IMG/VR virus record: IMGVR_UViG_3300042786_000001
DNA: 37,359 nucleotides
DNA from: a virus
Direction: 5' to 3' (one strand)
The translations under genes were made by a program, and so were the position numbers. Shown here piece after piece: positions 1-37,359 of the stretch; position 1 is the first letter of the stretch, and the number at the start of each line of letters is the position of its first letter. Under the pieces are notes generated by a model. That model worked only from the letters and a program-made list of their open reading frames with translations. It was not told the DNA's origin and searched no databases.

Positions 1-127
1 TTTTAGCTTTCAGTAGGTGTTTATACCTTCTTTCAGCATGAAGGCGTAAATCAGCTATTTGTATGGCTCTAGCACCTACTGCGTCATAGTTGCTGTTCTG
101 CTGTACATAAATCTTATCATAGTCAAT
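1..127. repeat. Left copy of an exact 127-bp terminal direct repeat (identical to 37233..37359). The contig is circular or terminally redundant, with a unique length of 37232 bp
   Basis: Read directly. Bases 1..127 (ttttagctttcagtagg...cttatcatagtcaat) recur verbatim as the last 127 bases of the window. Confidence 0.95.
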
Positions 128-265
128 ACCTTTCATAATGTCATAATCATCATCAGTGTATTTTTCTTTCCACTTATACTTGTAGTCAACTATTACATTA
201 TCAAGTTTGTTGCGATAATATAATTTTAGTATTTCTTCTGGATAAAATTCATCAACTACATTCAA
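1..265 (-). CDS. N-terminal part of a wrap-around ORF (about 154 aa in total). It runs off the window start and continues from 37232 down to the stop at 37033..37035. Hypothetical helical protein
   Basis: Own translation of the minus strand. The frame is open from TTG at 265 (GGTGA 5 nt upstream; alternative ATGs at 277 and 283): NVVDEFYPEEILKLYYRNK...DAVGARAIQIADLRLHAERRYKHLLKAKK. The frame stays in register across the 127-bp overlap. It is absent from the ORF track because there is no stop before position 1. Confidence 0.5.
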   Translation of the reverse strand, partial: MNVVDEFYPEEILKLYYRNKLDNVIVDYKYKWKEKYTDDDYDIMKGIDYDKIYVQQNSNYDAVGARAIQIADLRLHAERRYKHLLKAK

Positions 266-674
266 TGAGATCACCATCTTCATATTTATTGCCAATAACA
301 ATACAATAACTCAATTCCCCAAATTTTTCATCAAAATTAGCAACATATTGAGAAACCATTTCTCCCATTCTACCTTTAGTCTCTACTTCTGTAAAGTACC
401 ACCAGCCGTCCCAATATCTTTTTACAACAGCTTTCAATCCATTGCATTCATCACAGTGCTGCATTTCTATTATATCCCCTTCATATATTTCTTTTCCATT
501 TTTATCTTTTAAGCCCGTGTACTGCATTAATTCTACATTTTTGCTAATACCTAATTCTTTTATATAATCATTATCAATATAAATTTGACCATATTTCATA
601 CAAAAGTTTAAATCTATTCTGTCCCACATTTTTTGATTATCTTTATCCCAAACTCTAAACTTAATTTCTCTCAT
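252..674 (-). CDS. yopX: YopX-family protein
   Basis: 140 aa. The N-terminus MREIKFRVWDK..., the later YTGLKDKNGKEIYEGDII and the overall size are typical of YopX. AAGGAG lies 9 nt upstream of the ATG. Confidence 0.75.
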   Translation of the reverse strand: MREIKFRVWDKDNQKMWDRIDLNFCMKYGQIYIDNDYIKELGISKNVELMQYTGLKDKNGKEIYEGDIIEMQHCDECNGLKAVVKRYWDGWWYFTEVETKGRMGEMVSQYVANFDEKFGELSYCIVIGNKYEDGDLIECS

Positions 675-820
675 ACTTTAACACTCCTTATTTGTTCATA
701 ATAATCGTAAAACTTAGATTCTGTTTCTTCTACTCTTTCCTGATCATTGACTATGTTAACTACAAATTTGCGTGGTTTGTTGAGTAAATTGCAAGTTTGC
801 TGGATAGAAAGGTGAGCCAT
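671..820 (-). CDS. Small hypothetical protein (49 aa), below the ORF-track cutoff
   Basis: Own translation: MAHLSIQQTCNLLNKPRKFVVNIVNDQERVEETESKFYDYYEQIRSVKV. AAGGAGGTGA lies 7 nt upstream. The start overlaps the ERF stop (TAATG) and the stop overlaps the YopX start (ATGA). Confidence 0.55.
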   Translation of the reverse strand: MAHLSIQQTCNLLNKPRKFVVNIVNDQERVEETESKFYDYYEQIRSVKV

Positions 821-1446
821 TAACTCACCTCCTTATTTAACTTTTTAATTAATTCTTCAATTTGTGATTTGTCTGTTGATGCTATATGTTTCATACCTTT
901 ATAGCCTTCCTGCTTAAGCATTTTCTTAACCTTATCAGCATCATCACTTTCTAACCACTCATTAATAATTGCTATCTGCTTCTTAGTAGCTGTTTTAACC
1001 TGCTTATTACTTCGGGATGAGTTATTATTGGCACTTTTCCGACTACCTCTGCTGTTGCTTCCATCTACATCTTCTTCACTTGCTAATCCAGTTGCAGCAG
1101 CTAATGAATATCGTCTAGCATATGTTATACTACTTCCTGCACCTTGCACATCGCTCATAGACTTGCCAGTATCTTTAGGTAATCCTACTGGGCCAAAAGA
1201 TAACCATTGACCGCTTTCATGAAAGATATTAGTTGTTACCAGTATATTACCTCTTTCATCATAGCCAACCTCTTGGTTGAATGATAAACCTTTACCACTC
1301 ATAGCTTCCTTAACTACATCTACAACACTATCTAATTTAGCATATTTGTAGCCATAACCTTTGGTGTCTTTGACTGGATTTACAACTTCCTGCTGAAACT
1401 CCATAAATGCTTTCATAACCTCATTAACTTCATTGCTCATTTTCAT
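820..1446 (-). CDS. erf: ERF-family single-strand annealing protein (recombinase)
   Basis: 208 aa. It has GYGYKYAKLDSVV near the N-terminus and GSSITYARRYSLAAATGL, both characteristic of ERF-type SSAPs. It sits next to an exonuclease gene. Confidence 0.7.
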   Translation of the reverse strand: MKMSNEVNEVMKAFMEFQQEVVNPVKDTKGYGYKYAKLDSVVDVVKEAMSGKGLSFNQEVGYDERGNILVTTNIFHESGQWLSFGPVGLPKDTGKSMSDVQGAGSSITYARRYSLAAATGLASEEDVDGSNSRGSRKSANNNSSRSNKQVKTATKKQIAIINEWLESDDADKVKKMLKQEGYKGMKHIASTDKSQIEELIKKLNKEVS

Positions 1447-1447
1447 A

Positions 1448-1606
1448 TTAATTATCCCCTTTCAATTTCATATTAATTGATGTTCTTAGATGATACCTTA
1501 ATAACTCATCTTCTTCTAACAATAAATAAATTAAATTTTCAACTTGCCGCTCATTCATTCCATAATCATAAGCTAACTCTGATAAGATTAATTCTTTGTT
1601 AGTCAT
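1448..1606 (-). CDS. Small hypothetical protein (52 aa), possibly HTH-like
   Basis: Own translation: MTNKELILSELAYDYGMNERQVENLIYLLLEEDELLRYHLRTSINMKLKGDN. GGAGGA lies 9 nt upstream. It fills the 152-nt gap and is tightly packed against both neighbours. Confidence 0.5.
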   Translation of the reverse strand: MTNKELILSELAYDYGMNERQVENLIYLLLEEDELLRYHLRTSINMKLKGDN

Positions 1607-1802
1607 ATTTAGCATCCTCCATTTTCAAACTCATTTCATTATACAAAAACTCTAATCCTTGAACAGTTGCTAAACTATCCCATATCATTGCTTCTGCTAC
1701 TTCTTCACATACATGATACCTTTTCATTAATGCGTCAACAACACCTTCTTTATTAACTTCCTTGTCAGCTATTTCTAATTCAAACTTTTCTACACCTTTC
1801 AT
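1599..1802 (-). CDS. Hypothetical protein (67 aa)
   Basis: ORF track. Same strand and tight packing within the operon. Confidence 0.5.
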   Translation of the reverse strand: MKGVEKFELEIADKEVNKEGVVDALMKRYHVCEEVAEAMIWDSLATVQGLEFLYNEMSLKMEDAKYD

Positions 1803-1833
1803 TTGCTCACCTCCTATTAACCATTATATCAAC

Positions 1834-2715
1834 CTAACTGTTATCTGTCAAATAATTTTGATGCCAATTACAATATTCAGCTACATCACAGTAATTTTGA
1901 CACTTAGTTGGTTCAGCTACTCTGTGTTCAATGTAATCGCCTTTACCTTTTTCCTCCATCCACTTTTCAGCAGCTTCTCTACTATCTAACACTCTGTGCG
2001 CTCTCTTTCTACCTTTAGACTTAACAGCAAATGTATCATCATCCTGCCATCTTTGTTTTTTGCTGCAAGGTTCTATCTGATCATCATCTAATAATTCATC
2101 TAACCTTAAACTTTCAAACTTATTTTTTATAAATTTGTCAATTTCAATAAAATCTTTCATATTAAACTCAAACTCAACAGTTTGTACAGCGTGTGGTGGA
2201 TAATCTTTCTTGCGATCAACTTGCGATTTCTTCCAATCCTTGAGAAACATTACAATTTGTCCTCTTTTGCAGTTAAATCCTATTTGATTAAGCATCCAAG
2301 CATATATCAATAATTGCTTTCTGTAATCATCATAATCGCCGTATATAGCCTTCCAGACTGATGTAGTCTTATAATCTATCACTGTGTTAGTTTCTCCATT
2401 GTATAAGTCAAATAAGCCACTTAATTTGTATCCATCAAATATATCTATTTTAATATATTCCTCTTTCAACTCAATGTCCCGCTCAACCTGTTCCTCTAAT
2501 ATTTTGTGAGTTGCTGTACCAAAAAGCAACCAAACCATATCTGCTACATCTTTCTCAATTTCATCATGGTATCTACGCTTTAATATAGCTTCCTTATTGC
2601 CTTTCAACATACTTGTAACACTATATTGCTTATCTTTATATTGGTAGTCTGATTGAGCCATTTCAAGAAATGCTTTAGGTAGATTATATTTGTTAGTTAT
2701 TTTCAATTTTATCAA
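1834..2715 (-). CDS. PD-(D/E)XK (RecB/Cas4-like) exonuclease, partner of the ERF recombinase
   Basis: 293 aa. Motifs seen: GTATHKILE, DLYNG...VIDYKT (D...D-x-K) and QLLIYAWML (QxxxY). The C-terminal Cys cluster CQNYCDVAEYC plus an upstream Cys suggests an Fe-S site as in Cas4-like nucleases. Confidence 0.65.
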   Translation of the reverse strand: MIKLKITNKYNLPKAFLEMAQSDYQYKDKQYSVTSMLKGNKEAILKRRYHDEIEKDVADMVWLLFGTATHKILEEQVERDIELKEEYIKIDIFDGYKLSGLFDLYNGETNTVIDYKTTSVWKAIYGDYDDYRKQLLIYAWMLNQIGFNCKRGQIVMFLKDWKKSQVDRKKDYPPHAVQTVEFEFNMKDFIEIDKFIKNKFESLRLDELLDDDQIEPCSKKQRWQDDDTFAVKSKGRKRAHRVLDSREAAEKWMEEKGKGDYIEHRVAEPTKCQNYCDVAEYCNWHQNYLTDNS

Positions 2716-3025
2716 CCTCCTGTATTTTTAGTCCTGTCCATTCATCTGGCAAATAATTTTTAGCTATCTCAAATGGATTTTCATTAGTTTGGAAATAAAA
2801 CACTTCCTGCTTAAAGCTACTTGTGTATATTGCCCTGTAAAGCTTTCTATTAGCCTTGTATTCAGTTTTAAATTGTTCAGTAGCTTCTTGTACCTTTAAA
2901 TTAACTTCTGCCTGTATTTGAGCGTTTATATTAGTCTGCAACTTGTTATATAATTCTACACCTGTGCCAATTGATAATCCCATCATTAAAAATATTAGTA
3001 ATAAACTAATCAGATTTCTTTTCAT
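2693..3025 (-). CDS. Signal-anchored or secreted hypothetical protein (110 aa)
   Basis: N-terminal hydrophobic segment LISLLLIFLMMGLSIGTGV. ORF track. Confidence 0.5.
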   Translation of the reverse strand: MKRNLISLLLIFLMMGLSIGTGVELYNKLQTNINAQIQAEVNLKVQEATEQFKTEYKANRKLYRAIYTSSFKQEVFYFQTNENPFEIAKNYLPDEWTGLKIQEVDKIENN

Positions 3026-3143
3026 TTTTATTCTCCTTTAAACTATCTTTCCATGCTTTCCATTGACGCCACATTTCATAGTCTTTCTTTTGTTCTCTTA
3101 ATTCTTTATCATGTAACCAATCTAAGTTGCTGTGTGGTATCAT
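3006..3143 (-). CDS. Small hypothetical protein (45 aa from the internal start)
   Basis: The ORF track gives 3006..3188. The internal ATG at 3143 (MIPHSNLDWLHDKEL...) has AGGAGG 6 nt upstream and removes the overlap with the upstream gene. Confidence 0.45.
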   Translation of the reverse strand: MIPHSNLDWLHDKELREQKKDYEMWRQWKAWKDSLKENKNEKKSD

Positions 3144-3145
3144 AA

Positions 3146-3388
3146 TTAACCTCCTAATGCTATTATAATTAATGATAATGTTATCCATATCCCAACAACT
3201 GTTAATCCTGCTTTGAGCAATAATTTAATATTTAATAATTCTTTTAACATTTCTTCCACTTCCTTTCTATATAATTCTTTTTCTAATAATTCAGCAACTA
3301 ATTTATTTCTGCTAATATTCTTCTCATCTACATAATCCTCTAATCGCTTAACTAAGTCATTTGGTAAAGTTATGTTAATCTGAAACAT
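3146..3388 (-). CDS. Ribbon-helix-helix (CopG/Arc-like) domain protein with a C-terminal transmembrane helix
   Basis: 80 aa. The N-terminus INITLPNDLVKRLEDYVDEKNISRNKLVAELLEKEL fits the RHH beta-alpha-alpha pattern. The C-terminus LLLKAGLTVVGIWITLSLIIIALGG is a hydrophobic helix. Confidence 0.5.
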   Translation of the reverse strand: MFQINITLPNDLVKRLEDYVDEKNISRNKLVAELLEKELYRKEVEEMLKELLNIKLLLKAGLTVVGIWITLSLIIIALGG

Positions 3389-3750
3389 TACATCACCTCC
3401 TTTAATTTATAATTGATAGCATCTACACTTTTATATTTAGCCAAAATGTTTTCTATATCTTTATTGTTAATATCCCAGTTAATTGCTGACCAACCTTCAT
3501 TTAGATATGTTGCTATTCTGTATGCTAAAACCATTGGTGTAACATTAAAATTAAAATGAGTGTGTGGAATTGAAATACTTTTACCATTCATTAAGCTTAC
3601 ATTAGTTTCGCCACCATTGTCGCTTAACATATACCACTTATCGTTAACTTTAATTAAGTGTGATCCATCTACCGTTTCTTTACTTTCTTGCACCTTTGTA
3701 AAATATCTTAAGTCTTTAGCAACTGCTGAATAATTATTAATTTTAATCAT
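3388..3750 (-). CDS. Hypothetical protein (120 aa), first gene after a consensus promoter
   Basis: ORF track. AAAGGGG lies upstream of the ATG and the promoter at 3784..3812 lies immediately upstream. Confidence 0.55.
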   Translation of the reverse strand: MIKINNYSAVAKDLRYFTKVQESKETVDGSHLIKVNDKWYMLSDNGGETNVSLMNGKSISIPHTHFNFNVTPMVLAYRIATYLNEGWSAINWDINNKDIENILAKYKSVDAINYKLKEVM

Positions 3751-3783
3751 TTTATCTAGCCCCTTTCGTTATCTTGTACCACC

Positions 3784-3812
3784 ATTATATATGATAATAT
3801 TACACTTGTCAA
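3784..3812 (-). promoter_or_regulatory. Consensus sigma-A type promoter: TTGACA, 17-nt spacer, TATAAT
   Basis: The minus strand reads TTGACAagtgtaatattatcataTATAAT. The -35 is at 3807..3812 and the -10 at 3784..3789. It sits in a 128-nt intergenic gap just after the terminator. Confidence 0.75.
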
Positions 3813-3822
3813 GTAAATATGT

Positions 3823-3863
3823 AAATAAAAATAAAAATCCCTACCAGCTATTAACCAGTAGGG
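3823..3863 (-). terminator. Rho-independent terminator ending the structural/lysis transcription unit
   Basis: Minus-strand RNA: CCCUACUGGU-UAAUA-GCUGGUAGGG, a 9-10 bp stem that includes G-U pairs and therefore forms only on this strand. It is followed by AUUUUUAUUUUUAUUU and lies 16 nt after the stop of 3879..4247. Confidence 0.75.
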
Positions 3864-3878
3864 AGGAGGGATAACTAT

Positions 3879-4247
3879 TTATTTTTGTTCATTTTTGCTT
3901 TGCAGTTCTTTTCCTAATTGTTCTAATATTGTTCCAATCACAGGCTCAAATTCTTCACCTGGTATTTGCTTTTTAACCTCATCAGCGATTCTTACCCAAA
4001 ATTTATCATCAATGTCTGTGTCCTCAATAATAGTCTTAACCACCTGTAAAATAATTTCATTCATAAAATTTTCATCTCCTTTTTGAAATATGCTTATAAT
4101 AATATTTGTCAACCACATTGGTATTTCATCCCTATCCAACTCATCACCATACTTATCCAACATCTCATTAGCCTTTGCAATATTTTCATCAATTGTAGGC
4201 TGTTCTGGGGTTAGGTCATCACCTCTGCTTATAGACAGCCCATTCAT
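3879..4247 (-). CDS. Acidic hypothetical protein (122 aa), last gene before the terminator
   Basis: ORF track. Its start overlaps the stop of the upstream gene. Confidence 0.55.
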   Translation of the reverse strand: MNGLSISRGDDLTPEQPTIDENIAKANEMLDKYGDELDRDEIPMWLTNIIISIFQKGDENFMNEIILQVVKTIIEDTDIDDKFWVRIADEVKKQIPGEEFEPVIGTILEQLGKELQSKNEQK

Positions 4248-4432
4248 TTTCCCAACTTTTTCACAGCATCACCACCGATAATTACCACCGCCAGCATTTC
4301 AAAAGTTTCAACAGGAATAACATTAAATATTAATAATATAGTTATATAAATTAAAAATGTTAATGCTTCCTGTATTTTATTGCTTTCAAAAAATGCTAAC
4401 CAATCATTGAAATGTTTTTTAATCCACATCAT
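4244..4432 (-). CDS. Holin-like small membrane protein (62 aa)
   Basis: Two hydrophobic segments (ALTFLIYITILLIFNVI and FEMLAVVIIGG) and a charged C-terminus KKLGK. It overlaps the endolysin gene by 4 nt. Confidence 0.5.
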   Translation of the reverse strand: MMWIKKHFNDWLAFFESNKIQEALTFLIYITILLIFNVIPVETFEMLAVVIIGGDAVKKLGK

Positions 4433-4806
4433 GTCCTGTTATCCCAATCTGCCTGCCTGTGTCTCACATCAAGATGAATAAATGTGTTATATAATCCAAC
4501 ACCTGTAAAGCCTATTTGCCTTGCTATACGCTTAATCTCATCAATTTGAAGCGGTATCGTGTGTAATGATATATCTACTGCCTTGCCATATAAATGCTGA
4601 CTGTTATCAGCACCTCCTACTTGTTTATTTCTTTCTGGACATCGATAAGCTGAATTAATTATAAGTGGCACATTAAGTCTATCTCGCAACAATTGCAACT
4701 TTTCAACTAACTCATCATCAACTCTAACGTGTCTGTGATTAGGATGAGTGCACTCAAATTCACTCAAATTAAAGTTTTTGCTTATTTGGAAATTATTGAT
4801 TGACAT
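4429..4806 (-). CDS. Peptidase M15-family (zinc D-Ala-D-Ala carboxypeptidase / VanY-like) endolysin, catalytic domain only
   Basis: 125 aa. SAYRCPERNKQVGGADNSQHLYGKAVDI and the later HLDV match the H-x6-D...H zinc triad pattern of M15 peptidases. It sits between two small membrane proteins. Confidence 0.7.
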   Translation of the reverse strand: MSINNFQISKNFNLSEFECTHPNHRHVRVDDELVEKLQLLRDRLNVPLIINSAYRCPERNKQVGGADNSQHLYGKAVDISLHTIPLQIDEIKRIARQIGFTGVGLYNTFIHLDVRHRQADWDNRT

Positions 4807-4810
4807 TCAA

Positions 4811-5038
4811 TCACCCTCTTTCATCCTCAGCTAATTTTTCCAATGCATCAAGCCTATCGTGTGCTTTATCAGCACTGTTTTCTACATGATACATTCGTTC
4901 AATTAATCTATTGTGCTTGTCCTGCTTATCTTCTATATAACTTAATTTTGTCCATACTATCCCTGCAAAAAATGCTAATGTTACTAGATTAATGCCTATT
5001 TGTAACCAAAACTCTGTTGAGAAGTCCAAATTTATCAC
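4811..5038 (-). CDS. Lysis-associated membrane protein (75 aa), holin or XhlA-like candidate
   Basis: One N-terminal TM helix (WLQIGINLVTLAFFAGIVW) followed by a charged helical tail. It lies directly upstream of the endolysin. Confidence 0.45.
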   Translation of the reverse strand: MINLDFSTEFWLQIGINLVTLAFFAGIVWTKLSYIEDKQDKHNRLIERMYHVENSADKAHDRLDALEKLAEDERG

Positions 5039-5059
5039 CTTTCCACTACGATTTTATAT

Positions 5060-5506
5060 TTACGCTGTTCTTACCCACATATAAACTGTGATGTATGGTT
5101 GAAGGTTGTTATGGGGAGAATCGCCGCCAGCTAGACTAGTAGGTACTGTACTTGTGCTGCCTCTTGCACTATAATCAAAACCACCACTGCCTCCAGAACC
5201 AAGAGCTCTTGTATAATTATGATCATGTGAGGGCATTTCGTTAACTGTTAATTGGTGTTCTTTTTCTCCACCAGTTTCGCCAATTGCATCAAAATCCGCA
5301 TCTGTGCTATCTTGGCTGACTAATACTCTACCTTCACCAAATCTTTCCCAAGTTCCAAAACCTAGCAATGTAGCAGGATTTGTGCCGTTACTTGCATTTA
5401 TATATATACTGCCAACTGGATACACAGCATTAATTGCATTTTCTTTACCTTTTTCATTTAAATTTACCGCTGAAACATCATCACTTTCTACCCATGCTCC
5501 TGCCAT
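5060..5506 (-). CDS. Tail fibre / tail-collar-domain-like protein
   Basis: 148 aa. LLGFGTWERFGEGRVLV...GETGGEKEHQLTVNEMPSHDH resembles the collar-domain signature GG..H.L...E.P.H.H. It is the last gene of the tail module. Confidence 0.55.
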   Translation of the reverse strand: MAGAWVESDDVSAVNLNEKGKENAINAVYPVGSIYINASNGTNPATLLGFGTWERFGEGRVLVSQDSTDADFDAIGETGGEKEHQLTVNEMPSHDHNYTRALGSGGSGGFDYSARGSTSTVPTSLAGGDSPHNNLQPYITVYMWVRTA

Positions 5507-5766
5507 TAACCACTCACCTCAAATTCATTCTTCAAAGTTTGATACATTGCTTGTCTTATTTTAACTTCATCAGGAAAATTAAATTTCCATCTTATTTCAG
5601 CATTTTCAAATACTATTTCTGTACCTGCATCAACCTCCATTAGTATCATTGGGGTTGTATCAGTTGTTGCATCAGCGTTGTATTCTGTTACATACTGGCT
5701 AACCTCTGTGCCATCAATTGTTATACTTTTTGTTGCTCCACCATCTTGTATTCTAACAGTTGCCAT
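5506..5766 (-). CDS. Hypothetical tail-associated protein (86 aa)
   Basis: ORF track. Its stop abuts the ATG of the fibre gene, and it lies in the tail module. Confidence 0.5.
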   Translation of the reverse strand: MATVRIQDGGATKSITIDGTEVSQYVTEYNADATTDTTPMILMEVDAGTEIVFENAEIRWKFNFPDEVKIRQAMYQTLKNEFEVSG

Positions 5767-5828
5767 TTAATCACCTTCCTTGTTTAATAATTGCAAAATA
5801 CTTGCATTAGTAATTGCAAACGCTTGCT

Positions 5829-8800
5829 CTAATAGTTCCAGCTATAATCCAAGCGTGATATTTGCAGTGCTTCAGTTTCCTTTTTAATTAAATCATACGG
5901 TTGTTTGTCAATTAATACACCTGTGCCTATTTGCTCTGTTGCTCTAAATCCACCTATCCAGCCAAAGTGTGTTATATTTTCATTAGCACTATTAGGACCA
6001 AGATAAGTTAGTGTATCAACTCTATCAGCTGTGTTAACATCCTGTTGTGTCCTCTCTTGCCTACCCAGTTCTGTATCGCCATTAAACCAAGCTATATGTG
6101 TTACTCTATCGTTAGGCTCAAAATTAGGCGTATATGTGCCATCAGCCTGCCATGTGCCGTCAGCTTTCAACTTTCTAAATATATTAGGATTTTCAGCGAA
6201 TGTCCAAGTTTTGCTGAAGTCTATAGGGATAATTAATATTTCACTTTCGCCTATTCCTTCGCTGACTACTAATTCAGCACGCTTAGTTAATTCCATGAAG
6301 AATTCTTCCCAAGTTTTGTGCTTAGGTCCTTTGACAGCTTCGATGTCATAAAATATCTGACCATTTTCATCAAAAGTGTTGGTGCGTGTTATTAGTAGTT
6401 TTTCACCTTGATTAATTCCCATTGATGTGAGATTGTTAACTGTGATAAGTTGCCCAGCTTTGAGCCCACTTCTTCTAGTCTGAAATTTAAGTCGCTTGCT
6501 GTCAACTCCATATTTTTCAATCCTGCTGTTGCCTATTTCAATTGCAGCTTCTCTACCTTCAACATTCCCAACTGTTATAGCGTCCTCAACTATTCCACTT
6601 GTGCCATCAATGTCAGCTTGTTTGCTTATCAGATTAGAGTCATAAGTTTGTGCTACAATCTTAAACTGCCCAATAAATGTACATCTAACTCTATCATTGC
6701 TGGTTAATCTACTTTCAGCGTTATCGTGTGTGATAATATCAGACTCTTTCTCCCAATACCATTGGAAACCATCATCAACACCTTTTCTACCAACAGTTTG
6801 AGTCTGCCAAGCACCACCATTAATTGATATTTCAATAGTCGGCTCCTCTGCTATTGGAAAACTAACAGGGAAAGCTTTTTTATCACCATCTCCACGCTCA
6901 ACATCAACCTGCTCCTCTGTGATACCAATTGGGCCTTTGACAAGTTGTTGATTGCGATAGAGTGGATTGCCCGTCTTAGCAGTCGGCAGCCCTCTAATAT
7001 ATTGTGGCTCTAACTGCCAATCCGCAGGCTCGCTATCTCTACTTTTGAAATGCAACACTTTATCAGAGTCTATTTTCCACCAAAAGTTCATCTTATCTGC
7101 TACAGATGAAATTAATTGTTCTGTTGGCACAAAGTTAGCTCTAGTTTCAAGTATTTCTGTGCCGTCTTCAATAGAAGCATTATCTGTTAATACATCAATA
7201 TTAATTTCATCAAAAGTAGGTGTTATACTTGTATCTGATGTGTTAAGTGTAGTTTTATACTTTAATTCTACACCCTGTAAATCAGTCGGCAAATTAGGTA
7301 TTGGCTGTCCATTTGTTGCTGTATCCCAAGTTGCACCATCATCTGTGCTAGTTTCAACTGTGATAGAAGTGTTAGTTGGTTTAGTTTCCTGCCAAGTTAT
7401 TGTGCTACCTCCATCTTCAACAGCAGGTGATAAGTCAAAAGGCTTACTTATGCGATAACCAGTTGTTTCGTAAGCTGATACTACCTCTACTTCTAAACTC
7501 TCTAATCTAGGTGTGACAGTTGTATCAGTAGTTGACAGCACCTGTCTCACATCAAGAATAGTTGGATTAGCAGGCAAATTAGGTATTGAGCCACCATTAG
7601 TTGCCGTCTGCCAAGTTGAGCCACCGTCAACGCTAGTTTCAATAGTTATACTCTGTGCGTTAAGTGTTTCCTGCCAACTAATCTGACTACTTGCTACTGT
7701 ATCTATTGGTGATAAGTCTAGTTGTGGTGATTGGCGAGTGCCTGTTGGCTCATAATCCTGATTTCTTTGAAAAACATCATCAACATATATATTAGCTTCA
7801 TTTCTTAAAAACACACCAGTATAGCCATGAGTAAATGTTGTATCATAAGTTCGCACTCCTGCAATTTCGTTCCCATTGCTATCACACAATCTTGCATTAA
7901 AGTAATCACTATCAGTACTGACTATAAACATATAAGTAGTTCCTGCTGTTATATCTTGTGTGTTTGATGTTAAAACTGTTCTAGTTCCACCATTAGTAAC
8001 AGCAAATTCTAAAGCACTATTTCCTCCCCATCTAATATCATAATAGTTATTATCATCTTGATATCTAATGAGCATTTTTATTTCTTGTCCCACACCAGCA
8101 CCATCTACACAATGAAAATACATTTCGTTATAACTTTCTTCTAAATCTTCTCCGTTCCAAATGATGGCATCAGAACTATCTGAAACTATAGAATAAGTTC
8201 CATTAACTTTTGAAGTATCATCAATTAATACATTAACTGTATCACCATTCCAACCATTTATATTGCCATTTTCAAAATCATCATCTAAATATACCTTTTT
8301 AAATACTAACTCCAACCCATCATTAACTGCCACTACATCAGTCAGAGTGCCTTCTGCAAAGTCTGCTGTTGTAGTTTCAATGTCAGTTACATCAGAGCCG
8401 GTTTTATCTAATCTCAAACTATCATTTTCAGCAACTACATTTGATAATGTGCCAGTTGAGAAATCTGCTGTTGTAGTTTCAACAAAATTTAAGTCTTTAC
8501 TGTAATACACACCCTCCTCAACAAGTTTTTGGTCAACTATATCTTTGATTATATCTCCTGCTAACTTATTCCTTGCTGCATAGCTTATCCTTCTCTTATC
8601 AGCTAGATAATGCATATCAATGCAGACTATATCGTGCATGTAGCTGTTAATGTGTCCGAGAGGATATTTATCGCTAGTTTCAAGATAACCTGCGAATACT
8701 AGCTCATTGTTATTTTTATCATCCTCTACTCTAACAGGTTGTCCTTTCTGAAAAGTATATTCATTATTTTCATCAACAATGGAAAATGAGCAGGTGGCAC

Positions 8801-8876
8801 GTTGTTCTATTTCATCTTCTGCTGAAAAAGTGTTAGTTTTTATGTTGTAAGTTGTTCCGCCTATAATTGCTTTCAT
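5829..8876 (-). CDS. Large multidomain tail tip / receptor-binding protein (1015 aa)
   Basis: It lies immediately downstream of the tape measure gene, with the start abutting the TMP stop. It contains a short tandem TTTADF..GTL..VVA.ND.L repeat and a central jelly-roll/LamG-like segment (DDDFENGNINGWNG...YVDDVF). It also has two about 90-aa tandem repeats, each with an Asp-box (SVDGGSTW, STDDGATW). Confidence 0.7.
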   Translation of the reverse strand: MKAIIGGTTYNIKTNTFSAEDEIEQRATCSFSIVDENNEYTFQKGQPVRVEDDKNNNELVFAGYLETSDKYPLGHINSYMHDIVCIDMHYLADKRRISYAARNKLAGDIIKDIVDQKLVEEGVYYSKDLNFVETTTADFSTGTLSNVVAENDSLRLDKTGSDVTDIETTTADFAEGTLTDVVAVNDGLELVFKKVYLDDDFENGNINGWNGDTVNVLIDDTSKVNGTYSIVSDSSDAIIWNGEDLEESYNEMYFHCVDGAGVGQEIKMLIRYQDDNNYYDIRWGGNSALEFAVTNGGTRTVLTSNTQDITAGTTYMFIVSTDSDYFNARLCDSNGNEIAGVRTYDTTFTHGYTGVFLRNEANIYVDDVFQRNQDYEPTGTRQSPQLDLSPIDTVASSQISWQETLNAQSITIETSVDGGSTWQTATNGGSIPNLPANPTILDVRQVLSTTDTTVTPRLESLEVEVVSAYETTGYRISKPFDLSPAVEDGGSTITWQETKPTNTSITVETSTDDGATWDTATNGQPIPNLPTDLQGVELKYKTTLNTSDTSITPTFDEINIDVLTDNASIEDGTEILETRANFVPTEQLISSVADKMNFWWKIDSDKVLHFKSRDSEPADWQLEPQYIRGLPTAKTGNPLYRNQQLVKGPIGITEEQVDVERGDGDKKAFPVSFPIAEEPTIEISINGGAWQTQTVGRKGVDDGFQWYWEKESDIITHDNAESRLTSNDRVRCTFIGQFKIVAQTYDSNLISKQADIDGTSGIVEDAITVGNVEGREAAIEIGNSRIEKYGVDSKRLKFQTRRSGLKAGQLITVNNLTSMGINQGEKLLITRTNTFDENGQIFYDIEAVKGPKHKTWEEFFMELTKRAELVVSEGIGESEILIIPIDFSKTWTFAENPNIFRKLKADGTWQADGTYTPNFEPNDRVTHIAWFNGDTELGRQERTQQDVNTADRVDTLTYLGPNSANENITHFGWIGGFRATEQIGTGVLIDKQPYDLIKKETEALQISRLDYSWNY

Positions 8877-11605
8877 TAGAATCTAGCACCACCTTTTATT
8901 CTTATACTGTCCACTAGAGGTTGTTTGACGGCTTGTGCTATTGTTCTTCCGTCTAAGTTAACACTTATATTAGCTGTGCTGTATCCTCCACCACTAGAGC
9001 CTGTGTTTGAGCCTATAGGGGATACTGTTTCGCCTGCTTGCGCTAAGATTAAGCGTTCTTGCCCGATTGGGCCGGGTACTGTACCACCGTTGTGGAAAAT
9101 ACCACCAAAGAAATCACCGATACCTCCTAGAAGTCCGCCTCCACCGCCACCTGTAATGAATCCGAATACTTTTGAGGCAGCCATTTCAGCTAACTTATCC
9201 ATAACTTTGTTTAGCACATTTATCCACATATCATGAAATGCTTCGGTGACGCTTTTTGTACCCTGCAGAATTGAGGAAAAAGCATAAGCAAATCCAGTTT
9301 GGAGGAAACTTAATTCTTTTTCTGTGCGTTCCATTGATTTCTGATGATTTTCTTCCTCTAATTTGTCAATTTCATTTTGATAATACTGTTTAATAGCCCA
9401 TTTAGCTTGTTCATTATTTTTATTTGCCTCTAATTCTCTATTCATTTTAAGAATTAACATTTCTTTTTCAGTCGCATTTTGTTCAATCAAGCGCGACATG
9501 TAATTTTTAGTTGCTTCATTACGTTGATTAATGGTTTGCTGTCGCATTTCTCTTATTTTTCTCTGTTTTTCTTGCTCAATTTTTACAAATTCATTCGCAA
9601 AATATTGTTCTACTGCTGTTGTATTTGCACCTATTTCATTAGCATATTGCAAGGCTAACTTTTTCTGCTTTTCTAGCTTTTCTCTAACAGTCGCAGTTTG
9701 ACCAAAAAGTTTTTCTTCCCATTTAGATTCAAATTTTTCTGCTTTTTGCATGTTATTCCATAATTGTTCAAGTCCACTTACTGCTTTATCTGTATTATCT
9801 TCAATACCTTTTTCTACGCCTTCTACAATGTTTCGACCGTATCCCATGAAAACTCGAGAAGGTGAATGAGCATCAATTGCTTCACCAAATTTATTAATCA
9901 AACTTCCAGCAAAGCCAGTTACGGTATCTACTGCACCTTTTGCTTTGTCAGTTATTCCTTTTTTAACACCTTCAACTATATTTCCGCCAGCTTCTTTCAT
10001 TTTTTCTGGCAATTCATTAAATCCTTGTATAATTTTTTCTACCAATTCTTCAATTGCGGGTTTGATTATATTCTTCCAAGAGTTTTCTATAACTTTGACT
10101 AATGTGGCAAACATTCTTGACCCAATGTTACCTAATTCTTCACCAAAACCTTCAAAGTCACCTTGCATTAACTTTACTATTCCTTGAAATAAATCTCTAA
10201 TATTATCAAGTTGCATATTAAATATATTTTTAATATTTTGCCACATTGCTTTTGAAGCTGAAATTATATTTTCACCATAAGCTGACCAAAATTGTTTAGC
10301 CCAACCTACAAATATTGTTATAATTTGCTTAATGCTATCGAATATTTCTTGATAATCTGCCATTACAGCATTAAGACTTTCGGAATTTTCGCTCACAAAA
10401 CCTTCTACAAATGATTTAATTTGCTTGTATGCATCTATGCCCCAATAAATTGCATCTGAAACTCCAGAGAATACCGTTTCTGCCGTTGCTTGTATCTTTG
10501 GCATATTAGCAATAACCCAATCAGTCAAATCCTTCATGATAGGCATTAGTTGCTCTCCAACAGTAAGCCAAACTTCATTCATTCCAACCTGTATTCTTTC
10601 AAAATTTCTAGTTAGACTTTCTTCCATTTTCTTATATGCTTTATCAGTTGCACCACTAGCGCTATTCATTTCTTCTAAATCGCCTTTAAACTTCTTGGCA
10701 CCTTCACCTGTCAACGCAAGTGCTGCCTGCCCGGCTTCAATACTACCAAACATATTGCTAACTGTTGTTCCATTTTCTTTTGCAGCTTCTTCCATTAGTG
10801 ACATTGCTTCCTGTAAATTTCCACCTTCGCTGATAAAGGTTTGGAAGTCAGTTCCAGCCACTTCGCTAAATGCTGTACCTGCTTTGCTACCTTCTTTTGA
10901 TAATTCACTCATTGCTGATTTTAGCTGTGTTGTTGCTTTTGCTGTTGGTGTACCTTGCGAAGTCATTGTTGATAATGCTGCTGTTACATTACTAAATTCT
11001 ATTCCCATGCTGGAAGCGATTGGTGCTACATCAGACATATTAGCTGATAATTCGCCAAAGGTTGTTTTACCTTGCTTGACAGCTGTGAACATCAAGTCAC
11101 TTGCTTCTGCTGCTGATATATTTTCTTCACCGTAAGTGTTAACTACAGAAGATAGTACATCTACTGAAGTCTTAAGATCGGTCACACCTGCTGTTGCTGC
11201 TTTTTGTGCTTCTTCCATAAAAGTAAATACATTGTCTTTTGGCACGCCTGCTGAAATAGCTTGATACAGTGCTGGAGCTGCTTCATCAGTTGCTACGCCC
11301 ATTTCATTAGAAAAAGCTCGCAAATCATCGGACATTTGTTGTTGTGCTTCCTCACTTGCTTTAGGCATTAATGTAAATACTTCATTCATCTGCTTATCAA
11401 AGTTAGCAAACTCTTTCACACCTTTAGCTGCTGCTCCTGCTAATGCTGCACCTGCTGCTGCTGCACCTGCTGCCGCTGCTGTACCTATACCACCAAGCAT
11501 TTTTGAAAACTTGCCAGTATCTTTTTTAGCTGATGACATATCTTTTTTAAATTTTCTTGTATCTAGTTCTAACGTTTCATATAACTCTGCTACTTTTACA
11601 GCCAT
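8876..11605 (-). CDS. Tail tape measure protein
   Basis: 909 aa, located between the chaperone genes and the tail tip protein. It has the Ala/Gly-rich hydrophobic stretch GGIGTAAAAGAAAAGAALAGAAAKG, long helical regions and the Gly-rich C-terminus GGGGGLLGGIGDFFGGIF. Confidence 0.85.
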   Translation of the reverse strand: MAVKVAELYETLELDTRKFKKDMSSAKKDTGKFSKMLGGIGTAAAAGAAAAGAALAGAAAKGVKEFANFDKQMNEVFTLMPKASEEAQQQMSDDLRAFSNEMGVATDEAAPALYQAISAGVPKDNVFTFMEEAQKAATAGVTDLKTSVDVLSSVVNTYGEENISAAEASDLMFTAVKQGKTTFGELSANMSDVAPIASSMGIEFSNVTAALSTMTSQGTPTAKATTQLKSAMSELSKEGSKAGTAFSEVAGTDFQTFISEGGNLQEAMSLMEEAAKENGTTVSNMFGSIEAGQAALALTGEGAKKFKGDLEEMNSASGATDKAYKKMEESLTRNFERIQVGMNEVWLTVGEQLMPIMKDLTDWVIANMPKIQATAETVFSGVSDAIYWGIDAYKQIKSFVEGFVSENSESLNAVMADYQEIFDSIKQIITIFVGWAKQFWSAYGENIISASKAMWQNIKNIFNMQLDNIRDLFQGIVKLMQGDFEGFGEELGNIGSRMFATLVKVIENSWKNIIKPAIEELVEKIIQGFNELPEKMKEAGGNIVEGVKKGITDKAKGAVDTVTGFAGSLINKFGEAIDAHSPSRVFMGYGRNIVEGVEKGIEDNTDKAVSGLEQLWNNMQKAEKFESKWEEKLFGQTATVREKLEKQKKLALQYANEIGANTTAVEQYFANEFVKIEQEKQRKIREMRQQTINQRNEATKNYMSRLIEQNATEKEMLILKMNRELEANKNNEQAKWAIKQYYQNEIDKLEEENHQKSMERTEKELSFLQTGFAYAFSSILQGTKSVTEAFHDMWINVLNKVMDKLAEMAASKVFGFITGGGGGGLLGGIGDFFGGIFHNGGTVPGPIGQERLILAQAGETVSPIGSNTGSSGGGYSTANISVNLDGRTIAQAVKQPLVDSIRIKGGARF

Positions 11606-11631
11606 GTTTCACCTACTTTCTATTAAGCTGT

Positions 11632-12173
11632 TTATAACATACTTAACAATTTGCCTTCTTCATCTTCTACTGGTTTTTCCCCATCAGCTCTGATTGATCT
11701 CGCAAGAGCAGAATCTGCTGATAACGACTTGAGCAAAATATTAAACTTCCTCCAAGTTAAATTATCAGCTTCATCTATTAAATCTATTCTATACTCTCGC
11801 AAAAAATCAGCTTCTATGAATCCCCATTTTTCTGCGATGGAGAAGGTTGAGCGTTTTTTGTATCATCCTGTCCATCATCTTTGCCATTATATTTATTCCA
11901 CAGTTCTGTAATTAGCCATTCTGACTCTTCTACTGTCATTCCTTTTTCTGTCAACTTGTCAAATTGTTCCTTGCCTATCATAGCTTCAAGACTATTTTTT
12001 ACTTGTTTAGCCGGTAAACTTTCTGTACCTTTTTCCTGCATTTCTATAATGTTAAGCACACTAGAAAGGGGTGGGGAAGGAAGTAACTCAATATCCTCCC
12101 CAAATGCTTTAATTACAATCCCTTCTTTTTTACGTTCTGCTCTATACGCATCAAAATCTATTGTTTTGCTCAT
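11632..12173 (-). CDS. Tail assembly chaperone GT-type fusion, produced by a -1 programmed ribosomal frameshift
   Basis: Own translation. After slipping at A_AAA_AAC the -1 frame stays open for 74 codons (KKRSTFSIAEKWGFIEADFLREYRIDLIDEADNLTWRKFNILLKSLSADSALARSIRADGEKPVEDEEGKLLSML). It stops at 11632..11634, 26 nt before the TMP start. Confidence 0.65.
11814..12173 (-). CDS. Tail assembly chaperone (G-type, zero-frame product)
   Basis: 119 aa. It has an acidic C-terminal half, sits between the major tail protein region and the TMP, and carries a slippery heptamer near its 3' end. Confidence 0.7.
   Translation of the reverse strand: MSKTIDFDAYRAERKKEGIVIKAFGEDIELLPSPPLSSVLNIIEMQEKGTESLPAKQVKNSLEAMIGKEQFDKLTEKGMTVEESEWLITELWNKYNGKDDGQDDTKNAQPSPSQKNGDS
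11853..11859 (-). promoter_or_regulatory. -1 frameshift slippery heptamer A_AAA_AAC
   Basis: Minus strand: GAT ACA AAA AAC GCT. X_XXY_YYZ is in the correct register with the chaperone frame (codon phase checked against the stop at 11814..11816). Confidence 0.65.
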
Positions 12174-12193
12174 AATCTATCCCTCCATTAATT

Positions 12194-12532
12194 TTATAAC
12201 TTTAAAGCTGCAACTGTAACACTTGTTACTGCGTCATAATCTACGCTTACATTTCCATCGGCATCATTAAACCAATCCTGCGAAAATGGGCCAATTATCT
12301 TTTCATCACTCGCTGGTACTGTAACAGTTGGATTACTTAATGTAATATCTATACCACCTATTGTTATTGTCTTTTGTATATTAAGTGTTACATCGTGTGA
12401 AGATGCATCTCCATTCTTTACATATAATAATGTTTTACCATTGTTAACAAAACTATCACCTGCAACATCTGCTGCTGAAAATGAAGGTGTTAACCCTGCT
12501 AAATCAAACTCCTGTAATGTTAAATCCGCCAT
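12194..12532 (-). CDS. Hypothetical tail-module protein (112 aa)
   Basis: ORF track. It lies between the major tail protein and the chaperone, with a beta-rich composition. Confidence 0.5.
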   Translation of the reverse strand: MADLTLQEFDLAGLTPSFSAADVAGDSFVNNGKTLLYVKNGDASSHDVTLNIQKTITIGGIDITLSNPTVTVPASDEKIIGPFSQDWFNDADGNVSVDYDAVTSVTVAALKL

Positions 12533-12547
12533 TTAATTAACCTCCTT

Positions 12548-12988
12548 TTATACGTTAGGGTCAGTATCTAATGAAGCACCTGTTCTCTCAAACTCAAAAC
12601 CCCAACTGGAAGGGTCATTGTTTCCTCCACCAATATCTGCCAAATTAAATGTACCATTAAGCCATTTTTCTCTGCCAGAATTGTCGTGCACTATGTGTAA
12701 TGTGCTTTGCGCTGCTGTCCCTACTGCGTCTGATAGAGTTTCAACTTCTGCCTGCCCTGCATCTTGAGTAGCTCCGTCATAATACTCATAACCTTCTGCT
12801 GAAATTGTTTTAGCCCGCTGTGTTGCTAAGTGTTCAGCCATTCCATTGCTATCAAAAGTTGTAGTGTCTGAACTTTCCTTCTCTGTTGAAATTGTCAGCG
12901 TGTTAATACCTTTTATCGGCACATAAGCTGTTCCGTCATATACTTCAATAGTATAATTTCTTGCTAATACTTTGTTTGTAGCTGCCAT
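12548..12988 (-). CDS. Major tail protein
   Basis: 146 aa. The position upstream of the chaperone and TMP, and the N-terminus MAATNKVLARNYTIEVYDG...YVPIKGINTLT, are typical of siphovirus tail tube proteins. Confidence 0.65.
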   Translation of the reverse strand: MAATNKVLARNYTIEVYDGTAYVPIKGINTLTISTEKESSDTTTFDSNGMAEHLATQRAKTISAEGYEYYDGATQDAGQAEVETLSDAVGTAAQSTLHIVHDNSGREKWLNGTFNLADIGGGNNDPSSWGFEFERTGASLDTDPNV

Positions 12989-13004
12989 TTTAATTAATCA
13001 CTCC

Positions 13005-13415
13005 TTATATTTTTTTAACTTCCATTTCAAAATTAACTGAAAATCTGTGTCTGTTATTGTCATCTGGCCCGATATATATTCCCTGTGGCTGTATAGCCTG
13101 ACACTTAATAACATACCAGTTACCAGATGTAATCCACTTTTCTTCTCCTAAAACCCCAATTTCTGCTATAATTTCATCAACCAAACTTCTTGCAACTCTT
13201 GGGTCACGTGTTCCTCTAACAATAATTTGCATAGTAGGCTCAAAATAATCTGTTAACCACATATCACGTGGAAAGCCGCCTGTACCTTGCACCATTACAG
13301 CAATATCTGGTTCAGCTGGCATATTATCTTGAAATATGTTACCACTTATGCCAGTTTCGTCATAAATTATGTCTGTTATATTATTTGCCAGTCTTTGCAT
13401 TACTTCATCCAGCAT
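13005..13415 (-). CDS. Tail terminator / tail completion protein (by synteny)
   Basis: 136 aa, directly upstream of the major tail protein. Confidence 0.45.
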   Translation of the reverse strand: MLDEVMQRLANNITDIIYDETGISGNIFQDNMPAEPDIAVMVQGTGGFPRDMWLTDYFEPTMQIIVRGTRDPRVARSLVDEIIAEIGVLGEEKWITSGNWYVIKCQAIQPQGIYIGPDDNNRHRFSVNFEMEVKKI

Positions 13416-13416
13416 A

Positions 13417-13827
13417 TTATCCCTTCTTCATTTCTTCTTTTATCCAACCTTCTATCTTTCCACTCATTGCTTTTGATGTAGTTTCAAGCCACTTGCTTTC
13501 TCTACCATTTCTGTAGTTTTTTGATACTTCGTGAGTTTCAACTGCATAAGGCGTGTTATATGAGATGTAGAATATCGGCTTTTTGCGAAAATCAAACTTG
13601 AAATTATTTTTTGGCCATTGACCATTTTTAGCTTGATTATACACAGTTTTTGGCATACCACTTAATCCATCTTGAGTTACAACACCACTTCTCTCAAGCG
13701 TTCCTGTATCGTGTGGTACTTTCTTATTAGCTTCTGTTAATATAGATTCTGCCGCACGCCAAGTAGCTCTACCTGCTTTTTCTAATTGTTCATCGACTAC
13801 ATCATCAAACCAGTTGAACTTTGCCAT
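13417..13827 (-). CDS. HK97 gp10-like neck/tail-attachment protein (by synteny and weak motif)
   Basis: 136 aa. Located in the head-tail joining cluster and contains DTGTLERS. Confidence 0.45.
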   Translation of the reverse strand: MAKFNWFDDVVDEQLEKAGRATWRAAESILTEANKKVPHDTGTLERSGVVTQDGLSGMPKTVYNQAKNGQWPKNNFKFDFRKKPIFYISYNTPYAVETHEVSKNYRNGRESKWLETTSKAMSGKIEGWIKEEMKKG

Positions 13828-13835
13828 ATAATCAC

Positions 13836-14147
13836 CTACCTCAGCATTATTTCTACATTTGACAAGTTGCCAGTTAATGCGTTATCATATCTATTAACAG
13901 CAATAACTTCTGTTGTTTCACCTTTAACTTGCACTTCCGACTGCTTTTTAGGTTTAATATCAGCAGAAGTGTGCAATTGTGAAGGTGATGTAATTTCATT
14001 TCCTTCCTCATCAAAGGTTATTTTTTTCTTATGCACAAAATAGCAGTCTATGTCATAAGTGTCACCCCAGACTGGGCCATAAGCACCCTCGCCAAGATAA
14101 GGCTTAATTGTAGCTGTATGTGGTTGTGCTGATTTAGGTAACTTCAT
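13836..14147 (-). CDS. Head closure / head-tail adaptor protein (by synteny)
   Basis: 103 aa. It overlaps the upstream connector gene by 4 nt. Confidence 0.45.
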   Translation of the reverse strand: MKLPKSAQPHTATIKPYLGEGAYGPVWGDTYDIDCYFVHKKKITFDEEGNEITSPSQLHTSADIKPKKQSEVQVKGETTEVIAVNRYDNALTGNLSNVEIMLR

Positions 14148-14497
14148 TGTAGACTCACACCTCTATACAGGTAACCTTCTAACATTAATAATTGTCTTGC
14201 TCTGGGTGCTAACTCTGGAGGCCCACCACTGGGACTCTGTCCCCTGTTAGCTGCTGAAAAAGGACCAATACTTATTTCAGAGAAGAATTGTTGAGTGTTA
14301 AACTCATCAAATTGACTCCACCATTCATATTGCCTTACAGTAGCCTTAGACGCTATTTCTCCAGCAGTTATCCTACCTAATGTGTAATAGTCTATCAAGT
14401 CACTTGCTCTCTCTAATAACCTATTAGCATCGTCTGGTAAGTCTGCTTCTAACACACCTAGATAATCAGCTAATTCTGTTATACTTGCGTATGCCAT
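14144..14497 (-). CDS. gp6-like head-tail connector protein
   Basis: 117 aa. The N-terminus MAYASITELADYLGV...DANRLLERASDLIDYYT resembles gp6-type connectors. It lies downstream of the capsid gene. Confidence 0.55.
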   Translation of the reverse strand: MAYASITELADYLGVLEADLPDDANRLLERASDLIDYYTLGRITAGEIASKATVRQYEWWSQFDEFNTQQFFSEISIGPFSAANRGQSPSGGPPELAPRARQLLMLEGYLYRGVSLQ

Positions 14498-14498
14498 A

Positions 14499-14723
14499 TT
14501 ATCTCACCTTCTTAATTTCAGCTATTAACTCATCCTTTTTCAGCGAATAATAACCAGTCAACTCTTTTTCTTTTGCAATTTCTCTTAATTCATCAACTGT
14601 TTTATCTGCCAATTCTTCTTTCTCTTCAACTTCCTCTACAATTTCATATCCTTGCTGCTTGAATTTGGTGTCAAAGGCACGCTCTGACACGTGCCGTGTA
14701 ACACCGCCTCTTCTAATTTTCAT
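14499..14723 (-). CDS. Small protein with a Rho-N/SAP-like helix-extended-helix motif (74 aa)
   Basis: C-terminal half: KTVDELREIAKEKELTGYYSLKKDELIAEIKK. It lies between the capsid and connector genes. Confidence 0.5.
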   Translation of the reverse strand: MKIRRGGVTRHVSERAFDTKFKQQGYEIVEEVEEKEELADKTVDELREIAKEKELTGYYSLKKDELIAEIKKVR

Positions 14724-14735
14724 TAATTATCACCC

Positions 14736-15629
14736 TTATACTATAGCTGTAGCTTTTGTATGAGCATAGATTCCAACAGTCTTATTATCTGGAATAAAGA
14801 TGTCGTGATATACTCTAGACTGCATTAACCATCCATCTGTGCTCTGGTTAGTATCTGGGTCAAATACTTTAAGTTGTCTTTGTTTCACAATTGGAAGCAC
14901 AGCTGCATCGTGCACTAACAGGAAGTTAAGTTCATAATCTGTTCCACCAGTAGTTGCAGAATATCCAAAAGTAGTACTACCATCGTTGAGTGTAATTCCA
15001 GTATAAAATCTACCTTGTGGGACTTTGACTACTGGGATATTATCATAAGTATCAAATGTTCTGTCACCAATATCCATTACATCTCTTTGGAATAAGTCAG
15101 AGTTGCGAACATTAGAATACATTTGTGGTGTCATGAATAGACGCATACCTTCTTTGTTAACTTCGCTATCTTCAAGGTTAACAATAGCTGCATCAATAGC
15201 TTCTACTGTGTTTGTGTTATCCAAGTCGGCATTAACAACTGTCCCTGCTTTAGAAGCAATTTGAGCATATCTGTAAGCGTCTAACTCTGGCACAACTTTT
15301 TGTTTAGAAAATTGACTAGCAGTAAATGTAAATACGCTATCTAATGCTTCTAAATTATCCTGTCTATCAATTGTGAACTGAACACCTCTGTCTTGTGTCA
15401 ATGTGTGAGTTTCCCAATTAAAGTTAACAGAACCTGTAGGATAACCTGTTGCTCTATCATAGTCACCTAATCCGTCTAATGCAATTTTTGGAAGCAATAC
15501 TTCACCTGCATTTTGCCCATCTCTAACTAATTCCTGTGGAATACTTAATACATCGGAAGTTAATCCTCTTTTGTAAACCTCGTCTAAATAAGTTGTATAT
15601 TTTTTTGCTAGTGCAATACTATTAGCCAT
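14736..15629 (-). CDS. Major capsid protein
   Basis: 297 aa. It lies immediately downstream of the scaffold-like acidic protein and has a strong RBS (AAAGGAGAG). Confidence 0.7.
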   Translation of the reverse strand: MANSIALAKKYTTYLDEVYKRGLTSDVLSIPQELVRDGQNAGEVLLPKIALDGLGDYDRATGYPTGSVNFNWETHTLTQDRGVQFTIDRQDNLEALDSVFTFTASQFSKQKVVPELDAYRYAQIASKAGTVVNADLDNTNTVEAIDAAIVNLEDSEVNKEGMRLFMTPQMYSNVRNSDLFQRDVMDIGDRTFDTYDNIPVVKVPQGRFYTGITLNDGSTTFGYSATTGGTDYELNFLLVHDAAVLPIVKQRQLKVFDPDTNQSTDGWLMQSRVYHDIFIPDNKTVGIYAHTKATAIV

Positions 15630-15656
15630 TTAAAATCTCTCCTTTATAATTTTTAA

Positions 15657-16229
15657 TTAAAATGTAAATTTATCAGCCATTCTCTTGGCCCAATCTTCGT
15701 TGCTATCATTACCTGTGTCATCATCGCCTGTGTTAAAATCTCCAGCTGTTTTAGTAGGTTTGTTTTCTTCTTTTTCAAAGAAATAGTCTTTTTCTTCCTT
15801 CATATTTGCAATTAAATCATCAACTCCAACTACATTACCTTCATCATCAACTTCTAAGCTATCGATGTCTGCGACTTGCACAAAATCATTCAACGCTTTC
15901 TTGTTAACATTTTCAGCTAATGCAGCTTCTTTAACCGCAAATTCTTTCTGTTTTCTAACTGACTTTTGACTAATCTCATCAATTTTGCTCTCATATTCTT
16001 TTTTTAATTCTTCCGGGTCTTCCATTTCAGCCAGCTTATCCTTTAACTTTTCTAATTCATTTTTATACTCATTCTTTTCTTCGATAACCTGCTGAAATCT
16101 GTCATATGGAATTGTGTTATCCACTTCTTTTTGTTGAGTTTTATCTTCCTTTTCTGTTTTATCGACTTCTTCAGCTGTCGCATTCTCAACATTTTCTTTT
16201 TGCTCTACTTTTTCTTTTTCATCAGTCAT
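15657..16229 (-). CDS. Capsid scaffolding protein
   Basis: 190 aa, highly acidic and Lys/Glu-rich with coiled-coil character. It lies between the MuF-like and capsid genes. Confidence 0.65.
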   Translation of the reverse strand: MTDEKEKVEQKENVENATAEEVDKTEKEDKTQQKEVDNTIPYDRFQQVIEEKNEYKNELEKLKDKLAEMEDPEELKKEYESKIDEISQKSVRKQKEFAVKEAALAENVNKKALNDFVQVADIDSLEVDDEGNVVGVDDLIANMKEEKDYFFEKEENKPTKTAGDFNTGDDDTGNDSNEDWAKRMADKFTF

Positions 16230-16279
16230 TATAATTCCTCCTTATATTTTACATCTCTAACGCGGATGAAACGTAATTT

Positions 16280-17335
16280 TTATCTAGCAGTTTTAATCTG
16301 TTCTCGTTCATATTTTCTGTACCTTCCTGTTTCTTCGATAAATTCTTTTTGTTTGTCCTGCCATTTTTTGCGATAATTTTTAGCCTTTCTAGCTTCATCT
16401 TTTGTCATAGCGCCTGCTTCTCTGCGTTTCCATTTTCTGATTTGTCGCTCGTTATAACGCTGCTGTTGTCTTTCCTGATAATTATCAGCACTATCAACAG
16501 GCTCAGGTTTAGTTGTTAACCCTTCTACCCAAAGCGTTGCGTTGTGAGTACAATTTGCGTGCCAAAGCCCGTCTGCTTCCGCTTCAGCCACAGAAGGATA
16601 TTCTTCACTTCTGCCACTTATACTTAAAATTTCACCTTCCCACGGGTCGCATATCGGACAACTTTCAGCGTGTGCTGAAACAACTACCAAATCTTCACCA
16701 TTCTGCTGAAATCTATTTAATGAGCCATCTATTCTTGCTCTAGCAGCTGTAGTTCTAGTTGCCATTTCCGCATAAGTTTTAAGATTCCAACTCCTGCCAG
16801 ATTTATCAACAAATCCGCTAACTCCTCTGTTAGCAAACTCGTTCAGTACTCTCTGTGCACCCTCAACTCTTGTTCCGCTGCCAGTTAGGACAGTGTTAAC
16901 TCCTCTGCTGACAGCTTGTCTATACACATCATCAGCCTGTCTAACCATTCGTAAGTGTGTACCCTGCAAATTACCTTTGAGTGCTTTTGTATAATTAGCA
17001 ACTGTGGCTTCATCAATCTTGCCAAAATCAGTTGTTATTTCATTGATATTATATACTTTTCTCAATTCGGCTGTAGCATCTTTTGAACCTTGATTATATA
17101 ATTCCTGTATAATAGGCTGTAATTCTTTTTCTGTGTAATTGTCCAGCTTAGCTTTAATCTGCTTTTCAATACCACTTCTCAGAGTTTGCAATTCTCTTAA
17201 CTTTCTTAATTCCCATTGTTCAATGGTAAGTGATTTGTCTTTTTTGAGCCTATTGGCTATCCTCTGGATAATATCTCTTTCAGCTTGAGCATATACACGG
17301 CCTACTTCTAGTGTTAAGTCATCAATTTTAGCCAT
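16280..17335 (-). CDS. Minor head protein, Mu F / SPP1 gp7 family
   Basis: 351 aa, directly after the portal. It has the motif SAHAESCPICDPWEGEIL and a basic C-terminal tail. Confidence 0.7.
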   Translation of the reverse strand: MAKIDDLTLEVGRVYAQAERDIIQRIANRLKKDKSLTIEQWELRKLRELQTLRSGIEKQIKAKLDNYTEKELQPIIQELYNQGSKDATAELRKVYNINEITTDFGKIDEATVANYTKALKGNLQGTHLRMVRQADDVYRQAVSRGVNTVLTGSGTRVEGAQRVLNEFANRGVSGFVDKSGRSWNLKTYAEMATRTTAARARIDGSLNRFQQNGEDLVVVSAHAESCPICDPWEGEILSISGRSEEYPSVAEAEADGLWHANCTHNATLWVEGLTTKPEPVDSADNYQERQQQRYNERQIRKWKRREAGAMTKDEARKAKNYRKKWQDKQKEFIEETGRYRKYEREQIKTAR

Positions 17336-17507
17336 TTATACCACTCACTATTTTATTATAACCGCATTTTACACAAGCTATTACTATTTTATTTTCATAT
17401 ATATACCAATACCTTTTATTAGCTGGATGCTCACATTTTTCCCTTAACTTTTCCAACTCTTTTTCATATTCACAATTCCTCTTGTATTCTTCTTTTGTAA
17501 TTTTCAT
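17328..17507 (-). CDS. Small Cys-rich (zinc-ribbon-like) protein (59 aa from the internal start)
   Basis: The ORF track gives 17328..17549. The ATG at 17507 (MKITKEEYKRNCEYE...CEHP...CVKCG) starts 5 nt after the portal stop. Confidence 0.4.
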   Translation of the reverse strand: MKITKEEYKRNCEYEKELEKLREKCEHPANKRYWYIYENKIVIACVKCGYNKIVSGING

Positions 17508-17511
17508 ATTA

Positions 17512-18990
17512 TCACACCAAATCGTCTGGCTCATTGACTGCCATTCCATTTTCCTGCATTATGCGATTAACTTCATTCTCAACTTGCTTTTCATTCCATT
17601 CTGGATGTAGTTGCCTAACAGTAGTGTCAATACTCATTGCTTTAGCTTGTACTAATTTGTTAATACTATCAGCTTTCTGCATTGGATCAGTTTGCACACT
17701 ATCCTGAATATTAACCTGTACTTTGTAATCACCATTATTGCTGCCAAACACATAATTGTCAACTTGTAGCATCCAATAGAACATATCCTCTAATGTTGAA
17801 GTCCAGTATTTAGCTTTTTTAGCAGATGTTTTAAATGATTTACTCTGCTGTTGTTTAATTTCGGTAGCCGTTGCATTGCTGGTCGAATCTCCTAATCCAA
17901 AACTTGCGGGAGAATAACCAGCTCCACTATATGCTTGCTTCATCAATTCCATTGCTGTATCATAATGCTGTTGTGCTCTAATATCAAATTGCACTGCAGT
18001 AACATCACCTTGTTCAGCGGCATCTGCTATCCCACCAACTTTTACAAAAACTTCTTTGTCAATATCATGATACAAGTTACCATCGTTGTCAGTTTCTAAC
18101 ATATATTCTGGCACAATAATTCTTCCTCTTGCTATGCGTAAATCTCTCACCCAATTAGTATATGTTGCATCAATAGCATCCATTAATCCAACTATGCCTT
18201 GTAAATCACTCTCACCTAGAGCAGAGCCACGCCATAGTCTATTAGGATGCTTATTAGGAACATACCAGGCAAGTATGCTGTCTAAACCATGCTCAATAAC
18301 TTCTTCCATTCCTGCTGTACTCTCGTGACTCTCAAGTGATACCTTTTTCCCTAGCTTATTAGTTGTACCTTTATATAACTCATTGAATATAATGCCTTTT
18401 CTGCGTGTTTCAACTAGACGATAATATAGATTAGTGTCGGGGTGGTCAACAACTTTGAAAAATTTCACTTCTTGCAGAAATCCCCACTTAAACGTCCACA
18501 TTGCATTATCAGGCTGTACCATTATTGGGATAGGAAAGTCTTTTACCTCTCTATCCCAGTCTAGCTTAACAAATACACCACCCATTGCAGAAGTAGTTTC
18601 TGCACCTTCTAATAGTCTGCTATACACATCGCCCTCGTCTATCATAGTATTAAGCCTATTTTGAGCATCCGTTGCATCACTTGGAGCTGTTTCCTCATGT
18701 GCTTCTGGTATTTTCACATCTGGCATTTCTGAAAATAAGAAGTCAGCTGAAGTAGAGGCAATATCACCTGCTATTGGAACGTGTAACATTGTTGCTCTAT
18801 TGTTATAAATATCCTTCTCCCAAAACATTCCTTGCTTTTCTAAATTGTAATCATTGACAGTTTTCATCTCATAACTTTTTACGCCTAAGTAATAATCTAA
18901 TAATTCTTCACTGCTTCCAGAGTACCACGCAGCATACTCCTGCATTTTATCGTGATATTTATTATATTTATCATCTATCCAATTTGCCAT
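17512..18990 (-). CDS. Portal protein
   Basis: 492 aa. Assigned by its position between TerL and the MuF-like gene, and by size. Confidence 0.75.
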   Translation of the reverse strand: MANWIDDKYNKYHDKMQEYAAWYSGSSEELLDYYLGVKSYEMKTVNDYNLEKQGMFWEKDIYNNRATMLHVPIAGDIASTSADFLFSEMPDVKIPEAHEETAPSDATDAQNRLNTMIDEGDVYSRLLEGAETTSAMGGVFVKLDWDREVKDFPIPIMVQPDNAMWTFKWGFLQEVKFFKVVDHPDTNLYYRLVETRRKGIIFNELYKGTTNKLGKKVSLESHESTAGMEEVIEHGLDSILAWYVPNKHPNRLWRGSALGESDLQGIVGLMDAIDATYTNWVRDLRIARGRIIVPEYMLETDNDGNLYHDIDKEVFVKVGGIADAAEQGDVTAVQFDIRAQQHYDTAMELMKQAYSGAGYSPASFGLGDSTSNATATEIKQQQSKSFKTSAKKAKYWTSTLEDMFYWMLQVDNYVFGSNNGDYKVQVNIQDSVQTDPMQKADSINKLVQAKAMSIDTTVRQLHPEWNEKQVENEVNRIMQENGMAVNEPDDLV

Positions 18991-19005
18991 TTAATCACCA
19001 CCTTT

Positions 19006-20289
19006 CTAATTGTGTATCATCCTCTTATATATTCTCGGTGTGCTGTTAACTACATATCTGATTAAGTCCATAATATGGTCGTTTTCCTTAATTGGTTTAT
19101 CCTCGCCTCTATTGCTAGCTTTCTCATCCCAACGATATGAATGGAACTCCTCTTTAGCTTTCTCATTATGATTTAACACTACAAATTTGTTGAGTGTAAT
19201 CAAGTTGCTAACTTTTTCTATACCTTCATTGACTGAATTATTAGCTTTAGCGATTCGCTTAAATGCTGGAAACTCGTGCCTGTGCTGATATAACTCAACT
19301 CGGAAACTTTTAGCACTGGGGTCAATAAATATCCACTTAGGATTGATATCATGCTTAGTTATAAAGTTTTGCAAGTCTTTTCTATATTGGCTGTTAGCCT
19401 TGTCAGTTCCCTCTCTACCGCTGTGATAGTAAGTGTTAAGTAAATACATCCTATTGTCACTCCCTATTCCTATATGCCCAAACGCTGTCGGATTAGCCGC
19501 ACCATAATCAACGCCGATGAATTCTTGTACAATATCTACATTATTTGGTACTTTGTCAATTATATTATCATCATTGAAAGAAGGATAAACCAATCCCTCT
19601 GCAACTACCCATAATCCTCTAATATATCTATCATAATAAACACCAGAATACATACGCTTGTATCTGTCAATAATTTTTTGCGATAATGTTAAGTTATCAG
19701 CCATTGTAAAGTGTAAATGGTATATTCTTTTTTCTTCTTTCTTGTCAATCCACTCTTTCTTAAGAAAATGATAAGGTGAATCCGGATTACTATTAAACCA
19801 ATGACGGCTTCCTTCTACTGAACATCTAGCAACCATCTCATTCACAAAGTTTTCAGGAAACAATTCTACCTGGTCCGCAAAACTTCCAGCAGCTGTTAAT
19901 CCCTGTAATGTATCTTTGCTGCTAACATTATTAGCTCCATATAAATAGTAATAATTTGTGCCAATTTCAATGCGTGGCTCTTCGGTTGATCGAATGTGAT
20001 TAAACTTCAAACCTTTAGCATTTAATATTTTCTTCATAGGATTGAGCACATTTTTTGTTAAAGCTCCCATTGACTTACCTGCTATGATAAAGTTTTGATT
20101 ATCAAAGTTAGCAATGGACCAGTCAATAAATCCGCAAATCATCGCAACTGTCTTACCTGCTCTAATACTACCATCAGCTATTACTATATCCTTATCAGAA
20201 TGCGGTGAATTATTCATCCACCAACTAAGTAGCTTAACCTGCTTATCTGAAAAAGGTTGAAACTTAAATTGTGCTTTGTTATTCCTCAT
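19006..20289 (-). CDS. terL: Terminase large subunit
   Basis: 427 aa. Walker A-like GSIRAGKTV near the N-terminus, and a C-terminal nuclease-type region. It lies upstream of the portal. Confidence 0.85.
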   Translation of the reverse strand: MRNNKAQFKFQPFSDKQVKLLSWWMNNSPHSDKDIVIADGSIRAGKTVAMICGFIDWSIANFDNQNFIIAGKSMGALTKNVLNPMKKILNAKGLKFNHIRSTEEPRIEIGTNYYYLYGANNVSSKDTLQGLTAAGSFADQVELFPENFVNEMVARCSVEGSRHWFNSNPDSPYHFLKKEWIDKKEEKRIYHLHFTMADNLTLSQKIIDRYKRMYSGVYYDRYIRGLWVVAEGLVYPSFNDDNIIDKVPNNVDIVQEFIGVDYGAANPTAFGHIGIGSDNRMYLLNTYYHSGREGTDKANSQYRKDLQNFITKHDINPKWIFIDPSAKSFRVELYQHRHEFPAFKRIAKANNSVNEGIEKVSNLITLNKFVVLNHNEKAKEEFHSYRWDEKASNRGEDKPIKENDHIMDLIRYVVNSTPRIYKRMIHN

Positions 20290-20297
20290 ATTTTAGC

Positions 20298-20504
20298 CTA
20301 CTTTTTTCTTTTAATTACATCTCTTATAGAATTTAAATTTGTTGCCTCTAATTTAGCTTCATACCATTCATCAGTTTCATAATATTTAATAACAGTTTGT
20401 TTAACATCACCAATTTCAGTTATAATTTCTTTTTTGACTAATTTAATCTTCATCATCCTCCCATACTTCCTCACTTCTACCTCTAATCGCATCGATGTAA
20501 ACAT
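20298..20504 (-). CDS. Hypothetical small protein (start uncertain)
   Basis: ORF track, 68 aa. It overlaps the TerS 3' end. The internal ATGs at 20456/20453 follow GGGAGG too closely, so the start is unresolved. Confidence 0.35.
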   Translation of the reverse strand: MFTSMRLEVEVRKYGRMMKIKLVKKEIITEIGDVKQTVIKYYETDEWYEAKLEATNLNSIRDVIKRKK

Positions 20505-20964
20505 CTACATCTACACTATCTGGAGCTTCATCATTCTCAACTTGATATTTTAGCTTAAGTAATTGAGTCTTCTTACCTTGCACTCTAGTTAAAGCCTCTT
20601 CAATATTAGAAGTGTTTTCAGCTTCAACAGATTGATTAATCCTCTGCATCATTCGCCTAATTCTAATCTCAATCAACTTAATATCATCATCAATTAAATC
20701 TATAACTTCATGCTTAACTTTAGGTAATAGTTGTTGTTCTTCATCTGTTAAAGTATCCATCCATATAGTTTCATATTCGCCTGTGGAAACAGCGTTTTTA
20801 TTTTGCTTCATATTTTCTGGTTTCGGCCCAGTTGATTTGCCACCGTGATATTTACATCTACCTTCGCCTAAGTGAGAAGTTCCATATCCGGCAACTAACT
20901 TACATTCTTCACCTGTGCTTTTAGCTTTAGCACCACAAATCTTTCTATGAGCTTTGTTTCCCAT
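20443..20964 (-). CDS. terS: Terminase small subunit (putative) with an N-terminal Cys/His-rich segment
   Basis: 173 aa, directly upstream of TerL. It has the N-terminus ICGAKAKSTGEECK...GRCKYHGGKSTG and a helical acidic C-terminal half. Confidence 0.55.
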   Translation of the reverse strand: MGNKAHRKICGAKAKSTGEECKLVAGYGTSHLGEGRCKYHGGKSTGPKPENMKQNKNAVSTGEYETIWMDTLTDEEQQLLPKVKHEVIDLIDDDIKLIEIRIRRMMQRINQSVEAENTSNIEEALTRVQGKKTQLLKLKYQVENDEAPDSVDVDVYIDAIRGRSEEVWEDDED

Positions 20965-20979
20965 ATCACCACCTCAATT

Positions 20980-21141
20980 CTAAACTTTTATTAAATAAAT
21001 TATATCTAATTCAGCAACATAACTATCTATTTTGTATTTGCAATCTTCTTTTAAACTATTAAATCCACCATCATTTCTAATAAAAACTTGGCTGCTGGAA
21101 GGTTTATCATCTAAAATTTCTTTTTTTGTGTATAATTCCAT
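20980..21141 (-). CDS. Small hypothetical protein (53 aa), below the ORF-track cutoff
   Basis: Own translation: MELYTKKEILDDKPSSSQVFIRNDGGFNSLKEDCKYKIDSYVAELDIIYLIKV. GAGGTGG lies upstream of the ATG. Confidence 0.45.
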   Translation of the reverse strand: MELYTKKEILDDKPSSSQVFIRNDGGFNSLKEDCKYKIDSYVAELDIIYLIKV

Positions 21142-21164
21142 ATCGCCACCTCTTTTCTAAAAAA

Positions 21165-21353
21165 TTATCGCATTAAAATTATAATTAAATATAAATTCCA
21201 AGCAGAAGTACTTATTATCGGAATAATCCCTAAAATTTTAAGTAACCAATTATAATGATACCAGTTTTCTTTTAAATCAATTATTGTTTTTATCATTAAA
21301 GAATTGTTAATTACAAGTAATGATATTAACATAAGTAACAATAAATAATACAT
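21165..21353 (-). CDS. Small two-TM membrane protein (62 aa from the internal start)
   Basis: The ORF track gives 21165..21452. The ATG at 21353 (MYYLLLLMLISLLVINN...) is preceded by AGGAGGGATAGA, which removes the overlap with the upstream gene. Confidence 0.5.
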   Translation of the reverse strand: MYYLLLLMLISLLVINNSLMIKTIIDLKENWYHYNWLLKILGIIPIISTSAWNLYLIIILMR

Positions 21354-21385
21354 TCTATCCCTCCTATTATCGCATAGAATATTAA

Positions 21386-21580
21386 CTATAAATTTAAAAA
21401 TATCCAATAAAATAATACAATATCTGATACTGCAACCAACCATATTATACACAATCCCACTAATTTTATACTAAAATCAACACTTTTAAAATCCTTTAAA
21501 ACTAAATATAATAAATGATTAGCTAAAATAAATATCATCAAATATATAGAATTAATAATCATATTAATTAAATTTTCCAT
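21386..21580 (-). CDS. Small multi-TM membrane protein (64 aa)
   Basis: Very hydrophobic. The ATG is preceded by AGGAGGGATAAA, nearly identical to the RBS of the next gene. Confidence 0.5.
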   Translation of the reverse strand: MENLINMIINSIYLMIFILANHLLYLVLKDFKSVDFSIKLVGLCIIWLVAVSDIVLFYWIFLNL

Positions 21581-21594
21581 TTTATCCCTCCTGT

Positions 21595-21675
21595 TTATTT
21601 ATACAATTCTCCACTACATTTTCCGCAATAAATTTTCCCACTTCTGTTATCATTTCCACAATCTCGGCAAATCAT
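21595..21675 (-). CDS. 26-aa zinc-ribbon mini-protein
   Basis: Own translation: MICRDCGNDNRSGKIYCGKCSGELYK, with two CxxC pairs. AAGGAGATGG lies upstream of the ATG. Confidence 0.45.
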   Translation of the reverse strand: MICRDCGNDNRSGKIYCGKCSGELYK

Positions 21676-21780
21676 TGTACCATCTCCTTATATTAATTAT
21701 TTATAATTTTTATCTTTATTCAGCCTAATGGCTTTAGCTATCTTTTCACCATTAATAGTTACTGAAATATTTAAATCTTT

Positions 21781-21996
21781 TTATTCTTGTTTTGCTTTGT
21801 ATTTCCCAGCAAATTCAGCTATAATTTCAACTACATTTTCTTTTTCTCTAAAAGCTATAATTTGATATAAATATTTATTGCTTATATTTACCGCTTCACC
21901 AAGATTATAATTGCCTTTATCAGTATAAATTTTAATTTTATTCGGGCAATTAACATAATCTAAATTTGCAATATCATCTCTAATTATTTTTTGCAT
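21781..21996 (-). CDS. Hypothetical protein (71 aa)
   Basis: ORF track. GAGGTGA RBS. Confidence 0.5.
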   Translation of the reverse strand: MQKIIRDDIANLDYVNCPNKIKIYTDKGNYNLGEAVNISNKYLYQIIAFREKENVVEIIAEFAGKYKAKQE

Positions 21997-22057
21997 CTAA
22001 TTCACCTCACTATAATGTGCCAATCCTAAATCAACTATCTGATGCTTGATTATGTTG

Positions 22058-22855
22058 CTATGGCAAATCTGCATAATAATCAGCTTCTTCAAATTGTTGC
22101 ACACCACTTTTGTAATTTAAATATTCTTCTATTGTGTCAAGTGTCATCATTTTATTAAACTTTAAATGGAACTTGTTATCTGGGTTATCTCCCATCATAA
22201 ATTTATGGTTAGTTGCATTATTAATGGATTTTTTAATATCATTTAATGTGAAATACTTAAACAACTTCTTAATTTTATACTTCCTTTTATCAGTCAACAC
22301 TTGTGGATTATAGTCAGCATCTTTAACTACCTGCTTGTAATGTTCCCAAACTTCTTCAACATCTCCTATATTATCTTTGTTGTTAGTCTTTGTAGTAATC
22401 TCTGTTAAAGAATTGTGATATTTACTGTTTCCATTTGTGCTATTTATATTTTCCTTTTGTGTTATATCATCTTTCCCGTCATTTCGCTTATCTTCTAAAA
22501 ACTCAATAAATTCTTCAACAAACTTATCTTGATTTAATTTGTAATGGATAGTGGGCGAACCATTAGCTTTTTTTAATTTAGTTTTAATTAAACCTCTATC
22601 TTCTAAATTATTTTTAGCTTTTCTAGCATAATATTTAGGAATTCCCAACTCTTCTTCCCACTCTTTATAAGTTTTATAAATATAACCATCTTTCCGCTTT
22701 TCTCTGCCAGTCCAATAAACTAATTGAGATAACATTATTCCAGTTGACGGATCACCAGCAAATTTCATAAATTCTTTGGGAACAGCTAAAACATTATCGT
22801 TACCAGTTAAATTATGAATTAAATTAAACATTTGATTTTGGAAGTCGCTACGCAT
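22058..22855 (-). CDS. Winged-helix replisome-organizer-like protein, copy 1
   Basis: 265 aa. The N-terminal wHTH-like region is LSQLVYWTGREKRKDGYIYKTYKEWEEELGIPKYYARKAKNNLEDRGLIKTK. It also has a low-complexity linker and a helical C-domain, and it ends ...EEADYYADLP like the 35446..36246 protein. Confidence 0.5.
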   Translation of the reverse strand: MRSDFQNQMFNLIHNLTGNDNVLAVPKEFMKFAGDPSTGIMLSQLVYWTGREKRKDGYIYKTYKEWEEELGIPKYYARKAKNNLEDRGLIKTKLKKANGSPTIHYKLNQDKFVEEFIEFLEDKRNDGKDDITQKENINSTNGNSKYHNSLTEITTKTNNKDNIGDVEEVWEHYKQVVKDADYNPQVLTDKRKYKIKKLFKYFTLNDIKKSINNATNHKFMMGDNPDNKFHLKFNKMMTLDTIEEYLNYKSGVQQFEEADYYADLP

Positions 22856-23624
22856 CTATATCATCATCCTCAATGGATTTGATATACTCAACATCTTCTG
22901 GTTCTAACTCAAACCACTCACCTTTTATTCTTTTATCAGAAAATCTTTCATGTAATTCTTTTTCTAAATCATAAATGTTAAAACTTTTAATTAAATTTAT
23001 TGTCTTTAATTCAAAAGGCATCTTTGGTGAAATTTCATTATATCTTCTTTTAAAATTGTTGCTAACTCCTATTTTATATTGTTTTTTATCTTTAATTTTC
23101 AATAAATAAACTACACCTGGTTTGAGGTTGTTTTTGTTGTTTTCATTTAAGTTGGCTAATTTAGCCTCCCATTCTAACTTTTCTCTTTCTATTTTTGCCT
23201 CTTTATATTTTTCGTTCGGGTTATCTACATTATCTAAAAAATATTTAGTTGGGTCAACAAAAACTTTTTTAACAACAGGGAAATTTTCATAAATTGTACT
23301 TAAAATTAACTCCCAAGTGTATGGTGGTTTTCTGTCTGGAAAATCAAAATAATATTTCATATCAGGGTCTCCATTGGAGAATGAAAATTTAGCTAATATT
23401 TCTGGGTCGTTATAAATTGTAATAGCTTGTCCCATAATTCTAGAAGCATTCAAATAATCAGCCAATGAGTAGTTTGGAATTCCATTTTCTTCTACAAAAT
23501 CACTCCACCATTTAAAATCTTCTTCACTAAAACAAGAATCACCTTCATATCCAGTTATTCCTTCAGCCATATAAGTTGTATAACCCATACCTAAACTATC
23601 AATAACATCTTTACAATTATACAT
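22848..23624 (-). CDS. T5orf172 / MUG113 (GIY-YIG superfamily-like) domain protein, copy 1, with an unknown 150-aa N-domain
   Basis: 258 aa. The C-terminal VVYLLKIKDKKQYKIGVSNNFKRRYNEISPKMPFELKTINLIKSFNIYDLEKELHERFSDKRIKGEWFELEPEDVEYI matches about half the positions of the domain in 36246..36785. Confidence 0.6.
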   Translation of the reverse strand: MYNCKDVIDSLGMGYTTYMAEGITGYEGDSCFSEEDFKWWSDFVEENGIPNYSLADYLNASRIMGQAITIYNDPEILAKFSFSNGDPDMKYYFDFPDRKPPYTWELILSTIYENFPVVKKVFVDPTKYFLDNVDNPNEKYKEAKIEREKLEWEAKLANLNENNKNNLKPGVVYLLKIKDKKQYKIGVSNNFKRRYNEISPKMPFELKTINLIKSFNIYDLEKELHERFSDKRIKGEWFELEPEDVEYIKSIEDDDIDA

Positions 23625-23752
23625 TTAACAACATCCCTTTTATTATTCCTCTTATTATTAGAGGCAGGAAGTTGGAAGAGGAATGTTTGCAACCAACAAT
23701 TCGGGAGCTACCCTATCCTGCCAATATGTACTAACTTTAACCTTACACTATA

Positions 23753-23781
23753 ATTATACCACCCAACCAACAATAAGTCAA
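23753..23781 (-). promoter_or_regulatory. Consensus-like sigma-A promoter: TTGACT, 17-nt spacer, TATAAT, with an upstream TG
   Basis: The minus strand reads TTGACTtattgttggttgggtggTATAAT. The -35 is at 23776..23781 and the -10 at 23753..23758. A leader of about 120 nt precedes the ATG at 23624. Confidence 0.7.
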
Positions 23782-23811
23782 GGGTATTTTGAAAACTTTT
23801 TAAATTAATTT

Positions 23812-23885
23812 TGGAGGTGGCAACCAGAATTGAACTGGTATCCCTAGATTACAAAACTAGTATTCTACCTTTAAACTATGCCACC
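23812..23885 (-). tRNA. tRNA-Thr (anticodon UGU), CCA encoded
   Basis: Minus strand: GGTGGCA-TA-GTTT-AAAGGTA-GAAT-A-CTAGT-TTTGTAA-TCTAG-GGAT-ACCAG-TTCAATT-CTGGT-TGCCACC-T-CCA. The cloverleaf was folded by hand; there is one U-U at the base of the anticodon stem. Confidence 0.8.
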
Positions 23886-24031
23886 ATATAGCTGATAGTT
23901 TTACTTCCGTCAGCTGCAGAAGATAACGGATAAAGACACCCGGCAGATACTGAGTGCTACCTTTTATCCTCCCACTTAATCTATTAAGCAACACCATCTG
24001 CCATAGCATTGCACAAGTGGTAACATATATA
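23886..24031 (-). other. 146-nt non-coding segment with several helices, abutting the 5' end of tRNA-Thr (candidate structured RNA or processing leader)
   Basis: No ORF with an RBS. Minus-strand helices are GGCAGAT(24002..23996)/ATCTGCC(23948..23942) and CTTAA/TTAAG (23988..23975). There is also an interleaved pair, TCCGT(23930..23926)/ACGGA(23910..23906) and AGCTGA(23915..23910)/TCAGCT(23895..23890). Confidence 0.3.
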
Positions 24032-24202
24032 TTATAAGTTCCTTATTACAATATACAAATTGCTATTTATCTCTTGCAGCTTTACAAATTCTTTTTTATT
24101 TAATTTTCTCAATGTATAATTGATAGCATTTGTTGTCGTTAACATATTTCCATTCTCATCTTCATAATTAATTGGAACAAATTCTATTTCTTCACAAATC
24201 AT
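24032..24202 (-). CDS. Small hypothetical protein (56 aa), below the ORF-track cutoff
   Basis: Own translation: MICEEIEFVPINYEDENGNMLTTTNAINYTLRKLNKKEFVKLQEINSNLYIVIRNL. Its ATG overlaps the upstream stop (ATGA). Confidence 0.45.
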   Translation of the reverse strand: MICEEIEFVPINYEDENGNMLTTTNAINYTLRKLNKKEFVKLQEINSNLYIVIRNL

Positions 24203-24723
24203 CTAATCCCCAACTTCTTATCAAGCAATAATTGGTCAATTTCTTCTACTTTTATATCCTTATCTAACATTTCAGCATATAATATCTCATCAGACTGCCC
24301 ACTGCTTAAAAAGCCGTCATATTGGATAAATACGCAAGTATCAGCTCTATCTATCATGTGATAGCACTCATTCGTTATAGCCTCTCTCATATCGTCTGTA
24401 TCAAAGTATGAGAAGCTGTGTAAAGGTGATAAGATTAATGCTTCTGGATTAGCTTCTCTAATCTCTTTGGCTATAAAATCAACTCTCAACTTATTAATTT
24501 TTGGATCATCAGCAAAAGGATGAGATAAGAAAATTAATTCATAACCTCTCATTTCTTTTTTAATGTCATCATAATCTATCATTTCCAACATTGTATCATT
24601 ATTAATATCTAGATCATCATTTTGATGAATATCATCTAGGTTTTTCATTTTCCTTGATTGCAGCTCTGGCATTTCTAAAATTTCTTCTACTTTTAAACAT
24701 TCTCCATTGCAATGGTCACACAT
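24199..24723 (-). CDS. Hypothetical protein. Possible nucleoside 2-deoxyribosyltransferase-like (DUF4406/DUF1937-type) fold with an N-terminal Cys knuckle
   Basis: 174 aa. N-terminal CDHCNGEC. The core ELIFLSHPFADDP...ALILSPLHSFSYF...ADTCVFIQ...SSGQSDEILYAE resembles the Rossmann-like S.G...E family. This is weak, by-eye recognition. Confidence 0.3.
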   Translation of the reverse strand: MCDHCNGECLKVEEILEMPELQSRKMKNLDDIHQNDDLDINNDTMLEMIDYDDIKKEMRGYELIFLSHPFADDPKINKLRVDFIAKEIREANPEALILSPLHSFSYFDTDDMREAITNECYHMIDRADTCVFIQYDGFLSSGQSDEILYAEMLDKDIKVEEIDQLLLDKKLGIR

Positions 24724-24744
24724 TTTAATCTCCCCTTATAATAA

Positions 24745-24954
24745 TTACAAATTATTTATTTTATTTTCAATTTCCTTTTTAGTTTTTTTGTCAAACTTTT
24801 CGGATTGACCACAATTAGTGCAATTTAAATGCTCAACAAATCCATTTTCTAAGTCAATTTTATCATAAAAATTATAAGATTCAATGCCACAGACCTTACA
24901 TTTGTAAGCTGCCTTAACAACCGTTTCAATATGCCTGATTTTAATCTTTTCCAC
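24745..24954 (-). CDS. Zinc-ribbon protein (69 aa)
   Basis: CKVCG ... CTNCG pairs. Confidence 0.5.
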   Translation of the reverse strand: MEKIKIRHIETVVKAAYKCKVCGIESYNFYDKIDLENGFVEHLNCTNCGQSEKFDKKTKKEIENKINNL

Positions 24955-24965
24955 TTCATCATCCC

Positions 24966-25994
24966 CTAATAGTTTTCTACTTTATATTCTCTGCTAGAGT
25001 TATAATCATATTTACCATTTTTGAAGTTAACTATTCCATAACCATACTCCCACTTGTTACCCTTAGCATCTTTATTTCTAAACTCTACATCTTTATCTTC
25101 TATACAGCCAAACTCATAGCCATATCTGCCAAATGCTTCAGCATTACCCAGCCTGTGAGTGTGTCCTATGCCAACAGCTTCAAAGTTAGCAAACTCTTTC
25201 TCGTGTCTGCGTTTAATTAGATGCTTAATAACATTCTCGACCGATCTCATAGTTACTTTGGAATATCTGGAAGGATGAGCAAATACAAAATCTCCTAGCT
25301 GCATAAACCAATGATTAACATATTCTACATTATCAAAGTATCTAACTATTTCAGTAAGCGGTTTGTGCTTCTCCATTAAGAATCCGTTAAATCCAGTTAC
25401 AATTTTATTCTTAAAGTATCTAGTCAATCTGTATTCGTGATTTCCGTTAATGATGTAAATTTTTTCAAATATACTTGCTAACTTATTCATTATCTTATAT
25501 CCCATTTTATATTCATCACTCACATCAATATTTTTAGATTGACCGTAGAATGAAATGGAATCATAATCTAAATAATCGCCAGCAATAACTAATATATCTG
25601 CATCTTGATGCTGGTGGATAATTGCTTCTAATACATTAACATTAGTCTTAGGAATGTGCAAGTCATTGATAACCAACACTTTAACATCTTTGTTGCCATA
25701 TTCCTCTTTAAATTGGCTCATAACCTGCTTAATATGTTCTTTTTCCTCTTTATAAGTAGAGTCTAAGTCCTCATCATATAAGTCTGCAAATATACCCTTG
25801 CCTCGCTTGTTAGGAATATAATCTATAATTGGACTTCTTCTAATTCTATTTCTAGTGGAATCCAAAGTAAATTCTTTAACTTCACCATATTCTTTATTTA
25901 AGACTTCATTAATCGCTGAATAATTATTGCCATACTTATCATATAAATCTGCTAATTTCTTTTCTATTTTAGGATGGTCATCCCATCTAAACAT
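24966..25994 (-). CDS. Calcineurin-like metallophosphoesterase with an N-terminal extension of about 95 aa
   Basis: 342 aa. The motifs occur in order: VLVINDLHIP (DxH), VIAGDYLD (GDxxD), INGNHE (GNHE) and GIGHTH (GHxH). Confidence 0.75.
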   Translation of the reverse strand: MFRWDDHPKIEKKLADLYDKYGNNYSAINEVLNKEYGEVKEFTLDSTRNRIRRSPIIDYIPNKRGKGIFADLYDEDLDSTYKEEKEHIKQVMSQFKEEYGNKDVKVLVINDLHIPKTNVNVLEAIIHQHQDADILVIAGDYLDYDSISFYGQSKNIDVSDEYKMGYKIMNKLASIFEKIYIINGNHEYRLTRYFKNKIVTGFNGFLMEKHKPLTEIVRYFDNVEYVNHWFMQLGDFVFAHPSRYSKVTMRSVENVIKHLIKRRHEKEFANFEAVGIGHTHRLGNAEAFGRYGYEFGCIEDKDVEFRNKDAKGNKWEYGYGIVNFKNGKYDYNSSREYKVENY

Positions 25995-26006
25995 ATTTAC
26001 CCCTCT

Positions 26007-26186
26007 CTATAAAACTGTGCCTATAATCTGCCAACTGTCATTAACTTTTGTATAAATGTGAATTGCACCATAACTCTCAATTTGTTCAATTTTGAGCCAA
26101 CCCCGGCGATAACCCTCTAGATGCTGTGGAAAGTTTTTCTTAATATATTGAATAACATTATAATCATCTCGTTGATAATCATACAT
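26007..26186 (-). CDS. Small hypothetical protein (59 aa from the internal start)
   Basis: The ORF track gives 26007..26243, but that N-terminus would overlap the tRNA at 26214..26289. The ATG at 26186 (MYDYQRDDYN...) has AAAGGAG 8 nt upstream. Confidence 0.5.
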   Translation of the reverse strand: MYDYQRDDYNVIQYIKKNFPQHLEGYRRGWLKIEQIESYGAIHIYTKVNDSWQIIGTVL

Positions 26187-26213
26187 ATTGTAGACTCCTT
26201 TGAAGTGTATTAT

Positions 26214-26289
26214 TGGTACTCCCCGTGGGATTCGAACCCACACTTTACTGGGCTTAAACCAGTTATCTCTGCCGTTGGATTAGAGGAGT
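26214..26289 (-). tRNA. tRNA with anticodon UAA (Leu by anticodon) but a short 5-nt variable loop; CCA encoded
   Basis: Minus strand: ACTCCTC-TA-ATC-CAACGGCAGA-GAT-A-ACTGG-TTTAAGC-CCAGT-AAAGT-GTGGG-TTCGAAT-CCCAC-GGGGAGT-A-CCA. Features are an A1-U72 pair, a 3-bp D stem, G37 and discriminator A. Confidence 0.7.
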
Positions 26290-26290
26290 A

Positions 26291-26380
26291 TGGTGGAGGT
26301 GGTTGGAATCGAACCAACGCAATGGCCATCCCGGCTGACGGATTTACAGTCCGTTGCTTTTCCTACTTAGCTACACCTCC
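26291..26380 (-). tRNA. tRNA-Tyr (anticodon GUA), long variable arm, CCA encoded
   Basis: Minus strand: GGAGGTG-TA-GCT-AAGTAGGAAA-AGC-A-ACGGA-CTGTAAA-TCCGT-(19-nt variable arm CAGCCGGGATGGCCATTGC)-GTTGG-TTCGATT-CCAAC-CACCTCC-A-CCA. Confidence 0.85.
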
Positions 26381-26384
26381 ATAA

Positions 26385-26461
26385 TGGTACCCGCTGTGAG
26401 ATTCGAACTCACACTAAATTGCTTCTAAGGCAATTAACTCTGCCGATTGGTATAAGCGGGT
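26385..26461 (-). tRNA. tRNA with anticodon UAG (Leu by anticodon) but a short 5-nt variable loop and a poorly paired D arm; CCA encoded
   Basis: Minus strand: ACCCGCT-TA-(TACCAATCGGCAGAGTTA)-ATTGC-CTTAGAA-GCAAT-TTAGT-GTGAG-TTCGAAT-CTCAC-AGCGGGT-A-CCA. The acceptor, anticodon and T arms pair perfectly. Confidence 0.65.
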
Positions 26462-26550
26462 ATTGTTAGCAGGAGCGATCAATTTACCACTCCTGCTGAA
26501 AGGGGGATAAAACGAAAAGCTCTTTACATAGCTATTCACTCTATACCTAC

Positions 26551-26580
26551 ATTATATCATACTTTGCTAATTTAAGTGAA
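26551..26580 (-). promoter_or_regulatory. Candidate promoter for the tRNA trio: TTCACT, 18-nt spacer, TGaTATAAT
   Basis: The minus strand reads TTCACTtaaattagcaaagtatgaTATAAT. The -35 is at 26575..26580 and the -10 at 26551..26556, with an extended -10 TG. It lies in the gap between 26602..27153 and the tRNAs. Confidence 0.5.
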
Positions 26581-26601
26581 ATATATTGCATATTTGTTGC
26601 A

Positions 26602-27153
26602 TTAATCATATAATATTTCATCAACTCCAAATTCATCAACTAAATAAATATTTCCGCTTGCAACTGACTTTGCTAAATAAAACATTGCTTCATCATTCTC
26701 ACTATACTCCTTTCCACAAACTACATGCTCAATACCGTCTACGCTAATGAAATTATCCCCAACTTCTAACTCATCTTTCTTTTTAAGTGGCGATAAACTT
26801 TTTTCACTTACTATACAATTAAAATATTCTTCATCATATAAATATTGACCTTCAATAGCATAATTTAATTTTCCTTTATTTTTACTTATTCCAAAAATTT
26901 TAACTTTGTATTTGTTTCCAAGTACATTTTCAAATAAAACCTCATCGCCGACTTCAAATTTATTAGCCGGTTCAAAATCTTTTGGTCGCCAACCATATTC
27001 TATTCCTTCTAACAAAATACAACCACTTTTTATTATTTTCTTAATAGTAAATATTTCTCCTTTTTTTATTGGAGAGCCAAATATTTCTGTTCCATCTGGC
27101 ATATTTGTGTTAAGTCTAACTTTCATTCCAACTTCACAATCTTCAATTTTCAT
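26602..27153 (-). CDS. Hypothetical protein, paralog A of a pair (183 aa)
   Basis: It shares MKIEDC.VG, IFGI, YAI, L.PLKKKD.LEVGD.F and the C-terminal (E/I)(I/L)Y(D/E) with 27974..28537. Three x-V-G-D-x-(V/F) segments are spaced about 60 aa apart. Confidence 0.6.
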   Translation of the reverse strand: MKIEDCEVGMKVRLNTNMPDGTEIFGSPIKKGEIFTIKKIIKSGCILLEGIEYGWRPKDFEPANKFEVGDEVLFENVLGNKYKVKIFGISKNKGKLNYAIEGQYLYDEEYFNCIVSEKSLSPLKKKDELEVGDNFISVDGIEHVVCGKEYSENDEAMFYLAKSVASGNIYLVDEFGVDEILYD

Positions 27154-27156
27154 TTT

Positions 27157-27522
27157 TTACCCCTCCATCATATTAAATAATTTTGATAATTTTTCAAAGC
27201 AATTGCTTTTCACATCAAAATACTTTCTTTGTTGATACCTAAAACTATCATCGCCCCACACTTCTTCATCTGGCACACTTCCTGGTGTCCACTTCCTCAA
27301 ATAAGGTTCTAACTCTAAATTATACAACTGTGTGATAATAAACAACTCATCATCATTAAGTGTTATTAACATCTTATCAACAGTATCCACAAAGTTTTTC
27401 TTCTGCTGCAAGTTGACTTCTTTATCTTTGAAAATATCATCAAACTTTTCATAAATTGTAATGTAATCGCAATAATTAATATATTGCTTTAATACTTTAT
27501 CGACCAATTCCTTATCCATCAT
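27157..27522 (-). CDS. Hypothetical protein; weak resemblance to sigma-like / ArpU-type phage regulators
   Basis: The start was moved to MMDKELV (AAGGTGA upstream). LNDDELFIITQLY and a C-terminal helical segment recall sigma region 4. This is by-eye recognition only. Confidence 0.4.
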   Translation of the reverse strand: MMDKELVDKVLKQYINYCDYITIYEKFDDIFKDKEVNLQQKKNFVDTVDKMLITLNDDELFIITQLYNLELEPYLRKWTPGSVPDEEVWGDDSFRYQQRKYFDVKSNCFEKLSKLFNMMEG

Positions 27523-27736
27523 TTTCACCTTCAATCTTGCTATATAAATAATGATGTAAATCATAGAATTTAGCTGCTAAATAAATTATTGGAGAAAGCA
27601 AACTAAAAACTATAAAAATAAATACATCTTGAAAAATAGATAACCATTCTTCTTTTATTGATTGAAATAATTCTGGTGTCATAAGCACTAACGAAATTCC
27701 AAAAAATAAATATACCAACATAAAAACACCCATCAT
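27512..27736 (-). CDS. Small membrane protein (74 aa from the ATG overlapping the upstream stop)
   Basis: Hydrophobic segments GVFMLVYLFFGISLVLM and IFIVFSLLSPIIYLAA. ATGA overlap with 27733..27981. Confidence 0.45.
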   Translation of the reverse strand: MMGVFMLVYLFFGISLVLMTPELFQSIKEEWLSIFQDVFIFIVFSLLSPIIYLAAKFYDLHHYLYSKIEGENDG

Positions 27737-27981
27737 AATCCCTTCTTCCACATTTTTTCGCACAACTTTATGTTCTCTATCGGATCAAGTCTTTCCTCAC
27801 ACTTCTCGCAGTCTAAACTATCAACTCTATCATCCTTAACATTGCACCACTCCACCTGATACTTATAGTGAATATTAGCACACCTTTTGTGGCTTGTAAT
27901 TGATTTGTGGAAGTGGCACAAACCTTTATTAGTAGTGAGGTTTGTACAACTATCAGCTGTGCATTCTGTATAATTATTCAT
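27733..27981 (-). CDS. Cys/His-rich putative zinc-binding protein (82 aa)
   Basis: CTADSC...GLCHFH...C...C...CEKC pattern. Confidence 0.5.
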   Translation of the reverse strand: MNNYTECTADSCTNLTTNKGLCHFHKSITSHKRCANIHYKYQVEWCNVKDDRVDSLDCEKCEERLDPIENIKLCEKMWKKGL

Positions 27982-28537
27982 AGATTATTTCTTCAATGTC
28001 TTCTGGAAACATTGTTTGTATAAGACCTTTACTCCCAGTATCATTTATTTTGCAAATATATTTCTTTTTATTATAAAAATCATCATAAGCAACAAATATT
28101 ATTCTAAACTCATAAAATTTATTTCTAAATTTATCCCCAACTTCTAACTGATCTTTCTTTTTAAGAGGCAATAAATCATGTTCAGCAACTATTTTATTCA
28201 CTCTTTTCTTTTTACCATAAGGCCCTTCATGGATGTAGCTAATAGCATATTCTTTTTTAAATTTATCCCTTTTTGGTGCAATTCCAAATATTACAGCTTT
28301 TTCTCTTGATTTAATAGTTTCACTGTCAAATGATTTATATATAACTTCATCATCAATATTGAATCTGTCAGAGGCACTAAAATTACTTGGGTCAAATTGT
28401 TTTCTCCAAACCACAATATAATTGTCTTTTTTATTAATTTCTTCTATAGTACCTTTATCACCTTCTTCAATATCTAAATACATATCAGTATAATTATGCT
28501 TAACTGTTTGACCTACATAGCAATCTTCTATTTTCAT
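27974..28537 (-). CDS. Hypothetical protein, paralog B of a pair (187 aa)
   Basis: See 26602..27153. It has the same N-terminal MKIEDC.VG, the central IFGI...YAI, and LLPLKKKDQLEVGDKF. Confidence 0.6.
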   Translation of the reverse strand: MKIEDCYVGQTVKHNYTDMYLDIEEGDKGTIEEINKKDNYIVVWRKQFDPSNFSASDRFNIDDEVIYKSFDSETIKSREKAVIFGIAPKRDKFKKEYAISYIHEGPYGKKKRVNKIVAEHDLLPLKKKDQLEVGDKFRNKFYEFRIIFVAYDDFYNKKKYICKINDTGSKGLIQTMFPEDIEEIIYE

Positions 28538-28722
28538 TATTTATCCTCCTTAATTTTAATATCAGAAGCTATATCCCAAGCTGATAATCCACCTATAATA
28601 AATAGCAACTCTCTAAACACATCATAACTGAATAAATTCCACACTCCATAACTAAATAATCCTATACCTGTTAAAAAGAATAACCAAAATAGTAATATGT
28701 TAAATATCTGCTTTACTTTCAT
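28537..28722 (-). CDS. Small two-TM membrane protein (61 aa from the internal start)
   Basis: The ATG at 28722 (MKVKQIFNILLFWLFF...) is preceded by AAGGAGGATAAGC. Confidence 0.5.
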   Translation of the reverse strand: MKVKQIFNILLFWLFFLTGIGLFSYGVWNLFSYDVFRELLFIIGGLSAWDIASDIKIKEDK

Positions 28723-29035
28723 GCTTATCCTCCTTAGCTGCATAAGCTATAATTGAATAACCAGCAATATCTTTGTTAGGGTCTTCATCCATCAAATCAC
28801 CTTTAGGATTGCTAAATATCCTCGCTTGCTTATCTATTACCCTTGCCTGCCTTGCTATAACATCAATCATTTCTTCTGGTATAGTGTATGTTCCATCGTC
28901 ATTGCTGTAAGGCTCTAAAAACACCTTTAATATGCGTTTTGTGTTGTTTATGCTATTTCCATATGCTTGATTTTTGCGGTCCACTAAAGCACCTATTCGC
29001 TGACCGATAGTTTCATATTTGATGTGGTTATTCAT
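28700..29035 (-). CDS. DUF1599 / all-alpha NTP-pyrophosphohydrolase (MazG-like) superfamily candidate
   Basis: 111 aa. KNQAYGNS, IDKQARI and DIAGYSIIAY follow the K..DYG...DK..R...D...Y pattern I associate with DUF1599. Confidence 0.4.
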   Translation of the reverse strand: MNNHIKYETIGQRIGALVDRKNQAYGNSINNTKRILKVFLEPYSNDDGTYTIPEEMIDVIARQARVIDKQARIFSNPKGDLMDEDPNKDIAGYSIIAYAAKEDKHESKADI

Positions 29036-29189
29036 TTCTATATTCCTCCAATTTAGCTTTTAGTTCTCCGATTAATTTATCAGCTTCTTCAATGTTTTTT
29101 TGGCCTTCAATTGTTGGATTAAGACTTTTGATTATTCCAAAAACACCTTGTAATAATAATATCCACACTTTGAGTTTAAGTTTTGTCAT
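29028..29189 (-). CDS. Small hypothetical protein (53 aa), below the ORF-track cutoff
   Basis: Own translation: MTKLKLKVWILLLQGVFGIIKSLNPTIEGQKNIEEADKLIGELKAKLEEYRNE. It overlaps both neighbours by a few nt. Confidence 0.4.
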   Translation of the reverse strand: MTKLKLKVWILLLQGVFGIIKSLNPTIEGQKNIEEADKLIGELKAKLEEYRNE

Positions 29190-29373
29190 TAAAATCAACT
29201 CTATCGTTTAAATATTCTAATATTTTATTTTCCATTAATCTTTCGTCATAACAACTAATTGTATCATCTAACACGACTTCTTCCACAAATAATTGTATAG
29301 CAAAATATAATTTATTTTTATTGACTTTAACACATCTTTCAGCTAATATTTTAGATACTTCTTCATTTCTCAT
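29176..29373 (-). CDS. Hypothetical protein (65 aa)
   Basis: ORF track. Confidence 0.45.
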   Translation of the reverse strand: MRNEEVSKILAERCVKVNKNKLYFAIQLFVEEVVLDDTISCYDERLMENKILEYLNDRVDFNDKT

Positions 29374-29833
29374 TATCTTCCCTCCAATGATGTAAACAAG
29401 TATAAGCTATTGCTATTGCATCGGCTTCATCTTTTTGCACATCCTCAATACCATACTTGCTGCACACTAATTTGTTAATATCATCTTTGCTGGCCCTACC
29501 ATCACCCGTAAATACTTTCTTAATATGTGCAGGTGTATAACCTCCTACTTCAATTTTACCATTCATTAACATTATTGCTCTGTATATTCCCAAAAAATTA
29601 GATGTACTTCTCAAAGTTTTTCTATTCGGACCATAAGGTTTTTCAAATCCAAAGTAATCAAAATCCTTTTCACGTAACTCATCAAAAAAATTGATAACAT
29701 TTAAATCCCTATCTGTGCCAGTTTTCTTAAATGTAAAATTACCACTCTCTATTAACTCATCATTTTCTGATATTATTGCCCATCCACAATGATTTGAGCG
29801 TGTGATACCGGGGTCAATTGCTAGTATATTCAG
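29363..29833 (-). CDS. ruvC: RuvC-like Holliday junction resolvase, full length only if initiated at CTG (29833..29831)
   Basis: The ORF track starts at TTG 29614 (83 aa). The frame is open 73 codons further upstream and encodes (L)NILAIDPGITRSNHCGWAII...GFEKPY. That region contains the catalytic Asp and Glu that go with the C-terminal KDEADAIAIA. GGGAGGA lies 9 nt upstream of the CTG. Confidence 0.65.
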   Translation of the reverse strand: MNILAIDPGITRSNHCGWAIISENDELIESGNFTFKKTGTDRDLNVINFFDELREKDFDYFGFEKPYGPNRKTLRSTSNFLGIYRAIMLMNGKIEVGGYTPAHIKKVFTGDGRASKDDINKLVCSKYGIEDVQKDEADAIAIAYTCLHHWREDNEK

Positions 29834-30080
29834 AAGCTTTTTCCTCCCATCTTAATTTAATTATTCCTTTATATTTTTTATTTTTATTTAACTTATTCTT
29901 AACTTTAATTGACTGCCTGCCGACTTTTGAAGCTGTCTGTATAATCATATAATTAAGTGTGAATACTTCTTTTGCTAATTCTTCTTCACCATCATTCATT
30001 AATTCATCTGCCAGCTTACTAAGTCTATTAACCTCCTCTTTATCAAAGAAATAATATACATTATCAGCTTTAAATTTCAT
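29814..30080 (-). CDS. Hypothetical protein (88 aa from the internal start)
   Basis: The ATG at 30080 (MKFKADNVYYFF...) is preceded by AGGGGTGG. The ORF-track N-terminal extension lacks an RBS. Confidence 0.5.
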   Translation of the reverse strand: MKFKADNVYYFFDKEEVNRLSKLADELMNDGEEELAKEVFTLNYMIIQTASKVGRQSIKVKNKLNKNKKYKGIIKLRWEEKASEYTSN

Positions 30081-30214
30081 ATAACCACCCCTTATAATTG
30101 AGAAGCAAGGCAATGTCTAACTGCTAGCCTCACAGTACCTCAACTTCTCAGTCGGCTAAAAATATAATAAAAGTTAATTGTTGGCACTTATTCTAATGTC
30201 GGTGTTTAATCTAA

Positions 30215-30601
30215 TTAGAAACTATCATCGAAATCATCAAAGCCATCAACTACATCATTTGAGTTTTGTTGAGTATTATTTGGCTTCTGTGAAAAGTTAA
30301 CTACTTTATCGGCGTTGATTTTCAGCTTGCTTCTTTTCTCGCCGTCACCATTTTCCCATCTATCCTGTCTTAATTCACCTTTAACCAATACTAAATCACC
30401 TTTTTTAGCATCCTTGTTATATTCAGCTTGCTTGTAATTACCTCTATCCCAAATAGTTACATCAATGAAATCTGTTTCATCACCATAACTTCTATTAACT
30501 GCCACTGTAACATTAGCAACACCACTTCCATTATTAGCATATCTCATTTCTGCATCTCTAACAAGATGACCTAAAATAAATACTTTGTTCATATTTGGCA
30601 T
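30215..30601 (-). CDS. ssb: Single-stranded DNA-binding protein
   Basis: OB-fold N-terminus MNKVFILGHLVRDAEMRY...VANVTVAVNR, a Gln/Asn-rich linker and the acidic tail DDFDDSF. The start was chosen at MPNMNKV (GGAGGGG upstream). Confidence 0.85.
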   Translation of the reverse strand: MPNMNKVFILGHLVRDAEMRYANNGSGVANVTVAVNRSYGDETDFIDVTIWDRGNYKQAEYNKDAKKGDLVLVKGELRQDRWENGDGEKRSKLKINADKVVNFSQKPNNTQQNSNDVVDGFDDFDDSF

Positions 30602-30619
30602 TTTACCCCTCCATTTTTT

Positions 30620-30667
30620 TACTAATCTTATTTCCAAATTTAGTATTTTTGCAAATAACTATCTCAC
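30620..30667 (-). promoter_or_regulatory. Promoter/operator-like element, copy A (upstream of ssb)
   Basis: Minus strand: TAGTTATTTGCAAAAATACTAAATTTGGAAATAAGATTAGTA. It is 37/43 identical to copy B and contains TTGCAA-18-TAAGAT and the inverted repeat TACTAA-N14-TTAGTA. Confidence 0.5.
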
Positions 30668-30838
30668 TGGACAACTTCCACCGCTTTCACAACTGCTTCC
30701 AACATCTCTTTCATCAACACTTAGCTTAATATCAACTTCTTCTTCAAGATTAGCATCACAATGCAAACAATAACCTCTGTGATTAGATGTTAACTTACCA
30801 CATTTAGGGCAGTTAACCATTTCAATTTCTTTGGACAT
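30659..30838 (-). CDS. Zinc-ribbon protein (59 aa from the internal start)
   Basis: The ATG at 30838 (MSKEIEMVNCPKCGKLTSNHRGYCLHCD...) is preceded by TAAGGAGGTGGAAT. Confidence 0.55.
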   Translation of the reverse strand: MSKEIEMVNCPKCGKLTSNHRGYCLHCDANLEEEVDIKLSVDERDVGSSCESGGSCPVR

Positions 30839-30850
30839 ATTCCACCTCCT

Positions 30851-30900
30851 TACTAATATTATTTTCATTTTTAGTATATTTGAAAATAACTATAAATCAC
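30851..30900 (-). promoter_or_regulatory. Promoter/operator-like element, copy B (upstream of the zinc-ribbon gene)
   Basis: Minus strand: TAGTTATTTTCAAATATACTAAAAATGAAAATAATATTAGTA. It has the same TACTAA-N14-TTAGTA inverted repeat and also starts at the TAG stop of the upstream gene. Confidence 0.5.
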
Positions 30901-31057
30901 GCCCCATATTATTTTCCCAAGCTGAGTCTAAAATTTTCTGCATTTCTATTACATCTTTTTTAATTTCAATTAACAATTCCCTTTCTTCTGCATTTGGATG
31001 TTTTCCTAATAATTCGTCTATTTTACCTAACGTGTCATATTTTTCTGGTAAACTCAT
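30890..31057 (-). CDS. Small hypothetical protein (55 aa), below the ORF-track cutoff
   Basis: Own translation: MSLPEKYDTLGKIDELLGKHPNAEERELLIEIKKDVIEMQKILDSAWENNMGRDL. GGGAGGAAAACAT lies upstream, with an ATGA overlap with the preceding ORF. Confidence 0.5.
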   Translation of the reverse strand: MSLPEKYDTLGKIDELLGKHPNAEERELLIEIKKDVIEMQKILDSAWENNMGRDL

Positions 31058-31173
31058 ATGTTTTCCTCCCTCTCTGCCCTCTTATCTACCCACATAAAAC
31101 ACATTTCATGCATACCGTCAATTTCTTTTTCATCAGGCTTAATTTCTTGCTTACACTTTTTACATATTTTCAT
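31054..31173 (-). CDS. 39-aa Cys-containing mini-protein
   Basis: Own translation: MKICKKCKQEIKPDEKEIDGMHEMCFMWVDKRAEREENI. AGGAGGAAGCT lies upstream of the ATG. Confidence 0.45.
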   Translation of the reverse strand: MKICKKCKQEIKPDEKEIDGMHEMCFMWVDKRAEREENI

Positions 31174-31187
31174 AGCTTCCTCCTTTT

Positions 31188-31379
31188 CTATTTAATTTTA
31201 TATTTATCTAAAAAATCAAATATTATAAAACCCGCTTGGATTATAAAAACTATTGCATATATTGAAGTTATTGTCATAATTCCGCCAAATAATAAATCGA
31301 ACGCCCACTCGTCTAACTTATGTGCATACTTGTTAAAAAATATCCATAAAACAATTAAGCTAATAGTTAGTGAAATCAT
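31188..31379 (-). CDS. Small two-TM membrane protein (63 aa)
   Basis: ORF track. Hydrophobic segments LTISLIVLWIFF and ITSIYAIVFIIQAGFIIF. Confidence 0.5.
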   Translation of the reverse strand: MISLTISLIVLWIFFNKYAHKLDEWAFDLLFGGIMTITSIYAIVFIIQAGFIIFDFLDKYKIK

Positions 31380-31380
31380 A

Positions 31381-31560
31381 TTATAACCCCTTTCTAATTT
31401 TAAGCAACCATTCAGCAGGTTTGTCAGTTAACTTTTCCATTGTGTCAAAAAACTTAATTATAATTTTAGGTAGATTTTTAGGATACTTTTTATTTTTAAT
31501 AGCTGCGTATTGGTCTGGATGATCAACTTTTAATTCTTCTTCAATGGAAACTTTAAGCAA
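31381..31560 (-). CDS. Small hypothetical protein (59 aa, TTG start)
   Basis: Own translation: (M)LKVSIEEELKVDHPDQYAAIKNKKYPKNLPKIIIKFFDTMEKLTDKPAEWLLKIRKGL. A GGGGGG run lies 8 nt upstream, and the ORF fills a 194-nt gap. Confidence 0.4.
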   Translation of the reverse strand: MLKVSIEEELKVDHPDQYAAIKNKKYPKNLPKIIIKFFDTMEKLTDKPAEWLLKIRKGL

Positions 31561-31573
31561 TTTAATCGCCCCC

Positions 31574-32377
31574 CTAATTATCTGACATCATTTTTAATTC
31601 GCATTGGCCTTCAGCAGTCTTTTCTTTGCGCCCTCCATTTATCCACCATTCCATTACTTCTTCACCGGTTTTCCATTGTGTTTCTTTACCTCTGCGATTT
31701 CTTTCTTCTAACATTCTCTCAAATGTTCTAATATAATTTTGATAAAACTTAGGGTATTTGTGTGCTTCAAATTTCATTTGTCGCTTATTGGCAAGCGGGC
31801 ACATTATACAACCTAATCTATCAAATCCTTCATCATATAATTTACAGTAGTTTAAGTTTTGTTCTTCAATGAAATCCCAAACATCTTTATCCGACCAGTT
31901 GATAATCGGGTTAAGATAAAACTTATCACTTTTTCTAGTATCTTGCTCAAAAACACACCTATTTGCTCTATTATTACTTTCGGCTCGTCTGACGCCTGTG
32001 ACAACTATTTTTCTACCATTGCCGCCTTGTTCTTTTAGCACATCACAACAATATCTAACCATTCTAGTAGGAGGCATTAATTTTCTAGGTATAAGTTCCC
32101 ACATGGTTTCTTCTGGATGGTGCATTTCTACATCTGGATGTTCATTTCTAATATAATTAACTAACTCTGGAGGATCAACAGTAGTCATATTATAATGAGC
32201 ATCATATTTAACCTCTGCCATATCGGCAAGCGTTTTTATAACAAGACTATCCTTCCCACCACTAAAAGCTAAATAATAACCTTCATCTATTTGGTGCATT
32301 TGCAAAGCAATTACTGATTGTTTAACTTTATCCTCAAATTCCATTCCATCTTCACCAATTTTAGCTCTTTGTAACAT
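31574..32377 (-). CDS. PAPS reductase / PP-loop ATP pyrophosphatase family protein
   Basis: 267 aa. It has the PP-loop YLAFSGGKDSLVI and a later Cys pair (RYCCDVLKE, GCIMCP). The start could be M1 or M12. Confidence 0.7.
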   Translation of the reverse strand: MLQRAKIGEDGMEFEDKVKQSVIALQMHQIDEGYYLAFSGGKDSLVIKTLADMAEVKYDAHYNMTTVDPPELVNYIRNEHPDVEMHHPEETMWELIPRKLMPPTRMVRYCCDVLKEQGGNGRKIVVTGVRRAESNNRANRCVFEQDTRKSDKFYLNPIINWSDKDVWDFIEEQNLNYCKLYDEGFDRLGCIMCPLANKRQMKFEAHKYPKFYQNYIRTFERMLEERNRRGKETQWKTGEEVMEWWINGGRKEKTAEGQCELKMMSDN

Positions 32378-32378
32378 T

Positions 32379-32528
32379 TTAATTCACTTCCCAAGCATCT
32401 AATACTTCTTTATTAGAATGATCAAGCTCAAATTTATTTATTCCTTTTTCAAAACTTTCAGCTTTAATTGAAGATTGTCCTTGATATTTACTTTCTTTAT
32501 CAACATAATAAATTAATATTTCTTTCAT
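32379..32528 (-). CDS. Small hypothetical protein (49 aa), below the ORF-track cutoff
   Basis: Own translation: MKEILIYYVDKESKYQGQSSIKAENFEKGINKFELDHSNKEVLDAWEVN. GAGGTGA lies 7 nt upstream. It is the first ORF after the promoter at 32550..32578. Confidence 0.45.
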   Translation of the reverse strand: MKEILIYYVDKESKYQGQSSIKAESFEKGINKFELDHSNKEVLDAWEVN

Positions 32529-32549
32529 TTTCATCACCTCTTACTTAAT

Positions 32550-32578
32550 ATTATACAGCACATATTCCAAAAAGTCAA
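32550..32578 (-). promoter_or_regulatory. Consensus-like sigma-A promoter: TTGACT, 17-nt spacer, TATAAT
   Basis: The minus strand reads TTGACTttttggaatatgtgctgTATAAT. The -35 is at 32573..32578 and the -10 at 32550..32555. It lies in the gap after dnaB. Confidence 0.65.
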
Positions 32579-32591
32579 GCTATTTTAATAA

Positions 32592-33923
32592 TTATTTTCT
32601 TAAAATTTCAATTTTATTTTTCATTCCCATATCCAGCTCATAACCATCCTCCCAACGAACAATATCTTTGTAGAAATACATCTTGCAGACACCTGTCCCC
32701 GATGTTCTTCCTTTCTCCTGTATCATCTCGCCTAATACTCTATTCCCTCTAGTTTTGTTCTGTTTTTCAATAGACTTTTCTTCTAAATAATCCGGTCTGT
32801 GCAACAACCATATTTCATCAGCTGTTTCCTCAATTTCACCGCCACCTCTCATATCGCTCATTTGTGGTCGCTTGCCTTCTTTGTGATTACTTCTTGTCAA
32901 CTGCGAAACTAGAATAATCGGCACATTAAGCTGTAATGCAAGACTTCTAAGGCTTCGACATATACCACCTATTTCTCGCACCATATTAGCTCTCTTGTCA
33001 TATCCTATATTTTGCAGATAATCTACAACTATCACATCGAGTTGGCCCATATCCTTGTTAATTTTTCTGCAAACAGCTGCGATGTCATCAACATTCATAT
33101 TTCTTTTTTCGCTGATGAATAAGTTTTTCTCATACTTATCTAATATATTATAAGCATTAGCAATAGCATTTTGTTGAACCTCTGATAACTTTTGAGCCTT
33201 GTCATAATCATTAGCAGGCACACAACTTTCGCTAACTATTAAGCGATCAACCACTTCTTTTGCGTCCATTTCAAGCGATATCATAGCTGCTTTGCCACCA
33301 TTGAATAATATATTTCTCATCACCTTAATCGCAAAAGCTGTCTTACCTACCGACGAGTTAGCTCCTAATACCGTAAGGTGTTTTCGCTTAAGTCCGCCCC
33401 ACTTGTTGTCTATCTGATACAATCCAGTCTTAACGCTATCATCACCTTCACCTTCTAATCGCTCCACATAGTTGCCATACGCCTTGATTAGAGCATCGCC
33501 AAGCAGGTAGTTAGTTTCGTCATTATCCAGCTCTGAAGTAACTTTAAATATCATTTCTTGCGATTTGTGTAGATACTCGTCAATATCTAAATCTTTCTTT
33601 TTTGCTAAGTTATAAATATCTTTGCTGACGCTTTTTAGATTGTGTCTAATATAATTTTTGTGCAGCAAATCTAAACTATCATCAAACTCGTGAAATAAGT
33701 CTTTTTCTGGCAGTTCGTCAGCAGCAACTTCTACTTCAGTCGCTAGCTTAACTATGCTTAACTGTTCGTTATTATTCCTTTTTTTAACTATCCAATTATA
33801 TATTTTCTTCATCTTATTATCAGTAAAATAATTAGGTTTACATTTTTGTATTAAATCATCAGCTAACTCTGGATCGGCAAGTGTTGCAGCTATCACATTT
33901 TTTTCTAACTCAATTTGGTTCAA
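32592..33923 (-). CDS. dnaB: Replicative DNA helicase, DnaB family
   Basis: 443 aa. Walker A GANSSVGKTAF, Walker B VIVVDYLQ, SQLTRS and a DnaB-type N-terminal domain. Confidence 0.9.
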   Translation of the reverse strand: MNQIELEKNVIAATLADPELADDLIQKCKPNYFTDNKMKKIYNWIVKKRNNNEQLSIVKLATEVEVAADELPEKDLFHEFDDSLDLLHKNYIRHNLKSVSKDIYNLAKKKDLDIDEYLHKSQEMIFKVTSELDNDETNYLLGDALIKAYGNYVERLEGEGDDSVKTGLYQIDNKWGGLKRKHLTVLGANSSVGKTAFAIKVMRNILFNGGKAAMISLEMDAKEVVDRLIVSESCVPANDYDKAQKLSEVQQNAIANAYNILDKYEKNLFISEKRNMNVDDIAAVCRKINKDMGQLDVIVVDYLQNIGYDKRANMVREIGGICRSLRSLALQLNVPIILVSQLTRSNHKEGKRPQMSDMRGGGEIEETADEIWLLHRPDYLEEKSIEKQNKTRGNRVLGEMIQEKGRTSGTGVCKMYFYKDIVRWEDGYELDMGMKNKIEILRK

Positions 33924-33925
33924 AC

Positions 33926-34420
33926 TTATTCCCCCTCATAATATTCGCACTCATCTAGATTATAATCAAATCTGCATCTACCTACACTACATATTCTACA
34001 AAATTCATCTCTAACATTTTTAGGTTCTTCACCGGTGAATTTTGACCTGTATTCTGTAAATGTTCCAAACTCTTTTTTGAAAAAATATAGTGATGGATAT
34101 TCTATCATTTTTTCTTTAGCAAAATAAACTATACCTTTATAATCTAATATCCCATTTTTAATACACTTTAAAGTTACATAATTTATCTCATCAATATCAA
34201 ATTTATCATGAAAATTGGTTGATTGTTTTTTAAGTTTATCTTCTCCAAAAACTTCAATTATCATATTATTCCAACTATCATATACTTTGTAGATAGTATG
34301 CAGGCTTGGATATTTATCATTATGTGCTGAAAAATCTTGAAATTTTACACTTGAAAAACTATTCATTTCCTTTTTAGCTTTTATAATGACTTTTGGAATA
34401 TTATCCTTATTCCATTGCAA
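33926..34420 (-). CDS. Hypothetical protein with two internal YPSL-containing repeats and a C-terminal Cys cluster (TTG start). Candidate helicase-associated factor
   Basis: 164 aa. GGAGGTG lies 5 nt upstream of the TTG. The repeats are KYPSLHTIYKVYDSWNNMI and EYPSLYFFKKEFGTFTEYR, followed by CRICSVGRCRFDYNLDEC. It lies directly upstream of dnaB. Confidence 0.5.
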   Translation of the reverse strand: MQWNKDNIPKVIIKAKKEMNSFSSVKFQDFSAHNDKYPSLHTIYKVYDSWNNMIIEVFGEDKLKKQSTNFHDKFDIDEINYVTLKCIKNGILDYKGIVYFAKEKMIEYPSLYFFKKEFGTFTEYRSKFTGEEPKNVRDEFCRICSVGRCRFDYNLDECEYYEGE

Positions 34421-34451
34421 GTTATCACCTCCTTTCTAAGTATAGCATAAA

Positions 34452-34640
34452 TTATTTATTTTGTCTAATTGTAAATTCTAATGCTTCTTTAGCGATTAAG
34501 TTATAATTATCAGTTATAAATTTATTAATAACTTCTTCATCAACGCCACAATCTTTCAACTTATTAGCCGTTCTTATAATATCTAATTTATAATCATCCC
34601 ACCACTTATAAAACTCAACATGTACTTCTGGTAATTCCAT
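34452..34640 (-). CDS. Hypothetical protein (62 aa)
   Basis: ORF track. Confidence 0.45.
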   Translation of the reverse strand: MELPEVHVEFYKWWDDYKLDIIRTANKLKDCGVDEEVINKFITDNYNLIAKEALEFTIRQNK

Positions 34641-34654
34641 TTTTATATCCCCCT

Positions 34655-35062
34655 TTAATTTTCAACTGGATTAATAACTTTATCATTATCAATAATAAAT
34701 GGCTCACCCTGCTTATAATTGCTATATGTGCCGTGTATTACAAAACCCGCCATATAATTAGCGCCTTTACTTGCATCACTCTGACATATCTTTTTGGCCT
34801 TCTCCAGTGATATATTCTCATTACATAATCGCTTTGAACCTCTAGCACCACGTTTGCTGAAAATAAATACATCATAAGTCTGCTGATTAAGGTATTTATT
34901 AATTATTTGCTTATCAAAGTTTCCCCTAACATTTGCAATATCTATTTCATCATCAATGTTAATGTAATTATTATCAATTGCCCATTTAATCAAAAATCTA
35001 TCTGGATCATTATAAGTTTCGGCTTCTTTGAGATAAGTTTCAACTTTAACTTTCGCTAACAT
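34655..35062 (-). CDS. Hypothetical protein (135 aa)
   Basis: ORF track. Confidence 0.5.
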   Translation of the reverse strand: MLAKVKVETYLKEAETYNDPDRFLIKWAIDNNYINIDDEIDIANVRGNFDKQIINKYLNQQTYDVFIFSKRGARGSKRLCNENISLEKAKKICQSDASKGANYMAGFVIHGTYSNYKQGEPFIIDNDKVINPVEN

Positions 35063-35230
35063 TTAATCACTCTTTTCCTCAAATTTAATCCAATTAGCAT
35101 ATTTATTTTCAATGTAACCTACATTTGTTTCATTTAATATTTCACCTTCATCATTAATTTGCTGCAAAACTATGTGTTTGAGAGTGGCTGATGGAGTTTC
35201 ATGATTTTTAAGTTTTAATTTAAATTTCAT
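35063..35230 (-). CDS. Small hypothetical protein (55 aa), below the ORF-track cutoff
   Basis: Own translation: MKFKLKLKNHETPSATLKHIVLQQINDEGEILNETNVGYIENKYANWIKFEEKSD. Its stop abuts the next ATG. The RBS is weak. Confidence 0.35.
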   Translation of the reverse strand: MKFKLKLKNHETPSATLKHIVLQQINDEGEILNETNVGYIENKYANWIKFEEKSD

Positions 35231-35231
35231 G

Positions 35232-35444
35232 CTATATCAACTCTTTTTTAATTCTATTTTCAATAATTTTTTCTGCTTCTGCAAATGATAATTCGTTCAT
35301 CGATAATTTTATTTTGCCTTTAATTTTTCCATAGTTCCCTAATGCAATATATTCTACATTATACTCGTTAACCATCAAATCATACTTTTCAACAGAGCTA
35401 ACATCAATTATGTCAGCTTCTACACTTTTAATTAATACTTTCAT
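35232..35444 (-). CDS. Hypothetical protein (70 aa)
   Basis: ORF track. Confidence 0.45.
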   Translation of the reverse strand: MKVLIKSVEADIIDVSSVEKYDLMVNEYNVEYIALGNYGKIKGKIKLSMNELSFAEAEKIIENRIKKELI

Positions 35445-35445
35445 T

Positions 35446-36246
35446 TTATTCCTCCCTCAAATCTGCATAATAGTCTATTTCTTCTTCGGGCTGGTTAAGT
35501 GTGTAACCTTTATCTTCTTTCATTCTAGTTTCCAACTTAACTGCCTGTTTCCGCAACTTACTTGCTGATAATATATTCTTATACCAGAAATCATCCTCCT
35601 GACACCAATCAATTATCTCCTTAATTTCATCCCAACTATATCCACTATCCCCACCAACTGTGCCTAATCTATGAAGACGGTCCATTGCTAACGACCAACT
35701 TTGCATAGCTTTTGCAGAATCTTTAGGAACGGGCTGGTTAGGTATGTTAGACTTAATTTTCTTTTTGAGATACATTGCTAACTGATAAGGTTTGCTGTTT
35801 TTATCAAATTTAACTTTATCGTTCTGACTTTTAGAGTCGGAACAAGAAGTATTACTTTGTTTATTAGTTCTTTGTTCAATGTGTTCTTTATTTATATCCC
35901 CCTTTTCCACCTTTGGATTATCCACACTTGGTTTTTCTAAGTCTGGATTTTCTAACTGTGGAGTTTCATAAACTTCATACTCATGAACAAACTTTCCTTC
36001 ATCATTTTTATACTTTCTATAAACTATATAACCAGCTTCTTTTAATTCTTTAATGCCGCTTCTAAGTGATGTTATACCATCGCTGGCGTGTCTTTTGATC
36101 TCGCTAGTCTTAACCTCCCAGTCTGGTGGCAATGATAATAAATAGACAAGTATTCCTCTAGCTTTCCAACTAAGACCATCGTCTTGCAATGTATTATTAT
36201 CTAATACTGTAAAATTATCTTCTTTTTTGTTGCGATATACGCCCAT
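35446..36246 (-). CDS. Winged-helix replisome organizer / replication initiator-like protein, copy 2
   Basis: 266 aa. The N-terminal wHTH is LSWKARGILVYLLSLPPDWEVKTSEIKRHASDGITSLRSGIKELKEAGYIVYRK. The linker is repeat-bearing, and the DnaD-like C-domain is PYQLAMYL...WSLAMDRLHRL...FWYKNILSASKLRKQ. It ends EEIDYYADLREE. Confidence 0.65.
   Translation of the reverse strand: MGVYRNKKEDNFTVLDNNTLQDDGLSWKARGILVYLLSLPPDWEVKTSEIKRHASDGITSLRSGIKELKEAGYIVYRKYKNDEGKFVHEYEVYETPQLENPDLEKPSVDNPKVEKGDINKEHIEQRTNKQSNTSCSDSKSQNDKVKFDKNSKPYQLAMYLKKKIKSNIPNQPVPKDSAKAMQSWSLAMDRLHRLGTVGGDSGYSWDEIKEIIDWCQEDDFWYKNILSASKLRKQAVKLETRMKEDKGYTLNQPEEEIDYYADLREE
35899..35958 (-). repeat. Four tandem 15-bp repeats (iteron-like) inside the organizer gene linker
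   Basis: Minus strand: CAGTTAGAAAATCCA / GACTTAGAAAAACCA / AGTGTGGATAATCCA / AAGGTGGAAAAGGGG. The first two match at 12/15 and the last two are degenerate. They encode the peptide QLENP-DLEKP-SVDNP-KVEKG. Confidence 0.55.
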
Positions 36247-36785
36247 TAAATCACTTCCTCATGTTCAGCTTCATTTTTAATATAATTTACATCATTTTTA
36301 TCTAATCTAAACCACTCACCATTAACTCTTTTATTTTCGAATTTATTATGAAGAAATTTTTCTAACTTATAAATAGCTTTGTGTTTTATTTTATTTTCAA
36401 CAGTTATATTAAATGGAAGTTTTGGAGTTAATTGATTAAGCCTTTTATCCATATTAGTGGTAACTCCGATTTTATAAATATTATCTTCTTTAGATTTCAA
36501 CAAATAAACTATTCCCTCTTTATATTTTGTTTTATTTTTATTTCTATTGACAGCGTCTTCATATGTTTTATTGACAAACTCTCTAGCTTCATTATTTTCG
36601 TTTTTAATATAATCTTCATCAGCTAATTCTAAATATTTCTGCATTTCTTTAATCATTTCTTTTACCTCTGTTTTTGGTGGCATCTCTAAACCACCATTGA
36701 TAAATACTTTAACTTTTTCACCTTCGATTGAAATTTCTTTAACCATAAACGGCATATGCTCTCTAAAATATTTCACACTTATCAC
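36246..36785 (-). CDS. T5orf172 / MUG113 (GIY-YIG superfamily-like) domain protein, copy 2
   Basis: 179 aa. C-terminal GIVYLLKSKEDNIYKIGVTTNMDKRLNQLTPKLPFNITVENKIKHKAIYKLEKFLHNKFENKRVNGEWFRLDKNDVNYI. Its stop overlaps the start of the organizer gene. Confidence 0.6.
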   Translation of the reverse strand: MISVKYFREHMPFMVKEISIEGEKVKVFINGGLEMPPKTEVKEMIKEMQKYLELADEDYIKNENNEAREFVNKTYEDAVNRNKNKTKYKEGIVYLLKSKEDNIYKIGVTTNMDKRLNQLTPKLPFNITVENKIKHKAIYKLEKFLHNKFENKRVNGEWFRLDKNDVNYIKNEAEHEEVI

Positions 36786-36793
36786 TCCATTTT

Positions 36794-36955
36794 TTAATAT
36801 TTTATTTCTTCTAAATATTCGTCTAGATCGTCTTCTTTAATTCTAAATCCTTTACCAACTTTGTAAGCATCAATCTTTCTTTCTCTAATGTATCTTCTAA
36901 CTGTATCTGGATGCAAATCTAATATTTTTGCAACTTCCTCAACTTTATAAAACAT
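36794..36955 (-). CDS. Excisionase/MerR-type HTH DNA-binding protein (53 aa), first gene of the early operon
   Basis: Own translation: MFYKVEEVAKILDLHPDTVRRYIRERKIDAYKVGKGFRIKEDDLDEYLEEIKY. AGGGGAGGGAAAGAG lies upstream of the ATG. It is below the ORF-track cutoff. Confidence 0.65.
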   Translation of the reverse strand: MFYKVEEVAKILDLHPDTVRRYIRERKIDAYKVGKGFRIKEDDLDEYLEEIKY

Positions 36956-36979
36956 CTCTTTCCCTCCCCTCTACTTTAT

Positions 36980-37014
36980 ATTATATCATATAATCTTATA
37001 TTATCAAGTGATAA
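36980..37014 (-). promoter_or_regulatory. Early promoter (TTGATA, 16-nt spacer, TGaTATAAT) overlapped by the perfect palindrome TTATCA-N2-TGATAA
   Basis: The minus strand reads cTTATCActTGATAatataagattatatgaTATAAT. The -35 is at 37002..37007, the -10 at 36980..36985 and the palindrome at 37001..37014. Confidence 0.65.
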
Positions 37015-37032
37015 GTGCATGAATAATGCAAT

Positions 37033-37359
37033 TTATTTTAATAGTTTTCTATCCAACTCATTACAACACTTTCTAACCAACTTTTTAATCTGCTTGTAAT
37101 CCTCTCTACCACCCTTAAAATCCTTAGCTAACTCTATACATTTATCCTCTAATTCATCTGGATATTCAAAGTAAAACTTTAACTCTCTTTGCTGTTGTCT
37201 ATTTAAGTTATCTAATAGCCTCTTAATAGCCTTTTTAGCTTTCAGTAGGTGTTTATACCTTCTTTCAGCATGAAGGCGTAAATCAGCTATTTGTATGGCT
37301 CTAGCACCTACTGCGTCATAGTTGCTGTTCTGCTGTACATAAATCTTATCATAGTCAAT
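37033..37359 (-). CDS. C-terminal part of the wrap-around ORF (see 1..265); stop TAA at 37033..37035
   Basis: Own translation: ...KAKKAIKRLLDNLNRQQQRELKFYFEYPDELEDKCIELAKDFKGGREDYKQIKKLVRKCCNELDRKLLK. Bases 37233..37359 duplicate 1..127. Confidence 0.5.
   Translation of the reverse strand: MDYDKIYVQQNSNYDAVGARAIQIADLRLHAERRYKHLLKAKKAIKRLLDNLNRQQQRELKFYFEYPDELEDKCIELAKDFKGGREDYKQIKKLVRKCCNELDRKLLK
37233..37359. repeat. Right copy of the exact 127-bp terminal direct repeat
   Basis: Identical to 1..127 on direct reading. Confidence 0.95.

Follow-up and report, generated by a model that had tools for sequence, protein, structure and literature searches.

Two gene pairs on a circular siphophage genome

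The DNA analysed here (the window, 37,359 nt) is a closed circular genome, a circle of ~37.2 kb with an exact 127-nt terminal repeat. The phage is a siphophage whose portal is of the SPP1 type, whose terminase is headful-type and whose helicase belongs to the DnaB family, and its recombination and replication toolkit comprises Erf, an exonuclease, SSB and RuvC. INPHARED contained no close DNA relative of the genome; the nearest large terminases, ~50% identical, were those of Aeribacillus and Clostridium phages. A preliminary description had drawn attention to two gene pairs of like architecture, each with a T5orf172-type gene upstream and an organizer-like gene downstream. Both pairs are present (copy 1, T5_1 and Org_1; copy 2, T5_2 and Org_2; Table 1), with all four genes on the minus strand. 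The overlaps within the pairs, claimed to span 1–8 nt, amount to 8 nt for T5_1/Org_1 and 1 nt for T5_2/Org_2. The two organizer cassettes lie ~13.5 kb apart on the circle, and the T5 genes have a GC content of 25–28% compared to 33% for the genome.

Table 1 Features of the copy-1 and copy-2 loci, with positions in the window
Feature	Position	Strand	Description
Org_1	22058..22855	-	265 aa; winged-helix N-domain, disordered linker, helical C-domain, tail EEADYYADLP
Tandem repeats in Org_1 linker-coding region	22413..22476	.	22-nt unit, 2.2–2.4 copies; TRF score 64; family D1
T5_1	22848..23624	-	258 aa; Pfam matches, AF2 model, BFVD fold matches
T5_1 5′ leader	23625..23752	-	conserved, not unusually structured
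Promoter upstream of T5_1	23753..23781	-	sigma-70-type TTGACT-17-TATAAT, extended -10 TG, 11/12 match
tRNA-Thr (UGU)	23812..23885	-	ARAGORN and Rfam; directly upstream of copy-1 promoter
Org_2	35446..36246	-	266 aa; HTH_36-like winged helix, linker, DnaD-like C-domain, tail EEIDYYADLREE
Tandem repeats in Org_2 linker-coding region	35903..35967	.	15-nt unit, ~4.3 copies; TRF score 51
T5_2	36246..36785	-	179 aa, GTG start; short N-domain and C-terminal T5orf172/MUG113 domain (Pfam)
Excisionase/MerR-like HTH gene	36794..36955	-	ORF, 53 aa; travels with T5_2 in variable segment
Copy-2 promoter	36980..37007	-	sigma-70-type TTGATA-16-TATAAT, extended -10 TG, 11/12 match

The upstream proteins carry a T5orf172/MUG113 domain

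The C-terminal ~85 aa of both upstream proteins matched the Pfam families MUG113 (T5_1, E = 3e-16, 60.3 bits; T5_2, E = 5e-16, 59.6 bits; curated cut-off 22.3) and T5orf172 (E = 1e-13; 51.6 bits for T5_1 and 51.7 bits for T5_2; curated cut-off 20). Together with the fold matches given below, these scores bear out the proposed assignment to the T5orf172/MUG113 branch of the GIY-YIG superfamily. The two domains, said to align at about half of their positions, are 51% identical over 88 aa (E = 4e-27), and a six-frame HMM scan of the window yielded these two T5orf172 copies only. T5_1 consists of an orphan helical N-domain (aa 1–166) followed by the nuclease-like domain (aa ~167–251). Its AF2 model reached a pLDDT of 82, with values above 90 in the C-domain, and gave 107 matches at E < 1e-3 in BFVD. 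Those limited to the C-domain (~80–90 columns) had an rmsd of ~1–2 Å, and the named matches among the best 50 were all T5orf172, MUG113, GIY-YIG or Bro-type viral proteins. Solved structures gave weak hints (Slx1, probability 0.41; T4 EndoII, E = 0.16).

Comparison of 20–21 divergent homologues showed T5_1 residues Y173, (Y183) K184-I185-G186, R194, H225 and E236-W237-F238 to be invariant or nearly so, with the GIY-YIG-type Tyr, Arg, His and Glu invariant. The conserved Arg and Glu correspond to residues needed for activity of the nuclease Odn, in which the exchange E180A abolishes activity (PMC8263062). Invariant catalytic-type residues argue for retained enzymatic activity. Judged from sequence and fold, T5orf172/GIY-YIG-like is the right designation for the upstream proteins, with nuclease activity as a putative function.

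T5orf172 was originally annotated as a DNA-binding domain, and T5_1 and T5_2 might accordingly be catalytically silent DNA-binding regulators that repress or modulate the organizer or late genes in the manner of CapR of the PLE satellite. A strong promoter right before each T5 gene would suit such a role, and a domesticated T5orf172-related regulator provides a precedent (10.1101/2020.11.28.402263; PMC10448857). Given that divergent homologues retain Tyr, Arg, His and Glu without exception and that the T5 genes are dispensable in relatives, we consider silent regulators most unlikely.

The N-domains offered few clues. For the T5_1 N-domain, HMMER run in full against 1.84 billion representatives returned a single relative, and Foldseek found nothing significant in the PDB. 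The N-domains of T5_1 and T5_2, both helical, showed neither a recognisable DNA-binding fold nor a detectable relative with one. As a homing endonuclease needs a DNA-binding module, this counts against the homing view discussed below. PADLOC returned weak matches to the nuclease domain (PDC-S57, 2e-10 and 5e-6; PD-Lambda-1, 7e-6) and none to the organizers. Membership in a defence system was thus rejected, since the similarity went no further than the shared nuclease domain.

Two unrelated organizers with repeats in their genes

The downstream proteins had been described as winged-helix proteins with a helical C-domain, reminiscent of DnaD or phage organizers, and PHROG profiles agreed with this. 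Org_1 matched O-like replication-initiation proteins (phrog_9773, 4e-25) and DnaD-like proteins (phrog_6493, 9e-24), besides phrog_428 (9e-18), while Org_2 matched replication initiation (phrog_4707, 1e-30), DnaD-like (phrog_2514, 7e-23) and replisome organizer families (phrog_4880, 1e-14). Pfam gave no match above cut-off for either organizer. Org_1 is 39% identical to replication initiators of Staphylococcus phages, and its AF2 model comprises a winged helix (aa 27–107), a disordered linker (132–161) and a helical C-domain (163–246). The best Foldseek match of this model was a DnaD model (probability 0.97, E = 8e-3, with none at E ≤ 1e-3), followed by RepA_N initiators, which resemble the N-domain, and winged-helix regulators.

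The genomic settings of the two genes differ as the preliminary description had noted, with a replication module at copy 2 but not at copy 1. A DnaB-family helicase gene (32592–33923) lies 1.5 kb downstream of Org_2, whereas Org_1 is located between the tRNA gene and the terminase genes, just before the terminase. Homologues of the Org_1 N-domain elsewhere reside in canonical organizer-loader-helicase modules; no G39P-like loader was detected in the window. Taken together, the sequences suggest that Org_2 is the primary and Org_1 a second replisome organizer.

Org_1 and Org_2 showed no detectable relatedness save for a common C-terminal tail, E-x-DYYADL. Because the organizers are otherwise unrelated, the two pairs do not represent a duplicated cassette, and the notion of a second copy of one gene pair had to be abandoned. 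A recent two-gene duplication was rejected on a further count, as the T5_1 nuclease domain has its nearer counterpart in another phage, L014 (72%), and not in T5_2.

Each organizer gene contains a tandem repeat array in its linker-coding region, and the organizer linkers of relatives contain analogous but different arrays. We regard the arrays as putative iterons, with a candidate first origin in Org_2 and a candidate second one in Org_1; the repeats are short and imperfect, and they also code for repetitive peptide. The dual-organizer layout is kept in relatives. In a look for extra copies of the Org_2 repeat unit elsewhere in the genome, TCCAGAGTTAG proved over-represented, yet it encodes Pro-Glu-Leu in several genes, and owing to this coding function it was not accepted as evidence of binding sites.

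Promoters, leader and tRNA at the variable slot

Copy 1 had been singled out for a promoter of its own and a structured leader. The promoter at 23781..23753 is as described, but it does not set copy 1 apart, since copy 2 is also promoted (37007..36980); the latter promoter is strong and is followed by the excisionase-like HTH gene, T5_2 and Org_2. The fold of the T5_1 leader did not surpass that of shuffled sequence (z = +0.40), and Rfam gave no match, so that a riboswitch or other structured element was discarded. The leader sequence is nonetheless conserved: it is 98% identical in L014, where the T5orf172 gene behind it encodes another N-domain. In relative L012 the T5_1 promoter is kept along with tRNA-Thr. 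This tRNA gene bounds the variable slot on its upstream side, with homology to L011 ending at 23887, and the tRNA content of the slot differs between relatives. A role of tRNA-Thr as attachment site of an island was rejected, as the 3′ end of the tRNA gene was not directly repeated within 5 kb. A mosaic hot spot of variable tRNA content fits the copy-1 slot better than an integrated island does.

Nuclease genes and organizers vary independently among relatives

The pairing of the two genes had been called strict, a statement that the relatives did not support. Orthologues of Org_2 that are 94% identical occur in L144, L146 and L147 with no T5orf172 gene upstream, and DNA homology of these genomes with the window begins 9 nt ahead of the Org_2 start codon. 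On the contig of L013 and L143, organizers occupy the two slots and T5orf172 is missing altogether. Org_1-type organizers without a nuclease were also found in L010 and L011, so that with L013, from which T5_1 is likewise absent, 3 of 7 relatives have no nuclease in the copy-1 slot; in L012, this slot is occupied by an HNH nuclease. Conversely, L064 is 98.4% identical to the window at positions 36822..36244, and the similarity ends precisely with the stop codon of T5_2, which is there followed by a non-homologous organizer (phage_rep_org_N, TIGR01714, E = 1e-39). T5_1-type N-domains, present in the window and in L007, are paired with organizers of different winged-helix domains, and L014 again has the leader and the T5orf172 domain, the latter joined to another N-domain, with different genes downstream.

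DNA homology between relatives broke off at the edges of the nuclease genes, and breakpoints were located at 36255, 23887, 23733 and 23622. Further mosaic breakpoints were located at 22410 in L011, which is the edge of the Org_1 repeat array, and at 35822 in L143 and L148. The differences from relatives are segment replacements rather than clean insertions; for instance, the segment 37201..36255 is replaced in L146 by the gene of a 318-aa HTH protein. Organizer N-domains and iteron blocks, too, are swapped among relatives.

Two unrelated nuclease families thus fill the slot beside the second organizer, as could be expected if this organizer bound its repeats near the packaging genes and the neighbouring nuclease made a programmed break there, which the exonuclease, Erf, RuvC and SSB, all encoded in the window, would turn into recombination-dependent concatemer synthesis. 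For SPP1, fork stalling at the gp38-bound oriR, ~13 kb from oriL, has been proposed to trigger the theta-to-sigma transition (PMC6316719). However, the slot is devoid of a nuclease in the 3 of 7 relatives mentioned above, the T5orf172 gene at the first organizer would be left unexplained, and the scheme is inferential throughout, which makes it very improbable.

T5orf172 genes are found directly upstream of organizer genes

The association of the two gene types was surveyed at 78 other T5orf172 loci of an IMG/VR sample, with flanks of ±4 kb. Of 64 genes downstream of T5orf172 genes, 10 were organizer-like, at a spacing of -17 to +2 nt. Every organizer detected at the 78 loci was situated immediately downstream of the nuclease gene, and no organizer-like ORF was found elsewhere in the flanks. 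The T5orf172–organizer association is non-random, and the adjacency is no accident. Apart from organizers, the most common downstream neighbours were small terminase genes, in line with Barth et al. (2023). Functional coupling might also lie behind the near-universal start/stop overlap with the organizer gene and the presence of two such pairs in the same genome.

An obligate two-component unit, in which the T5orf172 protein and the organizer act together, e.g., by nicking the organizer-bound origin to start or redirect replication, would account for the restriction of organizer-like genes to the +1 position, for the overlapping and probably translationally coupled genes in both window pairs and in 9–10 other phages, and for nuclease–organizer fusions in L012 and L083. 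It is hard to reconcile with the 94%-identical organizers that lack a nuclease, with a relative genome containing two organizers and no T5orf172 gene, with T5_2 beside a non-homologous organizer in L064, with the differing winged helices downstream of T5_1-type N-domains, and with the small terminase, a non-replication gene, as the commonest other downstream neighbour. We hold such a unit to be distinctly unlikely. Nor would it stand outside every described system, as had been proposed: free-standing T5orf172 genes next to essential genes (PMC10448857) and Odn (PMC8263062) are known.

The fusions themselves deserve attention. L083 encodes a fusion of an organizer-type winged helix and T5orf172, an arrangement known from Odn, and this winged helix is 47% identical to Org_2 and only 36% identical to the organizer encoded next to it. 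In L012, the HNH nuclease is fused to an organizer C-domain. The fusions may indicate nuclease action with, or on, the origin machinery rather than pure selfishness.

One such role would be that of a domesticated weapon that destroys the origins of competitor phages or satellites bearing a rival organizer or iteron, to the benefit of the phage and not only of the nuclease gene. Odn of ICP1 sets the precedent, a T5orf172 nuclease with the DNA-binding domain of a satellite's initiator that cuts the satellite origin (PMC8263062, PMC10448857). L083 encodes exactly such a fusion, and the N-domain and iteron swaps among relatives follow the pattern expected under conflict. The T5 proteins of the window, however, contain no initiator-derived domain, and their matches to defence-system models were weak and at the level of the domain only; we thus rate this role as quite unlikely for T5_1 and T5_2. 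An organizer-derived, Odn-like origin of their N-domains was rejected, as hhalign detected no shared domain between the T5 and organizer families (probability 0.1).

Proposed explanation

In our judgement, with a probability of roughly 0.6, two things are superimposed in this genome, namely dual organizer cassettes and optional, homing-endonuclease-like T5orf172 genes. Each cassette would consist of a winged-helix origin-binding domain, repeat-bearing linker DNA, a DnaD-like helical domain and the DYYADL tail. The Org_2 cassette, followed by the DnaB-type helicase gene, would act early, while the Org_1 cassette stands just ahead of the terminase genes. The repeats in each linker could serve as the cognate origin of the respective organizer, and the common tail may dock both organizers on one partner, for which the phage helicase or a replisome protein of the host would be the probable candidates.

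The T5orf172 genes are optional and mobile, and probably selfish. They would represent free-standing elements that moved independently of the organizers, and they lie exactly at recombination boundaries. Their products most likely cut nuclease-less alleles near the organizer or origin in co-infecting relatives, and repair of the cut would then copy the nuclease gene together with the adjoining origin-binding and iteron block. From the options initially offered for copy 1, a selfish hitchhiker thus comes closest for the nuclease genes and a second origin system for Org_1.

A related alternative is a gene drive at the level of the replicon, in which nucleases (T5orf172 or HNH) and organizer/iteron cassettes co-evolve and rival origin alleles are cut during co-infection. 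Targeting might be achieved by the nuclease's own domain or by fused or borrowed organizer parts; cutting would drive the replacement of the competitor's origin-binding domain and iterons by those of the attacker, and a break at the second origin could also trigger concatemeric replication. If this were true, origin specificity in small siphophages would be a target of nuclease-driven conflict, which would account for the place of organizer N-domains and iterons among the most mosaic of phage modules. We regard the drive as unlikely, and optional nuclease genes beside dual organizer cassettes remain our preferred explanation.

Comparison with known systems

The closest counterparts of T5_1 and T5_2 are the putative homing endonuclease genes with T5orf172 domains reported by Barth, Dunham and Seed (2023) from ICP1, T5-like and other phages (PMC10448857). 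Like the genes of the window, they share the Pfam domain, are free-standing, reside beside essential genes including those for the replisome and terminase, vary among close relatives, lie at exchange boundaries and have shuffled non-nuclease domains. Unlike those genes, the window genes have N-domains that are neither zinc-finger (CapR, DUF723, DUF4397) nor RepA_N domains, that of T5_1 being an orphan, and the +1 neighbour is a replisome-organizer gene, twice in one small genome. On the preferred explanation, the nuclease/organizer pair would be no new two-protein machine but a mobile nuclease gene of a known class that sits ahead of an essential gene. T5orf172 genes show a marked preference for the site immediately upstream of replisome-organizer genes.

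Odn (ICP1 Gp88, PMC8263062) resembles the window proteins in its T5orf172 domain, its conserved Arg and Glu and its tie to initiator and origin specificity. In the window, by contrast, separate polypeptides that have no domain in common carry the nuclease on the one hand and the DNA-binding domain of initiator type on the other. The true architectural analogue of Odn is the L083 protein, which combines an organizer winged helix and T5orf172. This fusion and that of an organizer C-domain with HNH would extend the Odn principle beyond Vibrio ICP1 and PLE.

Likeness to the Seg and Mob homing endonucleases of T4-like phages lies in the intergenic and optional nature of the genes, in the different nuclease families per slot and in the flanking markers, which would be co-converted. 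Classical GIY-YIG homing enzymes have an N-terminal nuclease domain and a C-terminal DNA-binding region; the domain order of T5_1 and T5_2 is reversed. With lambdoid O-type and DnaD-like initiators (Smug et al. 2023, PMC10684548), the organizers share the exchange of the N-domain and in-gene repeats as a block while the C-domain is kept between close relatives; they differ in that two initiators occur per genome and in that nuclease genes abut the swapped block.

The overall layout recalls SPP1, which has two origins ~13 kb apart, oriL inside the organizer gene 38 and oriR elsewhere (PMC6316719). The window shares with SPP1 the siphophage type, the portal, the headful-type terminase and the helicase family, as well as an origin-like array inside an organizer gene and a second array ~13 kb away on the circular map. 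SPP1, however, employs one organizer for both origins, while in the window there are two organizer genes, each with an array of its own. Neither the DNA-binding domains nor the C-domains of these organizers are related, the C-terminal tail being all that they share, and no G39P-like loader was detected. An SPP1-like lineage would thus keep two distinct initiator/origin cassettes with only a C-terminal docking tail in common, which offers a tractable system for studying how one helicase is brought to two origins and what role an origin plays beside the packaging genes.

Genome layout and the two gene pairs

The window carries an exact terminal repeat of 127 nt (1-127 and 37233-37359), and the DNA homology of relatives continues across the junction. 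It is thus a circularly closed phage genome of ~37.2 kb (37,232 bp), with every gene on the minus strand. An ORF check placed all four genes exactly where the preliminary description had put them: T5_1, a nuclease-like protein, and the replisome-organizer-like Org_1 form pair 1 before the terminase genes (pre-terminase slot), while T5_2 and Org_2 form pair 2 in the early slot. The TTGACT-17-TATAAT promoter described for copy 1 was recovered; copy 2 has a strong promoter as well. The structured leader attributed to copy 1 was not borne out: its fold was not unusual (z = +0.40), and a search of Rfam gave no match.

Coordinates of the features of the two organizer cassettes in the window
Feature	Coordinates	Strand	Description
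T5_1	22848-23624	minus	ORF, 258 aa
Org_1	22058-22855	minus	ORF, 265 aa; 8-nt overlap with T5_1
Org_1 linker repeats	22413-22476		22-nt unit, ~2.4 copies, tandem
Org_1 tail	22058-22075		E-x-DYYADL; also in L010, L011, L012, L014, L143
Copy-1 promoter	23781..23753	minus	TTGACT-17-TATAAT with extended -10 TG
tRNA-Thr gene	23812-23885		directly upstream of copy-1 promoter
T5_2	36246-36785	minus	ORF, 179 aa
Org_2	35446-36246	minus	ORF, 266 aa; 1-nt overlap with T5_2
Org_2 linker repeats	35903-35967		15-nt unit, ~4.3 copies, tandem
Org_2 tail	35446-35472		E-x-DYYADL; also in the loci listed for Org_1
Copy-2 promoter	37007..36980	minus	TTGATA-16-TGnTATAAT, strong

Four tRNA genes were found (Leu-UAA, Tyr, Leu-UAG and Thr; 26214-26461 and 23812-23885), and the set preceding the pre-terminase slot varies among the window and the related loci L010-L013 (Thr; Pro+Thr; Asn; Asn-Glu-Asp). 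Just upstream of tRNA-Thr lies a GC-richer segment (23886-24035, minus strand), 96-99% conserved in L010, L012 and L013. Its fold z-score is -1.98 and Rfam gave no hit; a decayed tRNA or a small RNA is a possible identity. The RuvC-like gene (~29360-30120) appears short or split, its RuvC match covering 69 aa vs 175 aa in the relative L007 (loci: L001 4053-4262; L007 3601-4128). A 164-aa gene (33926-34420) directly upstream of the DnaB-type helicase gene is missing from L143 and L144, in both of which a 62-aa gene precedes that of the helicase; the 164-aa gene is therefore unlikely, on this comparison, to encode an essential helicase loader.

The nuclease-like and organizer proteins

Pfam searches upheld the domain assignment: in their C-terminal ~85 residues, T5_1 and T5_2 match MUG113 (E ~1e-16) and T5orf172 (E ~1e-13), both over curated thresholds. 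The two domains, said to align at about half their positions, share 51% identity across 88 residues (E 4e-27), and a six-frame HMM scan of the window found these two copies only. In the AlphaFold model of T5_1 (pLDDT 82), a helical N-domain (aa 1-166) precedes a compact alpha/beta C-domain that fits many viral T5orf172, MUG113 and GIY-YIG models with an rmsd of 1-2 A; solved structures gave hints only (Slx1 and T4 endonuclease II). With one relative among 1.84 billion representative proteins in a full HMMER search, the N-domain is essentially an orphan. Whether the T5orf172 protein could be a catalytically silent regulator has to be weighed against its residues: an alignment of 20-21 homologues shows no variation in the GIY-YIG-type Tyr, the YKIG motif, Arg194, His225 or Glu236, and Odn, the characterised T5orf172 origin-directed nuclease of phage ICP1, retains the same Arg and Glu, its E180A exchange abolishing activity (PMC8263062).

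Org_1 and Org_2 match PHROG families of replication initiation, DnaD-like helicase loaders or replisome organizers (best E values 4e-25 and 1e-30, respectively). Together with the AlphaFold model of Org_1, in which a disordered linker joins a winged helix to a helical C-domain, these matches confirmed the DnaD/organizer-like architecture proposed earlier. The N-terminal ~155 residues of Org_1 are 39% identical to Staphylococcus phage replication initiators (e.g., phiMR11), and its metagenomic homologues are located in canonical organizer-loader-helicase modules. Structurally, DnaD was the best match at full length, and the N-domain resembled RepA_N plasmid initiators. No significant similarity between Org_1 and Org_2 was detected outside the common C-terminal tail (EEADYYADLP vs EEIDYYADLREE). 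Since the organizers are unrelated save for this tail, and the T5_1 nuclease domain is nearer to that of phage L014 (72% identity) than to T5_2 (51%), we rejected a duplicated cassette as the origin of the two pairs.

The DYYADL tail is common to the otherwise unrelated organizers of both slots and recurs in the small winged-helix proteins that L012 and L014 encode, which suggests docking on a common partner. Organizers of other phages carry comparable acidic-aromatic tails, some of them SSB-tip-like (e.g., DDIPF, EEIPF). In both organizer genes, the DNA encoding the linker contains tandem repeats, and the organizers of relatives have different arrays at the same position. The part encoding the winged helix is swapped together with the repeats while the C-domain is retained, as expected for an initiator and its cognate iterons; such joint exchange is known in phage initiators (PMC10684548). 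The motif TCCAGAGTTAG occurs six times with up to one mismatch (minus strand; 14209, 15281, 32161, 33863, 35937, 35952) vs 0.36 expected. As it encodes Pro-Glu-Leu in several genes, its over-representation may stem from the codon level instead of binding sites.

Pairing in relatives

The preliminary description had read nuclease and organizer as strictly paired, suggestive of a functional two-component unit; an obligate nuclease-initiator unit is one alternative to the mechanism proposed below. We compared relatives retrieved via the large terminase, the DnaB-type helicase and the T5orf172 domain. In the early slot, L144, L146 and L147 carry Org_2 orthologues (94% identity) without a T5orf172 gene, which in L146 is replaced by the gene of a 318-aa HTH protein; homology of these alleles to the window starts 9 nt ahead of the Org_2 start codon. 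In L143 and L148, which also lack a nuclease here, the organizer differs in its winged helix and agrees in C-domain and tail, homology picking up at 35822 within the linker. Conversely, L064 has a T5_2 gene with 98.4% nucleotide identity to that of the window (36822..36244) and switches exactly at the stop codon of this gene to an unrelated phage_rep_org_N organizer (TIGR01714, E 1e-39).

The pre-terminase slot, compared in seven genomes, was variable too. The window has a T5orf172 gene followed by a full organizer, and L007 a related T5orf172 gene followed by an organizer with another winged helix. In L014, a T5orf172 gene with another N-domain precedes two small winged-helix proteins, the second ending in DDIDYYADLK; the same two follow in L012, where a 201-aa fusion of an Org_1-type C-domain with HNH (508-1113; PF01844, E 7e-7) holds the place of T5_1. 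L010, L011 and L013 have an organizer and no nuclease. L013 and L143 come from one contig, so that in this phage an organizer occupies each of the two slots and T5orf172 genes are absent. Homology breakpoints coincide with nuclease-gene edges and fall inside organizer linkers (23887, 23733, 23622, 22410, 36255, 35822). Judged from these genomes, pairing is not obligatory; the conserved feature is two organizer cassettes.

The adjacency is meaningful despite being optional. A neighbourhood search covered the 80 IMG/VR loci whose T5orf172 domains are closest. There, 10/64 immediately downstream genes were organizer-like, nearly all overlapping the nuclease gene by 1-17 nt, and the +/-4 kb flanks, with 1393 ORFs, gave no organizer-like ORF at other positions. 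Small-terminase families were the other recurrent downstream gene. Both neighbours agree with Barth, Dunham and Seed, who described T5orf172 genes as putative homing endonuclease genes clustered beside essential genes (terminase, replisome) at genetic-exchange boundaries, with shuffled DNA-binding domains (PMC10448857). L083 (3701-5091) encodes a T5orf172 protein with an organizer-type winged-helix N-terminus directly upstream of an organizer gene; this winged helix is 47% identical to Org_2 of the window (E 2e-11) vs 36% to its own downstream organizer. A canonical GIY-YIG gene (PF01541) is present in the early region of L007 (6422-7117); evidently, free-standing nuclease genes of more than one kind occur in this phage group, several in all. 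In L025, the large-terminase match falls into two pieces ~1 kb apart (8581-10846), pointing to an intron in terL of this phage or to the insertion of an endonuclease gene there.

Proposed mechanism and comparison with known systems

Starting from the observed domain identities, conserved residues, polymorphism, breakpoints and positional enrichment, we propose that the T5orf172 genes are optional, mobile and homing-endonuclease-like. During co-infection, alleles lacking the nuclease would most likely be cleaved close to the organizer/origin region, and repair would spread the nuclease gene, carrying along the adjacent origin-specificity block. The two organizers would fire or mark two origins and recruit one shared partner via the common tail. 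A programmed break that triggers concatemeric replication at the second origin is an alternative, to be weighed against the nuclease-less slots of L010, L011 and L013.

Another alternative is an Odn-like nuclease directed against competitors. L083, from an unrelated phage (44-kb contig), has the same architecture as Odn, i.e. an initiator DNA-binding domain joined to T5orf172, whereas no organizer-type winged helix was found in the T5 proteins of the window (hhalign probability 0.1). In Bacillus phage SPP1, gp38 binds oriL within gene 38 as well as oriR at a distance of ~13 kb (PMC6316719). The layout here is reminiscent of this, with arrays 13.5 kb apart, but in SPP1 one gp38 serves both origins, whereas here each array has its own initiator. 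The nuclease genes belong to an already described kind, and both the pair of initiators sharing one tail and the tight +1 nuclease-organizer association, including natural fusions, are variations on known themes rather than a new category.
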